A stretch of 64,000 bases of DNA from Gemmatimonadota bacterium (GTDB lineage: Bacteria > Gemmatimonadota > Gemmatimonadetes > Palauibacterales > KS3-K002), in contig JBDHJS010000015.1 of assembly GCA_039586795.1 (NCBI GenBank), positions 78,798 through 142,797 of the forward strand. The letters are read 5' to 3'. Positions 1-64,000 of this stretch are shown here, one piece after another (within the stretch, counting starts at the first letter, position 1; every line of letters starts with the position of its first letter). Below the pieces are notes generated by a model. That model was not told where the DNA came from, did not search any database, and was given only the letters and a program-made list of their open reading frames with translations. Made by a program: the position numbers and the translations under genes.

Positions 1-485
1 TCGGGCGTCACGACTTCCTCAGGGGGCTGAGCGGGCGGCGAGTTCGAGATACCGTGATCCAGGGCGACTTTCCAAGAACCGTCGTCCTGTAGCTTCCAGA
101 ACGAGAAATAGTTGCCGAACGCAATGGCCTCGGCCGCCGGATCCTGCCTAAACTCCCATGGACCGGTGGTGAAACCGAGATCGCCCGCCTCGGAAATGTC
201 GGCAAAAGCCGGTCCCCATGAGAGAAGCCCGGGCGTCGATTCCCGACTGGCCAGGTCCTCCTGCGCATTCACGGCGCGAGGTCGAAAGAGGATGCCATCA
301 GCAGCCAGGTAGGCGATGAACGCATCGCGCGTCCCCAGTTCTGCAGCGGATCTCGAGAAGTCCCGTTCAGATTCGATCAGGGCATTCAAGTTGGATTCCC
401 GAGTGTCGGTCGAACAGGCTGTGCTGAGCGAGCAGCAAATCAGGATCAGGGCGGCGCCAGTCGATATTCGGTCAATGATTTTCAT
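1..485 (-). CDS. NTF2-like/DUF4440-type lipoprotein (3' end runs off the window)
   Basis: Not in the ORF track. Manual translation from ATG 485: MKIIDRISTGAALILICCSLSTAC (lipobox-like)...ERDFSRSAAELGTRDAFIAYLAADG...SWGPAFADISEAGDLGFTTGPW...GNYFSFWKLQDDGSWKVALDHG, which is typical of this family. Confidence 0.7.
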   Translation of the reverse strand, partial: MKIIDRISTGAALILICCSLSTACSTDTRESNLNALIESERDFSRSAAELGTRDAFIAYLAADGILFRPRAVNAQEDLASRESTPGLLSWGPAFADISEAGDLGFTTGPWEFRQDPAAEAIAFGNYFSFWKLQDDGSWKVALDHGISNSPPAQPPEEVVTP

Positions 486-574
486 ATCTAAAGCTATCCC
501 CCGAAATCGTGGCCCACAATCGTTCTGCCTACTACCTTGCTGAACATGCGGACAGTTGACGAACAGGTGACGAG

Positions 575-1639
575 ATGACTCTGGGGCCTGGAAGAACCTT
601 CAGGTTCGTCGCAGTGCGGGTTCTCGTGGCCGGGTTCTTGGGATCATCGTCAGCGACGGCGCTTGTGGCACAGCAAGCGCGGGATTCCACCTCTCACCTT
701 CAGGTCGTCTATCCTGCTGACGAGCGCGCCGCGGCCCGAGCGTTCTTGGGTTATGCAGAGGGCGTGTACGAATACATTGACACTCTGTTTGGTGGCGCGC
801 TCCCAGAAAAGCTCCACGTCACGTTGCTGAAAGACGCAAGGAGCGGCTCTTCGGGTCCCGAGCTTCACCTCAGTCTGCACCATGGTGCGGCGCTGCAGGC
901 GGTGTACGCAGCTGAGCTCAGCCGCGTGGCTGAGCGCGAGATCCTAAAAGAGTCGTACGAGCTGCAGGGCTATCGGTTCGTGACGGAAGGGCTGGCAAAC
1001 TGGGTGGAGGCGCGGTACGAGCGCCAGCTAGGTATTGAGAAGTCGAGAGACATCTGGGCGGCATACGCCTACGTGCTCGAGGCGACGTACCCGGAATACC
1101 TGGCATCGTACGAGCTGGCGGAGGAAGAACTGGGCAAGAACGTGGTCGATGCGGTAGGGTACAGCTTCGTGTCACACGTCTTCCAATTGCATGGTATGGA
1201 AGGTGTGCGATCGTTGCTGGACGCTATGGCGGTGAACGTCGACGTATGCTCGTCCCTTTCCGATTCCGGCGCGGACTGCGAGGAATTCGTGGACGGCTGG
1301 CAGTCCGCCTTGGCTGAACAAGCAAGGCGATACGATTTTGCGAGCTTGCCAGAGATATGGTCGTTGATCGAGGTGAGCGGACAAGGAGACCTCCGTGAGG
1401 TGGGGCTCCGCGTCTACATACAGAACCCGGAAAGCAGCGAGTTCACATTTTTCGTCTCATACATGATCGACGGTGAGCACTTCGAGGAGGCGTTTCCGGC
1501 TGACAGGAGCGAGTTCAGGGCGATCGTACCGCTGGGGACGATGAGGGAGGGGACCAAGCTGTTGTGGGAGGTCTCGGTCTGGTCGAGTACCGTGTTGGCG
1601 TGGAGAAAGAGCGGGTGGCAGGACCAGGTGATCCGCTAG
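575..1639 (+). CDS. Secreted protein with a degenerate peptidase MA (gluzincin)-like domain
   Basis: 354-aa ORF with signal-peptide-like N-terminus; TEGLANWVE resembles the gluzincin third-ligand motif, but AELSR stands where HExxH is expected. Confidence 0.55.
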   Translation: MTLGPGRTFRFVAVRVLVAGFLGSSSATALVAQQARDSTSHLQVVYPADERAAARAFLGYAEGVYEYIDTLFGGALPEKLHVTLLKDARSGSSGPELHLSLHHGAALQAVYAAELSRVAEREILKESYELQGYRFVTEGLANWVEARYERQLGIEKSRDIWAAYAYVLEATYPEYLASYELAEEELGKNVVDAVGYSFVSHVFQLHGMEGVRSLLDAMAVNVDVCSSLSDSGADCEEFVDGWQSALAEQARRYDFASLPEIWSLIEVSGQGDLREVGLRVYIQNPESSEFTFFVSYMIDGEHFEEAFPADRSEFRAIVPLGTMREGTKLLWEVSVWSSTVLAWRKSGWQDQVIR

Positions 1640-1708
1640 GGTGTTCGTATTGGGAATCGGGGAATTATTGAAGGTGAGTCTGGAATCGAGATACGGGAGT
1701 TTAGAAGT

Positions 1709-2611
1709 TCACTTAGTAAGGGATTCGTCCTCAGTGAAGACGGTGTCCATCACCAGTTTGGGGTGGATGTCGGCGAGCTCGTTGGCGATCTTGCGGCGAA
1801 TATCGTCTAGCGTCTTGACGCGGTCGAGGCGGAAGCTCTGGGGTACGACGATCTGGATGAGCACGTAAAAGTAGCGACCCACCTTTGACATCCGCACGTA
1901 CGTCTTCTCAACAGCCAGTCCTTGCATCGCTCGGTTGAATCGACCCCTCACCTCATGTTGCAGGGGAGGGGGCGGAGCGATCACCAGCAGCTCGGCCACA
2001 TTGTCTTTCACGGTCTTGACCGGCACCCAGATGAGCACGATCACGAGGACGGCCAACAGTACCGGATCGACGTAAGGCACGAGATTCGACCAGCGGGTGC
2101 CTGCCAACAAGAAAGCGAGTAGGAATGCGGCTCCGACGCCGGCGTTCACGAAGAAGTCGAGCGTCCAGTTCTTCACGTCGACTTCGAGCAGTGGGGAATG
2201 TGTCTTCTTCGCCCAGGACCGCTCGAGAAAAGCGATCAGTAAGCAACCGCTTGCGGCGACAACAGCGTAGACGACCGCCCAACCCGCGTCGAGTGAGCGC
2301 CCGCCTTGGAACAGGGACCTGACGGCGGAGGCGAGGGCGAGGGCGCAGACGACGAGTATGAGCAGTCCTTTGATCGTGTTTAGAAACGGCTCGAAGTAGG
2401 CGTACCCGAAGTGGAAATGTTCGTCGTCTGGCCCCTCCACAAGCTCGGCCACTTTGAGCGTTAGGAGTCCGATGACGAACGAAATAAGAGAGAAGATACC
2501 GCTCAACATGATGGCGTCTGAGCTCGTCAGGATAGCGAAGCTGATGCCGAGGATGGCCATGCCAAGGTAGGCGAACGCCGAAAGCCGTAGAGCAAGTATC
2601 TCTTTGTTCAC
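1709..2611 (-). CDS. Cation diffusion facilitator (CDF) family transporter
   Basis: About six TM segments, PDDEHFHFGYAYFEP motif, WTLD and YVDP motifs, soluble C-terminal domain. Confidence 0.85.
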   Translation of the reverse strand: MNKEILALRLSAFAYLGMAILGISFAILTSSDAIMLSGIFSLISFVIGLLTLKVAELVEGPDDEHFHFGYAYFEPFLNTIKGLLILVVCALALASAVRSLFQGGRSLDAGWAVVYAVVAASGCLLIAFLERSWAKKTHSPLLEVDVKNWTLDFFVNAGVGAAFLLAFLLAGTRWSNLVPYVDPVLLAVLVIVLIWVPVKTVKDNVAELLVIAPPPPLQHEVRGRFNRAMQGLAVEKTYVRMSKVGRYFYVLIQIVVPQSFRLDRVKTLDDIRRKIANELADIHPKLVMDTVFTEDESLTK

Positions 2612-2647
2612 TTAGGGACCGCGTTGCTGGTGTTCATCTGCGGTGGC

Positions 2648-3646
2648 TCAGAAGAAGTAGCGCAGGTTAATGGTCGTGCCAGTGGTCTTCGAGCTTTCCT
2701 GGTTCCGCAGAGGTGTAAGCGCCCCAAAGATGTCGATGCTGAAACTGAATTGGGGACGTCCAGTGTAGGCGATGCTCAGACCGAGCGACTGCACGTCGCC
2801 AGTGATGTCTTCGCCGCCTTCCGGGAACGAATCCAGATCGTAGCTGAGCACGAAGCCGATCGGCACAGCTGTCAGAACGCCAAGATCGGCGTCGACGGCG
2901 ATTCCGAAATCATAGAACCATTCGCTGTCGCTCGTTCGGGTTACCGATTCGCCATAACCCGTTCCCCCGTTTGCGACCAGACCGAAAGCCGGGCTGATCG
3001 CCCAGGCGAAGCGGAGGCCACCACCGCCGCGCGTTGCCGGAACGTTCCTGACTAGGCTGGCGGGGTTACCGTTGATGATATCGTCGACAAAACGCTCAAT
3101 ACTGATCGCAGTATATCTTCGATTCGCTAGCTTCAGCTCGCCGGAAAGCATCGTCCGGTTGCTTGTGAATAGCTTGAACAGCCACCCGAACTCGAACCCC
3201 GTAGCCGCGGTTATGCCCTGGGTCAAGAGCGCCTGAACACCACTGCCCAGGCGGCCGACGATGCGGAATTGCGCACGCACGGCGAGCCAGGAAGCGATGG
3301 CTTGCTGGTACTCGAAGTCCAGGTTGGCGAATATGAGATCGCCCTGAAGGCCGAGAACCTCGACTGTATCGATTTCGATCACCGGGATATTGACGTCGAG
3401 GGCCTTCCCGATCCCGACGGAGTTGCGCAGAAACGTCTTAATGAACGGGTTGGGCACATGTTCCGTAGGAATGAACGTATGGCCGCCAAGCCGTGGCAGT
3501 CTGATGTCAGCTTCGGCGTATCCGCCGCCCGTCGTTTGCGCACTCACCGGGTGCGGGAGTGCCAAGTAAGGCAGAGCAATGAAGACGAAGGACCAAGGGG
3601 CCGACATCCGCGATGACAGTCGTCCGGCCTGTGGAACGTTCTTCAT
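2648..3646 (-). CDS. Putative outer-membrane beta-barrel protein, paralog A
   Basis: Signal peptide ending VSA-Q, amphipathic strands, C-terminal INLRYFF (BAM-type signal); start moved to ATG 3646, just after the upstream stop. Confidence 0.65.
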   Translation of the reverse strand: MKNVPQAGRLSSRMSAPWSFVFIALPYLALPHPVSAQTTGGGYAEADIRLPRLGGHTFIPTEHVPNPFIKTFLRNSVGIGKALDVNIPVIEIDTVEVLGLQGDLIFANLDFEYQQAIASWLAVRAQFRIVGRLGSGVQALLTQGITAATGFEFGWLFKLFTSNRTMLSGELKLANRRYTAISIERFVDDIINGNPASLVRNVPATRGGGGLRFAWAISPAFGLVANGGTGYGESVTRTSDSEWFYDFGIAVDADLGVLTAVPIGFVLSYDLDSFPEGGEDITGDVQSLGLSIAYTGRPQFSFSIDIFGALTPLRNQESSKTTGTTINLRYFF

Positions 3647-3650
3647 GAGA

Positions 3651-4301
3651 TCACTCCCGCCCCAGTGGAAGTAAGACACCGGCGTAGAACTGGAAGCCGC
3701 TGGTTCGGAATCTGACCGGCAACGACTCCTCGTCGGGGTTCTCTTCCGAGTTGGCAATGTTGAGGATCGCCTGCTCGTATCGCAGCTCCAGCGTCAGGAG
3801 CGGCGAGCCGATGGGCAATTGCACGCCGAAGGCGAAGTCGGCGGACAGATCGATCTCATGAAAGAGACGGCTGACGTCGGATGACCCGGTGCTCGTGGTT
3901 GCCGTGGCATCGACCAAGTACCCCAGGTTGACCCCGCCGGAGACGTAGGTCTTACCACTACCGGTGACGACCTTGAGCAGAATCGGCATCGTGACGTAGT
4001 CGAGCCTGAAGTCGACGCTGTCGCGCTCCTCTTCCTCCTCCGGGAGCTTCACGGCAAGCGTGAATGGGCGCTGCAGGTACATCGGCTGCAGGCTCAGCTT
4101 CACGTTCTCGGCCAGCGGAATCTCGCCGACAATTCCAGCCGCGAAGCCCGTTCCGCTCTTATACGAGGTGTTGGAAGGTGCATCACCACTGAGGCTCGTA
4201 AGGTTCACGCCAACTTGCGCTCCGACGGCGAATTGGGCGTTAGCCGATGTCGCTTCGACCAGGCTCAGAACACACGCGGCTAGCAGGAGGTATCTTGTCA
4301 T
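3651..4301 (-). CDS. Porin family (OMP_b-brl_2/PorT-like) outer-membrane protein
   Basis: Signal peptide ANA-Q; AVGAQVGVNLTSL, LQPMYLQR, LDYVTMPILLK and LELRYEQ strands are typical of the family. Confidence 0.75.
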   Translation of the reverse strand: MTRYLLLAACVLSLVEATSANAQFAVGAQVGVNLTSLSGDAPSNTSYKSGTGFAAGIVGEIPLAENVKLSLQPMYLQRPFTLAVKLPEEEEERDSVDFRLDYVTMPILLKVVTGSGKTYVSGGVNLGYLVDATATTSTGSSDVSRLFHEIDLSADFAFGVQLPIGSPLLTLELRYEQAILNIANSEENPDEESLPVRFRTSGFQFYAGVLLPLGRE

Positions 4302-4371
4302 GGTCGATCTCGTTGCTTTTGCGGTGCAGGAGTTGGGGAAGAATAGTGCGTTTCGTCAGGTCGGGCTACGG

Positions 4372-5373
4372 TCAGAAGTAGTAGCGAAGGTTGATGGTCG
4401 TGCTGCCGTTCTTGGAGGGATCCTCCTGGCCGCGCAGCGGTGTGATCGCCAGGTCCATGTCAATGCTCAGGCTGAACTGGGGCCGTCCGGTGTAGGCGAT
4501 CTTCAGAAAGAAGGTGTGAACATCGCCCGTGACATTGGCACCTCCCTCCGGGAAAGAATCGACTTCGTATCCGAAGACGAAACCGATCGGCAAGGTGGTA
4601 GGGACCCCGACGTCGACATCGACGGCGATACCAGCCTCATAGAACGCCTCGTCGTCGTCCTCGCGATCGACGGATTCGCCGTAGCCGGCGCTGGCATCGG
4701 CTGTGAAGCCGACAGTTGGGCTGATCGCCCACGCAAAGCTGCCCCCAGCGCCGCCCCTCATCGAGGGGGTCGTCTTCACCAGGCCGGCCGGCCGACCGGC
4801 CACGATGTCTTTGAGGAACTGTTCAAGGTTGATCGTCGTGAAGTGTCTGTTGGTGAGACTGAGAGTGCCGGACAGCATCGTCCGCTCGCTGGCGAACAGC
4901 TTGAAGAGCCAGCCTAACTCGAAGCCTGTGGCGGCTGTTATTCCCTGGGCGAGGAGCGCTTCCACGCCGTTGCCGAGGCGGCCCACAACACGAAACTCGC
5001 CGCGCACTGCTAGCCACGGTGTGACTTCTTGCTGGTACTCGAAGTCCAGGTTGGCGAAGACGATATCGCCGGTCAGACCGAGAAGTACAAGCGTATCGGT
5101 ATCGATGAGTGGGAACGTGACGTCGTAAGCTCTACCCAATCCCACCGAACTACGAACAAACGTGTTGATTAGTGGGTCCGGCACACGGCGCGTTGGGATG
5201 AACGTATGCCCGCCGAGGCGCGGCAGTCGTATCTCCTCGCTCTTCACGCCGCCACCTGTCTGTAATGTTGCGGGAACAGCGCTCAAATGCAGTGCCAACA
5301 AAGCCAGCACGGTGCCGCGCTGAACTAGTCGGCACCTTGAAGCCCCGTCGCTGACGGTGATCGTGCTCTTCAA
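4372..5373 (-). CDS. Putative outer-membrane beta-barrel protein, paralog B
   Basis: Collinear with 2648-3646 (shared IRLPRLGGHTFIPT, FANLDFEYQQ, QGITAATGFE, IAYTGRPQFS); ends INLRYYF; TTG start at 5373 has a GGAG RBS. Confidence 0.65.
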   Translation of the reverse strand: MKSTITVSDGASRCRLVQRGTVLALLALHLSAVPATLQTGGGVKSEEIRLPRLGGHTFIPTRRVPDPLINTFVRSSVGLGRAYDVTFPLIDTDTLVLLGLTGDIVFANLDFEYQQEVTPWLAVRGEFRVVGRLGNGVEALLAQGITAATGFELGWLFKLFASERTMLSGTLSLTNRHFTTINLEQFLKDIVAGRPAGLVKTTPSMRGGAGGSFAWAISPTVGFTADASAGYGESVDREDDDEAFYEAGIAVDVDVGVPTTLPIGFVFGYEVDSFPEGGANVTGDVHTFFLKIAYTGRPQFSLSIDMDLAITPLRGQEDPSKNGSTTINLRYYF

Positions 5374-5951
5374 ATCACTTCTCCACTCTACTCCATAGCG
5401 CAACGCAGTTGGACTGCAAAGCGCACTGGCGTCTAAGCGGGTTGGGGAAGAGTAGAATACTCGGCCAGGCGGGTGCTGCTACCAGAGTACGGCGTGGGGA
5501 GCGAAGAGAGTAGTAAATACGGAAGGCGACGCCGGGTGGGGCAGCAGCTTTAGAGCGGAGAGTCCCTGGCGCTGCCGCGGGAACTTGAGCGTCCCACCAC
5601 CCACCGACCTGGCACCGCCTGACGGCGGCCGGCCCCGTATACCGGCGGCGTCACCCGTGTTGGGGCCGTCGTCGCGAACATCTTAGTCGACGATCAGCCT
5701 GCAGCTGCTGTACAAAAGCACCCTGGCGTCAAATCAGCGTCAAAAGCCAGGCGGGCTGCCGTCTCAGAACCCGTGGACGTGGCTAAAGTGTCAGCGAAGG
5801 CCAGGGCAAGTGTGACTTGATCCACAAAAAGCGCCCGACACCACAAGGAGAATGCGCTCTTCTCCCGGGCATCGGGCGCAACACGGGGCACCCGGAATAG
5901 CAAGGGTACCATCTCATAGAACCCTCGGCCTCCGGGCCAGTTCCCCAGGTC

Positions 5952-6899
5952 TCAACCGAGTTTTTGCCAGGCCGCCTCGGCAATGGCCGCATCTTGGGCG
6001 CCGACGCCGGTGAGGTCACAGATGATAAGCTCGTCAGCCTCGCGACCCGGCTTGGCACCGATCACGATTTGGCCGAGCTCGGCGTGGACGGAGTCGGAGC
6101 TCAAGGCCCCCTCTTCGATGGCGTGGTGGAGCTCGCCGAGGCTGGCGCATTGAGCGAGACGGTCGACGACGATCTTGTCCGCCCTGGTCAAGGCGGCCGT
6201 GGGTAGCTCCCGCTTGTCGGGGCCGTCGGAGCCGACGGCGACCACAGTGGCGTGTGACTGAAGGCTGTCGGCGGCGATCAGCGGCTCGCGACTGGGGGTC
6301 ACGGTGATGATCAGGTCTGCCTCTCGGACAGCATCATCGGGCGTTTCGGCAGCGGTGAACGGGATGTCCAACTCGGCTTGCATCTCGCTGCAATAGCGGG
6401 AGAGGCGCTCCGGGTTTGGACTCCAGGCCGCGGTCGCGGACCACTCGCGGACGCCTGCCAACGCTCGGAGCTGGAAACGAGCTTGAACTCCGGAGCCGAG
6501 GACGGCGACCGACTCGAGCCGTTCGTGGCTGAGGAGCTTGGCCGTGAGCGCTCCAGCTGCGGCCGTACGGAGGTCGGTCAAATAGGCGTTGTCCTGAAGC
6601 AGGACGGTGGGGAAGCCAGTCTCAGCGTCGAAGACGAGGATCAGTCCTGCACCGCTTGGCAGGCCGCGCTCGACGTTCCGGTAGAAGCCGCTGGCGATCT
6701 TGATCGCGAAAACCGGGGCTCCGTCCAGATGAGCCGATTTAACGTGGACCTCTCCGTGGGCGTCTGAGAGGTGAAGCCCCATAGGGGGAGGCAGATTGAC
6801 GGCATCGGCACCCAAGGCACGGAACGCCGCTTCGGCCGCAGCGAGTGCCTCCGGCTCTTTAATGGCGCCGCGGATCGTGGCCTCGTCTATCGTTTTCAC
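5952..6899 (-). CDS. Ornithine cyclodeaminase/mu-crystallin family protein
   Basis: LTDLRTAAAG, VLGSGVQA (Rossmann), VGSDGPDKREL and DLTGVGAQD motifs. Confidence 0.9.
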   Translation of the reverse strand: MKTIDEATIRGAIKEPEALAAAEAAFRALGADAVNLPPPMGLHLSDAHGEVHVKSAHLDGAPVFAIKIASGFYRNVERGLPSGAGLILVFDAETGFPTVLLQDNAYLTDLRTAAAGALTAKLLSHERLESVAVLGSGVQARFQLRALAGVREWSATAAWSPNPERLSRYCSEMQAELDIPFTAAETPDDAVREADLIITVTPSREPLIAADSLQSHATVVAVGSDGPDKRELPTAALTRADKIVVDRLAQCASLGELHHAIEEGALSSDSVHAELGQIVIGAKPGREADELIICDLTGVGAQDAAIAEAAWQKLG

Positions 6900-7090
6900 A
6901 GGCGTTCTCCAACGTTTCGTGGGGCTTGGCTGTCTTTAGTTTGAAGCGTAGATCGGGATATGTCCATGCGGGTTGCCCGAAGGGCTGCAGCCCGCCGTGG
7001 ACTATCCTCATGGATTGACCGGAGTTGGAGTCTGGAAGAGATTCCAGCAGTATCTCATGAGCTGCCACATTCTATGAGGGGAGAGACGCA

Positions 7091-7987
7091 ATGTTGAGGA
7101 ATCTCGGCCGGGGCGCGTTTGCCGGCCTCGTAGTGCTAGCCGGCGGAGCCTGCGGAGATGACGAGCAGCAGCAGATCAACAACCCGCCGCCTCAGGTCGC
7201 GCTGATGACGGCGTACGTCGAGTCGATCAAGACATTGGACGGGTCTGTAGCGGGCACGTTCGTCTCCGATAGCGCACCCACACCCGACGGTGGCCCGACC
7301 GCTACGGTTGGAGCCAACGGAACCGTGGTGTGGGGTGGCGCGCAGCAGACGTCGTTGAGCGGTTCGGGCGACTTCAGGAAAGTGATCGTCTCGGTTGACG
7401 GCGCCGCCGGACACTACAGCATCGATCTTGGAGCGGACACGGCAGACGTGGAACTTGTGCTAACTTATGCGACGCGTATCCCGGCCACGAACTTTGACCT
7501 CAGGTTCCAGCTGGAGACGCAAGATGGCACGGTGGGTGATGTAGTCGCGCAGAACATGGATCGTGTTGCCGTCGGAACGGGCGTCGTGCAGGTCACCGTG
7601 ACCTGGAACACGGGCGCCGACCTCGACCTTCACCTGGTTGAACCGAGTGGGGAAGAGATCTTCTTTGATCATACGGCGGGGGACAAGGACATATTCCCGT
7701 CGGGTGCCCCTTCATCGGCATCGGGCGGCGAGCTCGATCTCACTTCGAACCTGGACTGCGCGGATGGGTCTCGTAACGAGAACATCTACTGGTCGAACAA
7801 CGCGCTTTCGGGTATGTACACCGTTCGGTTGGCGCTCATAAGCCCGTGCGGAGCTGCGGCGAGCGACTACGTGGTGACGGTCCGCATGCAGGGACGCGCC
7901 CCGCTGCAGTTCAAGGGCACGATTGACGGACCGCCGACCGGCGGAAACCAAGGAGCGGGCTACCAGGTTGGCACGTTCCTATTCTAG
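7091..7987 (+). CDS. Lipoprotein with YfaP/DUF2135-like C-terminal domain
   Basis: Lipobox-like GGAC-G; VQVTVTWNTGADLDLHLVEPSGEEI, GGELDL and ENIYW motifs. Confidence 0.7.
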   Translation: MLRNLGRGAFAGLVVLAGGACGDDEQQQINNPPPQVALMTAYVESIKTLDGSVAGTFVSDSAPTPDGGPTATVGANGTVVWGGAQQTSLSGSGDFRKVIVSVDGAAGHYSIDLGADTADVELVLTYATRIPATNFDLRFQLETQDGTVGDVVAQNMDRVAVGTGVVQVTVTWNTGADLDLHLVEPSGEEIFFDHTAGDKDIFPSGAPSSASGGELDLTSNLDCADGSRNENIYWSNNALSGMYTVRLALISPCGAAASDYVVTVRMQGRAPLQFKGTIDGPPTGGNQGAGYQVGTFLF

Positions 7988-8034
7988 ATGACTTCGAAGC
8001 AGGCTTGGCGGTCTCAAGTCGAGCTGAGTGAACG

Positions 8035-8069
8035 GGGCCGCTGGCATCGAGTCAGCGGCCCTTACTTTT
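8035..8069 (+). terminator. Probable intrinsic terminator
   Basis: gggccgctggc/gtcagcggccc stem followed by ttactttt. Confidence 0.55.
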
Positions 8070-8167
8070 GTGGCTCGGCTGACTGGACGGCACCGCCCTG
8101 ACGTCCCATCTTGCGTGCGGCTGATCTGCCGCGCCCAACCAGCCCACCGCAAAAGTACACAGGAATC

Positions 8168-9844
8168 ATGACGACGAAGACGAGCCCATTGAAGAGCGTG
8201 ACTCCGGCGGAGTACCAACCGGATCTACCCTTGGAGCGATTGGTGTTGGAGTCCGAACCCGGCGAAGAGGCGGTTCCGGTGGATGTGTTGTTCGTCGGTG
8301 GCGGACCCTCCGGTCTGGCGGGGGCGATAGAGCTTGCCCGGCTAGTGAAGGCGGATAATGAGAATGGCGACGGGATCGGGGAGGTCGAGATCGGGGTCCT
8401 GGAGAAAGCAGGATCGCTGGGCGAGCATTGTCTCTCCGGGGCCATCGTAAATCCGGGCCCATTCCGTGAGCTGTTTCCTGAAGTGAGCGAGACAGACCTT
8501 CCTTTTTGCCGCCCGGCGCCGAAGGATCATGTCTACATGCTCAAGGCAAAGGGCGGCCGTCGGATTCCGACACCGCCAACGATGCACAACAAGGGCAACT
8601 ACGTTGCCTCGATTTGCGAGATCGTACGCTGGATGGGCGATCGGGCGGAAGCTGAGGGCATAAACATTTTCACGGGTTTCCCCGCGGAAGCGCTGCTGGC
8701 GGACGGCGGGCGCGTGCTTGGTGTTAGAACGGTTCCGATGGGCCTGGACCGCGACGGCAACGCCGGCGGGGGCTACGAGCCGCCAGCGGACGTCACGGCG
8801 CGTGTCACGGTGCTCTGCGAGGGTACGCGGGGACCGCTGACACAGGCGTGGCTGGAGCGGGAGCAGGTACGCGCGCAGAACCCGCAGATCTTCGCGCTGG
8901 GGGTGAAGGAGCTCTGGCAGGTGAAGCGGCCGCTGGAGAACGTGATCCACACGATGGGTTGGCCGCTGCCCAAGGATGCGTTCGGCGGTAGCTGGCTGTA
9001 CCCGATGGCGGACGATCTCATTTCGATCGGGCTCGTCGTCGGCCTCGACTACCGCCAGACGACGCTTGATGTCCACGTTCTGCTTCAGCAGTTGAAGGAG
9101 CATCCGCTTGTCGCGCCTTATCTGGAAGGCGGCGAGCTTCTGGAGTGGGGCGCGAAGACGATCCCGGAGGGCGGGTACTACGCATTACCGCAGCGGATGC
9201 ACGGCGATGGCCTGCTGATCGCCGGCGACGCGGCGGGATTCGTGGATGTGCCGTCACTAAAGGGGATACACTATGCGGTGCAATCCGGGATGTTCGCGGC
9301 CCGGGCGATCTTCAAAGCCCTGAAAGCAGATGACACTTCAGCCTCCGGGCTGGCGGATTACGACGCGATGGTACGTGACAGCTTCGTCGGCAAAGACCTC
9401 TATCAGACTCGCAATATGCGGCTGGCCTTCAAGTCAGGGTTCTATGGCGGCGGGTTGAAGGCGGCGCTGATGTCGATGTCGCGCGGCGCGATCTTCGGCG
9501 GTCGAATCGAAGTGCCGGCCGATGCGGATGAGCCGCGGGACGTGACGCCCGCGCCTGAGTTCTCTGCCGATGGCCAGCGCACGATCAGCAAGGTCGACGC
9601 GGTGTTCCGTTCCGGCAACGCAACGCGTGACGACATTCCGTCCCATCTCATCGTAGGGAAGGATGTGCCACCTGAGGTCGCCGATCTTTACGTGCACATG
9701 TGTCCAGCAGGCGTCTACGAGCGCGATGGCGACAAGCTGGTGGTGAACGCGCCGAATTGCGTCGATTGCAAGGCGACCGACGTGATCGGGCCCCGGTGGA
9801 CGCCTCGCGAAGGCGGCAGCGGTCCAGCCTATAAGCGGATGTAG
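8168..9844 (+). CDS. Electron transfer flavoprotein-quinone oxidoreductase (ETF-QO; FixC/FixX-like)
   Basis: VGGGPSG FAD motif, HCLSGA, GVKELW, WGAKTIPEGG, GDAAGFVDVPSLKGIH, C-terminal CPAGVYE...NCVDC ferredoxin-like domain. Confidence 0.9.
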   Translation: MTTKTSPLKSVTPAEYQPDLPLERLVLESEPGEEAVPVDVLFVGGGPSGLAGAIELARLVKADNENGDGIGEVEIGVLEKAGSLGEHCLSGAIVNPGPFRELFPEVSETDLPFCRPAPKDHVYMLKAKGGRRIPTPPTMHNKGNYVASICEIVRWMGDRAEAEGINIFTGFPAEALLADGGRVLGVRTVPMGLDRDGNAGGGYEPPADVTARVTVLCEGTRGPLTQAWLEREQVRAQNPQIFALGVKELWQVKRPLENVIHTMGWPLPKDAFGGSWLYPMADDLISIGLVVGLDYRQTTLDVHVLLQQLKEHPLVAPYLEGGELLEWGAKTIPEGGYYALPQRMHGDGLLIAGDAAGFVDVPSLKGIHYAVQSGMFAARAIFKALKADDTSASGLADYDAMVRDSFVGKDLYQTRNMRLAFKSGFYGGGLKAALMSMSRGAIFGGRIEVPADADEPRDVTPAPEFSADGQRTISKVDAVFRSGNATRDDIPSHLIVGKDVPPEVADLYVHMCPAGVYERDGDKLVVNAPNCVDCKATDVIGPRWTPREGGSGPAYKRM

Positions 9845-9902
9845 TCCGGTCCGGAGCGAGCTTGGGGCGTAACGACGACTTGGGCTGTCATTTGGGGGAG
9901 CG

Positions 9903-11920
9903 TTGAACTGGTTCAAGCGGCTGGTCGTCGACATACATCGCCGCTCAATGTGGCAGGTTCTGGGCATCTACCTGCTGGGCGGCCTCGCGGCCTACCAGGT
10001 TGTTCAGAGCCTGACCGAGGGGCTCGGTCTGCCCGCCTACTTTCCGGGGCTGGCCGTCGTCCTGCTCATCATCTTCTTCCCAGTCGTCCTGGCTGTCGCG
10101 ATGGTGCGCGAAGAGAAACCTCCCGCACAACCGGCAGACGACGGTCTGGAACGGTCGGCGGAGGGCGGTTCGGAGCTGCCCCCATCCTCTGCGGCCGTCG
10201 GGCGGCGCAGTAGGTTCAGCCTGCGAGGCGCGGCGTTCGGCGTCGTAGCCGTGCTGGCGCTATGGGGAATACTGGCCGGTGTGTGGTTCGTCATCGGGCG
10301 TTCTCCGGCCATGCCGCCGACCCCGGCGACGGGATCACCGAAGAGATCACATCGCGTTTGGCGGAGATCCCCGAGCTTGGGGTGATATCGCGGAGCAGTG
10401 CGATCACCTACAAGAGGACAGACAAGGACCTGCCGACCATTGCCGCCGAACTTGATGTTGACTTTGTGCTCGAGGGAACGGTCCGCTGGGAGCGCCGGGG
10501 CGAGGGCCAGAACCGGGTGAGAGTCACACCGCAGCTGATTCGCGTCAGCGATGACACGAACGTCTGGACCGAGCGCTATGACGCCGTGCTATCCGAGATC
10601 TTCGCGGTGCAGACCGACATAGCGGAGCAGGTAGCACAGGCTCTCGATGTCACGTTGCTCGAGAGTCAGCGACAAGCGTTCGAGCAGGCGCCGACCGCCA
10701 ACGTGGATGCCTGGGATTATTACCTGCAGTGCCGGGACTACTTCTCGAGGGGAACTACATTCGAGCACACGACGATCACGATCGAGATGTGTGAGCGCGC
10801 GGTCGACCTCGACCCGACGCTGGCGCAGGCCTGGGCGCAGCTCGGCATAGCCCATGCGGATATGTACTGGTTCTACTTCGACCGCAGTCAGGCTCGGTTA
10901 GAGATGGCGGAGGCGGCGGTTAATCGGGCGCTTGACATAGCCCCCGCGTTACCGGAGGCGCACCTAGCTCGCGGTTGGTACTACTACCACGGCAGGCTCG
11001 ACTACGATCGCGCGTTGGAGGCATTCGACGTCGCTCGTCGCAGCCGACCCAACGATTCCGACTTGCTAGCGGCAATCGCATACATGCAGCGAGCGCGGGG
11101 TGCCGAGACGTTCGGCCAGTCTCTCGATAATCTGCGACGGGCCATAGAGTACGATCCTCGAAACCAGACGAAGATCGTGCAGCTGGGGATCAGCTACTTC
11201 TATATGCGTCAATTCGCAGAGGCGCTCCGTTACTTTGATCGAGCGATGTCGCTGGCGCCGGATGTGATTCGCCCATATGCATGGAAGGCTCGCCTGTATG
11301 TGAGTTGGCAAGGCGATACTGCGATGGCGCGGCTGGTGTTGGACGAAGCCTCTCGGCGCATCGACCCACGTGTGCTCGACACTCGTGTGTGGGAACACTG
11401 GACGCTGTTGAGACTGCTCGAAAGGAGCGAGGAAGCGGCGCTGGCTAGGCTGCGAACGTTCGAGCTCGACAGCGCCTACCGGCATCTTGCGGCCGCCGAA
11501 CTGTACGGGTTGATGGGGCGGCAAACGGATGCGCGCGCCGAGTATGATTCAGCGCGGCTGATCCTGGAGACGCGGGTCGCCGACATGCCGGGCGAGCCTC
11601 GGTTTCGTGCCAACCTGGGATTGGCCTATGCGGGACTGGGGCGGGCCGATGACGCTGTGCGCGAGGCCCGACGGGCCGTGGAGATCATGCCCTATACGGA
11701 GAACGCCTTCCACTCCTCGGAGTGGGTCCTGAAGCTGGCCCAGGTCCATGTCATGCTCGGCAACTATGACGAGGCAATAGAGCAGCTGGAATTCGCGCTC
11801 TCGGTGCCTGGCCCGATTTCCGGGCACTGGCTGCGTCTCGATCCCGTCTGGAACCCGCTTCGAAACCACCCACGCTTTCCGGCGCTGCTCGACCGTCCGC
11901 ACAGGAGCTTTAGCGACTAG
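9903..11920 (+). pseudogene. TolB-like/TPR membrane protein split by an internal deletion and frameshift
   Basis: ORF 9903-10385 carries the N-terminal TM module; a different frame (10262-11920) carries DGITEEITSRLA...VLEGTVR...TPRs. The expected AVLPFENL...EYFA segment is absent at the ~10325 junction. Confidence 0.75.
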
Positions 11921-11998
11921 GTTTGCGGACCGGTGTGTGCCGGATATCTTGTCGGCTGTCCCAACATTCCTCGACCCAACCCTCTCAGGAGGTGGAGT

Positions 11999-12613
11999 AT
12001 GCGATTGGCCCATGCAGTACTGGCAGCTTTGATCATCGCCGCGCCGGCGCAGGCGCAGGATGAGAAGCGCCCGGCAGATTGGCAGGTGCGATTCGATCGC
12101 CCGAATCCGGACGCGGAGATCTATTTCGTCGACATGCCACCGGGTTGGCACGTGACGACGGGACCTGCGGCGATCCTCTACAATCCATCCCACACCGCCA
12201 ACGGTGCGTACCGCGTCGAATCGAAGATCTATTTGTTCCCCGGCCAGACGCGCGAGGGCTTTGGTGTCTTCGTCGGTGGAAAGGATCTGGAAGGATCTGG
12301 CCAGTCCTATGTGTATTTCTTGATTCGTGGTGACGGACGCTACCTGGTGAAGCTTCGAACCGGCAGTCAAACCGAGAACGTTATCCCGTGGACGGCGCAC
12401 GAGGCCATCGTCCCACACGAAGGCCAGGATGGGACCGCGGAGAACGTGCTTGCTATCGAGTGCGGTTCGGAGAACGTCGACTTCTTCGTGAACGGCGCGA
12501 AGGTGAATACCCTGGAACGGGGGAATTTGGGAGTCGATGGAATTGTGGGGTTGCGGGTGAATCACTCGTTGAACCTTCATGTTGCTGAGTTGAAGGTCGA
12601 ATCGGGGAGCTGA
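11999..12613 (+). CDS. Secreted hypothetical protein (beta-rich, ConA/DUF1080-like)
   Basis: GGAGG RBS, signal peptide AQA-Q, beta-rich domain (FFVNGAKV, GIVGLRVNH). Confidence 0.65.
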   Translation: MRLAHAVLAALIIAAPAQAQDEKRPADWQVRFDRPNPDAEIYFVDMPPGWHVTTGPAAILYNPSHTANGAYRVESKIYLFPGQTREGFGVFVGGKDLEGSGQSYVYFLIRGDGRYLVKLRTGSQTENVIPWTAHEAIVPHEGQDGTAENVLAIECGSENVDFFVNGAKVNTLERGNLGVDGIVGLRVNHSLNLHVAELKVESGS

Positions 12614-12615
12614 TC

Positions 12616-12788
12616 TCGACAGCCGACAGCCGACAGCCGCGTGCCAACGACCGAGGACAATTCGGCGACGAACTCCCGATCCCCGATGTTCGTCGTGCGA
12701 CTGTCGCTCGATTTAGGTCGTGCGTCGGACGTCGGTCGCCGAAGAGGACTCGGTCGCCGATGCGCGGCTGTTGGCTGTCGGCTGTCGA
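12616..12788. repeat. ~173-bp inverted-repeat element with heptamer (CGACAGC) arms
   Basis: Arm 12616-12641 tcgacagccgacagccgacagccgcg pairs with 12763-12788 (one G:T); inner pairs cgaccgag/ctcggtcg and ttcggcgac/gtcgccgaa. Confidence 0.8.
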
Positions 12789-12818
12789 AACAGTCTCCCA
12801 CAGGGAGTCCACTAACTC

Positions 12819-13514
12819 ATGCGCATTATAGGCCTGCTCGGAGGCATGAGCTGGGAGTCGACGGCAGAGTACTACCGGATGATCAACCAGGAAGTGCGCC
12901 GTCGTTTGGGGCGGCAGCACTCGGCGAAGATCGTCCTGTACAGCGTCGACTTTGAAGAGATCGAGCAACTACAGAGCGAAGGTAACTGGGAGGCTGCAGG
13001 TCGCATGCTGGCCGATGCCGCTCGAGGCGTGGAGCGAGGCGGTGCGGATTTCCTGGTTCTCTGTACGAACACGATGCACAAGGTGGCGCCGGCCATCGAG
13101 GATGCGATCGATATCCCTCTCATCCATATCGCGGATGCCACGGGCGAAACCGTGGTGGAGGCTGGCTTGCGGTGTGTCGGGCTGTTGGGGACCCGGTTCA
13201 CCATGCAGGAGGACTTCTACAGGGGCCGCCTTGAAGAACGGCACGGGCTCGAGGTGCTCGTGCCGCCGGTTGCGGATCAAGCGCTCGTCGACCGGGTGAT
13301 CTACGACGAGCTTTGCCGCGGCGAGATCCTCGACGAATCGAGGCGCGAGTACGTGAGGATCATCGGCGAGCTAGGTGAACGCGGCGCCGAGGGCATCGTT
13401 CTTGGCTGTACAGAGATCGGTCTGCTGGTGCGACCTGAAGACTCGCCGCTGACGGTCTTCGACACGACGCGAATACACTCGGCGAAGACCGTCGAGGCGG
13501 CGCTATCGGGCTAG
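12819..13514 (+). CDS. Aspartate/glutamate racemase family protein (RacX/YgeA-like)
   Basis: IGLLGGMSWESTAEYY, catalytic CTNTMH and LGCTEI. Confidence 0.92.
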   Translation: MRIIGLLGGMSWESTAEYYRMINQEVRRRLGRQHSAKIVLYSVDFEEIEQLQSEGNWEAAGRMLADAARGVERGGADFLVLCTNTMHKVAPAIEDAIDIPLIHIADATGETVVEAGLRCVGLLGTRFTMQEDFYRGRLEERHGLEVLVPPVADQALVDRVIYDELCRGEILDESRREYVRIIGELGERGAEGIVLGCTEIGLLVRPEDSPLTVFDTTRIHSAKTVEAALSG

Positions 13515-13517
13515 GTT

Positions 13518-14069
13518 CTACTCGCTTCCGCTGCCAGCGTCGTAGACCCGGGTGTACTGCATCGGACCCCCACGACCCTCGGTCAGCATCTTCACATAGA
13601 GCTTCCGACCCTCGTCCTCCAGCCAATAGGTCGTGATGACTTCCGTAGCGCCTCGGCTGCCGCGGCTGACGGTCGCCCCGGCCGTTCGGCGCTCCACCTT
13701 GAGTTTCCCGCCGTCCCAGCTGCACTTCGTCGTGACGGTCGCTCCGTTCCGTAGCTCGCGAGAAACCGCACGCCCGTCGGTGAAGAGTTCCATCGACTGG
13801 CCGGCACCAACGGGTCTGATGGTCAACGTCGAGTCGGTCTGTTCGATGCGCAGGGCCATCCCCATGTTAGCGCCACCGCCGCCAAACCCTCCCGGGCGGC
13901 CCGGCATGCCGCTGAGCCGCGTCGGGTCGTCGCTCTCGTCTTCGTTGAGCGTGTAAAAGCCGGTGAGATCTGGCTGTTCCGGGGCCACGGCCGACCCCCC
14001 GCTTGAGCACGCAGTAGACACTGCGACTAGAGGAACAAGAAACAAGATCAGGAGGGCGCGTGTGCTCAT
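13518..14069 (-). CDS. Hypothetical lipoprotein, paralog 1
   Basis: GGAG RBS, lipobox STAC-S; PDLTGFYTLNEDESDDP...YTRVYD shared with 15030-15593. Confidence 0.7.
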   Translation of the reverse strand: MSTRALLILFLVPLVAVSTACSSGGSAVAPEQPDLTGFYTLNEDESDDPTRLSGMPGRPGGFGGGGANMGMALRIEQTDSTLTIRPVGAGQSMELFTDGRAVSRELRNGATVTTKCSWDGGKLKVERRTAGATVSRGSRGATEVITTYWLEDEGRKLYVKMLTEGRGGPMQYTRVYDAGSGSE

Positions 14070-14404
14070 CGGCATTCTCCGTATCTGTGGGTTGGTGGTT
14101 TGGGCCCGAGTAATATACAAACAGCGATGCCGGTCGGCAGCCTTGCGGGGCGGCGCTGGCCGATCACAATATGGGCGACCCTGCTGTCCACTGTTCAACG
14201 CCCTATTCGCCTGGCGCCATGCGTGCTTGCCGTGGTGACGGTGGCGTCTTCCAGCGTGCTGGTGCAGCAGTACACGGCGGCCTGATCGGCGTCGAGGACA
14301 AGGCGGTCAGGGTGGCAACGCGAGCCGACTGTCCTGGATCTTCTACTTCGACTTCTGACCTAATCACGCCTCAAGGAACACAATTCTGGTGCGCCCTTCG
14401 AAGA

Positions 14405-14442
14405 TTGACATATTAATTGTCATAGTGGTATTATAATTGTCG
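14405..14442 (+). promoter_or_regulatory. Sigma-70 promoter overlapped by a palindromic operator (probably MarR autoregulatory)
   Basis: TTGACA (14405-10), 18 bp, TGgTATTAT; palindrome TGACA-tattaat-TGTCA at 14406-22 and an imperfect copy TGGTA-ttataat-TGTCG at 14426-42. Confidence 0.7.
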
Positions 14443-14461
14443 ACTCGCGCTTGAAGGAGGG

Positions 14462-15004
14462 GTGGTTGTGCCAAGTTTTGGGCTCAGGACGCTCGGTGAG
14501 TTAGGGAGATCACAGGAAACGGAACCTCCTCGCCCATCGCGTTACCGGGCGGTAGGGCGGCGCCGCGGTCCAGCGCTCGGGGCGCTGGTCGATGAGACGG
14601 TGGGTCTGTTCAGGGAATTGCGACGCGCGGTAATGGAGATCCATGCAGAGGGGCTACTGTCAGGCGGTCAACGCAAAGTGCTGGCCGAATTGGAGCGAAT
14701 GGGACCGAGGACGGTACCGCAGATGGCGCGAGCCCAATCGGTCAGTCGACAGAACGTACAGTCGCATGTGAACGAGCTCGTCGCCGGGGGGTTGGTCGAG
14801 ACGATCGAGAACCCGGAGCACCGGCGGTCGCGTCTGGTGAGGATCACTGCGGAAGGTGGGCGGCGGCTGCACGAGATGAATCGAGTCGAAACGCAGTTCT
14901 TTGACGCGCTCGAGATTGAGGCCGATGCGGGTCACATCGAAATGGCAACAGAGGTGTTGCAGGGAGTGCGCAACGCGCTTCGCATTCCCCGGGTAGGAAA
15001 GTGA
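14462..15004 (+). CDS. MarR family transcriptional regulator
   Basis: GPRTVPQMARAQSVSRQNVQ helix-turn-helix, NPEHRRSRLVRITAEG wing; AAGGAGG RBS; exact start uncertain. Confidence 0.88.
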   Translation: MVVPSFGLRTLGELGRSQETEPPRPSRYRAVGRRRGPALGALVDETVGLFRELRRAVMEIHAEGLLSGGQRKVLAELERMGPRTVPQMARAQSVSRQNVQSHVNELVAGGLVETIENPEHRRSRLVRITAEGGRRLHEMNRVETQFFDALEIEADAGHIEMATEVLQGVRNALRIPRVGK

Positions 15005-15029
15005 GAGATGACTGCCATGAATGAAATGG

Positions 15030-15593
15030 TCAGTACGCGTCCGCCAAGTCGTAGACCCTAGTGAACTTGATGGTCCGATAGGCGGTGATCCGTATCTCGA
15101 CGTGCAGCTGACGGCCGTTCTCTTTCAGCTCGTAGGTCTCGGTGATCTTGGCGCCGCTCTCCAGCTGGCGTTCGACAACCAGCTTTTCACCCTTCCACCC
15201 GGCCTTCGTCCTCAAATTGCCCATGCCTCCGACGGCCTCGATGTACTCGCGTCCGTCCTGGTACACACGGCGCTCGCGGCCCTGGGCATCGCTGAAGATC
15301 AGCGTGGAATCGTCCTCTTCGAGTCTGAAGGCGACGGACGGCATGATGCCATCCGCCGTGAGCGGGGTGCGAGTGCGGCTGGCGCCGGGCTCCGGCCGAC
15401 CGCCGGACGGTTCGCCGCCGCCCGGGCGCCCCTGCGGCTCGGGATCCTGGCTGGCGTCGGCATTGAGCAGCCAGGTGCCCGTGAAGTCGGGGTGCGCGGG
15501 TACGATGCCCTGGCTGCCGCCAGAACACCCTGCTACGAGTGATAGCAGGACGAGGGCTGTGGCCACGACGGTTGGGAAATTCCGGGTTCTCAC
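15030..15593 (-). CDS. Hypothetical lipoprotein, paralog 2
   Basis: AGGAG RBS before GTG 15593, lipobox VAGC-S; PDFTGTWLLNADASQDP...FTRVYD. Confidence 0.7.
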   Translation of the reverse strand: MRTRNFPTVVATALVLLSLVAGCSGGSQGIVPAHPDFTGTWLLNADASQDPEPQGRPGGGEPSGGRPEPGASRTRTPLTADGIMPSVAFRLEEDDSTLIFSDAQGRERRVYQDGREYIEAVGGMGNLRTKAGWKGEKLVVERQLESGAKITETYELKENGRQLHVEIRITAYRTIKFTRVYDLADAY

Positions 15594-15672
15594 GATCCAT
15601 CTCCTGAGGGACGACGAAGAGCAGTCATATGACATCAAACAACGGCAGCAGCGGCCAACGTCAAGCCCGGCG

Positions 15673-16131
15673 TCAGAAGTTGGGCGGTGGTCCGCGTCGC
15701 GAGCCGCGGGGCATCGGACCCATGCGTCCCCGCCCGCGTCCCTTGTTCATCTCAGAGGTGAGGCTGTCCAGGACAGCCGCCTGCTCCGGCGTGAGGACCG
15801 CGCGGATCTCTTCACGCACCGAATCGGTGACGGCGCGCAGCCTGGGGAGCATCGCGTTAAGGAGAGAGTCGGTATTGGGCCGGCTATCTCGCAGGATTGT
15901 CATGACTCGCCGATGCTGTTCGGCGGTCAAGTTGAGCTCGCGGAACATGCCGGGCATAAAGTCTTCGAATGGGGGACGCATCCCCATCGGCGCCTCGAAC
16001 GGTGGGGCCTGGCGTGAGGCGCGAACGCGCTCGAACGCAACGCCGGCCAGACCGCCGACGACAAACGTTACGAGCAGCAGGGCGATACCCTGTGCGCGTA
16101 TTCTGCCCAGTGACTCGAAGCCGTCCTTCAT
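15673..16131 (-). CDS. Spy/CpxP-like (LTXXQ) periplasmic accessory protein
   Basis: TM anchor, LNLTAEQ and VLTPEQ motifs, Met/Pro/Gly-rich flanks; ATGA overlap with upstream gene. Confidence 0.7.
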   Translation of the reverse strand: MKDGFESLGRIRAQGIALLLVTFVVGGLAGVAFERVRASRQAPPFEAPMGMRPPFEDFMPGMFRELNLTAEQHRRVMTILRDSRPNTDSLLNAMLPRLRAVTDSVREEIRAVLTPEQAAVLDSLTSEMNKGRGRGRMGPMPRGSRRGPPPNF

Positions 16132-16493
16132 CGATCGTCCTCCAGAGTCAGCCACAGCTCCGCCGGGTCCGGCGCCTCGTCACTGCGGACCCACTGAGCG
16201 ATCTGTGCAGGCATCCCTATGGCCTCGGCGATGCCGGTCTGCGACTCGGTCGTCTCGGCTCTCGAGTCGACGCTGGCCAGCGCGGCAACAGAGACGATCC
16301 CGGTAAGTGCGGCCGCGGCGAGCAGCGGTCGCCACCAACTGACGACCTGGCCCAGGGCGTTGCTGCGGCGTCTTCGCGCCTGAAGCTCCGGAGAGGCAGC
16401 GGCCATAATAGAAGCCACGATCTTCTCGAAGTGCTCCGGGTCAGTCGTCGGGTCGAGTTCCCGGAAGTCGGTTCGATCGTTGCGCTCAATCAT
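16128..16493 (-). CDS. Putative single-TM anti-sigma factor
   Basis: Overlaps the ECF sigma stop; one TM helix (PLLAAAALTGIVSVAAL). Confidence 0.6.
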   Translation of the reverse strand: MIERNDRTDFRELDPTTDPEHFEKIVASIMAAASPELQARRRRSNALGQVVSWWRPLLAAAALTGIVSVAALASVDSRAETTESQTGIAEAIGMPAQIAQWVRSDEAPDPAELWLTLEDDR

Positions 16494-17058
16494 CTGAGTA
16501 CTCCATGAAGACCTGCTCGCCCAATCGCTCTCGCAGAGTCCGCCGAGCGCCCATCAAGTGTTGGCGCGACATACCCTCGGAAATATCGAGGGTCTCGGCG
16601 ATCTCGCGATGCTTCCAACCCTGAAGATCGTGGAGAAGGACAACGTCGCGCTGAATCTCGCTCAGTTCCTCCAAAGCCGTTTCCAGTTCGGTCCGTAGCT
16701 GCGCGCGCTCCGCATCTCGGTCGGGGTTGTCGGAGCTAGCGGCCGAGACCGTCTCGAGCGGCTGCGTTTCTCGCACCTTCTTATAGGCGCGATAGTTGTG
16801 CGCTCGGTTGCGGACGATCTGAAGCAACCAGGCGACGAATCGGGTCGGGTCGGGGTCGTCGATCCGTTCGAGAGCCCGGATGAACGCTTCCTGGCAGACG
16901 TCCTCCGCATCCATCGCATTTCCCAGCTTGGCCAGAGCCACGGCGTAGGCGGCACGATAGTGCCGCCGCACCAGCGTCTCGAACGCCGCCGCGTCACCGC
17001 GCCGGGCTCGCTTGACCAGGGATTCATCCGGCACATCCGATCTCCCGCCCGAGGCCAT
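16486..17058 (-). CDS. ECF RNA polymerase sigma factor
   Basis: DAEDVCQEAFIRA (region 2), FVAWLLQIVRN, region 4 HDLQGWKHREIAETLDISEG. Confidence 0.92.
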   Translation of the reverse strand: MASGGRSDVPDESLVKRARRGDAAAFETLVRRHYRAAYAVALAKLGNAMDAEDVCQEAFIRALERIDDPDPTRFVAWLLQIVRNRAHNYRAYKKVRETQPLETVSAASSDNPDRDAERAQLRTELETALEELSEIQRDVVLLHDLQGWKHREIAETLDISEGMSRQHLMGARRTLRERLGEQVFMEYSDD

Positions 17059-17082
17059 GGCTCAGTCCGTCTGCACTAGTAA

Positions 17083-17107
17083 GACAGCGGGTTTGGCCAA
17101 ACCGTTA
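17083..17107 (-). promoter_or_regulatory. Possible ECF autoregulatory promoter
   Basis: Minus-strand TAAC-N17-TGTC about 25 nt upstream of the sigma ATG. Confidence 0.35.
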
Positions 17108-17179
17108 GCCAGCACGGGGTAGCCTGGCGCGGCGGCGAGCCGGGAGGCTTGGGTGGGGCCGGAGTCCACGGCTCGGAAC

Positions 17180-18943
17180 CTACAGACCGTATTGCTTCAT
17201 CTTGCGCCACAGCGTCGTCCGGCTGACGCCGAGGACCTGGGCCGCTTCCCCCCTATTGTACTTGGCCTTCTCGAGAGCGGCACGGATCTGACCCAGCTCT
17301 GCCGAGTCGGCCACTGGGGGCTCGGCGCCGGCGGTCAGTTCCGCTGGTCGGATCCCGCTTTCGTCGCGAGCAGCGGTCGGGGCGCCGGTCGCACTTGGTC
17401 TGGGTGGATCTGAATAGTGGCGGCCGATTTCCTGCGGGAGGTCACCGATGTGAATGGTCTGTCCCTCGCAGACGGAGATGGCGTACTCGAGAGCGTTCTC
17501 GAGTTCACGCACATTGCCCGGCCACGGATAGGTGAGGAGCGCGCGGCTTGCGGACGGCGCCAACCTCAGCGAACGACCTCGTTCGCGCCCAATCACGTCC
17601 AGGAAGTGTCGAATGAGAAGCTCCAGGTCCTGGCGACGCTCCCTCAGGGGTGGAATCTCGATCGGAACGACCCGGAGTCTGTAATAGAGGTCTTCACGGA
17701 ACCGTCGTTCGGAGACCGCCTGAACGAGATTGACGTGTGTCGCCGCGATCACGCGGACATCCACCTGTCGGGTCTTCGTATCACCGACTCGCTCGAAAGT
17801 ATGCTCCTGAAGAAAGCGAAGCAGCTTGGCCTGGAGGCTGAGGGCGAGATCGCCGATTTCATCGAGGAATAGCGTGCCGCCATCCGCCAGTTCGAAGCGC
17901 CCGGGACGATCTCTAACCGCTCCGGTGAAGGCGCCGCGAACGTGGCCGAAGAGCTCGCTCTCGAGCAGTTCCGATGGGATGGCCGCGCAATTCACCGCGA
18001 CGAAGGGTCCCTCAGCTCGGTGCGATGTGTCGTGAAGCGCCCGAGCGACAAGCTCTTTGCCAGTCCCGCTATCACCTGTGATTAGCACGGTCGAGTCGTT
18101 GTCGCGTAGAAGTTCAATGACGCGAAAGATCCGCTGCATGGCTGGAGACTTGGAGATGATGCCGCTGAACGATGGCTTCTCCTTGGTCTTCTCCTCCGGC
18201 CGAATCATGACCACCACCCGGCCGTTCAGGCGGGTGCAGGCGTCCGTCGGATCGATCGGCCCTATGCTCAGCGAGACCGGGATCTGTTCCCCCGACGCGG
18301 TATGCAGGAACGCCCACCACCCTTCGCGCCTTTCGCCAGCCAGTACGGCAGCGCGAACGGAACTGGTCTCCCCGAACATGTCCTCTCCGAGCAAACGCTC
18401 GAGTCGCTCGCCGACCAATTCGTCGGCACCCATGCTGACGAGCGCCGGAAGTCCTGCCGAGTGGCCAACAACCTTGAAATCATCGTCGGCAACGATGTAT
18501 TCGCGGCCCAGCCCGTTCAGGAGTATGTCCAATTCGGGCGGCGGCCTTCGCGTTTTGTGCGCGGTTTCATCTGCCGGGCGGATCACCTCGATCGCACCGG
18601 TAATATTGCCGTCTTCATCCCGGAATACCCGACCTGACTTGAGGATCTCGAACTCGCTGCCATCAGCTCGATAGATCGTCAGGCGCGCATCGCGCACTTC
18701 GCCATGTTTGAAAACACCACAGCCCCGCAGGCACTCGGAGCAGCGGACAACTTCGAGGCATGAACTTCCCAGCACGTCCTTGGCCTTGAAGCCGGTGAGC
18801 TGCTCCAGAGCCGGGCTCATCGCCACGACGTTCCGGTCAGCGTCTACCTCGAAATAGGCTAGCTCCGCCAGGTCGACCAGCGTGCTCAATCCGCCGGGTT
18901 CCGGTTGGGCCACCGCTGTGAGGGGTTTTTCTGCTTCGCTCAT
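17180..18943 (-). CDS. Sigma-54 enhancer-binding protein, PAS-PAS-AAA-Fis HTH, with Cys-rich PAS
   Basis: GDSGTGKE Walker A, intact [24 protein letters not shown]-terminal HTH; N-terminal [14 protein letters not shown]. Confidence 0.93.
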
Positions 18944-19081
18944 CTTCTTCGAACCGTTTCAAGTCGAGTTGTACAGCTTCACGCGCCGGTCTGTTGCAAG
19001 TTCGGTGCGAGCCGAACGACGCCTGAAGGTCAAGTCAGATCAAGGCGTTTCGACGCGCGTGAGGCCGGCGGCCGACCGTCG

Positions 19082-19133
19082 TGTCACACCATGTTGCAAC
19101 ATAGCGTAACACAATGTTTCATGCGTTGTAACA
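19082..19133. promoter_or_regulatory. Putative upstream activator sequences
   Basis: Repeated TGTnnCA-like units (tgtcaca, tgttgca, cgtaaca, tgtttca, tgtaaca) spaced 10-13 bp; palindrome atgttgcaacat at 19091-19102. Confidence 0.55.
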
Positions 19134-19186
19134 TAACATTTCAGACCACCGGTGCAATGAGCGGTGGTGGAGTCATGCTGACGACA

Positions 19187-19199
19187 TAACTCTTTGTTT
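19187..19199 (-). promoter_or_regulatory. Putative IHF site
   Basis: Minus-strand AAACAAAGAGTTA versus consensus WATCAANNNNTTR, located between the UAS and the sigma-54 promoter. Confidence 0.55.
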
Positions 19200-19228
19200 T
19201 TGAAGACCTTACGGGGTCGGATGGATTC

Positions 19229-19244
19229 TGGCACCGGCGTTGCA
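19229..19244 (+). promoter_or_regulatory. Sigma-54 -24/-12 promoter of the sqr operon
   Basis: TGGCAC-cggcg-TTGCA, a near-perfect consensus match about 80 nt before the sqr ATG. Confidence 0.85.
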
Positions 19245-19324
19245 TTAGGGGGTGGACAGAAATGCACGGAAGACGAAGTCTCGATTTGCGACGACTTAGA
19301 TACGCGCAAGAGGAATACGAGGAT

Positions 19325-20557
19325 ATGAAGAAGCTAGTGATACTGGGTGCAGGGACAGCAGGTACGATGATGGCGGCGAAGATGCGGCGCGCACTGGCGG
19401 CGGATGATTGGGAGATCACGATCATCGACCAGGACGATCGGCACATCTATCAGCCGGGCCTCTTGTTCATTCCGTTCAGTGTCTATCGAGCGCGGGACGT
19501 GATCAAGCCGCGTTCGAGGTACATCCCGCTGGGCGTAGAGTTCATCGTGTCGGAGATCGATGCGATCGAGCCGGACGACAACCGGGTGCGGTTGATGGAT
19601 GGCACGAAGGTGGAGTACGACCTCTTGGTCATCGCCACGGGGAGCCGGATCGTGCCGGAGGAAACGGAAGGGCTAACGGGAACGGGTTGGCAGGAGACGG
19701 CCTTCGACTTCTACACGCTGGAAGGCGCCGTGGCGCTACAGAAGGCGCTCGACCGATTCGAGGGCGGTCGTTTGGTGCTCAACGTGGTCGAGATGCCGAT
19801 AAAATGTCCGATCGCGCCCCTCGAGTTCATCTTTCTGGCGGACGAGTATCTGGCCGAGAAAGGTGTGCGAGACAAGACGGAGATCGTGTACGCGACACCG
19901 CTGGAAGGCGCGTTCACGCGCCCGCGGGCGTCGGCGATGCTGGGCGACATGATCGAGCAGAAGAACATCAAGATCGAGACGCTGTATTCGGCAGGAGAGG
20001 TGGACGGCGAGAAGCGGATCCTGTCGAGCTTTGACGAGCGCGAGATCTCCTACGACATGCTGGTGACGATTCCCACGCACATGGGAAGCGAAACGATAGA
20101 GAGGTCGGGTATGGGTGATCACGTTGCGTTCATTCCGACTGATCCGAACACGCTACGGTCGAAGAACTGGGAGAACATCTTCGTCATCGGCGATGCAACC
20201 GATCTACCAACGTCGAAGGCGGGGTCGGTGGCGCACTTCGAGGGCGAGGTCCTGGAGGAGAATCTACTGCGGTGGATAGATGGGCGATCGCTCATCGATG
20301 AGTTTGACGGACACGCGAACTGCTTCATCGAGACGGGCTACGGCAAGGCGCTCCTGATCGACTTCAACTATGACGTCGAACCGCTGCCCGGGAAGTTCCC
20401 GATGCCCGGGATCGGGCCGCTGAACCTGTTGGGCGAGAGCGAAATGAACCATTGGGGAAAGATGGCGTTCCGCTGGATCTACTGGAACATGTTGCTCAAG
20501 GGTTCTGAGATCCCCGGTATCGAGTCACGCATGTCGATGGCAGGCAAGTGGAGCTAA
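19325..20557 (+). CDS. sqr: Sulfide:quinone oxidoreductase, type III-like
   Basis: GAGTAG FAD motif, HIYQPG, LVIATG, KCPIAP and ANCFIETG cysteine pair, IGDA...PTSKAG. Confidence 0.8.
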   Translation: MKKLVILGAGTAGTMMAAKMRRALAADDWEITIIDQDDRHIYQPGLLFIPFSVYRARDVIKPRSRYIPLGVEFIVSEIDAIEPDDNRVRLMDGTKVEYDLLVIATGSRIVPEETEGLTGTGWQETAFDFYTLEGAVALQKALDRFEGGRLVLNVVEMPIKCPIAPLEFIFLADEYLAEKGVRDKTEIVYATPLEGAFTRPRASAMLGDMIEQKNIKIETLYSAGEVDGEKRILSSFDEREISYDMLVTIPTHMGSETIERSGMGDHVAFIPTDPNTLRSKNWENIFVIGDATDLPTSKAGSVAHFEGEVLEENLLRWIDGRSLIDEFDGHANCFIETGYGKALLIDFNYDVEPLPGKFPMPGIGPLNLLGESEMNHWGKMAFRWIYWNMLLKGSEIPGIESRMSMAGKWS

Positions 20558-20561
20558 GACG

Positions 20562-21074
20562 ATGACGACGATGACATTGAACGAACAGGACGTTGCCGCG
20601 CAGCTGGTCGAAGTCAATAGGAAGTTGGACCGTATCAGCATCGTGGTAGATGATCTCAGCCGCCGGTTGGAGAGCTTCGACGATCTGAAAGAGGACCTGG
20701 TCCCGATCGCTCACGGCGCGCTCACGATTGCGAACAAGAAGCTGCACGAGTTGGAGCAGGAAGGCGTGATAGACTTCGCCGGCGAATCGGTGAACGTGGC
20801 CCGGACGATAGCCACTTCGTTCTCGCGGGAGGACGTGAAGATGCTGGGCGATAACGTGGTGAGCATCTTGAAGACGGTGCGGAACCTGACCCAGCCGGGC
20901 GTGCTGGAAGTGGCAGACAAGGCGGCGACTGCTCTGCGTGGTGCGCCGGCGGAGGCGGAGAAGATCGGGCTGTGGCGGGCGATGCGCGACCCAGAGATCC
21001 GCAAGGGAATGAGCCTGATGCTCGGAGTACTGCGCGAATTTGGCGCCGAGGGTAGCAACGGAAGTAGTCGGTAA
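20562..21074 (+). CDS. DUF1641 domain protein
   Basis: Helical/coiled-coil protein with C-terminal IGLWRAMRDPEIRKGMSLML motif, directly after sqr. Confidence 0.75.
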   Translation: MTTMTLNEQDVAAQLVEVNRKLDRISIVVDDLSRRLESFDDLKEDLVPIAHGALTIANKKLHELEQEGVIDFAGESVNVARTIATSFSREDVKMLGDNVVSILKTVRNLTQPGVLEVADKAATALRGAPAEAEKIGLWRAMRDPEIRKGMSLMLGVLREFGAEGSNGSSR

Positions 21075-21124
21075 CACTGGAAATAGAACTGTGGAAGCAT
21101 AAAGCACGAACGAGGAGAGAGACG

Positions 21125-21442
21125 ATGAGTACGACGACACTAGCGGGAATCGAAGTCGAGGTTAACGAGGATGGGTTCATGTTGAACCCCGATCAGTGGA
21201 CACCGGAGATCGCGGCGGAAATCGCTAGGGAAGCCGGAATCGACCCGCTGACCGACAAGCACTGGGAAGTCATCGATTTTTGCCGACGCGACGCTGCCGA
21301 GAAGGGCGAGCCTCCGGGAGTCCGGCGTATCACGAAGCTGACGGATGTCTCGATGAAAGAGATGTACAAGCTGTTCCCGAAAGGACCCGGGATTCTATCG
21401 GCCAAGATCTCCGGACTGACGAAGCCGAAGAGCTGTATCTGA
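21125..21442 (+). CDS. TusE/DsrC family sulfur-relay protein (single C-terminal Cys)
   Basis: NEDGFMLNPDQWT, LTDKHWEVI, LFPKGP, C-terminal GLTKPKSCI; AGGAG RBS. Confidence 0.88.
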   Translation: MSTTTLAGIEVEVNEDGFMLNPDQWTPEIAAEIAREAGIDPLTDKHWEVIDFCRRDAAEKGEPPGVRRITKLTDVSMKEMYKLFPKGPGILSAKISGLTKPKSCI

Positions 21443-21536
21443 GTTTGATAGAGGTTAATCAGATCACAAGGATAGACAGGGGGTTCGGTAGACCGGGCAG
21501 GTGGGACCGGCTCCCTCCAGGGAAAGACGGAACAAC

Positions 21537-22028
21537 ATGAGTGGAAATGGTAGTGGAAACGGCGCGAACGGTGCGCGCAAAGTCGCGATCATTTGTTCGA
21601 AGGGCAGCTTGGACATGGCGTATCCGGGCCTCATTCTGGCAAATGCAGCCCGCATGATGGGGATCGAGGCAGTTGTGTTCTTTACCTTCTGGGGTCTGGA
21701 TATAATCAGCAAGAAGCGTGTGGACAAGCTGCATGCCGGAATCGTTGGTAACCCGGCGACGCACATGCCGGCCATGCTAGCGGGTCTGCCCGGCATGGAA
21801 TCGCTGGCGACGAAGATGATGAAGAAGAAGATCGATGAGATCGAGATTCCTACGGTCCGCGAGCTGCTCGAGATCCTCGACGACGCCGGTGCGGAGCTGT
21901 ACGGCTGCCAGATGGCGATGGAGATGATGGAGATCGACAAGGATGACCTGGTACCGCAGGTCAAGGACATCATCACCGCGATGGACTTTTTCGAGAAGGC
22001 GGAAGGCGCGCAGACGATCTTTATTTAG
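21537..22028 (+). CDS. DsrE2-like (DsrE/DsrF/DrsH family) sulfurtransferase
   Basis: KVAIICSKGSLD, FFTFWGL, YGCQMAM, C-terminal TIFI. Confidence 0.85.
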   Translation: MSGNGSGNGANGARKVAIICSKGSLDMAYPGLILANAARMMGIEAVVFFTFWGLDIISKKRVDKLHAGIVGNPATHMPAMLAGLPGMESLATKMMKKKIDEIEIPTVRELLEILDDAGAELYGCQMAMEMMEIDKDDLVPQVKDIITAMDFFEKAEGAQTIFI

Positions 22029-22049
22029 TAGTGGAAATTCCGAACTAGA

Positions 22050-22084
22050 GAGCTCGAGGGTCACACAAGGGGACTCTCGAGCTC
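22050..22084 (+). terminator. Stem-loop at the end of the sqr operon
   Basis: gagctcgagggtc/gactctcgagctc 13-bp stem with a weak U tract. Confidence 0.45.
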
Positions 22085-22406
22085 GTCTATGTTGGGGATC
22101 ATCGAAGCGGATTCCCCCATTCGGGAGCCGGGGATTGGCGGGGCTGTGAACGAGCTGGCGGCTGCCTGTCTGGTGTGTCAACTTGGGAACGCCCAGCCCT
22201 GAAACCCGCAACCCCAACCCCCCCCGAATCATCGAACCCTCCACTCCCTATGGTGTACTACCCCTCAGATTGATAGATTTTGCCGTCCCCGTCGGTTCCA
22301 ATCCTTGAACGTTTAGGGAGCTGAGGACATCGCGGAGCTCGCGGTGATCAGCGTACGGCATGAGCGCCGGGCCGGTCCTGCGCCCGGCGGCCCCCGATAG
22401 AGGAAG

Positions 22407-24254
22407 TTGTTTGGCTTGATAAGGAACATTGCCATCATCGCCCACGTCGATCATGGGAAGACGACGTTGGTCGACAAGATGCTGCGGCAGGCCGGCGTTT
22501 TTCGTTCTAATCAGCAGGTTGAGGAGCGAGTTCTTGACTCTAATCCTCTGGAGCGGGAGCGCGGCATAACGATACTGTCGAAGAACACCGCCGTGCGCTG
22601 GGGTGATGTGAAAGTGAACGTGGTTGATACGCCCGGGCACGCCGACTTCGGCGGCGAAGTGGAGCGCATTCTGAGGATGGTGGATGGAGTGCTGCTGTTG
22701 GTGGATGCCGCCGAAGGCCCCATGCCCCAGACTCGGTTTGTGACCCGAAAAGCCCTGGAATTGGGCGTTCAGCCCATTGTGGTCATCAACAAGGTAGACC
22801 GCCATGACGCGCGGCCGCTGGAGGTTCATGACGCCGTGCTCGATCTGTTCATCGAGCTCGATGCGACCGACGCGCAGCTTGATGCTCTCTTTCTTTATGC
22901 GTCAGCTCGGGACGGCTGGGCTAGCTCGTCGGAGGAACAGTTCGGCGGGGACCTCAGACCGCTATTTGATGCGATCGTCGAGCACGTTCCGACGCCCGCC
23001 TGTACGGTAGATGGACCGTTTCAGATGCTGGTGTCGACTATTGACTACTCGCCGTATCTGGGCCGAGTAGCGATCGGTCGAATCGAGCGCGGGGTAGCCG
23101 AGGTGGGCCAGCAAGTGGTGATGTTGTCACCGGGCGAGGCCGGGCTCGCAAGCGAATCGGAAGCTGAAGCCGGGCGGATCGTGAAGTTGTATGGATTCGA
23201 AGGCCTGAAACGAATCGAGATGAGCTCGGCGGAGGCGGGAGACATCGTAGCGATCGCCGGTGTGGATGGTATCGAGATTGGGATGACGCTGACGGACCCG
23301 GGTTCGCTGGAACGCTTGCAGGGAATCGCCGTGGAAGAGCCGACGATATCCGTCGATTTCATGGTGAACAACTCACCTTTTTCTGGGGAGTCGGGCCGGT
23401 TCGTTACCAGTCGCCAGGTGGGCGAGCGGCTGTTCCGTGAGGTGGAGAGCAACGTGGCGCTGAAGGTGGAGGAGACAGCCACGCCGGAAGTGCTTTCCGT
23501 GTCGGGCCGCGGCGAACTGCACCTGGCCATCCTGATGGAAACCATGCGCCGCGAAGGGTACGAATTCCAGGTGAGTCGGCCGCGAGTCATCCTGCGTGAA
23601 AACGGGGACGGCAGGAAGAGCGAGCCATACGAGGAACTTGTGGTGGATGTCCCGGAGAGTATGACGGGCGCTGTGATGAAGAAGCTCGGCCCTCGGCGTG
23701 CGGAGTTGATCGAGATTCGAGCTCCAGGGCAGGGGCGGGCGCGAATGCACTTCAAGATCCCGGCGCGTGGACTCTTCGGGTATCGTTCTGAGTTTCTGAC
23801 CGATACGCGAGGGGAAGGCATCATGCATCACCGTTTCCTCGAGTACGGACCTTGGGCAGGCCCGCTGGAGGGCAGGCTACGCGGGGTACTCGTGGCAGAT
23901 CGCGAGGGCACTACGTCGCCATACGCGCTATTCAACCTTCAGGAGCGAGCGACCATGTTCGTCGGTCCGCGAGAGCGAGCCTACCAGGGGATGATCGTGG
24001 GTGAGAACTCCAGGGTTGGTGACATGGAAGTGAACGTGTCGAAAGAGAAGAAGCTGACGAACATTAGAGCCGCCGCGTCAGATGATAATGTCTTGCTCGA
24101 ACCCCCGCGGCGGATCTCTCTGGAGGCTGCGCTGGAGTATATCGAGGAAGATGAACTGATCGAGATAACACCCGACGCGATTCGACTGCGCAAGCGTGTG
24201 CTGGACTCCAACGAACGCAAGAAAGCTGCCCGCCATTCAAACAAACCCTCCTAA
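22407..24254 (+). CDS. typA: Translational GTPase TypA/BipA
   Basis: [60 protein letters not shown]; start may be TTG 22416. Confidence 0.96.
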
Positions 24255-24267
24255 CGGAACGTCAACT

Positions 24268-25407
24268 GTGAGTACAATAGAGCCACTTGGCATACTTGAA
24301 CTAAAGGACCGATATTCCGGCTTCATTCGTTGTCGCGAAGCCAGCTATCTGCCCTCCGACTGCGATGTACACGTTGGCCGAAAGATGGTCGACAAATACG
24401 ATCTGCGGACGGGCGACGAGATCGCTGGTGAAGTCGGCAAGTCCCCCGGGCGGGGAAAGAGTCCTCCATTGCAGAAGGTCACCGCGATTAACGGCCGTCC
24501 GCCGGAGTCTCTCGATCGACGGCCGCAGTTCAGTCGACTCGGGGCTGTGCACCCAGACGAGCAACTGATCATCGATTGCGGTCGCCAGATGCTCGGAGCT
24601 CCCGACTACACCAATCGCGTCATCGATCTGCTTTGCCCGTTTGGGAAGGGACAGCGGGCGATGATCGTCTCGCCGGCAAAAGCGGGAAAGACGACAGTGC
24701 TCCAGGCCGTGGCGGAAGGTGTCGTGTCGAACTATCCGGACGCGACACTTCTGATCTTACTGGTGGATGAACGGCCGGAGGAAGTCACCGAGATGGAAAT
24801 GTGTGGGTTTGGCGAGGTGGTATCATCGAGCTTCGACTTCCCAGCTGACCGACACGTGGCGCTGGCCGAGCTGACGTTGGAAAGGGCTCGGCGCCGCGTC
24901 GAGATGGGGGAGGACGTCGTCATCATCCTGGATTCGATCACGCGGCTTGCTCGTGCCTACAACACCACGGAGCCGGGTACAGGGCGAACGCTGTCAGGCG
25001 GTCTCGACGCATCGACGCTGGACAAACCAAAACGATTCCTCGGTAGCGCTCGTAAGATCGATCCGGCGAAGGGTGGTGGATCATTGACAATCATATCCAC
25101 CGCGCTGGTCGATACCGGCTCGCGGATGGACGATGTGATCTTCGAGGAGTTCAAGGGAACTGGCAACAGTGAGCTTGTCCTCAGTCGCGAACTCGCGGAT
25201 CGGCGCATTTTCCCGGCCATCGATCTCACGGCCAGCGGCACGCGGCGCGAGGAGTTGCTGCTGTCGCCCGATGCTCTTGCTGTCTCGCAGGCTATTCGAA
25301 ATCGCTTGGCTGATGCTTCACCCGTCGATGCGATGACTGAGTTGCTTGCGGTGATGAAGAAGACGGAGTCGAACGAAGAGCTTGTGAGGCAGGCCAGCGG
25401 GAGTTAA
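24268..25407 (+). CDS. rho: Transcription termination factor Rho, short form lacking the N-terminal helical domain
   Basis: GKGQRAMIVSPAKAGKT, LLVDERPEEVT, LDSITRLARAYN, TALVDTGSRMDDVIFEEFKGTGNSEL. Confidence 0.9.
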   Translation: MSTIEPLGILELKDRYSGFIRCREASYLPSDCDVHVGRKMVDKYDLRTGDEIAGEVGKSPGRGKSPPLQKVTAINGRPPESLDRRPQFSRLGAVHPDEQLIIDCGRQMLGAPDYTNRVIDLLCPFGKGQRAMIVSPAKAGKTTVLQAVAEGVVSNYPDATLLILLVDERPEEVTEMEMCGFGEVVSSSFDFPADRHVALAELTLERARRRVEMGEDVVIILDSITRLARAYNTTEPGTGRTLSGGLDASTLDKPKRFLGSARKIDPAKGGGSLTIISTALVDTGSRMDDVIFEEFKGTGNSELVLSRELADRRIFPAIDLTASGTRREELLLSPDALAVSQAIRNRLADASPVDAMTELLAVMKKTESNEELVRQASGS

Positions 25408-25430
25408 CGCGACGCGATACGTCGTCCAGG

Positions 25431-25589
25431 TGCCCAACAAATAGTACGCCTATTCTGCAACAAGTGCTTTGGTCAGGCTTCGATAACTCGTATCATTCTC
25501 TCATATCCCGCCAACTTGATGCCGACGATACCGTGGGGCAGCTAAAGCTGGAGCCGCTGTTCATGGTTGGCATTAACTACAACTTCTGA
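25431..25589 (+). pseudogene. C-terminal remnant of an outer-membrane protein gene
   Basis: Frame without a good start reads ...LDADDTVGQLKLEPLFMVGINYNF*, a typical final beta-strand, followed by a perfect hairpin. Confidence 0.45.
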
Positions 25590-25596
25590 TCTAGCG

Positions 25597-25623
25597 TGGC
25601 AGGGTGCCGACGGCACCCTGCCA
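25597..25623. terminator. Perfect 12-bp hairpin
   Basis: tggcagggtgcc-gac-ggcaccctgcca; no U tract. Confidence 0.45.
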
Positions 25624-25750
25624 GTCCCTCCTGCCTGTTGGGGCGAAACCGCGAAGCACCCTCTTCTCGTACTGATCATTGAACTCTATATAGATCTGTG
25701 GCCTGACTTCGAGCCGCGGACCCTCGTGCGCCACCCGGGAGGAAATCTCA

Positions 25751-26305
25751 ATGAAGCGTTTGTTGTACTCCGCCATGCTGATTGTATTCGCTACTCCTGC
25801 ATTGGCCCAAGAAGAGACGCTAATATCGCCAGGCGGCATAGAGTCGGGCGGATTTGGTGCTCCCGTAGTTATGGTTAGCCAGGTTGTCGACAACTTTGCT
25901 GTATTCGTGGGCGGCCGTGGAGGCTGGATCATCAACCACACCTTTGTGCTGGGTGCCGGAGGCTACGGGCTGGCCAATGACGTAGATAGTAGCATCAGTG
26001 GCCGCGGGCTCGAGTTCGGCTACGGTGGGCTGGAGCTCGAGTATATCAATAGCTCGAACAAGTTGATCCACTTCACGGTCTATGCTCTGATCGGCGCCGG
26101 CGGACTTGGTGGGACGGCTGTGGCGGAAGAGTCCGTATTCGTGCTTCAGCCGGCACTGAACGGCGAGCTAAACATCACTCGCTATTTCCGCGTGAATATG
26201 GGTGCCGGCTACCGATGGGTCGCGGGTGTCGATCAAGTAGGGTTGAGTGACTCGGACCTCAGCGCGTTCTACGGTCAGATTGCCTTGAAATTCGGGTCGT
26301 TCTGA
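25751..26305 (+). CDS. Small outer-membrane beta-barrel protein
   Basis: GGAGG RBS, signal peptide ALA-Q, Gly/aromatic strands, C-terminal LKFGSF. Confidence 0.75.
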   Translation: MKRLLYSAMLIVFATPALAQEETLISPGGIESGGFGAPVVMVSQVVDNFAVFVGGRGGWIINHTFVLGAGGYGLANDVDSSISGRGLEFGYGGLELEYINSSNKLIHFTVYALIGAGGLGGTAVAEESVFVLQPALNGELNITRYFRVNMGAGYRWVAGVDQVGLSDSDLSAFYGQIALKFGSF

Positions 26306-26338
26306 ACGCACGCATCAGACGACCGGCGAGTGCCGGGC

Positions 26339-26608
26339 TCAAGGCACGGTGGCGCGAGCACGGATGAACGTCGCCAACTCCGGCACCGGTTCGTACCAGT
26401 CGCCATTGATATGGGCGCTGGAGAAGGTGGCCCGCAGCTCGTTAGCGAGCTTGCTCGCATTCGTTGCCGGGATGACACCGAGCAGCTTCAGCTGGGTCGG
26501 GTTGCCCAGCTGAAGCTGACTCAGCTTTTTATTAAGGCGGCGCGCGCCGGTCACGCCAAACGAGATCTCGCCGCCGCGGGTATCCTGTACGAAGTAGAGG
26601 ACTTTCAT
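26339..26608 (-). CDS. T5orf172/MUG113-like GIY-YIG domain protein, apparently degenerate
   Basis: VLYFVQ...ISFGVT...LQLGNPTQLKLLGVIP...HINGDWY matches the family pattern (VYFIQ, IKIG, LQTGNP, GEWF). Confidence 0.65.
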   Translation of the reverse strand: MKVLYFVQDTRGGEISFGVTGARRLNKKLSQLQLGNPTQLKLLGVIPATNASKLANELRATFSSAHINGDWYEPVPELATFIRARATVP

Positions 26609-26810
26609 TTCAGAGCCGGGTTAATTTCTCCATTCCACAGCACATCCTGAGACCTAAAGCTCCCGCGGGCAAGGCGCGTTTTGGGATATCGAGCCCCCCG
26701 AACGAAAAGGGCCTCCCAGGCGTTGTCATATGGGTGGAATAGGGGCGCGCTTGCCTGTTCCGGGTTGCCGTGCCAGACTGGGAGCTTCTGTCGACCGGAA
26801 TCGAGGGGTG

Positions 26811-27959
26811 ATGTCGGACCGAATCCATTTGCTGTTGTTGACCGCGCTGGCACTCGGCTGCGCCGACGGTCGTGCCGGTGACTCACAGGTTCCCGAGGCT
26901 TTCGCACACGCGGGCGGTATCTCGGACGCCGAGTTCGCCGAACTGGTGGAGCGATTGTCTGAACCTGGCGGCTATTTCGATACGGACAACCTCATCTCGA
27001 ACGAGACTTCTTATTTGCACGTTGTGGGGAAGTTGCACGAACTGAGTGTCAGTGGTGGCGCCTACATCGGTGTTGGCCCGGACCAGAACTTTTCCTATAT
27101 GAAGGAGATTCGGCCGGAGATCGCCTTCATCGTAGACATTCGCCGAGACAATCTGCTTCAGCATCTCATGTTCAAGGCGATGTTTGAGCTTGCCGACAAC
27201 CGGATCGAGTACCTCTGTCTGCTCTTTGCGCGACCGCTGCCGGAAGATGTTGGAGTCTTCAGAAAGCAACCTGCCCAAAGCCTTGTCGACTATATAGACA
27301 GTACTACGCCAAGTGCTGACCTCAGAGAAGAAGTCATGGCCCGAGTGGCATCGACGGTAGCCGCGTTCGCCTTGCCTCTGACTGATCAGGATGTGAACAC
27401 GGTACGTCGCTTTCATTCCACATTCATCGATGAAGGGTTGGGCCTGCGATTCCGGAGCCACGGTCGTCGGCCGAACAGGCACTATCCCACGTACCGACAA
27501 CTGCTCTTGGAAACGGATCTGGCGGGAAGACAGGCGAACTATCTGGCTGAGGAGGCCAGCTTTCAGTACCTGAAGCAGATGCAGGAGCGAAATCTGGTCA
27601 TCCCTGTGGTGGGCGACCTGGCGGGGGACCATGCACTAGTGGCCGTTGGAGGCGAGATCTCGAAGCGCGGTAAAGTGATATCGGCGTTCTATACCTCAAA
27701 CGTCGAGTACTATTTGGTTCAGGATCGATCTTTTCACAAGTACGCGCACGCTGTGGGGAGACTACCGTATGACAGTGCGAGCGTAATCATCCGCAGCTTC
27801 TTTGCTGCCAGATACGCCTACCAGCATCCTCAGGCGGTGCCCGGTTATCACAGCGTGCAACTGCTACAGCAGATGGCAACTTTCATTGACGACTACGAGG
27901 CGGATCGCTACCGTAGTTACTTGGAACTCGTGTCGCTGAATGCCATCGATCTGAAATGA
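26811..27959 (+). CDS. Hypothetical lipoprotein
   Basis: Lipobox ALGC-A, GAGGGG RBS; FDTDNLISNE, GAYIGVGPDQNFSY and FYTSNVEYYL segments. Confidence 0.7.
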   Translation: MSDRIHLLLLTALALGCADGRAGDSQVPEAFAHAGGISDAEFAELVERLSEPGGYFDTDNLISNETSYLHVVGKLHELSVSGGAYIGVGPDQNFSYMKEIRPEIAFIVDIRRDNLLQHLMFKAMFELADNRIEYLCLLFARPLPEDVGVFRKQPAQSLVDYIDSTTPSADLREEVMARVASTVAAFALPLTDQDVNTVRRFHSTFIDEGLGLRFRSHGRRPNRHYPTYRQLLLETDLAGRQANYLAEEASFQYLKQMQERNLVIPVVGDLAGDHALVAVGGEISKRGKVISAFYTSNVEYYLVQDRSFHKYAHAVGRLPYDSASVIIRSFFAARYAYQHPQAVPGYHSVQLLQQMATFIDDYEADRYRSYLELVSLNAIDLK

Positions 27960-27996
27960 GAATAGTCCGTGACTAGCAAGCCACTCAGGAGTTGCT

Positions 27997-28461
27997 ATGT
28001 CGATCCAACTCACTAGCTCCGCGTTCGCAGACGGTGAATCGATCCCGGCTCGTTACACGTGTCAGGGCGAGGATGTCTCGCCGCCACTGCTGTGGACCAA
28101 TTTGCCTGAGGGGACAAAGAGCCTGGCCCTGATCTGTGATGACCCTGATGCGCCGGTTGGGACCTGGGTTCACTGGGTAATGTATGATATCCCAGCCGGT
28201 TTCACGGGCCTGACCGAGGGGATCGCGCCGACTGAAGTGACACCCTACGGAGCAAAGCAGGGTGTGAACGACTTTCGGCGGATCGGATATGGTGGACCGT
28301 GCCCGCCGCCGGGCGCTCCTCACAGGTACTTTTTCAAGATCTACGCGCTGGACATCGAGCCCGGCTTCCCGGCTGAAGCGACAAAAGCTGACTTGCTGCG
28401 AGCGATGGAAGGCCACGTTCTGGCCGAAGGTCAGCTGATGGGGATCTACGGAACGGAATAG
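27997..28461 (+). CDS. YbhB/YbcL family (PEBP/Raf kinase inhibitor-like) protein
   Basis: DVSPPLLW, DDPDAP, WVHWV, GYGGPCPP, HRYFF. Confidence 0.93.
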   Translation: MSIQLTSSAFADGESIPARYTCQGEDVSPPLLWTNLPEGTKSLALICDDPDAPVGTWVHWVMYDIPAGFTGLTEGIAPTEVTPYGAKQGVNDFRRIGYGGPCPPPGAPHRYFFKIYALDIEPGFPAEATKADLLRAMEGHVLAEGQLMGIYGTE

Positions 28462-28471
28462 TCGCCACAGG

Positions 28472-29005
28472 TCAGTCGTTCAATACGCGTAAGTACTGGC
28501 GCCAGGGTCCCACCTCAGAACCACAGCTTTTCGCCATCACACGAGCGATCTGAGCGATGTGGCCAAGATCGTGGACGACCCACGTGGCGAGCAGTTGGGC
28601 CGCTGTGACTACTCCGAGCTCGGGGTGAACGCCTGTCAACTCGAGCTGAGACTCTGTCAAACCCAAGTCTTCCAGAACACGCAAGTTCTCGGCGCGCAGT
28701 CGTTCGAACTCGTCAAGCAGGTCCGGCAGGGCCTTTCCGGCGCTCTTCTCGAACTGGGCAAACCGATCGAACGGCTCGAACCGTTGTGCTTCTCCGTGCT
28801 CGAGGATGTTGCGGAGGCGTGGAATCCAGTCGGTTTCTTCGCCGTGGATGAGGTGGCCAACGATATCGTAGGCACTCCAGGTGCCCTCACCCTCCGTCAC
28901 GGTTACCCACGGCTCAGAAAGTTGGGCGAGCAGAGCTCGAAGCGTTCCCGGTGTCGACCGCAGGATCTCGACAGCATGGTCGGTATCGAATTCCATCGGA
29001 CTCAC
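28472..29005 (-). CDS. DinB family protein
   Basis: WSAYDIVGHLIHGE and WVVHDLGHIAQ metal-binding histidines. Confidence 0.88.
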   Translation of the reverse strand: MSPMEFDTDHAVEILRSTPGTLRALLAQLSEPWVTVTEGEGTWSAYDIVGHLIHGEETDWIPRLRNILEHGEAQRFEPFDRFAQFEKSAGKALPDLLDEFERLRAENLRVLEDLGLTESQLELTGVHPELGVVTAAQLLATWVVHDLGHIAQIARVMAKSCGSEVGPWRQYLRVLND

Positions 29006-29622
29006 TCCTGTTCGACTGGATCTTTGGGTGAAGCGACGGCAGCCGGCGATGGTGCGGCGTCCCCGGCTCGCCTACGCAACCAGGCGACTATGATGAGAAC
29101 CGTGAAGGCCAGCGATGTTACAGCCACGGCAATCAGCGGATGTCGTTCGTACAACCGCGCGAGTCCTTCTCCCGATAGAACGAAGAGAACGGTACCCGGA
29201 AGAATTCCGATGGCTGTGGTCCAGAGGAATGTGCGGCGATTGCAGGAAGTGAGGCCGAGCCCCCAGTTGAGTGCGGTGAACGCAATAGCGGGTATGAGGC
29301 GGGCGATGAGGAGGCCCGGCCAGCTCGCTGCGTTAACGACCCCGTCGATCTTGTCTATCGCGGCGTCGGGAACGAATCGACAGACGAGCGGCCTCCCAAA
29401 GGCACGCGCCAGCTCGAAGCTCAGTTGCGCGCCGATCACGGCACCGGTCCAGGTGATGAGTATGCCGGCGATCGGGCCGAATAGCATGCCGTTCATCGCG
29501 GCGGGTATCTCAGCTGGAATGGGAAAGACAGCGACGCCGGCCATCAGCGCTACGGCAAGCGGATATCCCCACCCGCCGAGGCCGTGCACCCAATAGCCAA
29601 TCGACTGGATCAGCTCGTTCAT
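29002..29622 (-). CDS. TVP38/TMEM64 (VTT/DedA-like) membrane protein
   Basis: NGMLFGP, ARLIPAIAFTALNWGLG, GILPGT. Confidence 0.85.
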   Translation of the reverse strand: MNELIQSIGYWVHGLGGWGYPLAVALMAGVAVFPIPAEIPAAMNGMLFGPIAGILITWTGAVIGAQLSFELARAFGRPLVCRFVPDAAIDKIDGVVNAASWPGLLIARLIPAIAFTALNWGLGLTSCNRRTFLWTTAIGILPGTVLFVLSGEGLARLYERHPLIAVAVTSLAFTVLIIVAWLRRRAGDAAPSPAAVASPKDPVEQE

Positions 29623-29770
29623 GCGGTCTCCACGGTGCCTGAGGTCCTCTTAGAGTAACCTTTACGTCGCCGTCCGCCATTATGTGTCAGAGCTTGGTGG
29701 AGCGAGACCGGGAGCGGAGCGGCAACCTTTGGTGCCTGAGTGGCGTCTAACAGGATGATTGAGGGTAGAA

Positions 29771-29800
29771 TGAAACCCCTCGGTCTGTAGAGACGTAAGG
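29771..29800 (+). promoter_or_regulatory. ECF-type promoter
   Basis: TGAAAC-N17-CGTAAGG, with the identical motif at 44794-44823. Confidence 0.65.
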
Positions 29801-29804
29801 GATC

Positions 29805-30010
29805 TTAAGGGCAGTCCAATACGTTTTTGTAGTAGAGTCGAACAGACGGAGATCCGAAAGGAGCTTTGTACATAACAGTAGGGCCATGAGCGCCGCAGCT
29901 TAGCATGGGCGCTCGATCCTCCACGCCCAGCCGACACTGGGCACTCCTACCTACGGAGTCCTACCTTACTCCGCAATTGGGAAAAGGCCGGCGAAGCCGG
30001 CCTTTTTTTT
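29805..30010 (+). ncRNA. Candidate small RNA (~200 nt)
   Basis: Plus-strand promoter and plus-strand T8 terminator between two minus-strand genes; no convincing ORF; several hairpins; 5' end estimated. Confidence 0.5.
29982..30010 (+). terminator. Intrinsic terminator (bidirectional, stronger on +)
   Basis: aaaa-ggccggc-gaa-gccggcc-tttttttt. Confidence 0.9.
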
Positions 30011-30028
30011 AATCGGAAGTATCGTGAG

Positions 30029-30448
30029 CTACGTGGGGTCTCCGCGTTTGAACCGTTCCAGTTCGCGGCGTTCCTTCTTCGTGGGTCGGCCCTTGTCGCG
30101 AAACGAATATGTAGGTGCGGCCTTTCGGTGGGCCCGCAGCCGTTCACGATTCTCCAGGCTCTCCGGGGTCTCTTCGTAGAGCTCGGCCGCCTCTCTGGCA
30201 GAGCGCCGCTTCTCCGACAGCCTGACGACGACCAGCTGAAACTCGATGGGGCCCTTGCGAATCCGGACGCGGTCGCCGGTATGGAGTACGGAGGATCGCT
30301 TGGCGCGGTGGCCGTTGACCTGAACCTTGCCGCCCACCACGGCTTTGGCGGCGAGGGAGCGCGTCTTGAAGAAGCGAGCTGCCCAAAGCCACTTGTCGAG
30401 GCGAACCTTGTCGGTTCCGAACTTGCGGTCAGGGGTTGTCTCCACCAT
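30029..30448 (-). CDS. hslR: Ribosome-associated heat shock protein Hsp15 (S4 domain)
   Basis: VRLDKWLWAARFFKTRSLA, LYEETPES, GRPTKKERR. Confidence 0.93.
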   Translation of the reverse strand: MVETTPDRKFGTDKVRLDKWLWAARFFKTRSLAAKAVVGGKVQVNGHRAKRSSVLHTGDRVRIRKGPIEFQLVVVRLSEKRRSAREAAELYEETPESLENRERLRAHRKAAPTYSFRDKGRPTKKERRELERFKRGDPT

Positions 30449-30645
30449 GCCCCAATCGTCGTATCTGGGTGGGTTTGGCGCAACGCCTGGGGGCTTCCCC
30501 GAAACAGCCAAACCGCTCATCTTTCCAGCCTCCAGACCACTACGACCTCGAATGGTCCAGTTGGCGGCGACAGTCGTGTGCGACGGGTGAGTGCGCCCGC
30601 CGCCTTGCCAAACATGGACCAGGCCTCAACCACGGTGGTGCCGCA

Positions 30646-33600
30646 GTGAAATTATCCGATACCTCCATCCGGAGGCCGGTGCTCACGACGATGATGAGCG
30701 CCGCCCTCATACTCTTCGGCGCTATAGGCTATCTACGGCTGTCGGTGCGTGAGTACCCGGATGTCGACCCGCCGATCGTCTCCGTCACCACGGTTTTGCG
30801 GGGAGCGAACCCGCGGGTGATGGAGTCGGCAGTGACGGACATTCTGGAAGAAGAGCTGAGCACGATTCCGGGGCTCAGAACGTTGACCAGCTCGAGCGCC
30901 GAGCAAGTGAGCAACATCACTCTGGAGTTCACGCTGGAACGGGATATTGAAGCTTCGGCGCAGGATGTGAGGGACAAGGTGTCCCGTGTGCGTGGGCGGC
31001 TTCCACAGGAAATCGAAGAGCCGGTAGTGACAAAGCAGGACGCTGACGCGCAGCCGTTCTTCTGGTTGGCGCTCACAGCGGAGAACTATGATCTGCTACA
31101 ACTGTCGGACATCGGCGATCGCATCGTGAAGTCGCGGTTGCAGACGGTGCCGGGAGTTGGGCGAGCGCAGATTTTCGGCGAGCGACGCTATTCGATGCGG
31201 ATTTGGCTTTCGCCGGCGGAGCTATCGGCGCGAGGGCTAACCGTACAGGACGTTGAATCGGCGATCCGAAGTCGGAACGTAGAGATTCCGGCGGGAAGAA
31301 TTGAATCCGAGCGTCGGGAGTTCACGGTTCGCTCATTGGGCGAGCTGAAGACGCCGCAGGAATTTTCAGATCTGACGGTGGCCAACCAGAACGGTCAGCT
31401 AGTCAAGATTAGAGACATAGCGCGAGTGGAGCTTGGCCCGGAAAACGAGCGCAGTCTTCTGCGGTACAAGGGTACGCCGGCGGTAGCGGTGGGTGTGGTT
31501 CGGCAGTCGAAGGCGAATCTGATCGAAGTCTCCGACGCGATTCGGGCAGAGCTTCCGGCGATTAACGATGCGTTGCCGCCGGGCGTTGACCTGGAGCTCG
31601 CTTTTGATTCATCGGTCTTTGTACGTCGCTCCATTCAGGAGGCACAAGAGACGCTGTTACTGGCGGCTGGGTTGGTGGTGCTGATCATCTTCGTGGCGCT
31701 AAGGAACATCAAGGCCACGATAATACCTGGCCTGGCGATCCCGACATCGATCATCGCAGCGTTCGGCGCGATGTACTTCCTTGGCTTCTCGATCTACAAT
31801 CTGACACTACTCGCGCTGATACTGGCCATCGGTATCGTGGTGGACGATGCGATCATCGTCATGGAGAACTCGTACCGTCACCAGGAAGAACTTGGCGAAG
31901 ATCCGACGACGGCGGCGATGAAGGGGACGAGCGAGATTGCGTTTGCCGTGATCGCCACCACAGTAGCGCTGGTTGCCGTCTTCTCGCCGCTGGCGTTTCT
32001 GCGCGGTACGACGGGCCGCCTGTTCAACGAGTTCGGAATCAGCATGGCGGTGGCGGTAGTGATTTCGAGCTTCGTCGCATTGACGCTCACTGCAACGGCG
32101 TCCGCGAAGATTCTCCGGGTGCCGAAGAGCCATGGGAAGGTTTTCATGGCATTCGAGCGCGGTTTCATCGGAATGGCTGAGGGATACAAGAACGGTTTGG
32201 CCTGGGCGATGAAGCACCGCTGGTGGATAGTCGGAGGTGCGGTCGCCACGGTCGGCCTGGCAGTTGTCGTGTTCGGCACGCTGAAGCGCGAGTTCGTGCC
32301 GCCCGAGGATAGGGGCTGGTTCATGGTGATCACGATCGCGCCTGAAGGAGCGACGCTGGACTATACGGATGGCTACCAGCAGACGATCGAAGGGATATTG
32401 GGCCGGACCGGTGACATCGAAGCCTATTTCAGCGTTCTCGGTTTCGGTGGCCGGGTGAACAGTGGGATCATTTTTACGCGGCTGGCCGATTGGGAAGACC
32501 GCGACAGGTCGGTGCAGGAGATCATCGGCGAGATCCAGCCGCAGTTCTTTGCGATTCCCGGCGTGTTCGCGTTCGCGAACAATCCTCCCGCTTTCGGCTG
32601 GGCGAGCCCGGTACAGTTTGTGGTCAGGCACCCCGACTTCGATTCGCTGGCCACAGGTATGGATAGACTCACAATGCGAGCTCGCCAGATCCCGGGACTG
32701 ATCAACGTCGATACCGATCTCCGGGTGAACAAACCGGAGTTGACCGTACGCTACGACCGGGATCGAGCCGAGGATCTTGGCGTTGAAATTCGTGATATCT
32801 CGTCGACTCTGCAAACGCTTCTGGGTGGGCGCCGCGTGTCTACGTTCACGCGGGCGAACAAGTTATACGATGTAATGGTGCAGCTCGACCGACCGATGCG
32901 AGCGACTCCGAGCCAGATGGAGGGGGTCTATGTGCGTGGCCGAGACGGAGCCTTGGTCAAGCTCGACGCAGTGGCGCATGTCGAGGAGGGCGTGGGTCCC
33001 CGGCAACTTAATCACTTCAATCGGGTCCGCTCGTTCACGATGTCGGGGAACTTGGCTCCCGGCTTCACGCTTGGCGAAGCGCTCGATTCACTAAGTGCCG
33101 CGGCAGCAGAGGTGTTGCCGCGGGGGAGCACGACGGCGTTGGCCGGCGAATCTAGAGAGTTGAATGAGAGCGGCAACGCGCTCTACTTCGCGTTCGTGCT
33201 GGCTCTCGTGGTGGTCTACATGGTGCTGGCCGCGCAGTTCGAATCGCTGATCCACCCGTTCACCGTGTTGTTATCCGTACCGCTGGCCGTGACAGGGGCG
33301 TTGCTGACGCTGCTACTGGCGGGATCGACGCTGAATCTGTACAGCCAGATCGGGATGATTCTGCTCATCGGAATTGTGAGTAAGAACTCCATCCTGTTGG
33401 TGGAGTACGCGAATCAGCTCAAGGCGAGGGGAATGAGCGCCGCCGAGGCGATGCTCGAGTCGGGCCGCATTCGGTTGCGACCGATCCTGATGACGGCGAC
33501 GGCGACGATCATCGGCGCGATGCCGATTGCGCTGGGTCTCGGGGCAGGATCAGCGAGTCGGCGACCGCTTGGCTACGCCATCGTTGGCGGACTGTTCTTC

Positions 33601-33714
33601 TCGACGCTGTTAACTCTTTTCCTGGTGCCGGTCGTGTACGTGTTGCTGGATGCGCTGAGAGAGCGCGTCGGAAAGCCAGCGCCGGCACTCGAGACGGCGG
33701 AAGCTGAAGGCTGA
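30646..33714 (+). CDS. RND efflux transporter permease (AcrB/MexW-like)
   Basis: SIRRPV, VREYPDVDPP, IGIVVDDAIIVMEN, KNSILLVE, RLRPILMT; start set at GTG 30646. Confidence 0.95.
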   Translation: MKLSDTSIRRPVLTTMMSAALILFGAIGYLRLSVREYPDVDPPIVSVTTVLRGANPRVMESAVTDILEEELSTIPGLRTLTSSSAEQVSNITLEFTLERDIEASAQDVRDKVSRVRGRLPQEIEEPVVTKQDADAQPFFWLALTAENYDLLQLSDIGDRIVKSRLQTVPGVGRAQIFGERRYSMRIWLSPAELSARGLTVQDVESAIRSRNVEIPAGRIESERREFTVRSLGELKTPQEFSDLTVANQNGQLVKIRDIARVELGPENERSLLRYKGTPAVAVGVVRQSKANLIEVSDAIRAELPAINDALPPGVDLELAFDSSVFVRRSIQEAQETLLLAAGLVVLIIFVALRNIKATIIPGLAIPTSIIAAFGAMYFLGFSIYNLTLLALILAIGIVVDDAIIVMENSYRHQEELGEDPTTAAMKGTSEIAFAVIATTVALVAVFSPLAFLRGTTGRLFNEFGISMAVAVVISSFVALTLTATASAKILRVPKSHGKVFMAFERGFIGMAEGYKNGLAWAMKHRWWIVGGAVATVGLAVVVFGTLKREFVPPEDRGWFMVITIAPEGATLDYTDGYQQTIEGILGRTGDIEAYFSVLGFGGRVNSGIIFTRLADWEDRDRSVQEIIGEIQPQFFAIPGVFAFANNPPAFGWASPVQFVVRHPDFDSLATGMDRLTMRARQIPGLINVDTDLRVNKPELTVRYDRDRAEDLGVEIRDISSTLQTLLGGRRVSTFTRANKLYDVMVQLDRPMRATPSQMEGVYVRGRDGALVKLDAVAHVEEGVGPRQLNHFNRVRSFTMSGNLAPGFTLGEALDSLSAAAAEVLPRGSTTALAGESRELNESGNALYFAFVLALVVVYMVLAAQFESLIHPFTVLLSVPLAVTGALLTLLLAGSTLNLYSQIGMILLIGIVSKNSILLVEYANQLKARGMSAAEAMLESGRIRLRPILMTATATIIGAMPIALGLGAGSASRRPLGYAIVGGLFFSTLLTLFLVPVVYVLLDALRERVGKPAPALETAEAEG

Positions 33715-35015
33715 TGATACTAGCGCTGATTGCGTTGTTGCAGATCGCGGCCACGGATCCCGGGCCAGCGGTCGTCGAAGACACGATACCGGAAGTAACG
33801 CTCGAGGAAGCGTTACAGGCGGCGGCGATGCTGAATCCCGACTACATCGCCGCGCTGGGCCAGATCGACAACGCCAAGTGGGGCCGTCGAGCCGCGATCG
33901 CGGTATTCGTGCTGCCAGCGGTTGCTGTTCAGACCTCACTGACGAAGGCAACGGATCCGTTCTTCAACATTGGAACGGGCGGTGTCTCGGCGCAGATCGT
34001 CGATGCTCAACTGGTGGCCTCCTATGAGCTGTTCAGGGGAGGCAGCAAGTTCTTCGAGCTCAGTCGAACTCGTGCCGAACTCGAGAGCGCGCAGGCCAAC
34101 GAATTACAAGCACGTTTCGCGATGGCCGTTTTGACCGAGTCGGACTACTACAACGTGTTGGCCGAGAAGGAGCTTACACGCGTTGCTGGCGATCGCGTGC
34201 GGCGCGCCGAGCAGCAGCTTTCCGTCGCCCGGGCCAGGGTATTGGCCGGCGCCGCGGTTCAGACGGATTCGCTTCAGCTGCTTTTCGAACTCACGCGTGC
34301 GCGGGTCGATCTGCTGCGGCAAGAGACTCTGTTCCGCGTATCTCAGGTCCAGTTAGGGCGGCGAATTGGATACCCGGGTCCGGTCGACGCAGCGCCGCTC
34401 GATACGGCTCCCATGCCGGCGCTGCCGATCAGCGAAGATAGCGCAGTTGCCGAGGCGCTGGTCCAGGGCCCCGACTACCTCAGGGCGGTTGCTGACGAAA
34501 AGGCGGCGAGTGCGGCAGTGAAGACGGCACGGGCCAGATACCTTCCGTGGGTCAGCCTGTTCGGGTCGTGGCAGGCGTTCGACGAGAAGTTCTTCCCGAG
34601 CGCGACATCTCGGACGCTGTACGGTTTCCGGGTAGAGCTACCCGTCTGGAACAACGCGCAGCGTGAGATTGCGGCCACCCGGGCACGGGTGAATCGCGAT
34701 GTCGCGCGGGCTGCCATGAGGGATACGGAATTCGCGGTGCGCCGCGATGTTATTCAGGCCTATCAGGCGTACAACACGGCTCGCGCTGCGGAGGAGTTGG
34801 CCCTGCAGGGTGTGGTCGTTGCGCGTGAGAATCTAACGGTGCAGGAGACACGATACAGGGCCGGCGCGACGACGATCCTTGATCTACTCACGGCGCAGGT
34901 GTCGCTGACAGAAGCGGAGGCAGCGGCGGTGCAGGCAAGATACGCGACGCTTCTGGCCCTGGCGGGCCTAGAGGCAATCTTGGGACGACGACTCTTCACC
35001 GATCGAGGGTACTGA
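33714..35015 (+). CDS. TolC family outer-membrane efflux protein
   Basis: VTLEEALQAA, duplicated OEP repeats, RYRAGATTILDLLTAQ; 1-nt overlap with the permease. Confidence 0.9.
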   Translation: MILALIALLQIAATDPGPAVVEDTIPEVTLEEALQAAAMLNPDYIAALGQIDNAKWGRRAAIAVFVLPAVAVQTSLTKATDPFFNIGTGGVSAQIVDAQLVASYELFRGGSKFFELSRTRAELESAQANELQARFAMAVLTESDYYNVLAEKELTRVAGDRVRRAEQQLSVARARVLAGAAVQTDSLQLLFELTRARVDLLRQETLFRVSQVQLGRRIGYPGPVDAAPLDTAPMPALPISEDSAVAEALVQGPDYLRAVADEKAASAAVKTARARYLPWVSLFGSWQAFDEKFFPSATSRTLYGFRVELPVWNNAQREIAATRARVNRDVARAAMRDTEFAVRRDVIQAYQAYNTARAAEELALQGVVVARENLTVQETRYRAGATTILDLLTAQVSLTEAEAAAVQARYATLLALAGLEAILGRRLFTDRGY

Positions 35016-35017
35016 GA

Positions 35018-36082
35018 GTGAAAGCTCGTGTTGTGATAGCAGAACTGCTCGCCGCCGCCATGGTGGCGTGCTCGGGAGCCGAGTCCAACAGTGGTGGCGC
35101 GGGCGAAGGCGGTGGACCGCCGCCGGGTATGCCCGCCGAGGTAGCCGTCGCTCTGCTGGACACTGTGGTCGATGCGATCTTCTTGACCGGCGGAATCGAA
35201 GCCATGCAGTCAATCGAACTCCGGCCCGAGGTCGATGGCCGCCTTGTTGACATTCTGATCCGCGAAGGGGCTGAGGTTGGCGCCGGTACCGAGCTCTTCA
35301 AGGTCGACGATGCGGAGGTTCGTGCTCAAGTAACACGTTTGGAAGCCGAGCGTGACCTGGCGCTGCAGGCGCTCGAGCGCACGCGGGAGCTGATTGATCA
35401 GAACGCGTCGTCCGAGGCAGATCTTGAACAAGCCGAGGCGAACTTTCGTGTGGCAGAAGCTCAGTTGGCGCTTCAACAGCTGCGTCTTGAAAGAACGACG
35501 GTGCGGGCGCCGTTTGCGGGGTTGGTCGGCGAGAGATTCGTTAGCCTTGGCGACTACGTGAGCACGTCGACGCGCCTCGTCACGCTGCAGACTGTCGATC
35601 CACAGCGCGCTGTCTTTCAGGTGCCGGAGCGCTATGCCCACAAGCTTGATATCGGGCAAAGCGTAAGTTTCAGGGTAGCGGCGTTTCCAGACGTGGAGTT
35701 CGAAGGGATCGTCGATTTTGTTGACCCGCTGGTACAGCTTCCGGCAAGAACCATCCTGGTCAAAGCCGAAGTGCCGAACCGGCGCCGCGAGTTGAAGGCC
35801 GGGATGTTCATCGAGGCGCGTCTGGCGACCGAGGTTCGACCCGATGCCGTTCTCATCCCGGAGGACGCGCTGCTGCCACTGCAAGGAGCGACCTTCGTTT
35901 GGGTGGTCACCGAAGAAGGGACGGCGACGAGGCGGCAGGTGGAGATCGGAGTGCGGGTGCCAGGCTTCGTGGAGATCCTGGCTGGCGTGACGGTCGGGGA
36001 GCAAGTCGTGGTCGGCGGGCTCGAGCGTCTATCGGAGGGTGTCCCGGTGATGGCCACCGTGGTCGAGCGCACGCCCGGTTGA
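35018..36082 (+). CDS. RND efflux periplasmic adaptor (MFP), lipoprotein
   Basis: Lipobox MVAC-S, LRPEVDG, TVRAPFAG, LKAGMF, GEQVVVGG. Confidence 0.93.
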   Translation: MKARVVIAELLAAAMVACSGAESNSGGAGEGGGPPPGMPAEVAVALLDTVVDAIFLTGGIEAMQSIELRPEVDGRLVDILIREGAEVGAGTELFKVDDAEVRAQVTRLEAERDLALQALERTRELIDQNASSEADLEQAEANFRVAEAQLALQQLRLERTTVRAPFAGLVGERFVSLGDYVSTSTRLVTLQTVDPQRAVFQVPERYAHKLDIGQSVSFRVAAFPDVEFEGIVDFVDPLVQLPARTILVKAEVPNRRRELKAGMFIEARLATEVRPDAVLIPEDALLPLQGATFVWVVTEEGTATRRQVEIGVRVPGFVEILAGVTVGEQVVVGGLERLSEGVPVMATVVERTPG

Positions 36083-36118
36083 GTGGTCGGCGGCCGGTCT
36101 CGTGGAAAGGATACAAGT

Positions 36119-37012
36119 ATGTACGCCGTAGTTGGAGCGACCGGAAACACCGGAAGAGCTGTCGCCGAAGCGCTGCTGGCAGCGGGGAAGGATGTCACCG
36201 TAATCGGACGCAGCGAGAAGCGGCTGAAGTCGCTGGTGGACAAGGGCGCGGAAGCGTACCTGGGGTCGGTGGAGGACGCGCAGGCCATGTCTCTCGCGTT
36301 CTCCGGTGCCGTTGGCGTCTATTGCATGCTGCCGCTGCGCTACCATGCCGAGGACGTCCGCGCCTATCAAAGGATAGTAAGCGAGTCGCTGACTTCCGCC
36401 GTCCACGAAGCGGGAGTCCAGCACGTCATATTTCTGAGCAGTGTTGGCGCGCATCTGACGGAAGGGACGGGGCCGATCGCCGGTTTGAGGGAAGCGGAAG
36501 ACCGGATGGGGAGCCTGAACAAAGTGAACGTGCTGAGTCTTCGTCCAGCCTGGTTCATGGAGAACTTCTATTTCAGCATGGAAATGATTCGCAGTATGGG
36601 CATGGTTGGAACCCCGGTCGTGGGGAGCATGCCAATGCCGATGATCGCAACTCGCGATATCGGTGCGTACGCAGCCGAACGCCTTGTCGCCTTGGATTTC
36701 GAAGGACTGGCGACTCGAGAACTGCTGGGTGCACGTGATGTGTCACTCAACGAGGCGACCCGCGCCATCGGAGCGGCGATCGGGCAGGATGATCTTCAAT
36801 ACGTGCAGGTCCCGTTTGAAGACTTCAAGCAGGCATCGCTCGCGATGGGCATGAGCGAAGGAGCGGTGCGTGTGTTCACGGAGATGTACCACGCTTTCAA
36901 CGATGGGATCGTTGTCGCAGAAGAAGCGCGTTCGATAGACAATACGACGCCAACGACGATAGAGGTGTTTGCCGGGGCGTTCGCTGAAGCGTACGCAGCG
37001 GCTAGCGGCTGA
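36119..37012 (+). CDS. NmrA family NAD(P)-binding protein
   Basis: VVGATGNTG, FLSSVGAH, LRPAWFMEN, MIATRDIG. Confidence 0.88.
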   Translation: MYAVVGATGNTGRAVAEALLAAGKDVTVIGRSEKRLKSLVDKGAEAYLGSVEDAQAMSLAFSGAVGVYCMLPLRYHAEDVRAYQRIVSESLTSAVHEAGVQHVIFLSSVGAHLTEGTGPIAGLREAEDRMGSLNKVNVLSLRPAWFMENFYFSMEMIRSMGMVGTPVVGSMPMPMIATRDIGAYAAERLVALDFEGLATRELLGARDVSLNEATRAIGAAIGQDDLQYVQVPFEDFKQASLAMGMSEGAVRVFTEMYHAFNDGIVVAEEARSIDNTTPTTIEVFAGAFAEAYAAASG

Positions 37013-37098
37013 TCGTCGGCGTTCGCCGGAGATCAAACTGGCCCTCCAGCGCTAGAGCGCTGAAGCGCCAGCTCGTGAGGGGATGTCGGCGCGCGCGA

Positions 37099-37710
37099 CT
37101 AACCGCGGGCGGCTGCGTAGCGATCAGCTACCGCTACCCAGTCAATTACGTTCCACCACGCAGCGATGTAGTCGGGTCGTCGATTCTGATACTTCAGATA
37201 GTAGGCATGCTCCCAGACATCGATTCCGAGTATCGGCGTGCGTCCTTCGAGCAGCGGGCTGTCCTGGTTCGGCGTGCTCTCGACGACCAGCTTGCCGGCA
37301 TCCACCGAGAGCCAGCCCCAGCCGCTACCGAATCGAGTGGCTGCCGCATTGCTCAGCTGCTCCTTGAGGCTAGCGAAACCGCCGAGATCGGCTTCGATAG
37401 CTTCTGCCAGGTTTCCGCTCGGCTCACCGCCACCGTTTGCGCTCATGATCGTCCAGAACAGAGAGTGATTGGCGTGGCCGCCGCCATTGTTACGGACAGC
37501 TCCCTTGATGTCGTCGGGCACTTCCTGGAACCGACGGAGTAAGTCCTCGACGCTGAGCTCGGCAAGCTGTGGGTGCTTCTCCAAGGCGCCATTTAGCTTG
37601 GCAACGTAACCGGCGTGATGCTTGCCATGATGGATCTGCATCGTCTGCTGGTCGATATGAGGCTCAAGCGCGCTATGGTCGTAGGGCAGCGGGGGAAGCT
37701 CGTATGCCAT
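37099..37710 (-). CDS. sodA: Superoxide dismutase, probably Mn-type
   Basis: [28 protein letters not shown]. Confidence 0.95.
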
Positions 37711-37873
37711 TGAAAACCTCCTGATCAAGATTGGGGCGACTATTGCCAGTAATAGTGTGACATATTGTATAGCGACCCCGTATTGCGTCGCAATCAGCCC
37801 GCTTGCGTGGCTGCCGCGTCGCGGGTCATGTTGATGTTAGGAGGTCAAGACCACTCAACGCAACGAGGGTACA

Positions 37874-38239
37874 ATGCTTTTAGGTCTCAGAACCGTGGCA
37901 TACCAGGTGGAGGACCTCGATAGGGCTAAGGAGTGGTACTCGAAGGTCCTGGGCTTCGCTCCGTACTTCGATGAGCCGTTCTACGTTGGATTTAACGTTG
38001 GCGGCTTCGAGCTGGGGTTGCATCCCGCTGAGCAGGACACGCCACTTGGGGCCGGAGGGACCCTGGTCTACTGGGGAGTCGATGATATCGAGTCCGTGGT
38101 CAAGCGGCTCGAGGAGTTGGGCGCACCGATCCACAGCGAGATCCAGGACGTGGGCGATGGGATTCTGGTCGCCTCGGTGATCGATCCATTTGGTAACCTG
38201 CTGGGGATCATTCAGAATCCACACTTCAAGATCGAGTAA
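37874..38239 (+). CDS. VOC/glyoxalase family protein
   Basis: DLDRAKEWY, GFELGLHP, YWGVDDI, DPFGNLLG. Confidence 0.9.
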   Translation: MLLGLRTVAYQVEDLDRAKEWYSKVLGFAPYFDEPFYVGFNVGGFELGLHPAEQDTPLGAGGTLVYWGVDDIESVVKRLEELGAPIHSEIQDVGDGILVASVIDPFGNLLGIIQNPHFKIE

Positions 38240-38256
38240 AGGGCGACGAAGCGCCG

Positions 38257-38907
38257 TTACGGCGTCCAGGTCCAGAAGGTAGGTCCGATCCGCAGGTTGT
38301 GAAGCCACTCCGCTGGCCACGATGCGCGCAAGAGCACCGCCAGCCAACCGTGGGAGATGGCCAGCGTCAGAAGGTTGGGGTTTCGATAGAACAGCAAACA
38401 CCAGAAGAACCCTCCCACCGCAGTTACCAGAGCGAGCGCCAGATTCGGCCAATGCGCGACGCCGAAAAGGATCCCGGTTAGCGCGGCGGCAGTCAGCGCG
38501 TTGTTCGTCGAGGCTCGAAGCCTTCGGAAGGTGAACGACTGCATCGCGTATTGCTGTGCTAGCCCCCATAACGGATAGAGGAGGATCGCTTGCACAATTC
38601 CCGGGCGCGATGCCGGTGCCTGACCGACCAACAGACCGATTATCACCACGATGATCGCGCCGAGCAGTGTCGCCAACCCGACCTCCCTGGCTGAAACCGC
38701 CAGGTTATCGATTCGAAGTCCCAAATCTCGCCAGCGATCACCATGTAGAAACGCCGATGCGAACGGGATTAGTACGATGCCGGCCATAACCGGCACACGA
38801 ATCCAGTCATTTCGAGTCGGCTGGATCACCCAGATATAGAGTAGCGCGAGTCCCACGAAGAGCAGCGGCTCCACAGCGTTCAGCAATCTCCTGTTGCTCG
38901 CACTCAT
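38257..38907 (-). CDS. CPBP (CAAX/Abi) family intramembrane protease-like protein
   Basis: Multi-TM; QQYAMQ at the EExxxR position, FGVAH, AISHGW; AGGAG RBS before ATG 38907. Confidence 0.75.
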   Translation of the reverse strand: MSASNRRLLNAVEPLLFVGLALLYIWVIQPTRNDWIRVPVMAGIVLIPFASAFLHGDRWRDLGLRIDNLAVSAREVGLATLLGAIIVVIIGLLVGQAPASRPGIVQAILLYPLWGLAQQYAMQSFTFRRLRASTNNALTAAALTGILFGVAHWPNLALALVTAVGGFFWCLLFYRNPNLLTLAISHGWLAVLLRASWPAEWLHNLRIGPTFWTWTP

Positions 38908-39132
38908 CAGGTTGTTCTCTCCTGTCGACGCTATCTTGGGCTTCAGCTTGGCATGTGATCTGCGCATCAACTTAGATGGACAGCCACTAATAGTGTGTTA
39001 TCGTGCCAGGGACGCAACGTTTCGGCGCGGCCGAATGTGTGGCATAGATCACACGTTTGCGGGAAGCTTGTCAAGGCGCTATATGTAATGGAAGCAATCA
39101 CAGCGTATCCCCGCATCCCAGGAGTTCCCGCT

Positions 39133-39663
39133 ATGGAGCGACGTGATACACGTATCGGTTCGACTGACGCGCAGCCGTCGGTCCGAACGGCACCGTCTCA
39201 TCTTCGATTCCGAACGGAAATGGAGCCGAGCGGTGATCCGATGCGTCGTCGCTGGCAGGCAGTCTACTCCTACGGCGAAGGCTGGGCGCGATTCACCATG
39301 GCGGTGAATCTGAATCGGGGAACTCTGACTCTGCACAGGACGCAAGATGCGGACTACGCCCCTATGCTGCGCCAGCTCATGGGCAAACCTAGCTCGGTCA
39401 CACCGATTCCCCCGGCCACACCCAAAGTGGAGTCGATGTCATTCGACATCGAGATTCTCGGCTACAAGATGACGAGGATCAACGCGGGAGATTTTCAGGC
39501 GGGCGGGCTGGGAGACTGGCTCGTGGTTCAAGCATACGTGCCGCGAAGTGCGGAGTCGTTCGTTCTAGGTGTGAATGATCGGCTCAACGCGGGTGAGATC
39601 GTGATCAAGAGAACGCAGTCGGTACCTGCGGTACTGCACGTTCTTTCGCAGATCTTCGGCTAA
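39133..39663 (+). CDS. Hypothetical protein
   Basis: AGGAG RBS before ATG 39133; natural-looking globular sequence. Confidence 0.6.
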   Translation: MERRDTRIGSTDAQPSVRTAPSHLRFRTEMEPSGDPMRRRWQAVYSYGEGWARFTMAVNLNRGTLTLHRTQDADYAPMLRQLMGKPSSVTPIPPATPKVESMSFDIEILGYKMTRINAGDFQAGGLGDWLVVQAYVPRSAESFVLGVNDRLNAGEIVIKRTQSVPAVLHVLSQIFG

Positions 39664-39734
39664 CCCCGACACTCCACAATTTGAGAGTTGGATACCTGCC
39701 ACGGCGGGCGTCGTCGCCCCTTACGCGAGAGTAA

Positions 39735-41297
39735 ATGATACGCCCCGAGATCCAGGAAGTCGCCGCTGTCTTTCGCGGCGAGCTGAGGTGGATGTTCGGG
39801 CCATACCCATCGCTCATCCCTGAATCTGGCTGGCCGTCCGTAGGCATTCTCGATGCCCTTTGTAGTGGCATGCGCCGTCGTAGTGATTGGACGCAGGGCG
39901 AGAAGGTATTTGTGGCGGGTGCCGCGGCACATCTGGGTGAATTGGTCAACAGCTGTTGGCAGAGGTTCGCCACAGACGTTCGCGTCGAATTCGAGCAAGG
40001 AATCATCTGTTCAGGCCGGACCTCCGACGGCACCTCGTACCGGTTGCATCTCGAGAACGGGATGCTCGCCACATTGAGGAATCCTGATCTCCCGCACTAT
40101 ATGCCAGAACAGCTGCCCCTGCGCCCTGCCAGCGGGCGGTACGCTCTGGAGCTCTTCGGGCTCGCCGCCTGCTTGGGAGTGAGCGCGGTCGGCGAGGGGG
40201 ACTGGACCACGTTGCATGGCGACCGTCTTCGCGAGCGCGTCGATGCGGTGGTTCCTCTTCTGGCGGAGATGTGCGCTGCGTACTACGCCGGGCTGTATCC
40301 CGAAGAGCCGTTGGGTCGAAAACCCGACCTATATCAGCGGCTGATCTGGCCGCTAACGATGTGCGAAGGAGTGCGAGCCTACGAAGAAGCCGGCGCCAAC
40401 CTTCTCTCCTACCTGGATGGCGCTCTGGCCGTGGTTCGGGGCGCGCTGCCGCTACTAAGGAACCTGGCCCGGTTTCCCAGCGGGACGGTGAGGGGCGCTG
40501 CTCTGACTTGTCTGGCCCTCGATGAGGGCGTCCCGGTGTCGGGCGAACTAGTGGAGATAGCAGCGCACCATTTCAGAGGACGAGCGGCGGCCTACCGTGA
40601 GGCAGCGATAGACCTCGCCGCCGACCGCGGCCGTAACATCGATTGGCTGAGTGGCGCTGTGAATGGTAAGGCTCGCTTCCGACACGAGCGCCAGCTTTCT
40701 CTGTTGCCGTTGGTTCGGGTTCCTTACGAGACGTGCGTCGATCCAGCCAACCGAGATCTGGTGGTTGCACTCGTGAAGGGCGAAGCCGAGAACGCGGCGA
40801 TGCTTCTGGGGTCGCGGTTGCAGGAGGCTGGGCGCGCAGCAGACCTATTGTTCCAGCAAGCGATACTGCAGCGGGAGTTGGCCGAGCACGAGCATTCGGA
40901 GTCGCTGATGCAGGAGTTGGTGCGCCTCCATCCAGACGGCCTCGGCTGGGACTTCTACATGGAGGCCGGGATCGGTGCCCTGGAACTGAACCGACTTGAC
41001 GACGCGATCGCCCGGTTGGAGCGGGCGAGAGAGATGACAACCTCACGGTTTAAGGTCTCGTCTATTCTGGGCAGCGCGTACGCGAGAGCCGGTCGTCGGG
41101 AAGACGCGGTTATTGCGTTCGGCGAGGCTATCTCTCAAGGCCAGTCGCCATCCGATGTGCTGGTTAGCCGGGCCGACGTGCAGCGAGAGTTGGGTGAACA
41201 GGAGGGTTACTCTCGCGACCTGGCAGCTGCCGCAGCGCTCTACCCTTTCAATCCACGAGTCGTCGAGCGCGTGATGGCGGGCTACGTGGAGGCCTAG
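39735..41297 (+). CDS. Hypothetical protein with C-terminal TPR repeats
   Basis: 520-aa ORF; C-terminal TPR-like helices (LGSAYARAGRREDAV, YPFNP). Confidence 0.7.
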   Translation: MIRPEIQEVAAVFRGELRWMFGPYPSLIPESGWPSVGILDALCSGMRRRSDWTQGEKVFVAGAAAHLGELVNSCWQRFATDVRVEFEQGIICSGRTSDGTSYRLHLENGMLATLRNPDLPHYMPEQLPLRPASGRYALELFGLAACLGVSAVGEGDWTTLHGDRLRERVDAVVPLLAEMCAAYYAGLYPEEPLGRKPDLYQRLIWPLTMCEGVRAYEEAGANLLSYLDGALAVVRGALPLLRNLARFPSGTVRGAALTCLALDEGVPVSGELVEIAAHHFRGRAAAYREAAIDLAADRGRNIDWLSGAVNGKARFRHERQLSLLPLVRVPYETCVDPANRDLVVALVKGEAENAAMLLGSRLQEAGRAADLLFQQAILQRELAEHEHSESLMQELVRLHPDGLGWDFYMEAGIGALELNRLDDAIARLERAREMTTSRFKVSSILGSAYARAGRREDAVIAFGEAISQGQSPSDVLVSRADVQRELGEQEGYSRDLAAAAALYPFNPRVVERVMAGYVEA

Positions 41298-41310
41298 GGA
41301 GTTTGCCCCA

Positions 41311-41538
41311 CTAAGGACGCCAACGGCCCGCCGTATAGCCTGCCGCAGTCACCCGGGAGACGACTTCTCTGAAACTCTCGCCAAGCGTGTGCGCAGCGGC
41401 GTCCAGCGAGTCGAAGGTGAGCGTTCGCTCGCTGTTTCCGTCGGGCGTGGAGTACGTTGCGACCACAACGACGTAGCCGTCGTCGCCAATGCTCCACTTC
41501 GCCCAGATGATGTCGTTGGTTTGGTTGCTGGCCGCCAT
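41311..41538 (-). CDS. Small hypothetical protein (75 aa)
   Basis: GGAGAGG RBS before ATG 41538; MAASNQTNDIIWAKW...GRWRP. Confidence 0.6.
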   Translation of the reverse strand: MAASNQTNDIIWAKWSIGDDGYVVVVATYSTPDGNSERTLTFDSLDAAAHTLGESFREVVSRVTAAGYTAGRWRP

Positions 41539-41686
41539 GGTCCTCTCCGGAATCGCGGGGAAGTTGATACGATGGCGTCGATTTGACCGGGCGTCCAGAT
41601 CGGTGCGGTACGCTTTCGGGCGGGCAGTTTCGCTTGCTAAGTTCGCCGCGTTGAGGGAAGAAGGCTGATCAACGGGATCCCACAAG

Positions 41687-42367
41687 ATGAACGACAATGA
41701 AATGGCCAGCGGTCTGCCTGCGTTGAGGACGGAGGGTCTGTCTCGAGCCGTCGACGGCAAGATCCTCGTCGACGGGGTTAGCGTGAGCATTGGCAGAGGA
41801 GAGGCGGTAGCGGTTAGCGGGCCGAGTGGAAGCGGAAAGACGTCGCTGCTGCGATTGCTCAATCGATTGGACGAGCCGACGTCCGGTTCCGTGTTTCTCG
41901 ACGGAACGGACTACCGCGACCTGGAGCCGCGTGTCCTGCGCCGGCGCGTTGGGATGCTTGCGCAGCGGCCGTACCTGTTTCCAGGCAACGTGGCGGACAA
42001 CGTGATGTACGGTCCTGCTGCGCACGGCGAGACGATGGAGCGCGCACGGATCGAGCAGTTGCTGGATCAGGTTGGAGTTTCTGGTTACGGCGACCGGGAT
42101 GTGAAAGGCTTGTCGGGTGGAGAAGCTCAACGCGTGTCGCTGGCGCGCAGCCTGGCAGTAGAGCCGGAGATCTTGTTGTTGGACGAGCCGACCTCGGCAC
42201 TCGACGATGCGGCGCGGCTCGGAGTGGAGGAACTGGTGTGCAGGATCATCGAAAGTCAGGGTCTCACGTGTTTGATCGTGACTCACGATCGAGAGCAGGC
42301 GGCGCGCATGGCGCGACGCACGATCGAGATGGAGTCCGGCAAGATCATTGACGATGGAAGAGGTTAG
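41687..42367 (+). CDS. ABC transporter ATP-binding protein (FetA/YbbL-like)
   Basis: GPSGSGKT, LSGGEAQR, LLLDEPTSALD, VTHD. Confidence 0.9.
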   Translation: MNDNEMASGLPALRTEGLSRAVDGKILVDGVSVSIGRGEAVAVSGPSGSGKTSLLRLLNRLDEPTSGSVFLDGTDYRDLEPRVLRRRVGMLAQRPYLFPGNVADNVMYGPAAHGETMERARIEQLLDQVGVSGYGDRDVKGLSGGEAQRVSLARSLAVEPEILLLDEPTSALDDAARLGVEELVCRIIESQGLTCLIVTHDREQAARMARRTIEMESGKIIDDGRG

Positions 42368-42376
42368 GAGAAGGCG

Positions 42377-43156
42377 ATGTTGGCCGGATTATTCGAGGGT
42401 GAGATCGAGCTGGGGCTAGCGCAGGCCGTAGCTACTGTGATTCTGGCGCTGATTGTCGTGTACGCGGCGCGGCGTGGGCGTGTCCACCTGGAGCGCGAGA
42501 CGTTGGTGGCTCTGGTGCGCGGCTTCATCCAGATCGTCGTGGCGGGCTCGATTCTGGTCTTCCTCTTCACGGGACCATCCTGGGTCAGCGCTTTCGTGCT
42601 GACCGGAATGATGGTCGCGGCGGCAGCCACGGCATCGAGGCGAGCGAGTGGCGTGCCGGGAGCGTTCGTAATTTCACTGTATGGCATCGCGGGTGGAGCG
42701 GGTGCGGTGATCGGCGCGATGACGTGGATCGGTGCGATCGATGCGCGCATGGCCTCTCTGATTCCGGTCGGCAGCATGATCATCGCCTCCTCAATGAACT
42801 CGGGAGCTCTGGCGCTGGAGCGCATTCGCGCTGAGCTGACGGCGAACGTCGGGTCGATCGAGGCGGGCCTTTCGCTGGGAGCCGCACCGGCTCAGGTCAG
42901 CGAACCGTACGTGCAACGCGCTGTGATGGCGGGAATGATTCCGCGGATCGATACTCTGCGGGCGCTAGGGATCGTCTGGATCCCGGGCCTAATGGCTGGG
43001 ATGGTACTGGCGGGCAGCGACCCGGTGTACGCGGCGATCTATCAGTTCGTGGTTGTGGGAATGATCTATGCCTCGTCGGGATTCACGTCGCTGATCTGCA
43101 CGCTACTCGTCCGCGGTCGCGCATACACGGCGGCAGATCAGCTCGTGATTCGGTGA
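42377..43156 (+). CDS. ABC permease, FetB/YbbM (UPF0014) family
   Basis: LVRGFIQ, LIPVGSMII, GIVWIPGLMAGMVLAGSDPVYAAIYQ. Confidence 0.88.
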   Translation: MLAGLFEGEIELGLAQAVATVILALIVVYAARRGRVHLERETLVALVRGFIQIVVAGSILVFLFTGPSWVSAFVLTGMMVAAAATASRRASGVPGAFVISLYGIAGGAGAVIGAMTWIGAIDARMASLIPVGSMIIASSMNSGALALERIRAELTANVGSIEAGLSLGAAPAQVSEPYVQRAVMAGMIPRIDTLRALGIVWIPGLMAGMVLAGSDPVYAAIYQFVVVGMIYASSGFTSLICTLLVRGRAYTAADQLVIR

Positions 43157-43264
43157 TCTAGAGGTGTAGGGTGGTGGCTGGTGACGGGCGTCATCATCTT
43201 AAGGGCCGGCTCGATTCCGATAGGTAGGGCCGATAGCTCGATCCGATCATTACGGAGGGTTTGA

Positions 43265-44782
43265 ATGCTTGAGATTGATGGCCGCACGCTGACCCTGGAG
43301 GATGTCTGGCGGGTCGCGATGTCTGCTGAGGCGGAAGTTGGCTTAAGCTCGGCGGCTCGCGAAGCGATCGATGCCTCACGGCAGGTTGTCGAACGCTTGA
43401 TGCAGGGCAGGGAGCCCGTGTACGGGGTCACCACGGGTTTTGGCCGGCTCTCGGAGGTAACCGTCCCGCGTGACCGTCGACTGGAGATGCAGGAGAATCT
43501 GATCCGCAGTCACGCCAGCGGTTTTGGCAAGCCTCTGGATCGTAGTGTCAGTCGTGCGGTCATGCTGCTCCGCGCCAACTCTCTGGCTCGAGGGAACTCG
43601 GGCGTTCGAGGCGAGGTCGTTGATCTACTGATCGCGTTGATACGCAATGGGATCGACCCCGTGATACCGGAATTCGGTTCCGTTGGAGCCAGTGGTGATC
43701 TGGCCCCGCTGGCCCACGTCGCGCTGTGCTTGCTAGGCGAAGGGCGGGTGCACGGGGATGCGGGTCCTGAGGAGGCGGCGAGCGCTTTGAAACGAGCTGG
43801 GCTGGAGCCGGTTCAGCTGCATGAGAAGGAAGGGCTGGCCCTGATCAACGGGACCCAGGCGACAACAGGACAAGGCGTGCTCGCCTTGCTTCGTGCGGAG
43901 TCGGCTCTCGAGACCGCAGAACTAGCGGGTTGTATGTCGCTGGAAGGGTTGATGGGGACGCCTACACCCTTTGACGAAAGGGTTCATGATAACCGTCCAC
44001 ACCCTGGCCAGATCACCACCGCCGCCCGCCTGCGAGCGCTGCTTGCCGACAGCGAGATTCGCGAAGCCCATAGACATGGTGACCCGCGGGTCCACGATGC
44101 CTATTCTCTGCGTTGCATACCGCAGGTCCATGGCGCTGCCCGGGAGGTGATGGGCTTCGTGCGACGGATTCTCGAAGTCGAGATCAACAGCTCGACGGAC
44201 AACCCGTTGGTGTTCGCGGATCAGGGGGACATCATCAGCGCCGGGAACTTCCACGCGCAGCTTCCATCAGCGGCGCTCGACTTCCTGACAATGGTGTGTA
44301 CCGACCTCGCATCGATCAGTCAGCAACGGATCGAGCGCTTACTCAACCCGGACCTATCGGGCCTTCCCCCATTCCTTGCCCATGACCCCGGCGTCGAGTC
44401 AGGATTCATGATCGCCCAGGTTGCAGCCGTGGATGTTCTGTCGGAGATGCGAGTGCTTTCTCACCCGGCCAGCGTCGACTCGGTGACGACAAGCGCGAAC
44501 AAGGAAGACCATGTGTCAATGGGCATGGAGTCGGCACGTAAGGTCTCCCGCGCGGTGGAGTGTCTGCAGTATGTGCTCGCGATAGAGCTGATGTGCGCCG
44601 CTCAGGCACTCGAGTTCCTCAAGCCGCTCACGCCGAGCCCCGGCGTGGCGGCGGGCCACGAGCTGATCCGCGATAAGGTGCCGCCTCTCGAAGGGGATCG
44701 CGTTTTGGGCGGTGACATAGAGAGCATCCGCACATTGATAGACGACGGTGCTTTCCGAGAGGTGGTCGAGCGTTTCGCGTAG
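43265..44782 (+). CDS. hutH: Histidine ammonia-lyase
   Basis: VYGVTTGFG, SHASG (His specificity residue), MIO-forming GASGD, DAYSLRC, GNFH, EDHVSMG. Confidence 0.93.
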   Translation: MLEIDGRTLTLEDVWRVAMSAEAEVGLSSAAREAIDASRQVVERLMQGREPVYGVTTGFGRLSEVTVPRDRRLEMQENLIRSHASGFGKPLDRSVSRAVMLLRANSLARGNSGVRGEVVDLLIALIRNGIDPVIPEFGSVGASGDLAPLAHVALCLLGEGRVHGDAGPEEAASALKRAGLEPVQLHEKEGLALINGTQATTGQGVLALLRAESALETAELAGCMSLEGLMGTPTPFDERVHDNRPHPGQITTAARLRALLADSEIREAHRHGDPRVHDAYSLRCIPQVHGAAREVMGFVRRILEVEINSSTDNPLVFADQGDIISAGNFHAQLPSAALDFLTMVCTDLASISQQRIERLLNPDLSGLPPFLAHDPGVESGFMIAQVAAVDVLSEMRVLSHPASVDSVTTSANKEDHVSMGMESARKVSRAVECLQYVLAIELMCAAQALEFLKPLTPSPGVAAGHELIRDKVPPLEGDRVLGGDIESIRTLIDDGAFREVVERFA

Positions 44783-44793
44783 ACGCGACTCAC

Positions 44794-44823
44794 TGAAACT
44801 GAGGCATGCGGCGCACCGTAAGG
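44794..44823 (+). promoter_or_regulatory. ECF-type promoter upstream of the GlsB/YeaQ gene
   Basis: TGAAAC-N17-CGTAAGG, about 55 nt before ATG 44877. Confidence 0.6.
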
Positions 44824-44876
44824 TCTACTGTTGAATGAGCTGAGACCGTAAAGAATCACCGAACAGCGGACTTCAT

Positions 44877-45137
44877 ATGAGCTTCATCTCCTGGATCATA
44901 TTCGGTCTGATCGCCGGCACAGTCGCCAAGATGTTGCACCCCGGGCGGAACCCCGGTGGCTGCCTTGTAACCGCTCTGTTGGGAATCGGCGGAGCTATGT
45001 TGGGTGGCTGGATTGGGACCCAGCTTGGATGGGGGCGCGTTGATGAGTGGTCATGGCGAGCGATGGGCCTGGCAGTGGTCGGATCGTTTGTGATCCTGAT
45101 TGCCTACCGCATCTTGTTTGGCAAACCGCGGGACTGA
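44877..45137 (+). CDS. GlsB/YeaQ/YmgE family stress-response membrane protein
   Basis: WIIFGLIAG...PG...LGIGGAMLGG, three TM helices. Confidence 0.9.
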   Translation: MSFISWIIFGLIAGTVAKMLHPGRNPGGCLVTALLGIGGAMLGGWIGTQLGWGRVDEWSWRAMGLAVVGSFVILIAYRILFGKPRD

Positions 45138-45564
45138 GCGCGGCACCCACCGTTTGCCGGCTTCCGTAGCTGGCCGCAGGTTTGAGCATCAGACTCACTT
45201 CTTTGGCAGTCCGGGAGCTGTTTCTGTCTGAGCTTTGATGATCGCGAACGACTGCTCCGGCGACTGAAAGTTCTGGAGCGCGAATCGGCGAGCTTTCAAC
45301 GTCAACTCGATGAGCTACGGCACGAACTGGCGCGTCTAGAGAGTCTGCCAGTCGAGGCTCGCGAGCGTGGCACCGATTCGGACGTCGCTTTCATAAGTGG
45401 TTGGGCGAATTACGGGCCTTGCCGCGTGCGATCAGCTACGACCTCTCAAATCTGGCCCGCCTCTATCGTATCGGCAGTTTCGTGCTTCTCGCCCTCTCGT
45501 TCTGGTATTAAAAGTTCCGGGGCTCGGAGGAATAGCGGGCCACATGGAAGACGTTGCGGTCGAT

Positions 45565-45749
45565 TTTGTGAAATTCATGTTACAAATTCACCTGTGGCCG
45601 AGTTCCCGACTTTTCACTCCTACCCTAGCCAACTTGCCCGTCGAACGAGAAACGTTTGCGGTCAAGATGCAAACTCTGCCCGGTCAGTATGTCCGCACAA
45701 ATCCTAAGTCGTTGCCCGCCTGACACCTGCCTGTTGGCATGAACATGGC
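45565..45749 (+). promoter_or_regulatory. Putative sigma-54 promoter region of the pilin cluster
   Basis: TGGCAT-gaaca-TGGC (GG-N10-GC, 45735-49), IHF-like taagtcgttg (45705-14), palindromes TTTGT-N12-ACAAA (45565-86) and TTTGC-N9-GCAAA (45655-73). Confidence 0.5.
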
Positions 45750-45806
45750 GCTTTGACCGGACCTGGACCCGCTGAAAATCCCGCCAACAAAGGAATCGAA
45801 GCACGG

Positions 45807-46232
45807 ATGGTTTCGGTAAGATGTAGGCGAGGCTACACGATGGTGGACATAGCCGTCGTGCTCTTCTTGATCGGCGCCGCGATGTCGGTGAGCGGACCGC
45901 TCAGCCGACGTGTGGTAGCCAGCTACCAGTTGACCTCTGCGGTGCAGACGCTGGTATCGGATTTAGCGCAGACGAAGATCCGGGCCATCCAGTCGAACGC
46001 CGTGTCCACGGTGAGGCGCGAATCGGATCGAGACTACCGGGCGGCAAACCACCCGCGGCGTCTCCCCGGCATGGTACGGTTCGAGAGTTCGAGTACCGAT
46101 TCCGTCGCTTACAACGGTCTGGGAGCTGTGACGGATGGCGCGGCGCACGTCTTCGTGTTGGAGAACGTGTTCGGTGAGGCGCGAGAGGTGAGGGTGTACG
46201 CTGCGGGCGGCCATGAGGTGAGGAAGCTGTGA
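45807..46232 (+). CDS. FimT/GspH-like minor pilin
   Basis: Class III signal RRG|YTMVDIAVVLFLIG; LVSDLAQTKIRAI and VAYNGLG motifs. Confidence 0.75.
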   Translation: MVSVRCRRGYTMVDIAVVLFLIGAAMSVSGPLSRRVVASYQLTSAVQTLVSDLAQTKIRAIQSNAVSTVRRESDRDYRAANHPRRLPGMVRFESSSTDSVAYNGLGAVTDGAAHVFVLENVFGEAREVRVYAAGGHEVRKL

Positions 46233-46636
46233 GGAACGCAGCCGGCTTCACTTTGGTCGAGCTGATGGTGGCGCTCGTCATCTTCGCGTTTGGTGTGTTG
46301 GCGGGCGTTGCGTTGCTAGGGGCGGGACACAAGTGGGAGGGGCAAGCGGAGCTGGCGACGCAGATGACGGTTGCGGGTGAGATGAAGATCGAGGAGTTGA
46401 AAGCGATTGCCGGCACCAACCTGCCGGACACGGTTGCCCTGGTCGTCGGTGGTGCTCTGGGATCGAACGTTACGGGATACTCGGACACGACGGATTTGGA
46501 CGGTCGGACGTTCACGCGGCGTTGGCGAGTACAGGCGGGCCCGGCGGGGACGAGGCAGGTGACGGTGAGGGTTTTGCCCTTAGACCCGCCCGCGGCAGGG
46601 CAGGCCGAACTCTGGACGAACGTGATTCATGAATGA
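46229..46636 (+). CDS. PilV-like minor pilin
   Basis: AAG|FTLVELMVALVIFAFG; KIEELK; GTGA overlap with upstream gene. Confidence 0.85.
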   Translation: MRNAAGFTLVELMVALVIFAFGVLAGVALLGAGHKWEGQAELATQMTVAGEMKIEELKAIAGTNLPDTVALVVGGALGSNVTGYSDTTDLDGRTFTRRWRVQAGPAGTRQVTVRVLPLDPPAAGQAELWTNVIHE

Positions 46637-47237
46637 GATGGCGATGAGAGCGTTGACGAAGGGCGGCAAAGCCGGATTCACGACGATCGGGATGATCGTC
46701 GCCCTGCTGTTGTTGGGTCTGATGCTCTCTCCGCTGCTGGGGACGATTCTGTCAGCGCAGAACGGATTCGTGGCAAACCGTGAGCGTGCTCGCGCGGCGG
46801 GCAACGTTCGGTACGCGCACCTCGCGCTGACCCGGTTCATGAGGCTTGCCGGCAGCAGCCCGGTCGGCCTCCCTCTCCCCGGAATAGATCCGGACCCTGA
46901 CGGCAACGGATACTTCGACGATGTCCGCCTGCGCGCTGACTACAATCCTCCGGACGGTGACATCAACGACACGGGTGAGGATCTAGTCTTCTTCGTGCAG
47001 GCGGACACGATGTACGTACGTACAGGGGCAGGCGGCACGCCGGAGCCGTACTTGATTGGCGTCGATTCGTTAGCGTTCGAGTACTACGATCGGGATGGCG
47101 TTCTGATAACGGATCCATCTCTTGTGGCGACGCACGCAATATCGGCGCGCTTAACGATCCGCGCGCGGAGCGAACGGAGCTTCACCCCCACGAAGCGTCT
47201 GTTGAGTGGTGAGGTCAGACTGCGAAACGGGAAGTAG
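46629..47237 (+). CDS. PilW-like minor pilin
   Basis: KAG|FTTIGMIVALLLLG; LTRFMRLAG; LAFEYYD; C-terminal VRLRN. Confidence 0.75.
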   Translation: MNEMAMRALTKGGKAGFTTIGMIVALLLLGLMLSPLLGTILSAQNGFVANRERARAAGNVRYAHLALTRFMRLAGSSPVGLPLPGIDPDPDGNGYFDDVRLRADYNPPDGDINDTGEDLVFFVQADTMYVRTGAGGTPEPYLIGVDSLAFEYYDRDGVLITDPSLVATHAISARLTIRARSERSFTPTKRLLSGEVRLRNGK

Positions 47238-47241
47238 CAAG

Positions 47242-48552
47242 ATGGCTAGAACAGTTCGAGGAAACGAATCGGGAATCGCACTGCTTGCGGTGCTTCTGGC
47301 TATGGGCCTGCTCACCGTCGTGGGCGCGGCGGTCACGGCGGTTGGGATAGTGGAGTACCGGACGTCCGCGAACCATCGGTCGGCGACGCGGGCGCTGCTG
47401 TTAGCGGATGGCGCGGCCACTCATACGCTCGCTTTGCTGCGTGGCCCGCTGGCGCAGTACAGCTACACCGATGTTCTGCTTGGCGCGGATGGGGTTCCCG
47501 ATACGGACGATGACGGTCTGTTGGTGGGGTTCATGGGTCTGAACGGGGCGGATGCGCTTCCGGATACGGGGATTCAGCTGGAGCAAGGTCGCTATTCGGT
47601 ATCGATCGTGAACGACGACTCGGATCCCAGCGGCGATCCTCACAGCGACACCAACAACAGATTCGTCGCGCGCTGTCGTGGCGAGACACCGGACGGCGGC
47701 ATGGCAGAAGTGCGGATCATGCTGGCGGCGCCGAGCTTCCCGGCGGTCGCGACGAACGGAGATCTTTACTTACCCGGCACACCGAACATCGTAGGGCCGT
47801 GCGGCGGAGTGCACGCCAACCGGTTGATCGAAGTCAGCGGACATCCCGTGATATCCGGCGACGTAACGGCCGTGGAAGACGTTGTGATCAGCGGCACGAT
47901 CTACGATCCGGATGGCAATGTGGTCGAGCCGAAGTACGGGCCTCCAATGGAGATTCCGGAGTACGATCCGCTGGACTACTGTGGCCCTGCAGACTTCATA
48001 CTTGCCGACGGCAAGATGCTCGTGGTCGGTCCGCCGGAAGAGGAGCACAACCTGACAGGCAAGAAGGTATTTGGTTGGCAGTACGACAACTCGACGAAGA
48101 CTTACAACCTGACGGCCAAGGACGCGATCGAGGGCACGGTCTGCGCCCACGGCAATGTGAAGGTCATCGGCGATCTTGGCACCATCGGCGACCCGTTCGG
48201 AATCTCAATCCTTGCCACCGGATCGGTGCAGATGACAGGGACTCCCGCCATCGAGTCCACCCACCCGGATGGGATACTGATCATGGCAGCGGGCGATGTG
48301 CAGGCGGGTGGTAACGCAGCGGGTACGACGCCGTTCTATGAAGGTATGGTCTACTCTGGCAGCCAATGCCAGGTGAACGGTAACGCGCTGATCCAAGGTC
48401 ACCTGCTCTGTTACGATGCACCGGACGGCTCTGGCATGGTCGACCTGTTCGATGACAACAAGATCAACGGTACGCCCACCATCACCTACGACTGTTCAGG
48501 CGAACAGCGCCGCACGCTGGTCGCCTCGTGGTGGGAGTCTCGCACGCTGTAA
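47242..48552 (+). CDS. PilX-like protein with large C-terminal domain, copy 1
   Basis: NESG|IALLAVLLAMGLL, ALLLADGA (PilX N-terminus), followed by a Gly-rich beta domain. Confidence 0.75.
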   Translation: MARTVRGNESGIALLAVLLAMGLLTVVGAAVTAVGIVEYRTSANHRSATRALLLADGAATHTLALLRGPLAQYSYTDVLLGADGVPDTDDDGLLVGFMGLNGADALPDTGIQLEQGRYSVSIVNDDSDPSGDPHSDTNNRFVARCRGETPDGGMAEVRIMLAAPSFPAVATNGDLYLPGTPNIVGPCGGVHANRLIEVSGHPVISGDVTAVEDVVISGTIYDPDGNVVEPKYGPPMEIPEYDPLDYCGPADFILADGKMLVVGPPEEEHNLTGKKVFGWQYDNSTKTYNLTAKDAIEGTVCAHGNVKVIGDLGTIGDPFGISILATGSVQMTGTPAIESTHPDGILIMAAGDVQAGGNAAGTTPFYEGMVYSGSQCQVNGNALIQGHLLCYDAPDGSGMVDLFDDNKINGTPTITYDCSGEQRRTLVASWWESRTL

Positions 48553-48576
48553 GTCGAAGGAGGAGTTATACCCGCC

Positions 48577-49896
48577 ATGTCTATCTTCCAGCCACGTCGC
48601 ATCCCGCGCGACGACTCAGGCATGGCTCTACTGGCCGTCCTCCTGGCGATGGCGCTGCTCACTGTGATCGGCGCTGCGATAACGGCTATCGGGATCGTCG
48701 AATACAAAGCATCGAACAACCATCGCTCGGCCACGCGGGCACTGTTGCTGGCGGACGCTGGCGCAACACACGCACTGGCTTTGATGCGCGGTCCGCTCAG
48801 TGAAGTGAGCTATAGCCAGGTCTTGTTGGGCGATGACGGCCTGCCGGCTACGGGTGACGAAGGCGTCCTCGCAGGTTTCGGCCTCACAGTTCTGGATGCT
48901 CTACCCGACAGTGGAGTGCTGCTGGGTGATGGGCGCTACTTCGTGCAGCTGGTGAACGATGCTGCCGATCCTAGCGGCGATCCGCATGCGGACACGAACG
49001 AAAGACTGATGGCTGTGTGCCGCGGCGAACTTCCGGATGGAGGTCGGGCCGAGGTGAGGATGATCTTGGCGGCGCCGAGCTTCCCGGCGATCGTTGCCAA
49101 CGGAGACCTTCTGCTGCCTGGGAACCCCGATGTACTGGGTCCGTGTGCTGGCGTGCACGCCAATGGAACACTGACAGCCAACGGATCGCCGGTGGTCGAT
49201 GGTTTCGTCACGGCTACGGGCGGGCTGAATGTGAGCGGGACGATCACGGATGCTGCCGGGAACGTGGTCACTCCCGAGTACGGTCCGCCCGTAGAGATCC
49301 CGGATCACGACCCGCTCGACTACTGCGGCGACGCCGACTACGTGTTGAGAGACGGCGACTTCATCACGATAGGACCACCGCCCGATACAGCTGAGATCAA
49401 AGGGCCGGGCGTTCTGGGTTGGAAGTACAAGGCGAGCACGGAGACGTATTCGCTGAACGGGAACGGCGCCGTTGACGGTACTTACTGTGTCCACGGCAAT
49501 GCGGAGATCAGCGGCAATGCGGGCAGCGACGGCGACCCGCTTCAGATCACGCTACTGGCCACCGGTTCTGTGAAGGTGACGGGCACGCCGAAGCTAACAG
49601 CTGATCACCCGGATGGCATCTTGATAATTGCTGAAGGCGATGTGGAAATTGGGGGTAACGCGTCTGGTGTTACGCCGTCGTATTCCGGTCTTGTCTACGC
49701 CGGCGCCCAGTGTCAGATGCACGGCACGCCTGATGTTGACGGTCATGTCCTGTGCTACGACGCGCCGGATCCTGCTGGCGCTGCAGACCTGACCGATGAA
49801 AACAAGTTCAACGGAAACCCCACCGTCACCTACGACTGCTCGGGTGAGCGGCGGCGCACATTGGTGGCCTCGTGGTGGGAGGCTCGGGCCCAGTAA
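48577..49896 (+). CDS. PilX-like protein with large C-terminal domain, copy 2
   Basis: DSG|MALLAVLLAMALL; collinear with copy 1 (NHRSATRALLLAD, LAAPSFPA, HPDGILI, RRTLVASWWE); AAGGAGG RBS. Confidence 0.75.
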   Translation: MSIFQPRRIPRDDSGMALLAVLLAMALLTVIGAAITAIGIVEYKASNNHRSATRALLLADAGATHALALMRGPLSEVSYSQVLLGDDGLPATGDEGVLAGFGLTVLDALPDSGVLLGDGRYFVQLVNDAADPSGDPHADTNERLMAVCRGELPDGGRAEVRMILAAPSFPAIVANGDLLLPGNPDVLGPCAGVHANGTLTANGSPVVDGFVTATGGLNVSGTITDAAGNVVTPEYGPPVEIPDHDPLDYCGDADYVLRDGDFITIGPPPDTAEIKGPGVLGWKYKASTETYSLNGNGAVDGTYCVHGNAEISGNAGSDGDPLQITLLATGSVKVTGTPKLTADHPDGILIIAEGDVEIGGNASGVTPSYSGLVYAGAQCQMHGTPDVDGHVLCYDAPDPAGAADLTDENKFNGNPTVTYDCSGERRRTLVASWWEARAQ

Positions 49897-49928
49897 GCGT
49901 CGGATAACGAACAGACCCGCCAAGTCAA

Positions 49929-49969
49929 ACGAGGTGCGCTGATCGCCGCAACGCACCTCGTAGTCTTTT
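49929..49969 (+). terminator. Stem-loop between convergent genes
   Basis: acgaggtgcg/cgcacctcgt 10-bp stem followed by agtctttt. Confidence 0.5.
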
Positions 49970-49992
49970 GAGGAGTCAATTGATTCGTGAGA

Positions 49993-51450
49993 CTACTTCC
50001 GAGCGAAATCCTTCCAGTTGAATTCCGGCGTCGAGAAGTCATAGTCGGGCTCCGTCCGCGCGCGGATCATCATGGCATCCGCTCCCGAGACCAGCTGCTC
50101 GACGGCCTTGCCGTAGTCCGGCACGCCGATCTGCGGAACGGGCTCAGCTCGGGGCCCGATGGAGGCGATCCCCATACTCAGCGTTAGCGGCGGCAGGCTG
50201 TCCAAGGAAGACCGTCCGCTTTGCCGACCCAGAGAGCTGTAAATCCGCTGTACCACGGTATGCGCGCCCTCGGCCGTTGAGTCCATAAGAACGATCAGAA
50301 ACTCGTCGCCGCCGAACCGACCTACGACATCCGAGTCGCGCACGTTCCGCCTGAGCAGATTGGCCACGTAGCGCAGCGCGCGATCGCCCGCGATATGTCC
50401 GTAGCGATCGTTTACATTCTTGAATTCGTCGATATCGGCCATCACGACCGAGATCGGGAAGGACTTCCGCCAGGCCAGCTTCAGAGATTCGTTCAGCCGC
50501 TCCAAGGTGAACGCTTTGCGGTAGGCTCTCGTCGTGGCGTCGATTGTGGCCAGCTCGTAGAGCGCCGCGCTTCGAATCGCGGCCGCCGCCTGGCTGGCAT
50601 ACACCCGGAGGACGTCCGCGTCGCGTCGACCTTGAACGGGGTGTTTCAAGTAGGCGAGACCCAGGACATGCTCGGCCAACGCCAACGGCAGTACAGCGTC
50701 GTCATCGCCCTGCTGGTGAGTGCCATCTTGAATGGCCTGGCGCAGCAGCTTGGAGGGTACCGACGCGAGATCATCGACGTTCGAGCCGATAGGGTATCGG
50801 TTGTGGCTGGTGGCTCCCACGACGTAGTCATCCGTATCGTGGTCTTCTCTGGCGAGACCGCGGGCTAGAGGCTTGCCGATGGGGTCGCTCATGCGTGCCG
50901 CCACGAACGCGCCGTCGCCGCCGATCAATCCGTCGACTTGATCGAGAATCGCCTTCAACACGTCATCTAGAGACTGGATTCGATGCAGTTGAGGGATGGC
51001 GTCCAGGACCTGCCGCAATTCGGCACGATTGATCCGGATAATCTCTTCCTGGCTAATCGCTCCGAATGCGGCATTCACCCACAACCGCAGACCGTCACTG
51101 CCGTGCTGTTTGTCGTGGTAGCCAAAAATCTCATGTGCCTTGAAAAAACGGCGGAAACGATCGTCAGGAGGTCCCGATGCGAGCAGCACCACCGGCGCGC
51201 CCGGCGCCCGAGCTCTCAGGTCGCCCAGTGGGTCGGCGCCGTCCATCTCGAGCAGTGCCACCTCAACGAGCAGCAGGTCGGGTGCTTGGTCGGCGAGCAG
51301 GTTGGCAGCGGCGATCAAGTCCTGGGCCCCCCAGGCCCGATGACCGGCTTCGGCAATCAGCTGGCAGCTTTGGGCCACGAAGCCGGGGTCGCTGTCGATG
51401 AGCAGGACGCTGCTGTTCCCGTTGGGGGGGCTTGGGCGTATATCTGTCAT
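49993..51450 (-). CDS. Diguanylate cyclase: pseudo-receiver + GAF-like + GGDEF
   Basis: REC fold with LLLVE at the phospho-Asp position; DIDEFKNVNDRYGHIAGD, RDSD I-site, intact RFGGDEF. Confidence 0.88.
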   Translation of the reverse strand: MTDIRPSPPNGNSSVLLIDSDPGFVAQSCQLIAEAGHRAWGAQDLIAAANLLADQAPDLLLVEVALLEMDGADPLGDLRARAPGAPVVLLASGPPDDRFRRFFKAHEIFGYHDKQHGSDGLRLWVNAAFGAISQEEIIRINRAELRQVLDAIPQLHRIQSLDDVLKAILDQVDGLIGGDGAFVAARMSDPIGKPLARGLAREDHDTDDYVVGATSHNRYPIGSNVDDLASVPSKLLRQAIQDGTHQQGDDDAVLPLALAEHVLGLAYLKHPVQGRRDADVLRVYASQAAAAIRSAALYELATIDATTRAYRKAFTLERLNESLKLAWRKSFPISVVMADIDEFKNVNDRYGHIAGDRALRYVANLLRRNVRDSDVVGRFGGDEFLIVLMDSTAEGAHTVVQRIYSSLGRQSGRSSLDSLPPLTLSMGIASIGPRAEPVPQIGVPDYGKAVEQLVSGADAMMIRARTEPDYDFSTPEFNWKDFARK

Positions 51451-51591
51451 GCGTACCTATTTCATGTGCTGAGGCGCGGTGTCTTCGGTCTGGAAATCGG
51501 GGGATTTGGTGGGGCGGTGGGAGGGTCGATAACTGTATACACATGAGCCGGCCGTAGGTTCACCCGGATCGCGGCTGGCGAGGAGACCCGT

Positions 51592-52596
51592 ATGAGCGAG
51601 ATGCGCGCGGTGGTCATCACGACGCCCGGTGGTCCGGAAGTCCTCCAGGTGACGGCAGTGCCCGTACGGGAGCCGGGCCACGGCGAGATCAGGGTGAGAG
51701 TACACGCGGCAGGTGTGAACCGGGCGGACTTGCTGCAGCGACGAGGCCTCTATCCGCCGCCGCCCGGCTGCCCGGAGGATATTCCGGGTCTCGAGTTCGC
51801 CGGCACCGTCGAGTCGGTCGGCGAAGGTGCGAGCGCTTGGAACATCGGTGATCGGGTCATGGGCCTCGTGGGCGGTGGCGGCTACGCCGAATGTGTCGTC
51901 GTTTCCGAGCGTGAGGCGATCGCGATACCGGAGCTGCTTTCGTTTGAGGAGGCGGCGGCCGTTCCCGAAGTCTTCATCACCGCTCATGACGCGCTGTTCA
52001 CCCAACTGAAGGTGGAGTTGGGCGAGCGCTTGCTGATCCACGCCGTGGGGAGCGGCGTTGGGACGGCGGCTTTGCAGCTGGCTAAGGTCGCCGGCGCGAC
52101 TGTTATCGGGACATCGCGACAAGAGTGGAAACTGGAGCGGGCGACGGACTACGGTTTGGATGTCCTGGTCAACACATCGGAACAAGATTTCGCGGATGCC
52201 GTGCGGCAGGCGACGGACGGCGCAGGGGTTCACGCGATTCTGGATCTAGTAGGTGGCTCTTATCTGGCCGGCAATCTCGATAGCCTGGCGATGAAGGGGC
52301 GCATGATCATCGTCGGGCTGACCGCCGGTCGCGCGGCGGAACTCGATATGGGAGCGGTGCTAAGGAAGCGACTGCGGATCATTGGCACGTCGTTGCGGGC
52401 CCGTCCCATAGAAGAGAAGATCGCCGCCACGCAGGCGTTCGAGCATGACGTCGGATCGTTGCTGGCTGCGGGTCAGGTTCGGCCGATCATCGATCGCACG
52501 TTTTCGCTCGAAGAGGTAGCCGAGGCGCACCGCTACATGGAGGATGACCGGAACTTCGGCAAGCTGGTACTAACGATCCACACCGGAAACCTCTGA
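51592..52596 (+). CDS. NAD(P)H-quinone oxidoreductase, PIG3 family
   Basis: AAGVNRADLLQRRG, PGLEFAG, HAVGSGVG, GKLVL. Confidence 0.92.
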   Translation: MSEMRAVVITTPGGPEVLQVTAVPVREPGHGEIRVRVHAAGVNRADLLQRRGLYPPPPGCPEDIPGLEFAGTVESVGEGASAWNIGDRVMGLVGGGGYAECVVVSEREAIAIPELLSFEEAAAVPEVFITAHDALFTQLKVELGERLLIHAVGSGVGTAALQLAKVAGATVIGTSRQEWKLERATDYGLDVLVNTSEQDFADAVRQATDGAGVHAILDLVGGSYLAGNLDSLAMKGRMIIVGLTAGRAAELDMGAVLRKRLRIIGTSLRARPIEEKIAATQAFEHDVGSLLAAGQVRPIIDRTFSLEEVAEAHRYMEDDRNFGKLVLTIHTGNL

Positions 52597-52777
52597 GCAT
52601 TATATCACGCAGCCGAGCCTGGCGCTCAAGAGCGGAGGTAGCCCCGACATCCTGAGCAGGTTGACGGAGCTAGAGGACGGGCAGCGGTTGATCGACCAAC
52701 GACTGAAGAGCTTGATCGAAGTCGATCGATTTCACCACAGGCTGGAATCAGAAGATTCCACCTGATCTCTCTTGGGA

Positions 52778-53998
52778 TCAGCGTCGGCGGGGAGCGCCTC
52801 GTCTGTGCCGAAGCGATGGTCCCTGCGGCCTTGGAGTTGGCTTCAGCTCGGCGGGCTGCAACGGCGCGATGGCCGGCTCGAACCCCGGCACGACTTCTCG
52901 GGAAAACGTCCGACCCATCAGCTTCTCGACTTCGCTCATCAAAGTCCATTCGTCCGGCGACATGAGCGTCAGCGCGACGCCTTTCGCTCCGGCTCGCGCC
53001 GTCCGGCCGACGCGGTGCACGTAGACCTCCGGGTCCCGGGGGACGTCGTAGTTCACCACCAGTTTGATGTCATCGACGTCGATTCCGCGTGCGGCTACGT
53101 CGGTGGCGACCAGCACTCGAGTTTTGCCCTCCTTGAATCGTCCCAGCGCCTCGTTGCGGGCGCCCTGCGTTTTGCCCCCGTGGAGGGCCAGAACATTGTT
53201 GCCAGCGCGGCGCAGGTGGTGCGCGACGATCTCGGCGCCGTGCTTGGTTCGCGTGAAGATCAGGGCACGATCGTCCGGCAAGATTTCCATCAATTTGGCG
53301 AGCAAGCCTCTCTTGCGTGGCTTGTCTACGGCAACCAGCACGTGCTCGACGCCCTCGGCGGCCTCGGCACGGCGACCGATCTCGATGGCGGCATAATCCT
53401 TAAGCGCATGCCGTGCGAGGCGATCCACATCGCCGGAGATCGTGGCCGAGAAGAAAAGTGTCTGTCGCTCGGCGGGAAGCGAGTCGATGATGCGGTGAAC
53501 ATCGCGGGAGAACCCCATGTCGAGCATGCGATCCGCTTCGTCGAGGACGAGCACTTCCAATTTGGAGGTGTCCACGTGACCGCGGCTCATGTGATCGAGC
53601 AGTCGACCGGGCGTCGCGATCACTATGTCCACGCCTTCCTTGAGCGCCCGAGTCTGCGGCTCCATCCGCACACCGCCGTACACGGCGATCGATTTCAGTT
53701 TGAGGTACCGACCGTAGTCGCGAGCGCTGTTCAGAACCTGCTCGGCGAGTTCGCGGGTCGGAGCTAAGACAAGGGCGCGCAGCGTGCCGTGCGGACCTGA
53801 CTCGAGTCGCTGGAGGATCGGCAGCATGAAGGCGGCCGTCTTACCGGTTCCGGTCTGTGCCGAACCGACGACGTCGCGACCCTCCAAGCCTGCCGGTATC
53901 GCCTGCAGCTGAATTGGTGTTGGCTCTGTGTATCCCTGATCGTCCAGAGCCCTAAGAAGTTTGGGTGCGAGACCCAGCGATTGAAACGATGGCTTCAT
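52778..53998 (-). CDS. DEAD-box RNA helicase (RhlE-like)
   Basis: PTPIQ, AQTGTGKT, PTRELA, DEAD, SAT, HRVGRTAR; start set at ATG 53998. Confidence 0.93.
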   Translation of the reverse strand: MKPSFQSLGLAPKLLRALDDQGYTEPTPIQLQAIPAGLEGRDVVGSAQTGTGKTAAFMLPILQRLESGPHGTLRALVLAPTRELAEQVLNSARDYGRYLKLKSIAVYGGVRMEPQTRALKEGVDIVIATPGRLLDHMSRGHVDTSKLEVLVLDEADRMLDMGFSRDVHRIIDSLPAERQTLFFSATISGDVDRLARHALKDYAAIEIGRRAEAAEGVEHVLVAVDKPRKRGLLAKLMEILPDDRALIFTRTKHGAEIVAHHLRRAGNNVLALHGGKTQGARNEALGRFKEGKTRVLVATDVAARGIDVDDIKLVVNYDVPRDPEVYVHRVGRTARAGAKGVALTLMSPDEWTLMSEVEKLMGRTFSREVVPGFEPAIAPLQPAELKPTPRPQGPSLRHRRGAPRRR

Positions 53999-54233
53999 CC
54001 AGATTTTCTCACGTTTGTATGCGTACGCATTCCGAACGGCGTTCATGCCGCTGGGAAACGCAGCTGCCAGTGCCTGATTGAACCTGAGGAGTGAAGCGGC
54101 GGTTAGTTCGCGCCGGTACCCAATCCTAAGCCGGGTAACATTCTGCGAAGAGAAGAATCCAGCTTGCGGTTCGTACAACGGGCAGAAAGATAACGAATTG
54201 TGGCGCTTAGCGCTACGGCGGCCTCGGGCGCCG

Positions 54234-54614
54234 CTAGACGATCAGCGTGACGGCGAAGATCAGCACGAGGCCGTGCCCCAGCTGATCCAACCCCAGAAAG
54301 TACCAGAACACGCTTTGGCCCGGATCGGCCAGCGCTGGAAACCGGCGGGCGAGCGCCGGGCGGAGGAAGTCGAGGGCGAAATGTGTTGTGAAGATGAAAG
54401 CGGCGACGATCGCGGTCGTCTTCCAGCCTGGAGCTGCGATCAGAAGGGTAGCGAGAACGACGAGCAGCGCATGGACGCCCGCGTGGGCAGCGATCAGTAT
54501 CGGCTCGCCCCTCACCTTCGCTTCCTGCATTCTACGCGTGGCGAGCGGCGTGAAATCACCAAGGTAATGCGCGACTAGGAAGGCGCAGAGCAGAGCGATC
54601 GTCTGTCCCGTCAT
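54234..54614 (-). CDS. DUF3307 family membrane protein
   Basis: About four TM helices with AHYLGDF, HAGVH, THFALD, DQLGH; ATGA overlap with the cyclase gene. Confidence 0.85.
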   Translation of the reverse strand: MTGQTIALLCAFLVAHYLGDFTPLATRRMQEAKVRGEPILIAAHAGVHALLVVLATLLIAAPGWKTTAIVAAFIFTTHFALDFLRPALARRFPALADPGQSVFWYFLGLDQLGHGLVLIFAVTLIV

Positions 54615-57600
54615 TCGGTCTCTTGCTCCGATCCATCTCCAAGCTCGAGGATCTTACGGTTGAGGGGGATCTCGTCCAGATAGCGGCGACGAAGGCCGAC
54701 GTCCTGGATCAGCTCGGCTTTCTTCTTGACCGTCTGTTGAGCGTGAGCGAGTACGTCCCGCATTTCATCCTGGCGACCCAGCGTGGCCAGGGTGCGCAGG
54801 CGCGTGTAGAGAACGGCTTCCTCCGGCCCCTGGATGTTGCCATGCCGGTAGAGCCGTCGAGTGGCCTCGGCGGAGGCCGTGTCGGCGGCCGTGAGATCGT
54901 TTGCATCGAGGGCAAGCTCGGCCTCGCGGGTCAGAGCTAGAATCTCCACGTGGACCAGGCCACTGCGTTGAGCGAGGGTCAGCGCACGTCTGGCGCTCTC
55001 GCGTGCATCCGCTCCCGTCTGAGTGCGCGCCAACAACGACCAGGCGCGTGCCTCGAACCCTGGCTGCCGAAGGCGGCGTGTGTCGGCGCATACCGTCTCC
55101 AGCAGCTGGGTTGCCTCGAGCTTGTCGTCGCGGGCCAGTAGCACCATGGCGAGGGCCAGGCGGGCGCCCGATTCGGCCTGAATCGATCCACAGTCCTCAG
55201 CTAGTCGGAGCGCGGCACGGGCAACCTCCTCAGCTTCCTCGAACTGCCCCAGTCCGCATAGCGCCAGCGCCTGATGCCCGATGACTCGAGCTTCGGCGGG
55301 TCTGTATCCCAGTTCGATGAACTGGTTTCGCGCTGCCTCGAAGTAGTCGAGCGCCGTGGTGAAGTCGCCGACGTCGACCTGAACGAGACCCAGCCGGTCG
55401 AAGATCTCTGCCTGCCCGAAGCGGTCGCCGGCGGCGCGTTCGAGGGGCAAAGATGCACGGTAGAACTTGAGCGCTTCGGGGCAGCTACCGGAGAGGTGAG
55501 CGATTCGCCCAAGGATCCGAAGCACATCCGCTTGCATCGAGATATCGTCGAGCGATTTGAACCCTTCTAATGCGAGTTCCCCACGTTGACGAGCATCTTG
55601 CAGATCGCCGGAGTCGAGCAAGTGACGCGAACGTCGGTAATCTGCTTCGGCAGCGATGCGGGTGTCGCTGAGTTCTCCGGCTAGCTTCTCCAGCTCGGCG
55701 ATCGATTCCTGGCGTCGGACTACGTCACCGGACTCGGCGGCGATCTCTTCTGCTATCAGTAAAAGACTGGCTTTCAGCACGGCTCCGTCTGCGAGCTTCA
55801 GCGCTCGCTCCACGAGAGTCAGGGCATCGGGTATAGCGCCGCGTGCTAGAGCGGCCTTGGCCGCGTTCTCGAGGAAGGGGACCGCCCTCGCCGGCTCCTT
55901 CGAGCGTTCGTAGTGAAAGGCCACCCAATCATCGTAGTCGGCGACTTTACCCGCCGAGCGCAGCTCGAGCCACTCAGCGACGGCGGTGTGTAGCTCTGAA
56001 CGGAGACTTAGCAGCATCCCTTCGTAGGCGACCTGGTGCAGCAGCAGTTGCTCGAATAGAAACTCGCGGTCCCCGGCGATGGCGGAGTGCGGTTGCTGAC
56101 GTACAAAGGAACCATCAATCAAAGAGTCCAGCTCGCGGTCAACAGCGCGGCGCGCTAAGGCGTCTGTGACAACGCCCGCCCAGAAGCGTCGACCGACTAC
56201 CGCCGCGTACTGCAGGACTGACTTGGTACCGGCATCGAGTGCATCCATCCGTGCGGTCAATACGCTTTCGATCGTGTCCGGAACTTCGGTGAGGGGGCTC
56301 TCATGCTCAACGCGCCAGACATTGTCGGTTTGGACCAATAGCTGGCGCTCTAGTAGTGACTTGAGCGTTTCTTCGACGAAGAGAGGATTGCCATCGGCGC
56401 GCTCGACGACACGGTCGATGAATGCTTCCGGGAGTTCATGGGCGCCCAGTAAGATGTCGAGAAACGAACGCGACTCTTCGTCGCTGAAGAACGGGATGTC
56501 GATCTCGTCTCGCACCGCTTCGAAGAGATTCGCCAGCCCGTCTTCGCCAGGCAAAGGGTCGCGGCTGATCAGGACGGCCAGGACGGGACCTCGGAATCCG
56601 GCCTCCGGCAGCTGCCGAAGCGCCTCGAGCGTCGTGCTGTCTGCCCAATGCAGGTCTTCCAAGACGAGTAGGCGCGGCTCCGTGAAGGTGCTTTCTACGC
56701 AGCGCTTCAGAGCCCGATTGATCCGCGACTGCCGTTCAGCGGCATTATAGAGCTGCAACTGAGTTGCTTCGGCGACCGGCCTGCCAAAGGCGACCTCGAG
56801 GCTCTCGATCTCCTCGGGCGTCCATTCGCCGGGTGAAGCGTGGACGATGTTCGCGACGGCGTTTTGCGGCGAGAGGTCGGCCGGCAAACGGTAGAGGTCG
56901 AGAACCATCTCGGTGATCGGCTCCCATGGCCTGACCGTCGTATAGGGGTAGCATCGCCCTTGCGCGATCTGGGACTCGCCCAATCCTTCCGCCTGTATGA
57001 GCTCTCGGACGAGTCGTGATTTGCCGATTCCAGCGGGTCCGTTGACCAGGCAGAATTGGAACTCTCCGGTGACGGCTCGCTGCCAGTGCTGGCGTAGCGC
57101 CGCCAGCTCTTCCTTGCGTCCCACGAGAGGGGTGACCTTCCCGAGGAACCCGCGGGCGCTGCCGAGCTCTGTCCGCACCGCGGCAACGTGGCGAGCCCGA
57201 ACGGCCTGGCTCCGCCCTTTCACGTTCAGTACCGATTCGTCGTCGAACTCGAATATGTGGCGTGTCTGTTCGTAGGTCTTAGAGTCGACGAGTATGCGCC
57301 CCGGCTCACAAAGGCCCTCAAGTCGCGACGCCACGTTTACCGTGTCGCCGACGGCGGTGTAGTTCTGGGCTCCACCACCGGCGAACAGTCCCATGACGAC
57401 GGGGCCAGTGGCGATCCCGATGCGTAGTTCAGGTTGATATCCATCTTCGCCTTGCGTGGCGGCTCGAGCGGATGTCCAGGCGCGCATCGTCCGCTGCATG
57501 TCGAGTGCGGCGCGGACTGCACGCTCCGCTTCGTTCTCGTAGGCGATGGGCGCTCCAAACAAAGCCATCACGCAGTCGCCGATGAACTTGTCGACGTACC

Positions 57601-57940
57601 CTCCCCAGCGACTGATGCCCTCACAGAGGTGATCGAGGCAGTCGGCGACGAGATCGTGAGCTTCTTCGGGGTCTATCTGTTCGATGAGCTGCGTGTAACC
57701 GGAGAGGTCACCGAAGAGCACGGTGACGACTCGACGGTCGGCCTGGGCAGGAGAAGACAGCGGAGCCCCGCATGAATCACAAAAATTGGCATGCGTGGCG
57801 TTGGGCGTGTTGCAGGCCGGGCATGTGACCGTCGGACGAGAACCAACAGGTGTCCCACAGGCAGAGCAGAACCGGGCCTCTTCTGACAGGAGGGCGCTAC
57901 ACGCCCCACATTCCGCATGTTGCCGATCACCGGGAACCAT
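54611..57940 (-). CDS. Double zinc ribbon - class III adenylate cyclase - STAND NTPase - TPR protein
   Basis: Four CxxC pairs; LFGDLSGYT, DKFIGD, YTAVGDTVNVASRLE; GPAGIGKS, LEDLHWAD, GNPLFVEE; TPR C-terminus. Confidence 0.92.
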   Translation of the reverse strand: MVPGDRQHAECGACSALLSEEARFCSACGTPVGSRPTVTCPACNTPNATHANFCDSCGAPLSSPAQADRRVVTVLFGDLSGYTQLIEQIDPEEAHDLVADCLDHLCEGISRWGGYVDKFIGDCVMALFGAPIAYENEAERAVRAALDMQRTMRAWTSARAATQGEDGYQPELRIGIATGPVVMGLFAGGGAQNYTAVGDTVNVASRLEGLCEPGRILVDSKTYEQTRHIFEFDDESVLNVKGRSQAVRARHVAAVRTELGSARGFLGKVTPLVGRKEELAALRQHWQRAVTGEFQFCLVNGPAGIGKSRLVRELIQAEGLGESQIAQGRCYPYTTVRPWEPITEMVLDLYRLPADLSPQNAVANIVHASPGEWTPEEIESLEVAFGRPVAEATQLQLYNAAERQSRINRALKRCVESTFTEPRLLVLEDLHWADSTTLEALRQLPEAGFRGPVLAVLISRDPLPGEDGLANLFEAVRDEIDIPFFSDEESRSFLDILLGAHELPEAFIDRVVERADGNPLFVEETLKSLLERQLLVQTDNVWRVEHESPLTEVPDTIESVLTARMDALDAGTKSVLQYAAVVGRRFWAGVVTDALARRAVDRELDSLIDGSFVRQQPHSAIAGDREFLFEQLLLHQVAYEGMLLSLRSELHTAVAEWLELRSAGKVADYDDWVAFHYERSKEPARAVPFLENAAKAALARGAIPDALTLVERALKLADGAVLKASLLLIAEEIAAESGDVVRRQESIAELEKLAGELSDTRIAAEADYRRSRHLLDSGDLQDARQRGELALEGFKSLDDISMQADVLRILGRIAHLSGSCPEALKFYRASLPLERAAGDRFGQAEIFDRLGLVQVDVGDFTTALDYFEAARNQFIELGYRPAEARVIGHQALALCGLGQFEEAEEVARAALRLAEDCGSIQAESGARLALAMVLLARDDKLEATQLLETVCADTRRLRQPGFEARAWSLLARTQTGADARESARRALTLAQRSGLVHVEILALTREAELALDANDLTAADTASAEATRRLYRHGNIQGPEEAVLYTRLRTLATLGRQDEMRDVLAHAQQTVKKKAELIQDVGLRRRYLDEIPLNRKILELGDGSEQETE

Positions 57941-57955
57941 CGTGCTATCGTCTTG

Positions 57956-58333
57956 TCAGTCGGATTCGGCGGATCGCAAGCGTCCGACTTCGGCGTTCAA
58001 CTCACGGATGCGAGCTGACATCTTTTGCGTGATGCGAAAGGCGAGGGAAGCATCTTCGGCGATTCTCCGGAGGAAGGTCTTCTTATCTATGGTCAACAAT
58101 CTTGCTTCGCCCAGGGCTCTGACCGTGGCCGACCGTTTCTCGCGGTCGAAAATGGCCATCTCGCCGAAAAAATCACCGGCGTTGAGAACGGCTAGCTGAA
58201 CTTCTTTGGCGCCCTCGCGGCGAACCACTTCTACGCTGCCTTCCTGGATCACGTACATGCAATCGCCGGTCTCGCCTTCGCGAACGATCTGCTCGCCGTC
58301 TTCGTAAAGCTTTCCAATCGTAATCTTGGCCAT
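57956..58333 (-). CDS. Stand-alone cyclic-nucleotide-binding domain protein
   Basis: REGETGDCMYVIQEG, phosphate-binding cassette GDFFGEMAIFDREKRSATVRA; no HTH. Confidence 0.92.
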   Translation of the reverse strand: MAKITIGKLYEDGEQIVREGETGDCMYVIQEGSVEVVRREGAKEVQLAVLNAGDFFGEMAIFDREKRSATVRALGEARLLTIDKKTFLRRIAEDASLAFRITQKMSARIRELNAEVGRLRSAESD

Positions 58334-58343
58334 GGTCTTCCGT

Positions 58344-59738
58344 CTAATCTCTTTTGCCTAACGCGGCAGCGGCAAAGTTCCAAAACAAGTTCACCAGGAA
58401 GGCGGGCCGCAAGGTGCGAAATAGGATGTCCTTGTACGGTGCGCTGCCCGTAAACAGGTCCCACATCACCATGCTCATGCGTGGGCGGCTACTGTTACCC
58501 TCTTGCTCAGTACGGACCATACGTGTTACCCCGAGGCGGGCTGGCTTCAGCTTCTGAAGGAAGCGATTCATCGTGAAGACGAACTCACCGACGCGGTTGT
58601 CCCTGTCGAGTGAACGGCACGTCGGCCAATAGCCGTGCTGGAAGTCGTCCGCAGCAATACCCTCGTGAATTGCAGTGCGGGCTGCGGCCTTGGCGGTGCG
58701 GTACGCTGCTCCGATCCCGTCTTTATAGAGACGAGTCACGCCGCAGTCGCCGATGAAGACCATGCGATCGGCGAACGGTCGCGCGGCACCACGTACATTG
58801 ATCTTGGGCGAGCAGTGGCAGTACCCCTCGGGCCTCTTCCAGTCCGGCGGCAGACATTTCTTAACCTGAGGAGCATCCAGGAACGCATCGACCATCGTGC
58901 CGTCGATATCCTCGCCAAGAAGGCACAAAGTGACGTAATCACCCTTTGGGATGAGGGCGCTGAACTCGAGTCGTGGCAGATTCAGGAGGAAAACGTGCAT
59001 CGAGCTGCCAAGGTATTTTACGACCCTGTCTCGGCCCAGGTGCAGTTCGCTGATATATGTCTTTGAGGTTTGTGGAGGCTCGTACTGCAGATCCAGTTTG
59101 TCCAGCGTCTTCAAGATCCCCGTGTTCACACCGACCGCTACGGCCAGTAGGTCGTAGATCTGAACATCTTCATCGCGTGTGCTTACTCGCACACCGACAG
59201 GCTGTAATGCGACGTCGCTTATGCGTTTCCGGACTACGTTCGCACCTTTCTCAATTGCCAGCGACTGCAGGAATCCGTCGAAGCTGCTCCAGCATGAACC
59301 CTCAGCGTCTCTGGGGCCGGCCCCACGGTGTACTGAGGCAATTCGCTTTTCTCCTAGCGGGGTGTCAATGTGGACAGTCGCGCCATCCATCGTGTGCATC
59401 ACGTAGGAATCGATCCCGCGTTGGACAACGTTGTCGGGCAGGGTGATTCCCTCCGTTGCCAGATGCTGAACCAGTGATTCTGATACGATCCCACCGCAAT
59501 TGTTACATCCCGCCGGACCGATCTTCGTGTAGTCGCGCGGCTCGTAGATGTCGACTTGAAGCTCCAGGTCTACCATCCGGGCCATATCGAGAAGGAAATA
59601 AGCGAAGAACGAGCCGGCAGGACCGCCACCCATGACGGCTACTCGTGAGCCATCTTCGAGGCACAGGCCGCTGTCGCGCATGACCGAGGGTGTGGAGAGT
59701 TCGGCCGCGATCGATCGCTTGCTGGAAGCTCTTGCCAT
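58344..59738 (-). CDS. FAD-dependent oxidoreductase (geranylgeranyl reductase/FixC-like fold), unknown substrate
   Basis: VAVMGGGPAG, CNNCGGIVSE, FIGDCG...KDGIGAAY; GGAGGAG RBS. Confidence 0.8.
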   Translation of the reverse strand: MARASSKRSIAAELSTPSVMRDSGLCLEDGSRVAVMGGGPAGSFFAYFLLDMARMVDLELQVDIYEPRDYTKIGPAGCNNCGGIVSESLVQHLATEGITLPDNVVQRGIDSYVMHTMDGATVHIDTPLGEKRIASVHRGAGPRDAEGSCWSSFDGFLQSLAIEKGANVVRKRISDVALQPVGVRVSTRDEDVQIYDLLAVAVGVNTGILKTLDKLDLQYEPPQTSKTYISELHLGRDRVVKYLGSSMHVFLLNLPRLEFSALIPKGDYVTLCLLGEDIDGTMVDAFLDAPQVKKCLPPDWKRPEGYCHCSPKINVRGAARPFADRMVFIGDCGVTRLYKDGIGAAYRTAKAAARTAIHEGIAADDFQHGYWPTCRSLDRDNRVGEFVFTMNRFLQKLKPARLGVTRMVRTEQEGNSSRPRMSMVMWDLFTGSAPYKDILFRTLRPAFLVNLFWNFAAAALGKRD

Positions 59739-60159
59739 ACAAAACTCCTCCCTGTCGCCGAGAACGCGAAAAGCTATTCCGTCTTAGCGACTCGGGCAGC
59801 CCGCTCACCTTTTGGTGGGAGCGAAGCCCAAGACAATCCGGCCGCACTGGAGCGTCATGGGACGGGCGGGTGGCAAAGCGACGCACGGCAGCCAACAGGC
59901 GGGGCACTGCCCCCCGCTGCAAACAGCGGACCGCTGGGCAATGGCTCGCCGAATACGGTCTACTTATGGCTCGGGGCTCCGCACATAATGTCGAATACCG
60001 CCGAAAGACACAATTGTCCCGTGAGAACAACACCTAGCCCGGCGGGCAGGCAAGGACGAGGTGGACTGAGGCGCCGCTCACGCCTAGTTTGGCTGGGCCA
60101 GGTTCGGCTGGTACTGATTCAGAGCCGTCCGAATTCCCTACAATCTCGGAGTGCTTTTC

Positions 60160-63111
60160 ATGTTGCGATTCGCGTGTGCCATTGTCGCGCTCGTTTTCTT
60201 CGCCACGAGCGCCTTCGCGCAGCAGCGGCCAAGACCCGAAGGCCCGGTAACTCTCGCGGAGCAAGCAGCCGCTTGGGAGCGACACCTCGAGTTGAGGGAA
60301 GCATCGCTCTTCAAAGGACTCGCCTGGCGCGATGTGGGACCGGTAGTGCAGGGCGGTCGCCTGGTCGATATCGAGGGCGTTCCGGGCGAGCCGTACACGT
60401 TCTATGTCGCTTACGCCTCCGGCGGCATCTGGAAGACGACGAACAACGGGGTCTCGTTCGAGCCGCTGTTCGACGACCAACCGACGATCATCATCGGCGA
60501 CATGGCCCTCGATCCATCAAACCCGCAGCGGATCTACGTGGGGACAGGTGAGAACAACTCGTCGCGCTCGTCATACGGCGGGGCCGGTGTCTTTCGCTCT
60601 GACGATGGCGGCGAAACGTGGACGCATATCGGCCTCGAGATGACCGATCGCATCGGCCGCGTTCTCGTGGACCCGCGCAATCCTGACCGTGTCTTCGTCG
60701 CGGCACTCGGAAAGCTGTACACGCCGGGCGGCGAGCGGGGCATCTATCGCTCGAGCGACGGCGGTAGCACGTGGGAGCAGGTGCTGGTGGGCGAGAACGA
60801 TCTCACCGGCTTTGTGGATATGGCGTTCCAGCCGGGTAATCCGGACGTGATCTACGCTGCGGCTTGGGAGCGCGTGCGCCGGCCGTGGAATTTTACCGAG
60901 GGCGGCGAGGGCAGTGCGGTTTGGAAGTCGATGGACGGCGGCGATAGCTGGGAGAAGCTGGGTGGCGGTTTCCCGAGCGCCGACTACGTGGGTCGCATCG
61001 GGCTCGCCGTGACGCCGGCGAACCCGCAGATGCTCTACGCGTCGGTGGATAATCAACAATTGTTGCCGGAAGACGAGTGGGACCTGGGTAGCGGCGCGGT
61101 GACGGCGAAGCGGCTCCGGGACATGAGCAAGGAGGAGTTCCTCCGCCAGGATCCCGAGGAGATCGAGGACTTCATCCGGGGTAACGACCTGGACCCGAGA
61201 CTCGATGCTCGGAAGTTGATTGCCGCGGTACGTAGCGACTCCATCACCATCGATGATCTGCTAAGCGCTCTTCAGGACGCAAACGCCGCGCTGTTCTCCG
61301 CAGACATTCGGGGCATTGAAGTGTGGCGCTCGGAAGATGCCGGAAGCACCTGGCAGCGCATGAACCCGGAGCCGATTCGGCAGGCGGTCTATACGTACGG
61401 GTACTACTTCGGGCAGATCCGCGTGGCGCCGGACAACGTCGACCGCGTCTATGTACTGGGCGTTCCGCTGCTGGCGTCGGACGACGGCGGGGTGACGTTC
61501 TACGGGACCGCCGGTCGTGGCGTGCACGGTGACCACCAGGCGATGTGGATCGATCCGGAGTACCCGGAGCGCGTGATTCTGGGCAACGACGGCGGGCTGG
61601 ACGTGAGCTTCGACGGCGGAGCGACGTGGCTGAGCCTGTCCACGGTTTCCGTCGGCCAGTTCTACACCGTCTCGGTGGACATGGCGACTCCGTACAACAT
61701 CTACGGCGGCTTGCAGGACAACGGCGTGCTCAAGGGCTCGAGCCAGTCGCGACCCAACATCACCGGAAGCTGGACACGGGCCGGCGGCGGAGATGGGATG
61801 TGGGCACAGATCGATCCCCGGGACAACGCGACCTACTACGCGGGCTCGCAGTTCGGCTACTACTTTCGACGGGGACCGTCGGGCTTCCAGAGCGTGAGGC
61901 CGCGCAATGGTGTGCTCGAGCCGCCGCTGCGCTATAACTGGCTGACGCCGATCCTTCTTTCCTCACACAACGCGGACGTGCTCTACTTCGGGGCCAACAA
62001 GCTGTATCGGTCGATGGACCAGGGCGAGACGTGGACGGAGTTGAGCCCCGACCTGACGACCAGTGATAACCGTGGCGACGTTCCGTTCGGGACGATGACC
62101 GTGCTCGCCGAATCTCCATTGCGCTTCGGGTTGCTGTGGGTCGGCACGGATGACGGACACGTGTGGGTGACGCGGAGCAGCGGTGCGGAGTGGACAGAGG
62201 TCAGCGCCGGCTTACCCAGCGATCGTTGGGTGAGCCGTGTCGAGGCGTCGAAGTACGACGAGAACGTGGCGTACGTCAGTCTGAACGGATACCGGGACGA
62301 TGACATCACCGCCTACGTCTACCGCACCGATGACCTCGGCCGTAGCTGGCGTGACATCACGGGCAATCTCCCCGACGAGGCCGTCAACGTGGTTCGGGAG
62401 GACCCGATCAGCCCATCGGTCCTGTACGTAGGAACCGACCGCAGCGCCTACGTCTCACTGGACGGAGGACGCAACTGGCAGGTCGCCGGCGCGGGGCTGC
62501 CCAACGTGCCGGTCCATGACCTGATCGTGCATCCGCGGGAACGGGAGCTGGTGGCGGGCACGCACGGACGAAGCGTGTGGATCCTGGATGCCCTGCCCAT
62601 CGAAGACCTCACCGAAGAGGTCATGGACTCCGACGTTTTTGTGTTCAACCTGGATCCGGTCACCTACTCGCGCGGTTGGAGTTCGCGACGGTCGCTGTGG
62701 TACTATCGACCCGAGGATGCCCGGCATCAGAATATTCCGTTCTGGGTCGATGCCGACGGTAGCGTGACATGGAGCGTGATCGATTCGGACGGAAACGCGT
62801 TACGGCGCGGCACGATGGAGGCTGTACGCGGCGTGAACACGCTCCGTTGGGATCTCATGCTCGATCCCGCATTGGCGCTGCCGGTCGAGCAGGCGCGTGT
62901 TGCTGACATGGAGGACGTCAAACCGGCGGACACGCCGTGGGCGGAAGTCGTGCGGCTGGAACGCCAGCTGTATGTCACTCCTGGCACGTACACGATTCGG
63001 ATAACAGCGGGTGGGGAATCAGGGGAGACCGAGTTCAAGGTGAACGCGCCGCGGCCGCGGCAACCGCGGGTTCCGCCGGAGCCTGGGATACGCGGGCGGA
63101 GAAGGCGGTGA
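60160..63111 (+). CDS. BNR/Asp-box (VPS10/sortilin-like) beta-propeller, putative glycosyl hydrolase
   Basis: Signal peptide AFA-Q; many SxDGGxTW repeats; HGDHQAMW, GTHGRSVW. Confidence 0.88.
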   Translation: MLRFACAIVALVFFATSAFAQQRPRPEGPVTLAEQAAAWERHLELREASLFKGLAWRDVGPVVQGGRLVDIEGVPGEPYTFYVAYASGGIWKTTNNGVSFEPLFDDQPTIIIGDMALDPSNPQRIYVGTGENNSSRSSYGGAGVFRSDDGGETWTHIGLEMTDRIGRVLVDPRNPDRVFVAALGKLYTPGGERGIYRSSDGGSTWEQVLVGENDLTGFVDMAFQPGNPDVIYAAAWERVRRPWNFTEGGEGSAVWKSMDGGDSWEKLGGGFPSADYVGRIGLAVTPANPQMLYASVDNQQLLPEDEWDLGSGAVTAKRLRDMSKEEFLRQDPEEIEDFIRGNDLDPRLDARKLIAAVRSDSITIDDLLSALQDANAALFSADIRGIEVWRSEDAGSTWQRMNPEPIRQAVYTYGYYFGQIRVAPDNVDRVYVLGVPLLASDDGGVTFYGTAGRGVHGDHQAMWIDPEYPERVILGNDGGLDVSFDGGATWLSLSTVSVGQFYTVSVDMATPYNIYGGLQDNGVLKGSSQSRPNITGSWTRAGGGDGMWAQIDPRDNATYYAGSQFGYYFRRGPSGFQSVRPRNGVLEPPLRYNWLTPILLSSHNADVLYFGANKLYRSMDQGETWTELSPDLTTSDNRGDVPFGTMTVLAESPLRFGLLWVGTDDGHVWVTRSSGAEWTEVSAGLPSDRWVSRVEASKYDENVAYVSLNGYRDDDITAYVYRTDDLGRSWRDITGNLPDEAVNVVREDPISPSVLYVGTDRSAYVSLDGGRNWQVAGAGLPNVPVHDLIVHPRERELVAGTHGRSVWILDALPIEDLTEEVMDSDVFVFNLDPVTYSRGWSSRRSLWYYRPEDARHQNIPFWVDADGSVTWSVIDSDGNALRRGTMEAVRGVNTLRWDLMLDPALALPVEQARVADMEDVKPADTPWAEVVRLERQLYVTPGTYTIRITAGGESGETEFKVNAPRPRQPRVPPEPGIRGRRRR

Positions 63112-63217
63112 AGGGTAGGTGAATCGGTTGCTGACAATCGATTGACGGTGGGCAACTGGACATGCAGGGCTCTAAAGGCTTTAGGGTTTGAATCTCCGCC
63201 CTACAATCTGACCCGAC

Positions 63218-63257
63218 GCGGTTTCCGAGCCTCCGGTTTCGGAAGCCGCTTTCCTTA
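63218..63257 (+). terminator. Probable terminator
   Basis: gcggtttccga/tcggaagccgc stem followed by tttcctt. Confidence 0.45.
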
Positions 63258-63413
63258 GTCAGCTTGGGTGGATTGTCACTGGGAACGAGTCGGTTCCGGT
63301 GACAAGCCGTCCTGAAAACCAGGGACGAGGACTCGGGCGTTGCGGGGCGTCTGGGTGGGCAGCATCATGTAGCAATCCCAACCATCACACCTCCCAGCCG
63401 CCCGGAACAGCAC

Positions 63414-63510
63414 ATGAAGCGGTTCAAGCGGCTCGCCTGCGACGTGCATCAGCGATCTCTCTGGCAAGTGCCGCTCGAATACGTCGGCGGTGCCTGTATT
63501 GCCTTCGACG
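63414..63510 (+). pseudogene. 5' remnant of a paralog of the 9903 TolB-like/TPR gene
   Basis: MKRFKRLACDVHQRSLWQV aligns with MNWFKRLVVDIHRRSMWQV, then degenerates. Confidence 0.6.
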
Positions 63511-63624
63511 ACGATTGGACTTCAACCGTGGCGATTGGTCTTTCCGCGTTGCCTAGAGTGAGGGCTCCGCCATGCTCTGTAGGGGCCAGGGCCGGGCCGT
63601 GTTTTCGCTTTCTGGAGGTTTGTG

Positions 63625-64000
63625 ATGAAGAGATCGACGGTGTGCCGTGCTGGGGTCCTCTCGTTGGCGGCTATGGTCTTCGCTGGCTGCGAGGATCGTG
63701 CCCCGATGTCGCCCGACTCTGCAGTCGGGGAACTTGGGCCAGCCCTTGCAGTCGATGAATCGGAGCCCATACCCACGGACCGACACGTGGTGGTCATGGA
63801 GGAAGAGACGGGCATCCCCGACGGGTTCGCGGCCCGTGTAGCTGACCTCGGGGGTACCCTGGACCGCGCTTATCCTGAGATCGGCGTGGCGGTCACGAGC
63901 GGGCTCAGCGATGAGGCCGCAGCCCAACTTGCCGGGGGCGACGGCGTGTCAATCGTCGAACGCGATCTACAGTTGTCTTGGATTCATGAAGCAAGCGCTT
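63625..64000 (+). CDS. Lipoprotein, probably the N-terminal prodomain of an S8 (subtilisin-like) peptidase (partial)
   Basis: Not in the ORF track. GGAGG RBS; MKRSTVCRAGVLSLAAMVFAGC lipobox; I9-like prodomain FAARVADLGGTLDRAYPEIGVAV...GVSIVERD; open to the window end. Confidence 0.6.
   Translation, partial: MKRSTVCRAGVLSLAAMVFAGCEDRAPMSPDSAVGELGPALAVDESEPIPTDRHVVVMEEETGIPDGFAARVADLGGTLDRAYPEIGVAVTSGLSDEAAAQLAGGDGVSIVERDLQLSWIHEASA

Follow-up and report, generated by a model that had tools for sequence, protein, structure and literature searches.

Does a compact run of four genes in a Gemmatimonadota genome encode a single cyclic nucleotide circuit, and which of its proteins would respond to the nucleotide? 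The run lies on the minus strand of the 64-kb stretch of DNA that was analysed, referred to here as the window, and was originally predicted to be a self-contained system of four co-oriented, tightly spaced genes. ORF coordinates and motif inspection confirmed the orientation, the spacing, and all of the motifs quoted in that prediction; the intergenic gaps measure 10 nt and 15 nt, and the cyclase and DUF3307 genes overlap by 4 nt (ATGA). The genes are listed here in reading order.

59745..59752, minus strand: Shine-Dalgarno-like GGGAGGAG ahead of the first gene (flavoenzyme), identified from sequence
58344..59738, minus strand: flavoenzyme gene, 464 aa; uncharacterised FAD enzyme with a GGR/FixC-like fold, catalytic part of module A
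57956..58333, minus strand: cNMP sensor gene, 125 aa; stand-alone cyclic-nucleotide-binding protein, regulatory part of module A
54611..57940, minus strand: cyclase gene, 1109 aa; double zinc ribbon, class III cyclase, STAND ATPase, and TPR; the writer of module B
54234..54614, minus strand: DUF3307 gene, 126 aa; short-form membrane protein of module B

The four genes form two modules, A (flavoenzyme and sensor) and B (cyclase-STAND-TPR and DUF3307). An assembly artefact or chance arrangement was ruled out by the identical gene order in two relatives, and the arrangement is more than chance because the flavoenzyme-sensor pair and its link to cyclases recur across phyla. A promoter scan found 0 promoter-like sites (1.2 expected), terminator-like sites numbered 5 against 4.5 expected, and a CRP-box consensus pattern gave 16 matches against 19.8 expected, none of them upstream of the operon. 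Two public runs contain shares of 0.13 and 0.05 of the region as short, scattered contigs of depth 2-4; none of the 16 contig pieces listed crosses a gene junction, and they have no bearing on transcription or habitat. Neither the pair nor the operon was found described in open-licence PMC and bioRxiv texts; comparative studies could still list the pair in their supplementary tables. Our preferred reading, to which we assign a probability of roughly 0.6, is that the operon joins a likely cAMP-producing STAND-TPR cyclase and DUF3307 to a flavoenzyme-sensor pair; the sensor is predicted to be a regulatory subunit on a separate chain that would switch the flavoenzyme, itself probably a reductase, in response to rising cAMP.

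The pairing within module A was followed across genomes. The flavoenzyme family as a whole occurs in 521 stretches of a species-level genome collection, spread over many mostly uncultured phyla. In 77 of 80 genome loci, from many phyla, the sensor is adjacent to the flavoenzyme (64) or fused to it (13); two of the other three loci stop at a contig edge and one has no sensor. A C-terminal PF00027 domain is fused in 14 of 120 listed homologues, some of which carry two. In a reciprocal test, 80 metagenome loci were fetched by the sensor alone. Among the sensors scoring at least 150 bits (n=31), the enzyme was directly upstream in 25, nearby in 2, absent in 2 (L217 and L240), and cut off in 2. A flavoenzyme thus accompanies 27 of the 29 top-scoring, independently retrieved sensors that could be assessed, while sensors below 100 bits had none (0/35). 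The reversed order, sensor before enzyme, is also seen (L249, L257). Sensor-paired enzymes form one branch of the tree (FastTree support 96; 86/105 rows), and in a separate phylum sample the sensor was found in 6/6 regions of the paired clade and 0/14 outgroup regions. The proposal that a free reader and the flavoenzyme are linked is supported by the fusions, by adjacency, by the outcome of the reciprocal search, and by the enrichment of cyclases described below.

The sensor matches Pfam cNMP_binding (PF00027) alone, at 88 bits, and its phosphate-binding cassette, GEMAIFDREKRSAT, is intact.

58127..58165, minus strand: phosphate-binding cassette G57-E58...R67-S-A69 of the beta-barrel CNB domain

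Across 80 aligned domains, G57 and E58 are each conserved in 79 and R67 in 77. Pfam and alignment therefore bear out the description of an intact cNMP domain lacking an output domain, and neither the sensor nor the enzyme fused to it showed a further domain or a transmembrane segment. The match to the 214-position CRP model is confined to residues 27-139, and identification as a CRP/FNR regulator was rejected, as the protein is 125 aa long and has no C-terminal HTH. The best single-domain PDB match of the sensor profile is Bd1971 (E 3e-24). In Bd1971, a Bdellovibrio cNMP-EAL protein, a CRP-like sensor lacking the DNA-binding part controls an enzyme, as is proposed here (PMC6717892, available part). 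The sensor also gives a domain match (NCBIfam NF058543) to the mycobacterial Pat acetyltransferase. Pat is likewise a cAMP-regulated enzyme with a CNB domain. Unlike both of these proteins, module A has a GGR/FixC-fold flavoenzyme as its output, a sensor that is usually a separate gene (64/77), and a local cyclase.

The flavoprotein matches no Pfam family, and PDB sequence searches with it or its profile returned nothing significant. Its closest structural match is the archaeal GGR Ta0516 (3oz2; Z 30.2, rmsd 3.3, 361 aligned), followed by FixC/EtfC (7koe; Z 29.2, rmsd 3.2, 338 aligned) and the S. acidocaldarius GGR (3atq; Z 27.6). Group A flavin monooxygenases and flavin halogenases score Z 20-27, the closest of them (26-27) within a few Z units of GGR and FixC, and kynurenine monooxygenase ranks first by Foldseek; "reductase" is therefore unsettled as a description. 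The GGR motifs listed in the available part of one source are GxGxxG, the CGG cysteine, R..FD, xGD, and PxxYxWxFP (PMC10821996). The first four, the xGD as IGD, and the PHBH/GGR fold are present in the flavoenzyme and shared with GGR and FixC, while the cavity motif PxxYxWxFP is replaced by PRLEFSALIP in the strand before PKG (placed by motif). Identification as a true geranylgeranyl reductase was rejected on the missing cavity motif and a TIGR02032 score of 41.9 bits, far below the cut-off of 158.8, and FixC/EtfC identity was rejected because no EtfAB or FixX families occur among the recurrent neighbours of the 80 loci or in the window. The flavoenzyme is only 14-16% identical to GGR and FixC and differs from them in three extra co-varying cysteines, in R336/K339 after the GD motif, and in being paired with a cNMP sensor without EtfAB/FixX neighbours. 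GGR and FixC loci often include ferredoxin or ETF genes (PMC10821996, available part).

The CNNC and CHC motifs noted at the outset are present and invariant across 120 homologues.

59496..59507, minus strand: C78-N-N-C81 motif, with C81 within the CGG motif
58812..58820, minus strand: C307-H-C309 motif, lost jointly with C78 in degenerate domains

From the motif position, we infer that C81 corresponds to the GGR cysteine beside the flavin. All four cysteines are kept in 117/135 first or only domains. In the second domains of tandem forms, C78, C307, and C309 are missing together in 24/24 cases while C81 is kept, and C81 alone is lost in 12 domains. The three cysteines C78, C307, and C309 are thus likely to form a metal site, as predicted from this pattern. 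Near the active site, the family-specific residues K339, D380, W426, and Y435 are invariant and R336 is nearly so, as would be expected for catalysis.

An electron donor may be indicated by gene context. Of the 37 best metagenome loci, 7 have a DsrL-like gene directly after the pair, as do L201 and 5/5 fetched loci of family f2; neither the window nor any of the 80 best genome loci has one. This neighbour is 43-47% identical to the source genome's own dsr-operon copy and shares the DsrL layout of an N-terminal Fe-S domain, an FAD/NAD(P) core, and a C-terminal ferredoxin (PMC7596348, available part), but unlike DsrL it is not located beside dsrAB. In addition, 5 of 43 scanned distant homologues of the flavoenzyme are fused to Pyr_redox_2/NDH2_C domains. 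We regard the DsrL-like gene as a lead for the electron donor, lying outside the operon.

The same surroundings allow the flavoprotein to be read as an input rather than an output, namely as a sensor of redox conditions or oxygen. Its state would be combined with cAMP occupancy of the cNMP sensor and relayed to neighbouring signalling proteins. Its neighbours are mostly signalling genes (GAF-GGDEF, HD, sigma-54 activators, kinases), including in the outgroup that has no sensor, no metabolic pathway was found to recur around it in the 80 loci, and a metal site is predicted beside the FAD. We nevertheless consider this reading unlikely, as the family-specific residues around the active site do not vary (R336 nearly so), putative electron donors recur as neighbours and as fusion partners, and a fused CNB domain normally regulates its enzyme, as described for Bd1971 (PMC6717892, available part).

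The writer in module B is the 1109-aa protein, in which Pfam detects a double zinc ribbon, Guanylate_cyc, AAA_16, and TPR.

57206..57730, minus strand: class III cyclase domain, adenine-type K118/T195, six catalytic residues
56579..57130, minus strand: STAND-type ATPase domain (AAA_16), Walker A and B intact
55094..55618, minus strand: MalT-like TPR region, predicted sensor, from Pfam

The cyclase domain scores 84.5 bits against PF00211 (cut-off 21.9), and its nearest solved relative is P. aeruginosa CyaB (3r5g, E 6e-29). All six class III residues claimed for it were found (D78, K118, D122, T195, N202, R206), in agreement with the alignment to CyaB, and the adenine-type pair K118/T195 supports the claim of an adenylyl-type enzyme; the cyclase therefore likely makes cAMP, judging from these residues. 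The features of a STAND protein are also present, namely an N-terminal effector, a P-loop NTPase with Walker A (GPAGIGKS) and Walker B (LVLEDLHW), and C-terminal repeats. The operon cyclase shares its catalytic residues and K/T pair with CyaB and other bacterial class III adenylyl cyclases, but unlike CyaB it is soluble, carries a double zinc ribbon, a STAND ATPase, and TPRs, and is translationally coupled to DUF3307.

Cyclases are common beside the pair. A class III cyclase was found in 35/80 flavoenzyme loci, at no more than 600 nt in 29, and was absent from the available DNA of the other 45. Of the 50 loci with counted genomes, 25 had a cyclase against ~1.6 expected, a contrast that overstates significance since the related genomes are not independent and the cyclase profile was built from the same loci. 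The flanking cyclases differ in architecture (DZR-STAND, FHA, FHA-GAF, CHASE2, tandem cyclase-STAND, and a cyclase-NB-ARC type), and the different architectures fall on separate branches of the tree. The source genome has no more than two class III cyclases, and a cNMP reader immediately precedes each of them.

The sequence of the sensor suggests that it binds a cyclic mononucleotide; cAMP is named as the ligand because of the neighbouring writer. At CRP positions 127/128, the adenine-selecting Ser/Thr, the sensor has L112/N113 by register with CRP. The N113 position (CRP-S128) varies among N, D, S, G, and T in the family and follows no pattern with cyclase type, so the identity of the ligand is uncertain. 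The sensor could accordingly be imagined to read cGMP or cUMP, or to be a fixed structural subunit, with the neighbouring cyclase a passenger that serves CRP. N113 itself would suit this proposal, as would the FHA-cyclases beside the pair, in which E and S occupy the purine positions and V/I replaces the catalytic N, the six related genomes in which both modules are present yet unlinked, and the paralogous cyclase located behind a CRP-like gene. The near-invariant phosphate cassette makes a ligand-free subunit unlikely, however, and adenine-type cyclases with K/R plus T have been recruited beside the pair on several branches; we consider the proposal very improbable.

DUF3307 matches PF11750 at 48.2 bits (cut-off 23), and the four His/Asp clusters ascribed to it were confirmed as HYLGD, HAGVH, HFALD, and DQLGH, with H16, D20, H78, D82, D110, and Q111 invariant. 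Three hydrophobic segments exceed the threshold, and the model shows four long helices. A PDB fold search gave no match above background, the best being a TetR-like helical bundle (Z 8.2, within background), and a search of viral models returned only DUF3307-like phage proteins. A P1-nuclease/phospholipase C-like fold, also considered, found no support among the matches listed. Short DUF3307 forms are found in phage genomes; the operon's own sequence had no match in mobile-element searches. DUF3307 is mentioned once in open-licence PMC and bioRxiv texts, in a phage genome paper.

Neighbourhood data tie DUF3307 to the cyclase. It follows the cyclase and not the flavoenzyme in 18/22 copies in relatives, and a second copy of module B in the source genome lies behind the CRP-like gene without a flavoenzyme. 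In another phylum, DUF3307 lies directly behind a gene with cyclase-like motifs in 19/20 loci examined, 11 of the 20 assigned by Pfam SatD and 8 by common motifs judged by eye. We take SatD to have a cyclase fold. SatD/SatE thus resembles the operon in having DUF3307 directly behind a cyclase-like gene, while the operon differs in its short 126-aa DUF3307 and its full STAND cyclase without an HTH. DUF3307 is now tied to nucleotide cyclases in two unrelated settings.

These observations also bear on whether all four genes form one integrated circuit, with DUF3307 either as another effector or as a membrane eraser that hydrolyses cNMPs in a metal-dependent way. The four genes share a locus in 6/16 related genomes, in tandem and convergent arrangements, DUF3307 is present in 14/15 other genomes carrying the flavoenzyme, its six His/Asp/Gln residues are invariant, and it also follows the SatD genes. 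DUF3307 is near the flavoenzyme in only 3/80 loci, however, all in Gemmatimonadota, it tracks the cyclase, other loci of module A have metallo-beta-lactamase hydrolases in its place (7/80 loci, one with a class II PDE match), and its short forms occur in phages. An integrated circuit is quite improbable on this evidence. The gene-neighbourhood expectation thus held for the flavoenzyme-sensor pair and cyclases, which are co-conserved, and failed for DUF3307, which accompanies the pair only in some Gemmatimonadota; the idea of a self-contained four-gene system is not supported, as the cyclase module also occurs without the flavoenzyme.

The original prediction also drew an analogy to Pycsar, in which case the STAND-TPR part would detect a phage protein, with cell killing left to the flavoenzyme or DUF3307. 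Pycsar (PycC with PycTIR or PycTM) likewise places a class III cyclase beside a CNB receptor with Asn at the C-helix specificity position, which favours uracil in PycTIR, and PycC has Y/D/R or F/R/Q as specificity residues (PMC11224242, available part). The STAND-TPR architecture, the cyclase-receptor logic, N113, and the patchy presence of the flavoenzyme (16/61 relatives) fit such a system, and PADLOC gave generic matches to PycC cyclase and PycTIR CNB domains. Those matches span the shared domains only, and the flavoenzyme and DUF3307 had none. Unlike in Pycsar, the cyclase is adenine-type under STAND-TPR control and the receptor has neither TIR nor transmembrane effector; Pycsar membership was rejected on these grounds. 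Mobile or defence context is also lacking: flavoenzyme homologues were absent from 72,556 plasmids, 50,697 phages, and viral contigs, GC content is like that of the remainder of the window, the operon is flanked by a DEAD-box helicase and a sortilin-like gene, and no defence genes are among the recurrent neighbours. Flavoenzyme identity across phyla is 50-68%, which is unusual for defence genes. We consider defence the least probable of the readings given here.

Returning to the preferred reading of a cAMP-switched flavoenzyme, a ligand at the TPR/STAND part would cause the cyclase domains to dimerise and, as the sequence suggests, to produce cAMP. The sensor would bind this nucleotide, and the fusions and co-inheritance suggest that it then docks at the flavoenzyme's C-terminus and either raises or lowers the activity of that enzyme. 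Electrons from NAD(P)H may pass through a DsrL-like or NDH-2-like partner and the three-cysteine metal site by the FAD to the flavoenzyme, which would reduce a small, probably hydrophobic substrate. At the weakest step, DUF3307, probably a membrane protein that binds metal, would serve the cyclase as an accessory rather than act as the flavoenzyme's output. We hold a more extended version tentatively, as possible but doubtful: a detachable PKA-like sensor would gate an Fe-S flavoenzyme fed NAD(P)H electrons by the DsrL-like partner, lineages would plug in different cyclases, and DUF3307 would be a general membrane metal enzyme removing the cyclase product, all as part of a widespread, undescribed cAMP branch.

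The established targets of cAMP in bacteria are mostly CRP, a small number of channels, and a handful of enzymes fused to a CNB domain. The pairing described here suggests that a second messenger may directly switch a bacterial redox enzyme, and the natural single-chain fusions make this flavoenzyme-sensor hypothesis directly testable. If true, a redox enzyme family with a dedicated sensor would represent a new direct output of cAMP.

The original prediction described one self-contained cyclic-nucleotide operon of four genes, organized by a logic like that of Pycsar defence. These genes are arranged in the window as follows:

58344-59738, minus strand: flavoenzyme (464 aa), no Pfam family
57956-58333, minus strand: stand-alone cNMP sensor (125 aa), Pfam cNMP_binding only
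54611-57940, minus strand: cyclase-STAND-TPR protein (1109 aa), Pfam double zinc ribbon, Guanylate_cyc, AAA_16 and TPR
54234-54614, minus strand: DUF3307 protein (126 aa), Pfam DUF3307

The co-orientation of the genes, their 10-nt and 15-nt gaps and their ATGA overlap are exactly as predicted, and the six cyclase residues, the phosphate cassette of the sensor and both cysteine motifs of the flavoenzyme (CNNC, C78/C81; CHC, C307/C309) were all confirmed. Both Walker motifs are present in the cyclase-STAND-TPR protein. The closest named loci are from Gemmatimonadota, at 59-68% identity, which suggests a host in this phylum. Elsewhere in the window lie a type IV pilin-like cluster (45753-49896, named by eye), which includes a tandem pair of paralogous PilX-like genes (47206-48552 and 48577-49896, also by eye), and a receiver-DUF3369/GAF-GGDEF protein with its GGDEF motif present (49993-51450).

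The flavoenzyme belongs to a family of 5740 proteins (of 7996 candidates scored), which matches 521 stretches of the species-level genome collection. In the best 80 of these 521, the gene next to the enzyme is the sensor in 64 loci, and a further 13 have the two fused; of the other three loci, two run into a contig edge and L032 has no sensor. A C-terminal cNMP domain is likewise fused in 14 of the 120 flavoenzyme homologues listed. In a reciprocal test, 80 metagenome loci were retrieved by sensor alignment alone. Among the 31 sensors scoring at least 150 bits, the enzyme was directly upstream in 25, nearby in two, absent in two and cut off in two; it was found in 6/14 loci with sensors of 100-150 bits and in 0/35 below 100 bits. 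Sensor-paired enzymes form one branch (86 of 105 rows, support 96) in a FastTree analysis of 105 domains, a quick method that carries a long-branch warning for the outgroup. In another phylum, where 24 of 301 sampled genomes have the flavoenzyme family, 20 regions were fetched, and the sensor was present in 6/6 paired-clade regions versus 0/14 outgroup regions. The sensor is thus a dedicated partner of one flavoenzyme subfamily.

Several of these loci have features of their own. The top-scoring metagenome sensor (69% identical; L217:5001-6898) lacks a flavoenzyme and precedes a CNB-Ser/Thr kinase, beside a GAF-phosphatase and a metallo-beta-lactamase. In L205, L212, L213 and L214, outgroup enzymes that lack the sensor belong to a conserved run of genes that also includes DivIC, a GGDEF protein and a gene resembling ArgS by eye. 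Another protein, 250 aa long and unmatched in Pfam and NCBIfam, recurs near the flavoenzyme (L032:7304-8059, L049, L052, L077, L125 and L227), taking the sensor's place as next gene in L032; the source genome has a copy away from the operon (G000:C30:60184-61008).

A class III cyclase was found in 35 of the best 80 genome loci, lying within 600 nt in 29. In the 50 longer loci, a cyclase was seen in 25 versus ~1.6 expected from its genome-wide density, as obtained by scanning the genomes of these loci for PF00211; because related loci are not independent and the cyclase profile was derived from the same loci, this is a contrast to which no P value is attached. In the independent metagenome set, a cyclase was present in 14/31 high-scoring versus 3/35 low-scoring loci. 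The cyclase architectures near the pair vary and their positions fall on separate tree branches, which points to repeated recruitment of cyclases beside the enzyme-sensor pair. Most pair-flanking cyclases have K/R plus T at the base-selecting residues. Nine FHA-cyclases directly after the sensor (L027, L045, L047, L049, L051, L059, L060, L064 and L070) have E and S at these positions and V/I in place of the catalytic Asn, and the messenger may therefore differ between lineages.

Co-conservation by gene neighbourhood held for the enzyme-sensor pair, its fusions and the cyclases but not for DUF3307, which occurs in 3/80 enzyme loci, all from Gemmatimonadota, and in none outside this phylum. DUF3307 instead follows the cyclase: it was found in 21 of 61 related genomes as 22 copies, 18 of them directly after this cyclase type. 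In the source genome, class III cyclases number just two, each behind a cNMP reader, and a second cyclase-STAND-TPR and DUF3307 pair (G000:C48:5176-10046) is 51% and 55% identical to the window copies. This second pair is preceded by a CRP-like gene and by a cluster of GAF/efflux-adaptor/peptidase-like genes. Of the 16 related genomes having the enzyme, six carry the four-gene locus, three in tandem as in the window and three convergent around a DsrL-like gene; two have three of the four genes together and six have the enzyme-sensor pair and the cyclase-DUF3307 pair unlinked; of the last two genomes, one (84% complete) yielded no DUF3307 and the other just a fragment at a masked gap. In another phylum, DUF3307 was found in 21 of 101 sampled genomes, in most loci (L146-L165) as a long form directly after SatD-like genes; the preceding gene in the 20 tested was SatD by Pfam in 11, had the same motifs by eye in eight and was ThiF in one. 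Short forms occur in phages, and the look-alike clusters of the window protein are largely phage-encoded (phrog_2470). The DUF3307 model is a bundle of four helices (pLDDT 96), six polar residues of the protein are invariant, and PDB fold searches returned no convincing solved relative. DUF3307 looks like a cyclase accessory.

A defence role for the operon finds little support. PADLOC matches were confined to generic cyclase, CNB and TPR domains, the genes that recur nearby encode signalling and redox proteins, base composition is flat, and no flavoenzyme homologues were found in the plasmids, phages or viral contigs searched.

The sensor consists of a CNB barrel plus B and C helices. Among single-domain PDB matches, the best is to the cAMP sensor of Bd1971, an enzyme described as turned on by cAMP (PMC6717892). 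In register with CRP, sensor N113 aligns to CRP S128, a position at which Ser is reported to select adenine and Asn to select uracil in PycTIR (PMC11224242). The residue at this position is variable in the sensor family and showed no match with cyclase type. As a cyclase writer adjoins the sensor, the predicted ligand is most likely cAMP.

The flavoenzyme matches the NCBIfam geranylgeranyl reductase (GGR) family weakly (41.9 bits; cut-off 158.8). Its structure model (pLDDT 88, pTM 0.89) aligned best by VIA-align to an archaeal GGR (Z 30.2, rmsd 3.3, 361 aligned), tied with FixC (Z 29.2) and followed by S. acidocaldarius GGR (Z 27.6) and monooxygenases/halogenases (26.7 and below); Foldseek ranked kynurenine monooxygenase first. 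Of the GGR motifs listed in a review (PMC10821996), the flavoenzyme has counterparts of GxGxxG, the CGG cysteine, RxxFD and LxGD but not of PxxYxWxFP. Among 159 domains from a distant homologue search, all four cysteines are kept in 117 of 135 first or only domains, with C81 alone missing in 12, while second domains of tandem forms have lost C78, C307 and C309 and kept C81 in 24/24. From this pattern we infer a putative three-cysteine metal site and a separate GGR-type cysteine. The second domain of the tandem forms (860-930 aa; P0139-P0176, L203 and L204), with three of four cysteines gone, is likely a pseudo-enzyme partner. A cysteine-depleted second domain is also found as a separate gene in L207, L208 and L210.

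A gene of DsrL layout directly follows the pair in 5/5 fetched loci of one family (f2) and in L201; among the 37 best metagenome loci, it does so in seven. These DsrL-like (PRK12771-type) genes lie away from dsrAB (L121-L125, L201, L230, L231, L234, L236, L244, L247, L249 and L257; the order in L249 and L257 is sensor, enzyme, DsrL-like) and are 43-47% identical to the source genome's dsr-operon copy. The gene is absent from the window and follows the pair in 0/80 genome loci; the profile used for these counts was seeded from four of the loci where it does follow. DsrL is described as an NAD(P)H:acceptor oxidoreductase with a terminal ferredoxin (PMC7596348). Pyr_redox_2 is fused in 5 of 43 distant homologues scanned, three also with NDH2_C (C-terminal NDH-2-like domains in P0187, P0220, P0238, P0239 and P0246); others (P0203, P0207, P0212, P0231 and P0248) carry an N-terminal DUF7530. 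Weaker recurrence was seen for DUF2867 epimerase-like neighbours (5/80 genome and 7/37 metagenome loci) and SRPBCC genes (10/80 genome loci). The source genome's DUF2867 gene lies in a cluster (G000:C106:1499-12169) that by eye resembles a lipid-modification locus, with apparent genes for a fasciclin, a MerR regulator, a DUF1295 protein and a fatty-acid methyltransferase. Given the fold, the cysteines and these partners and neighbours, the enzyme is predicted to be a reductase that receives its electrons from an outside donor, and its substrate may be lipid-like. A dsr cluster elsewhere in the source genome (G000:C73:65013-79582; dsrA over the curated cut-off, with dsrB-like and DsrL-like genes) makes dissimilatory sulfur metabolism likely in the host.

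A search of open-licence PMC and bioRxiv literature found no description of the enzyme-sensor pair or the operon. The pair is real, conserved and uncharacterised, and is joined here to a lineage-specific cyclase-DUF3307 module. It belongs with known CNB-regulated enzymes as a new form, in which the sensor is predicted to contact the enzyme.
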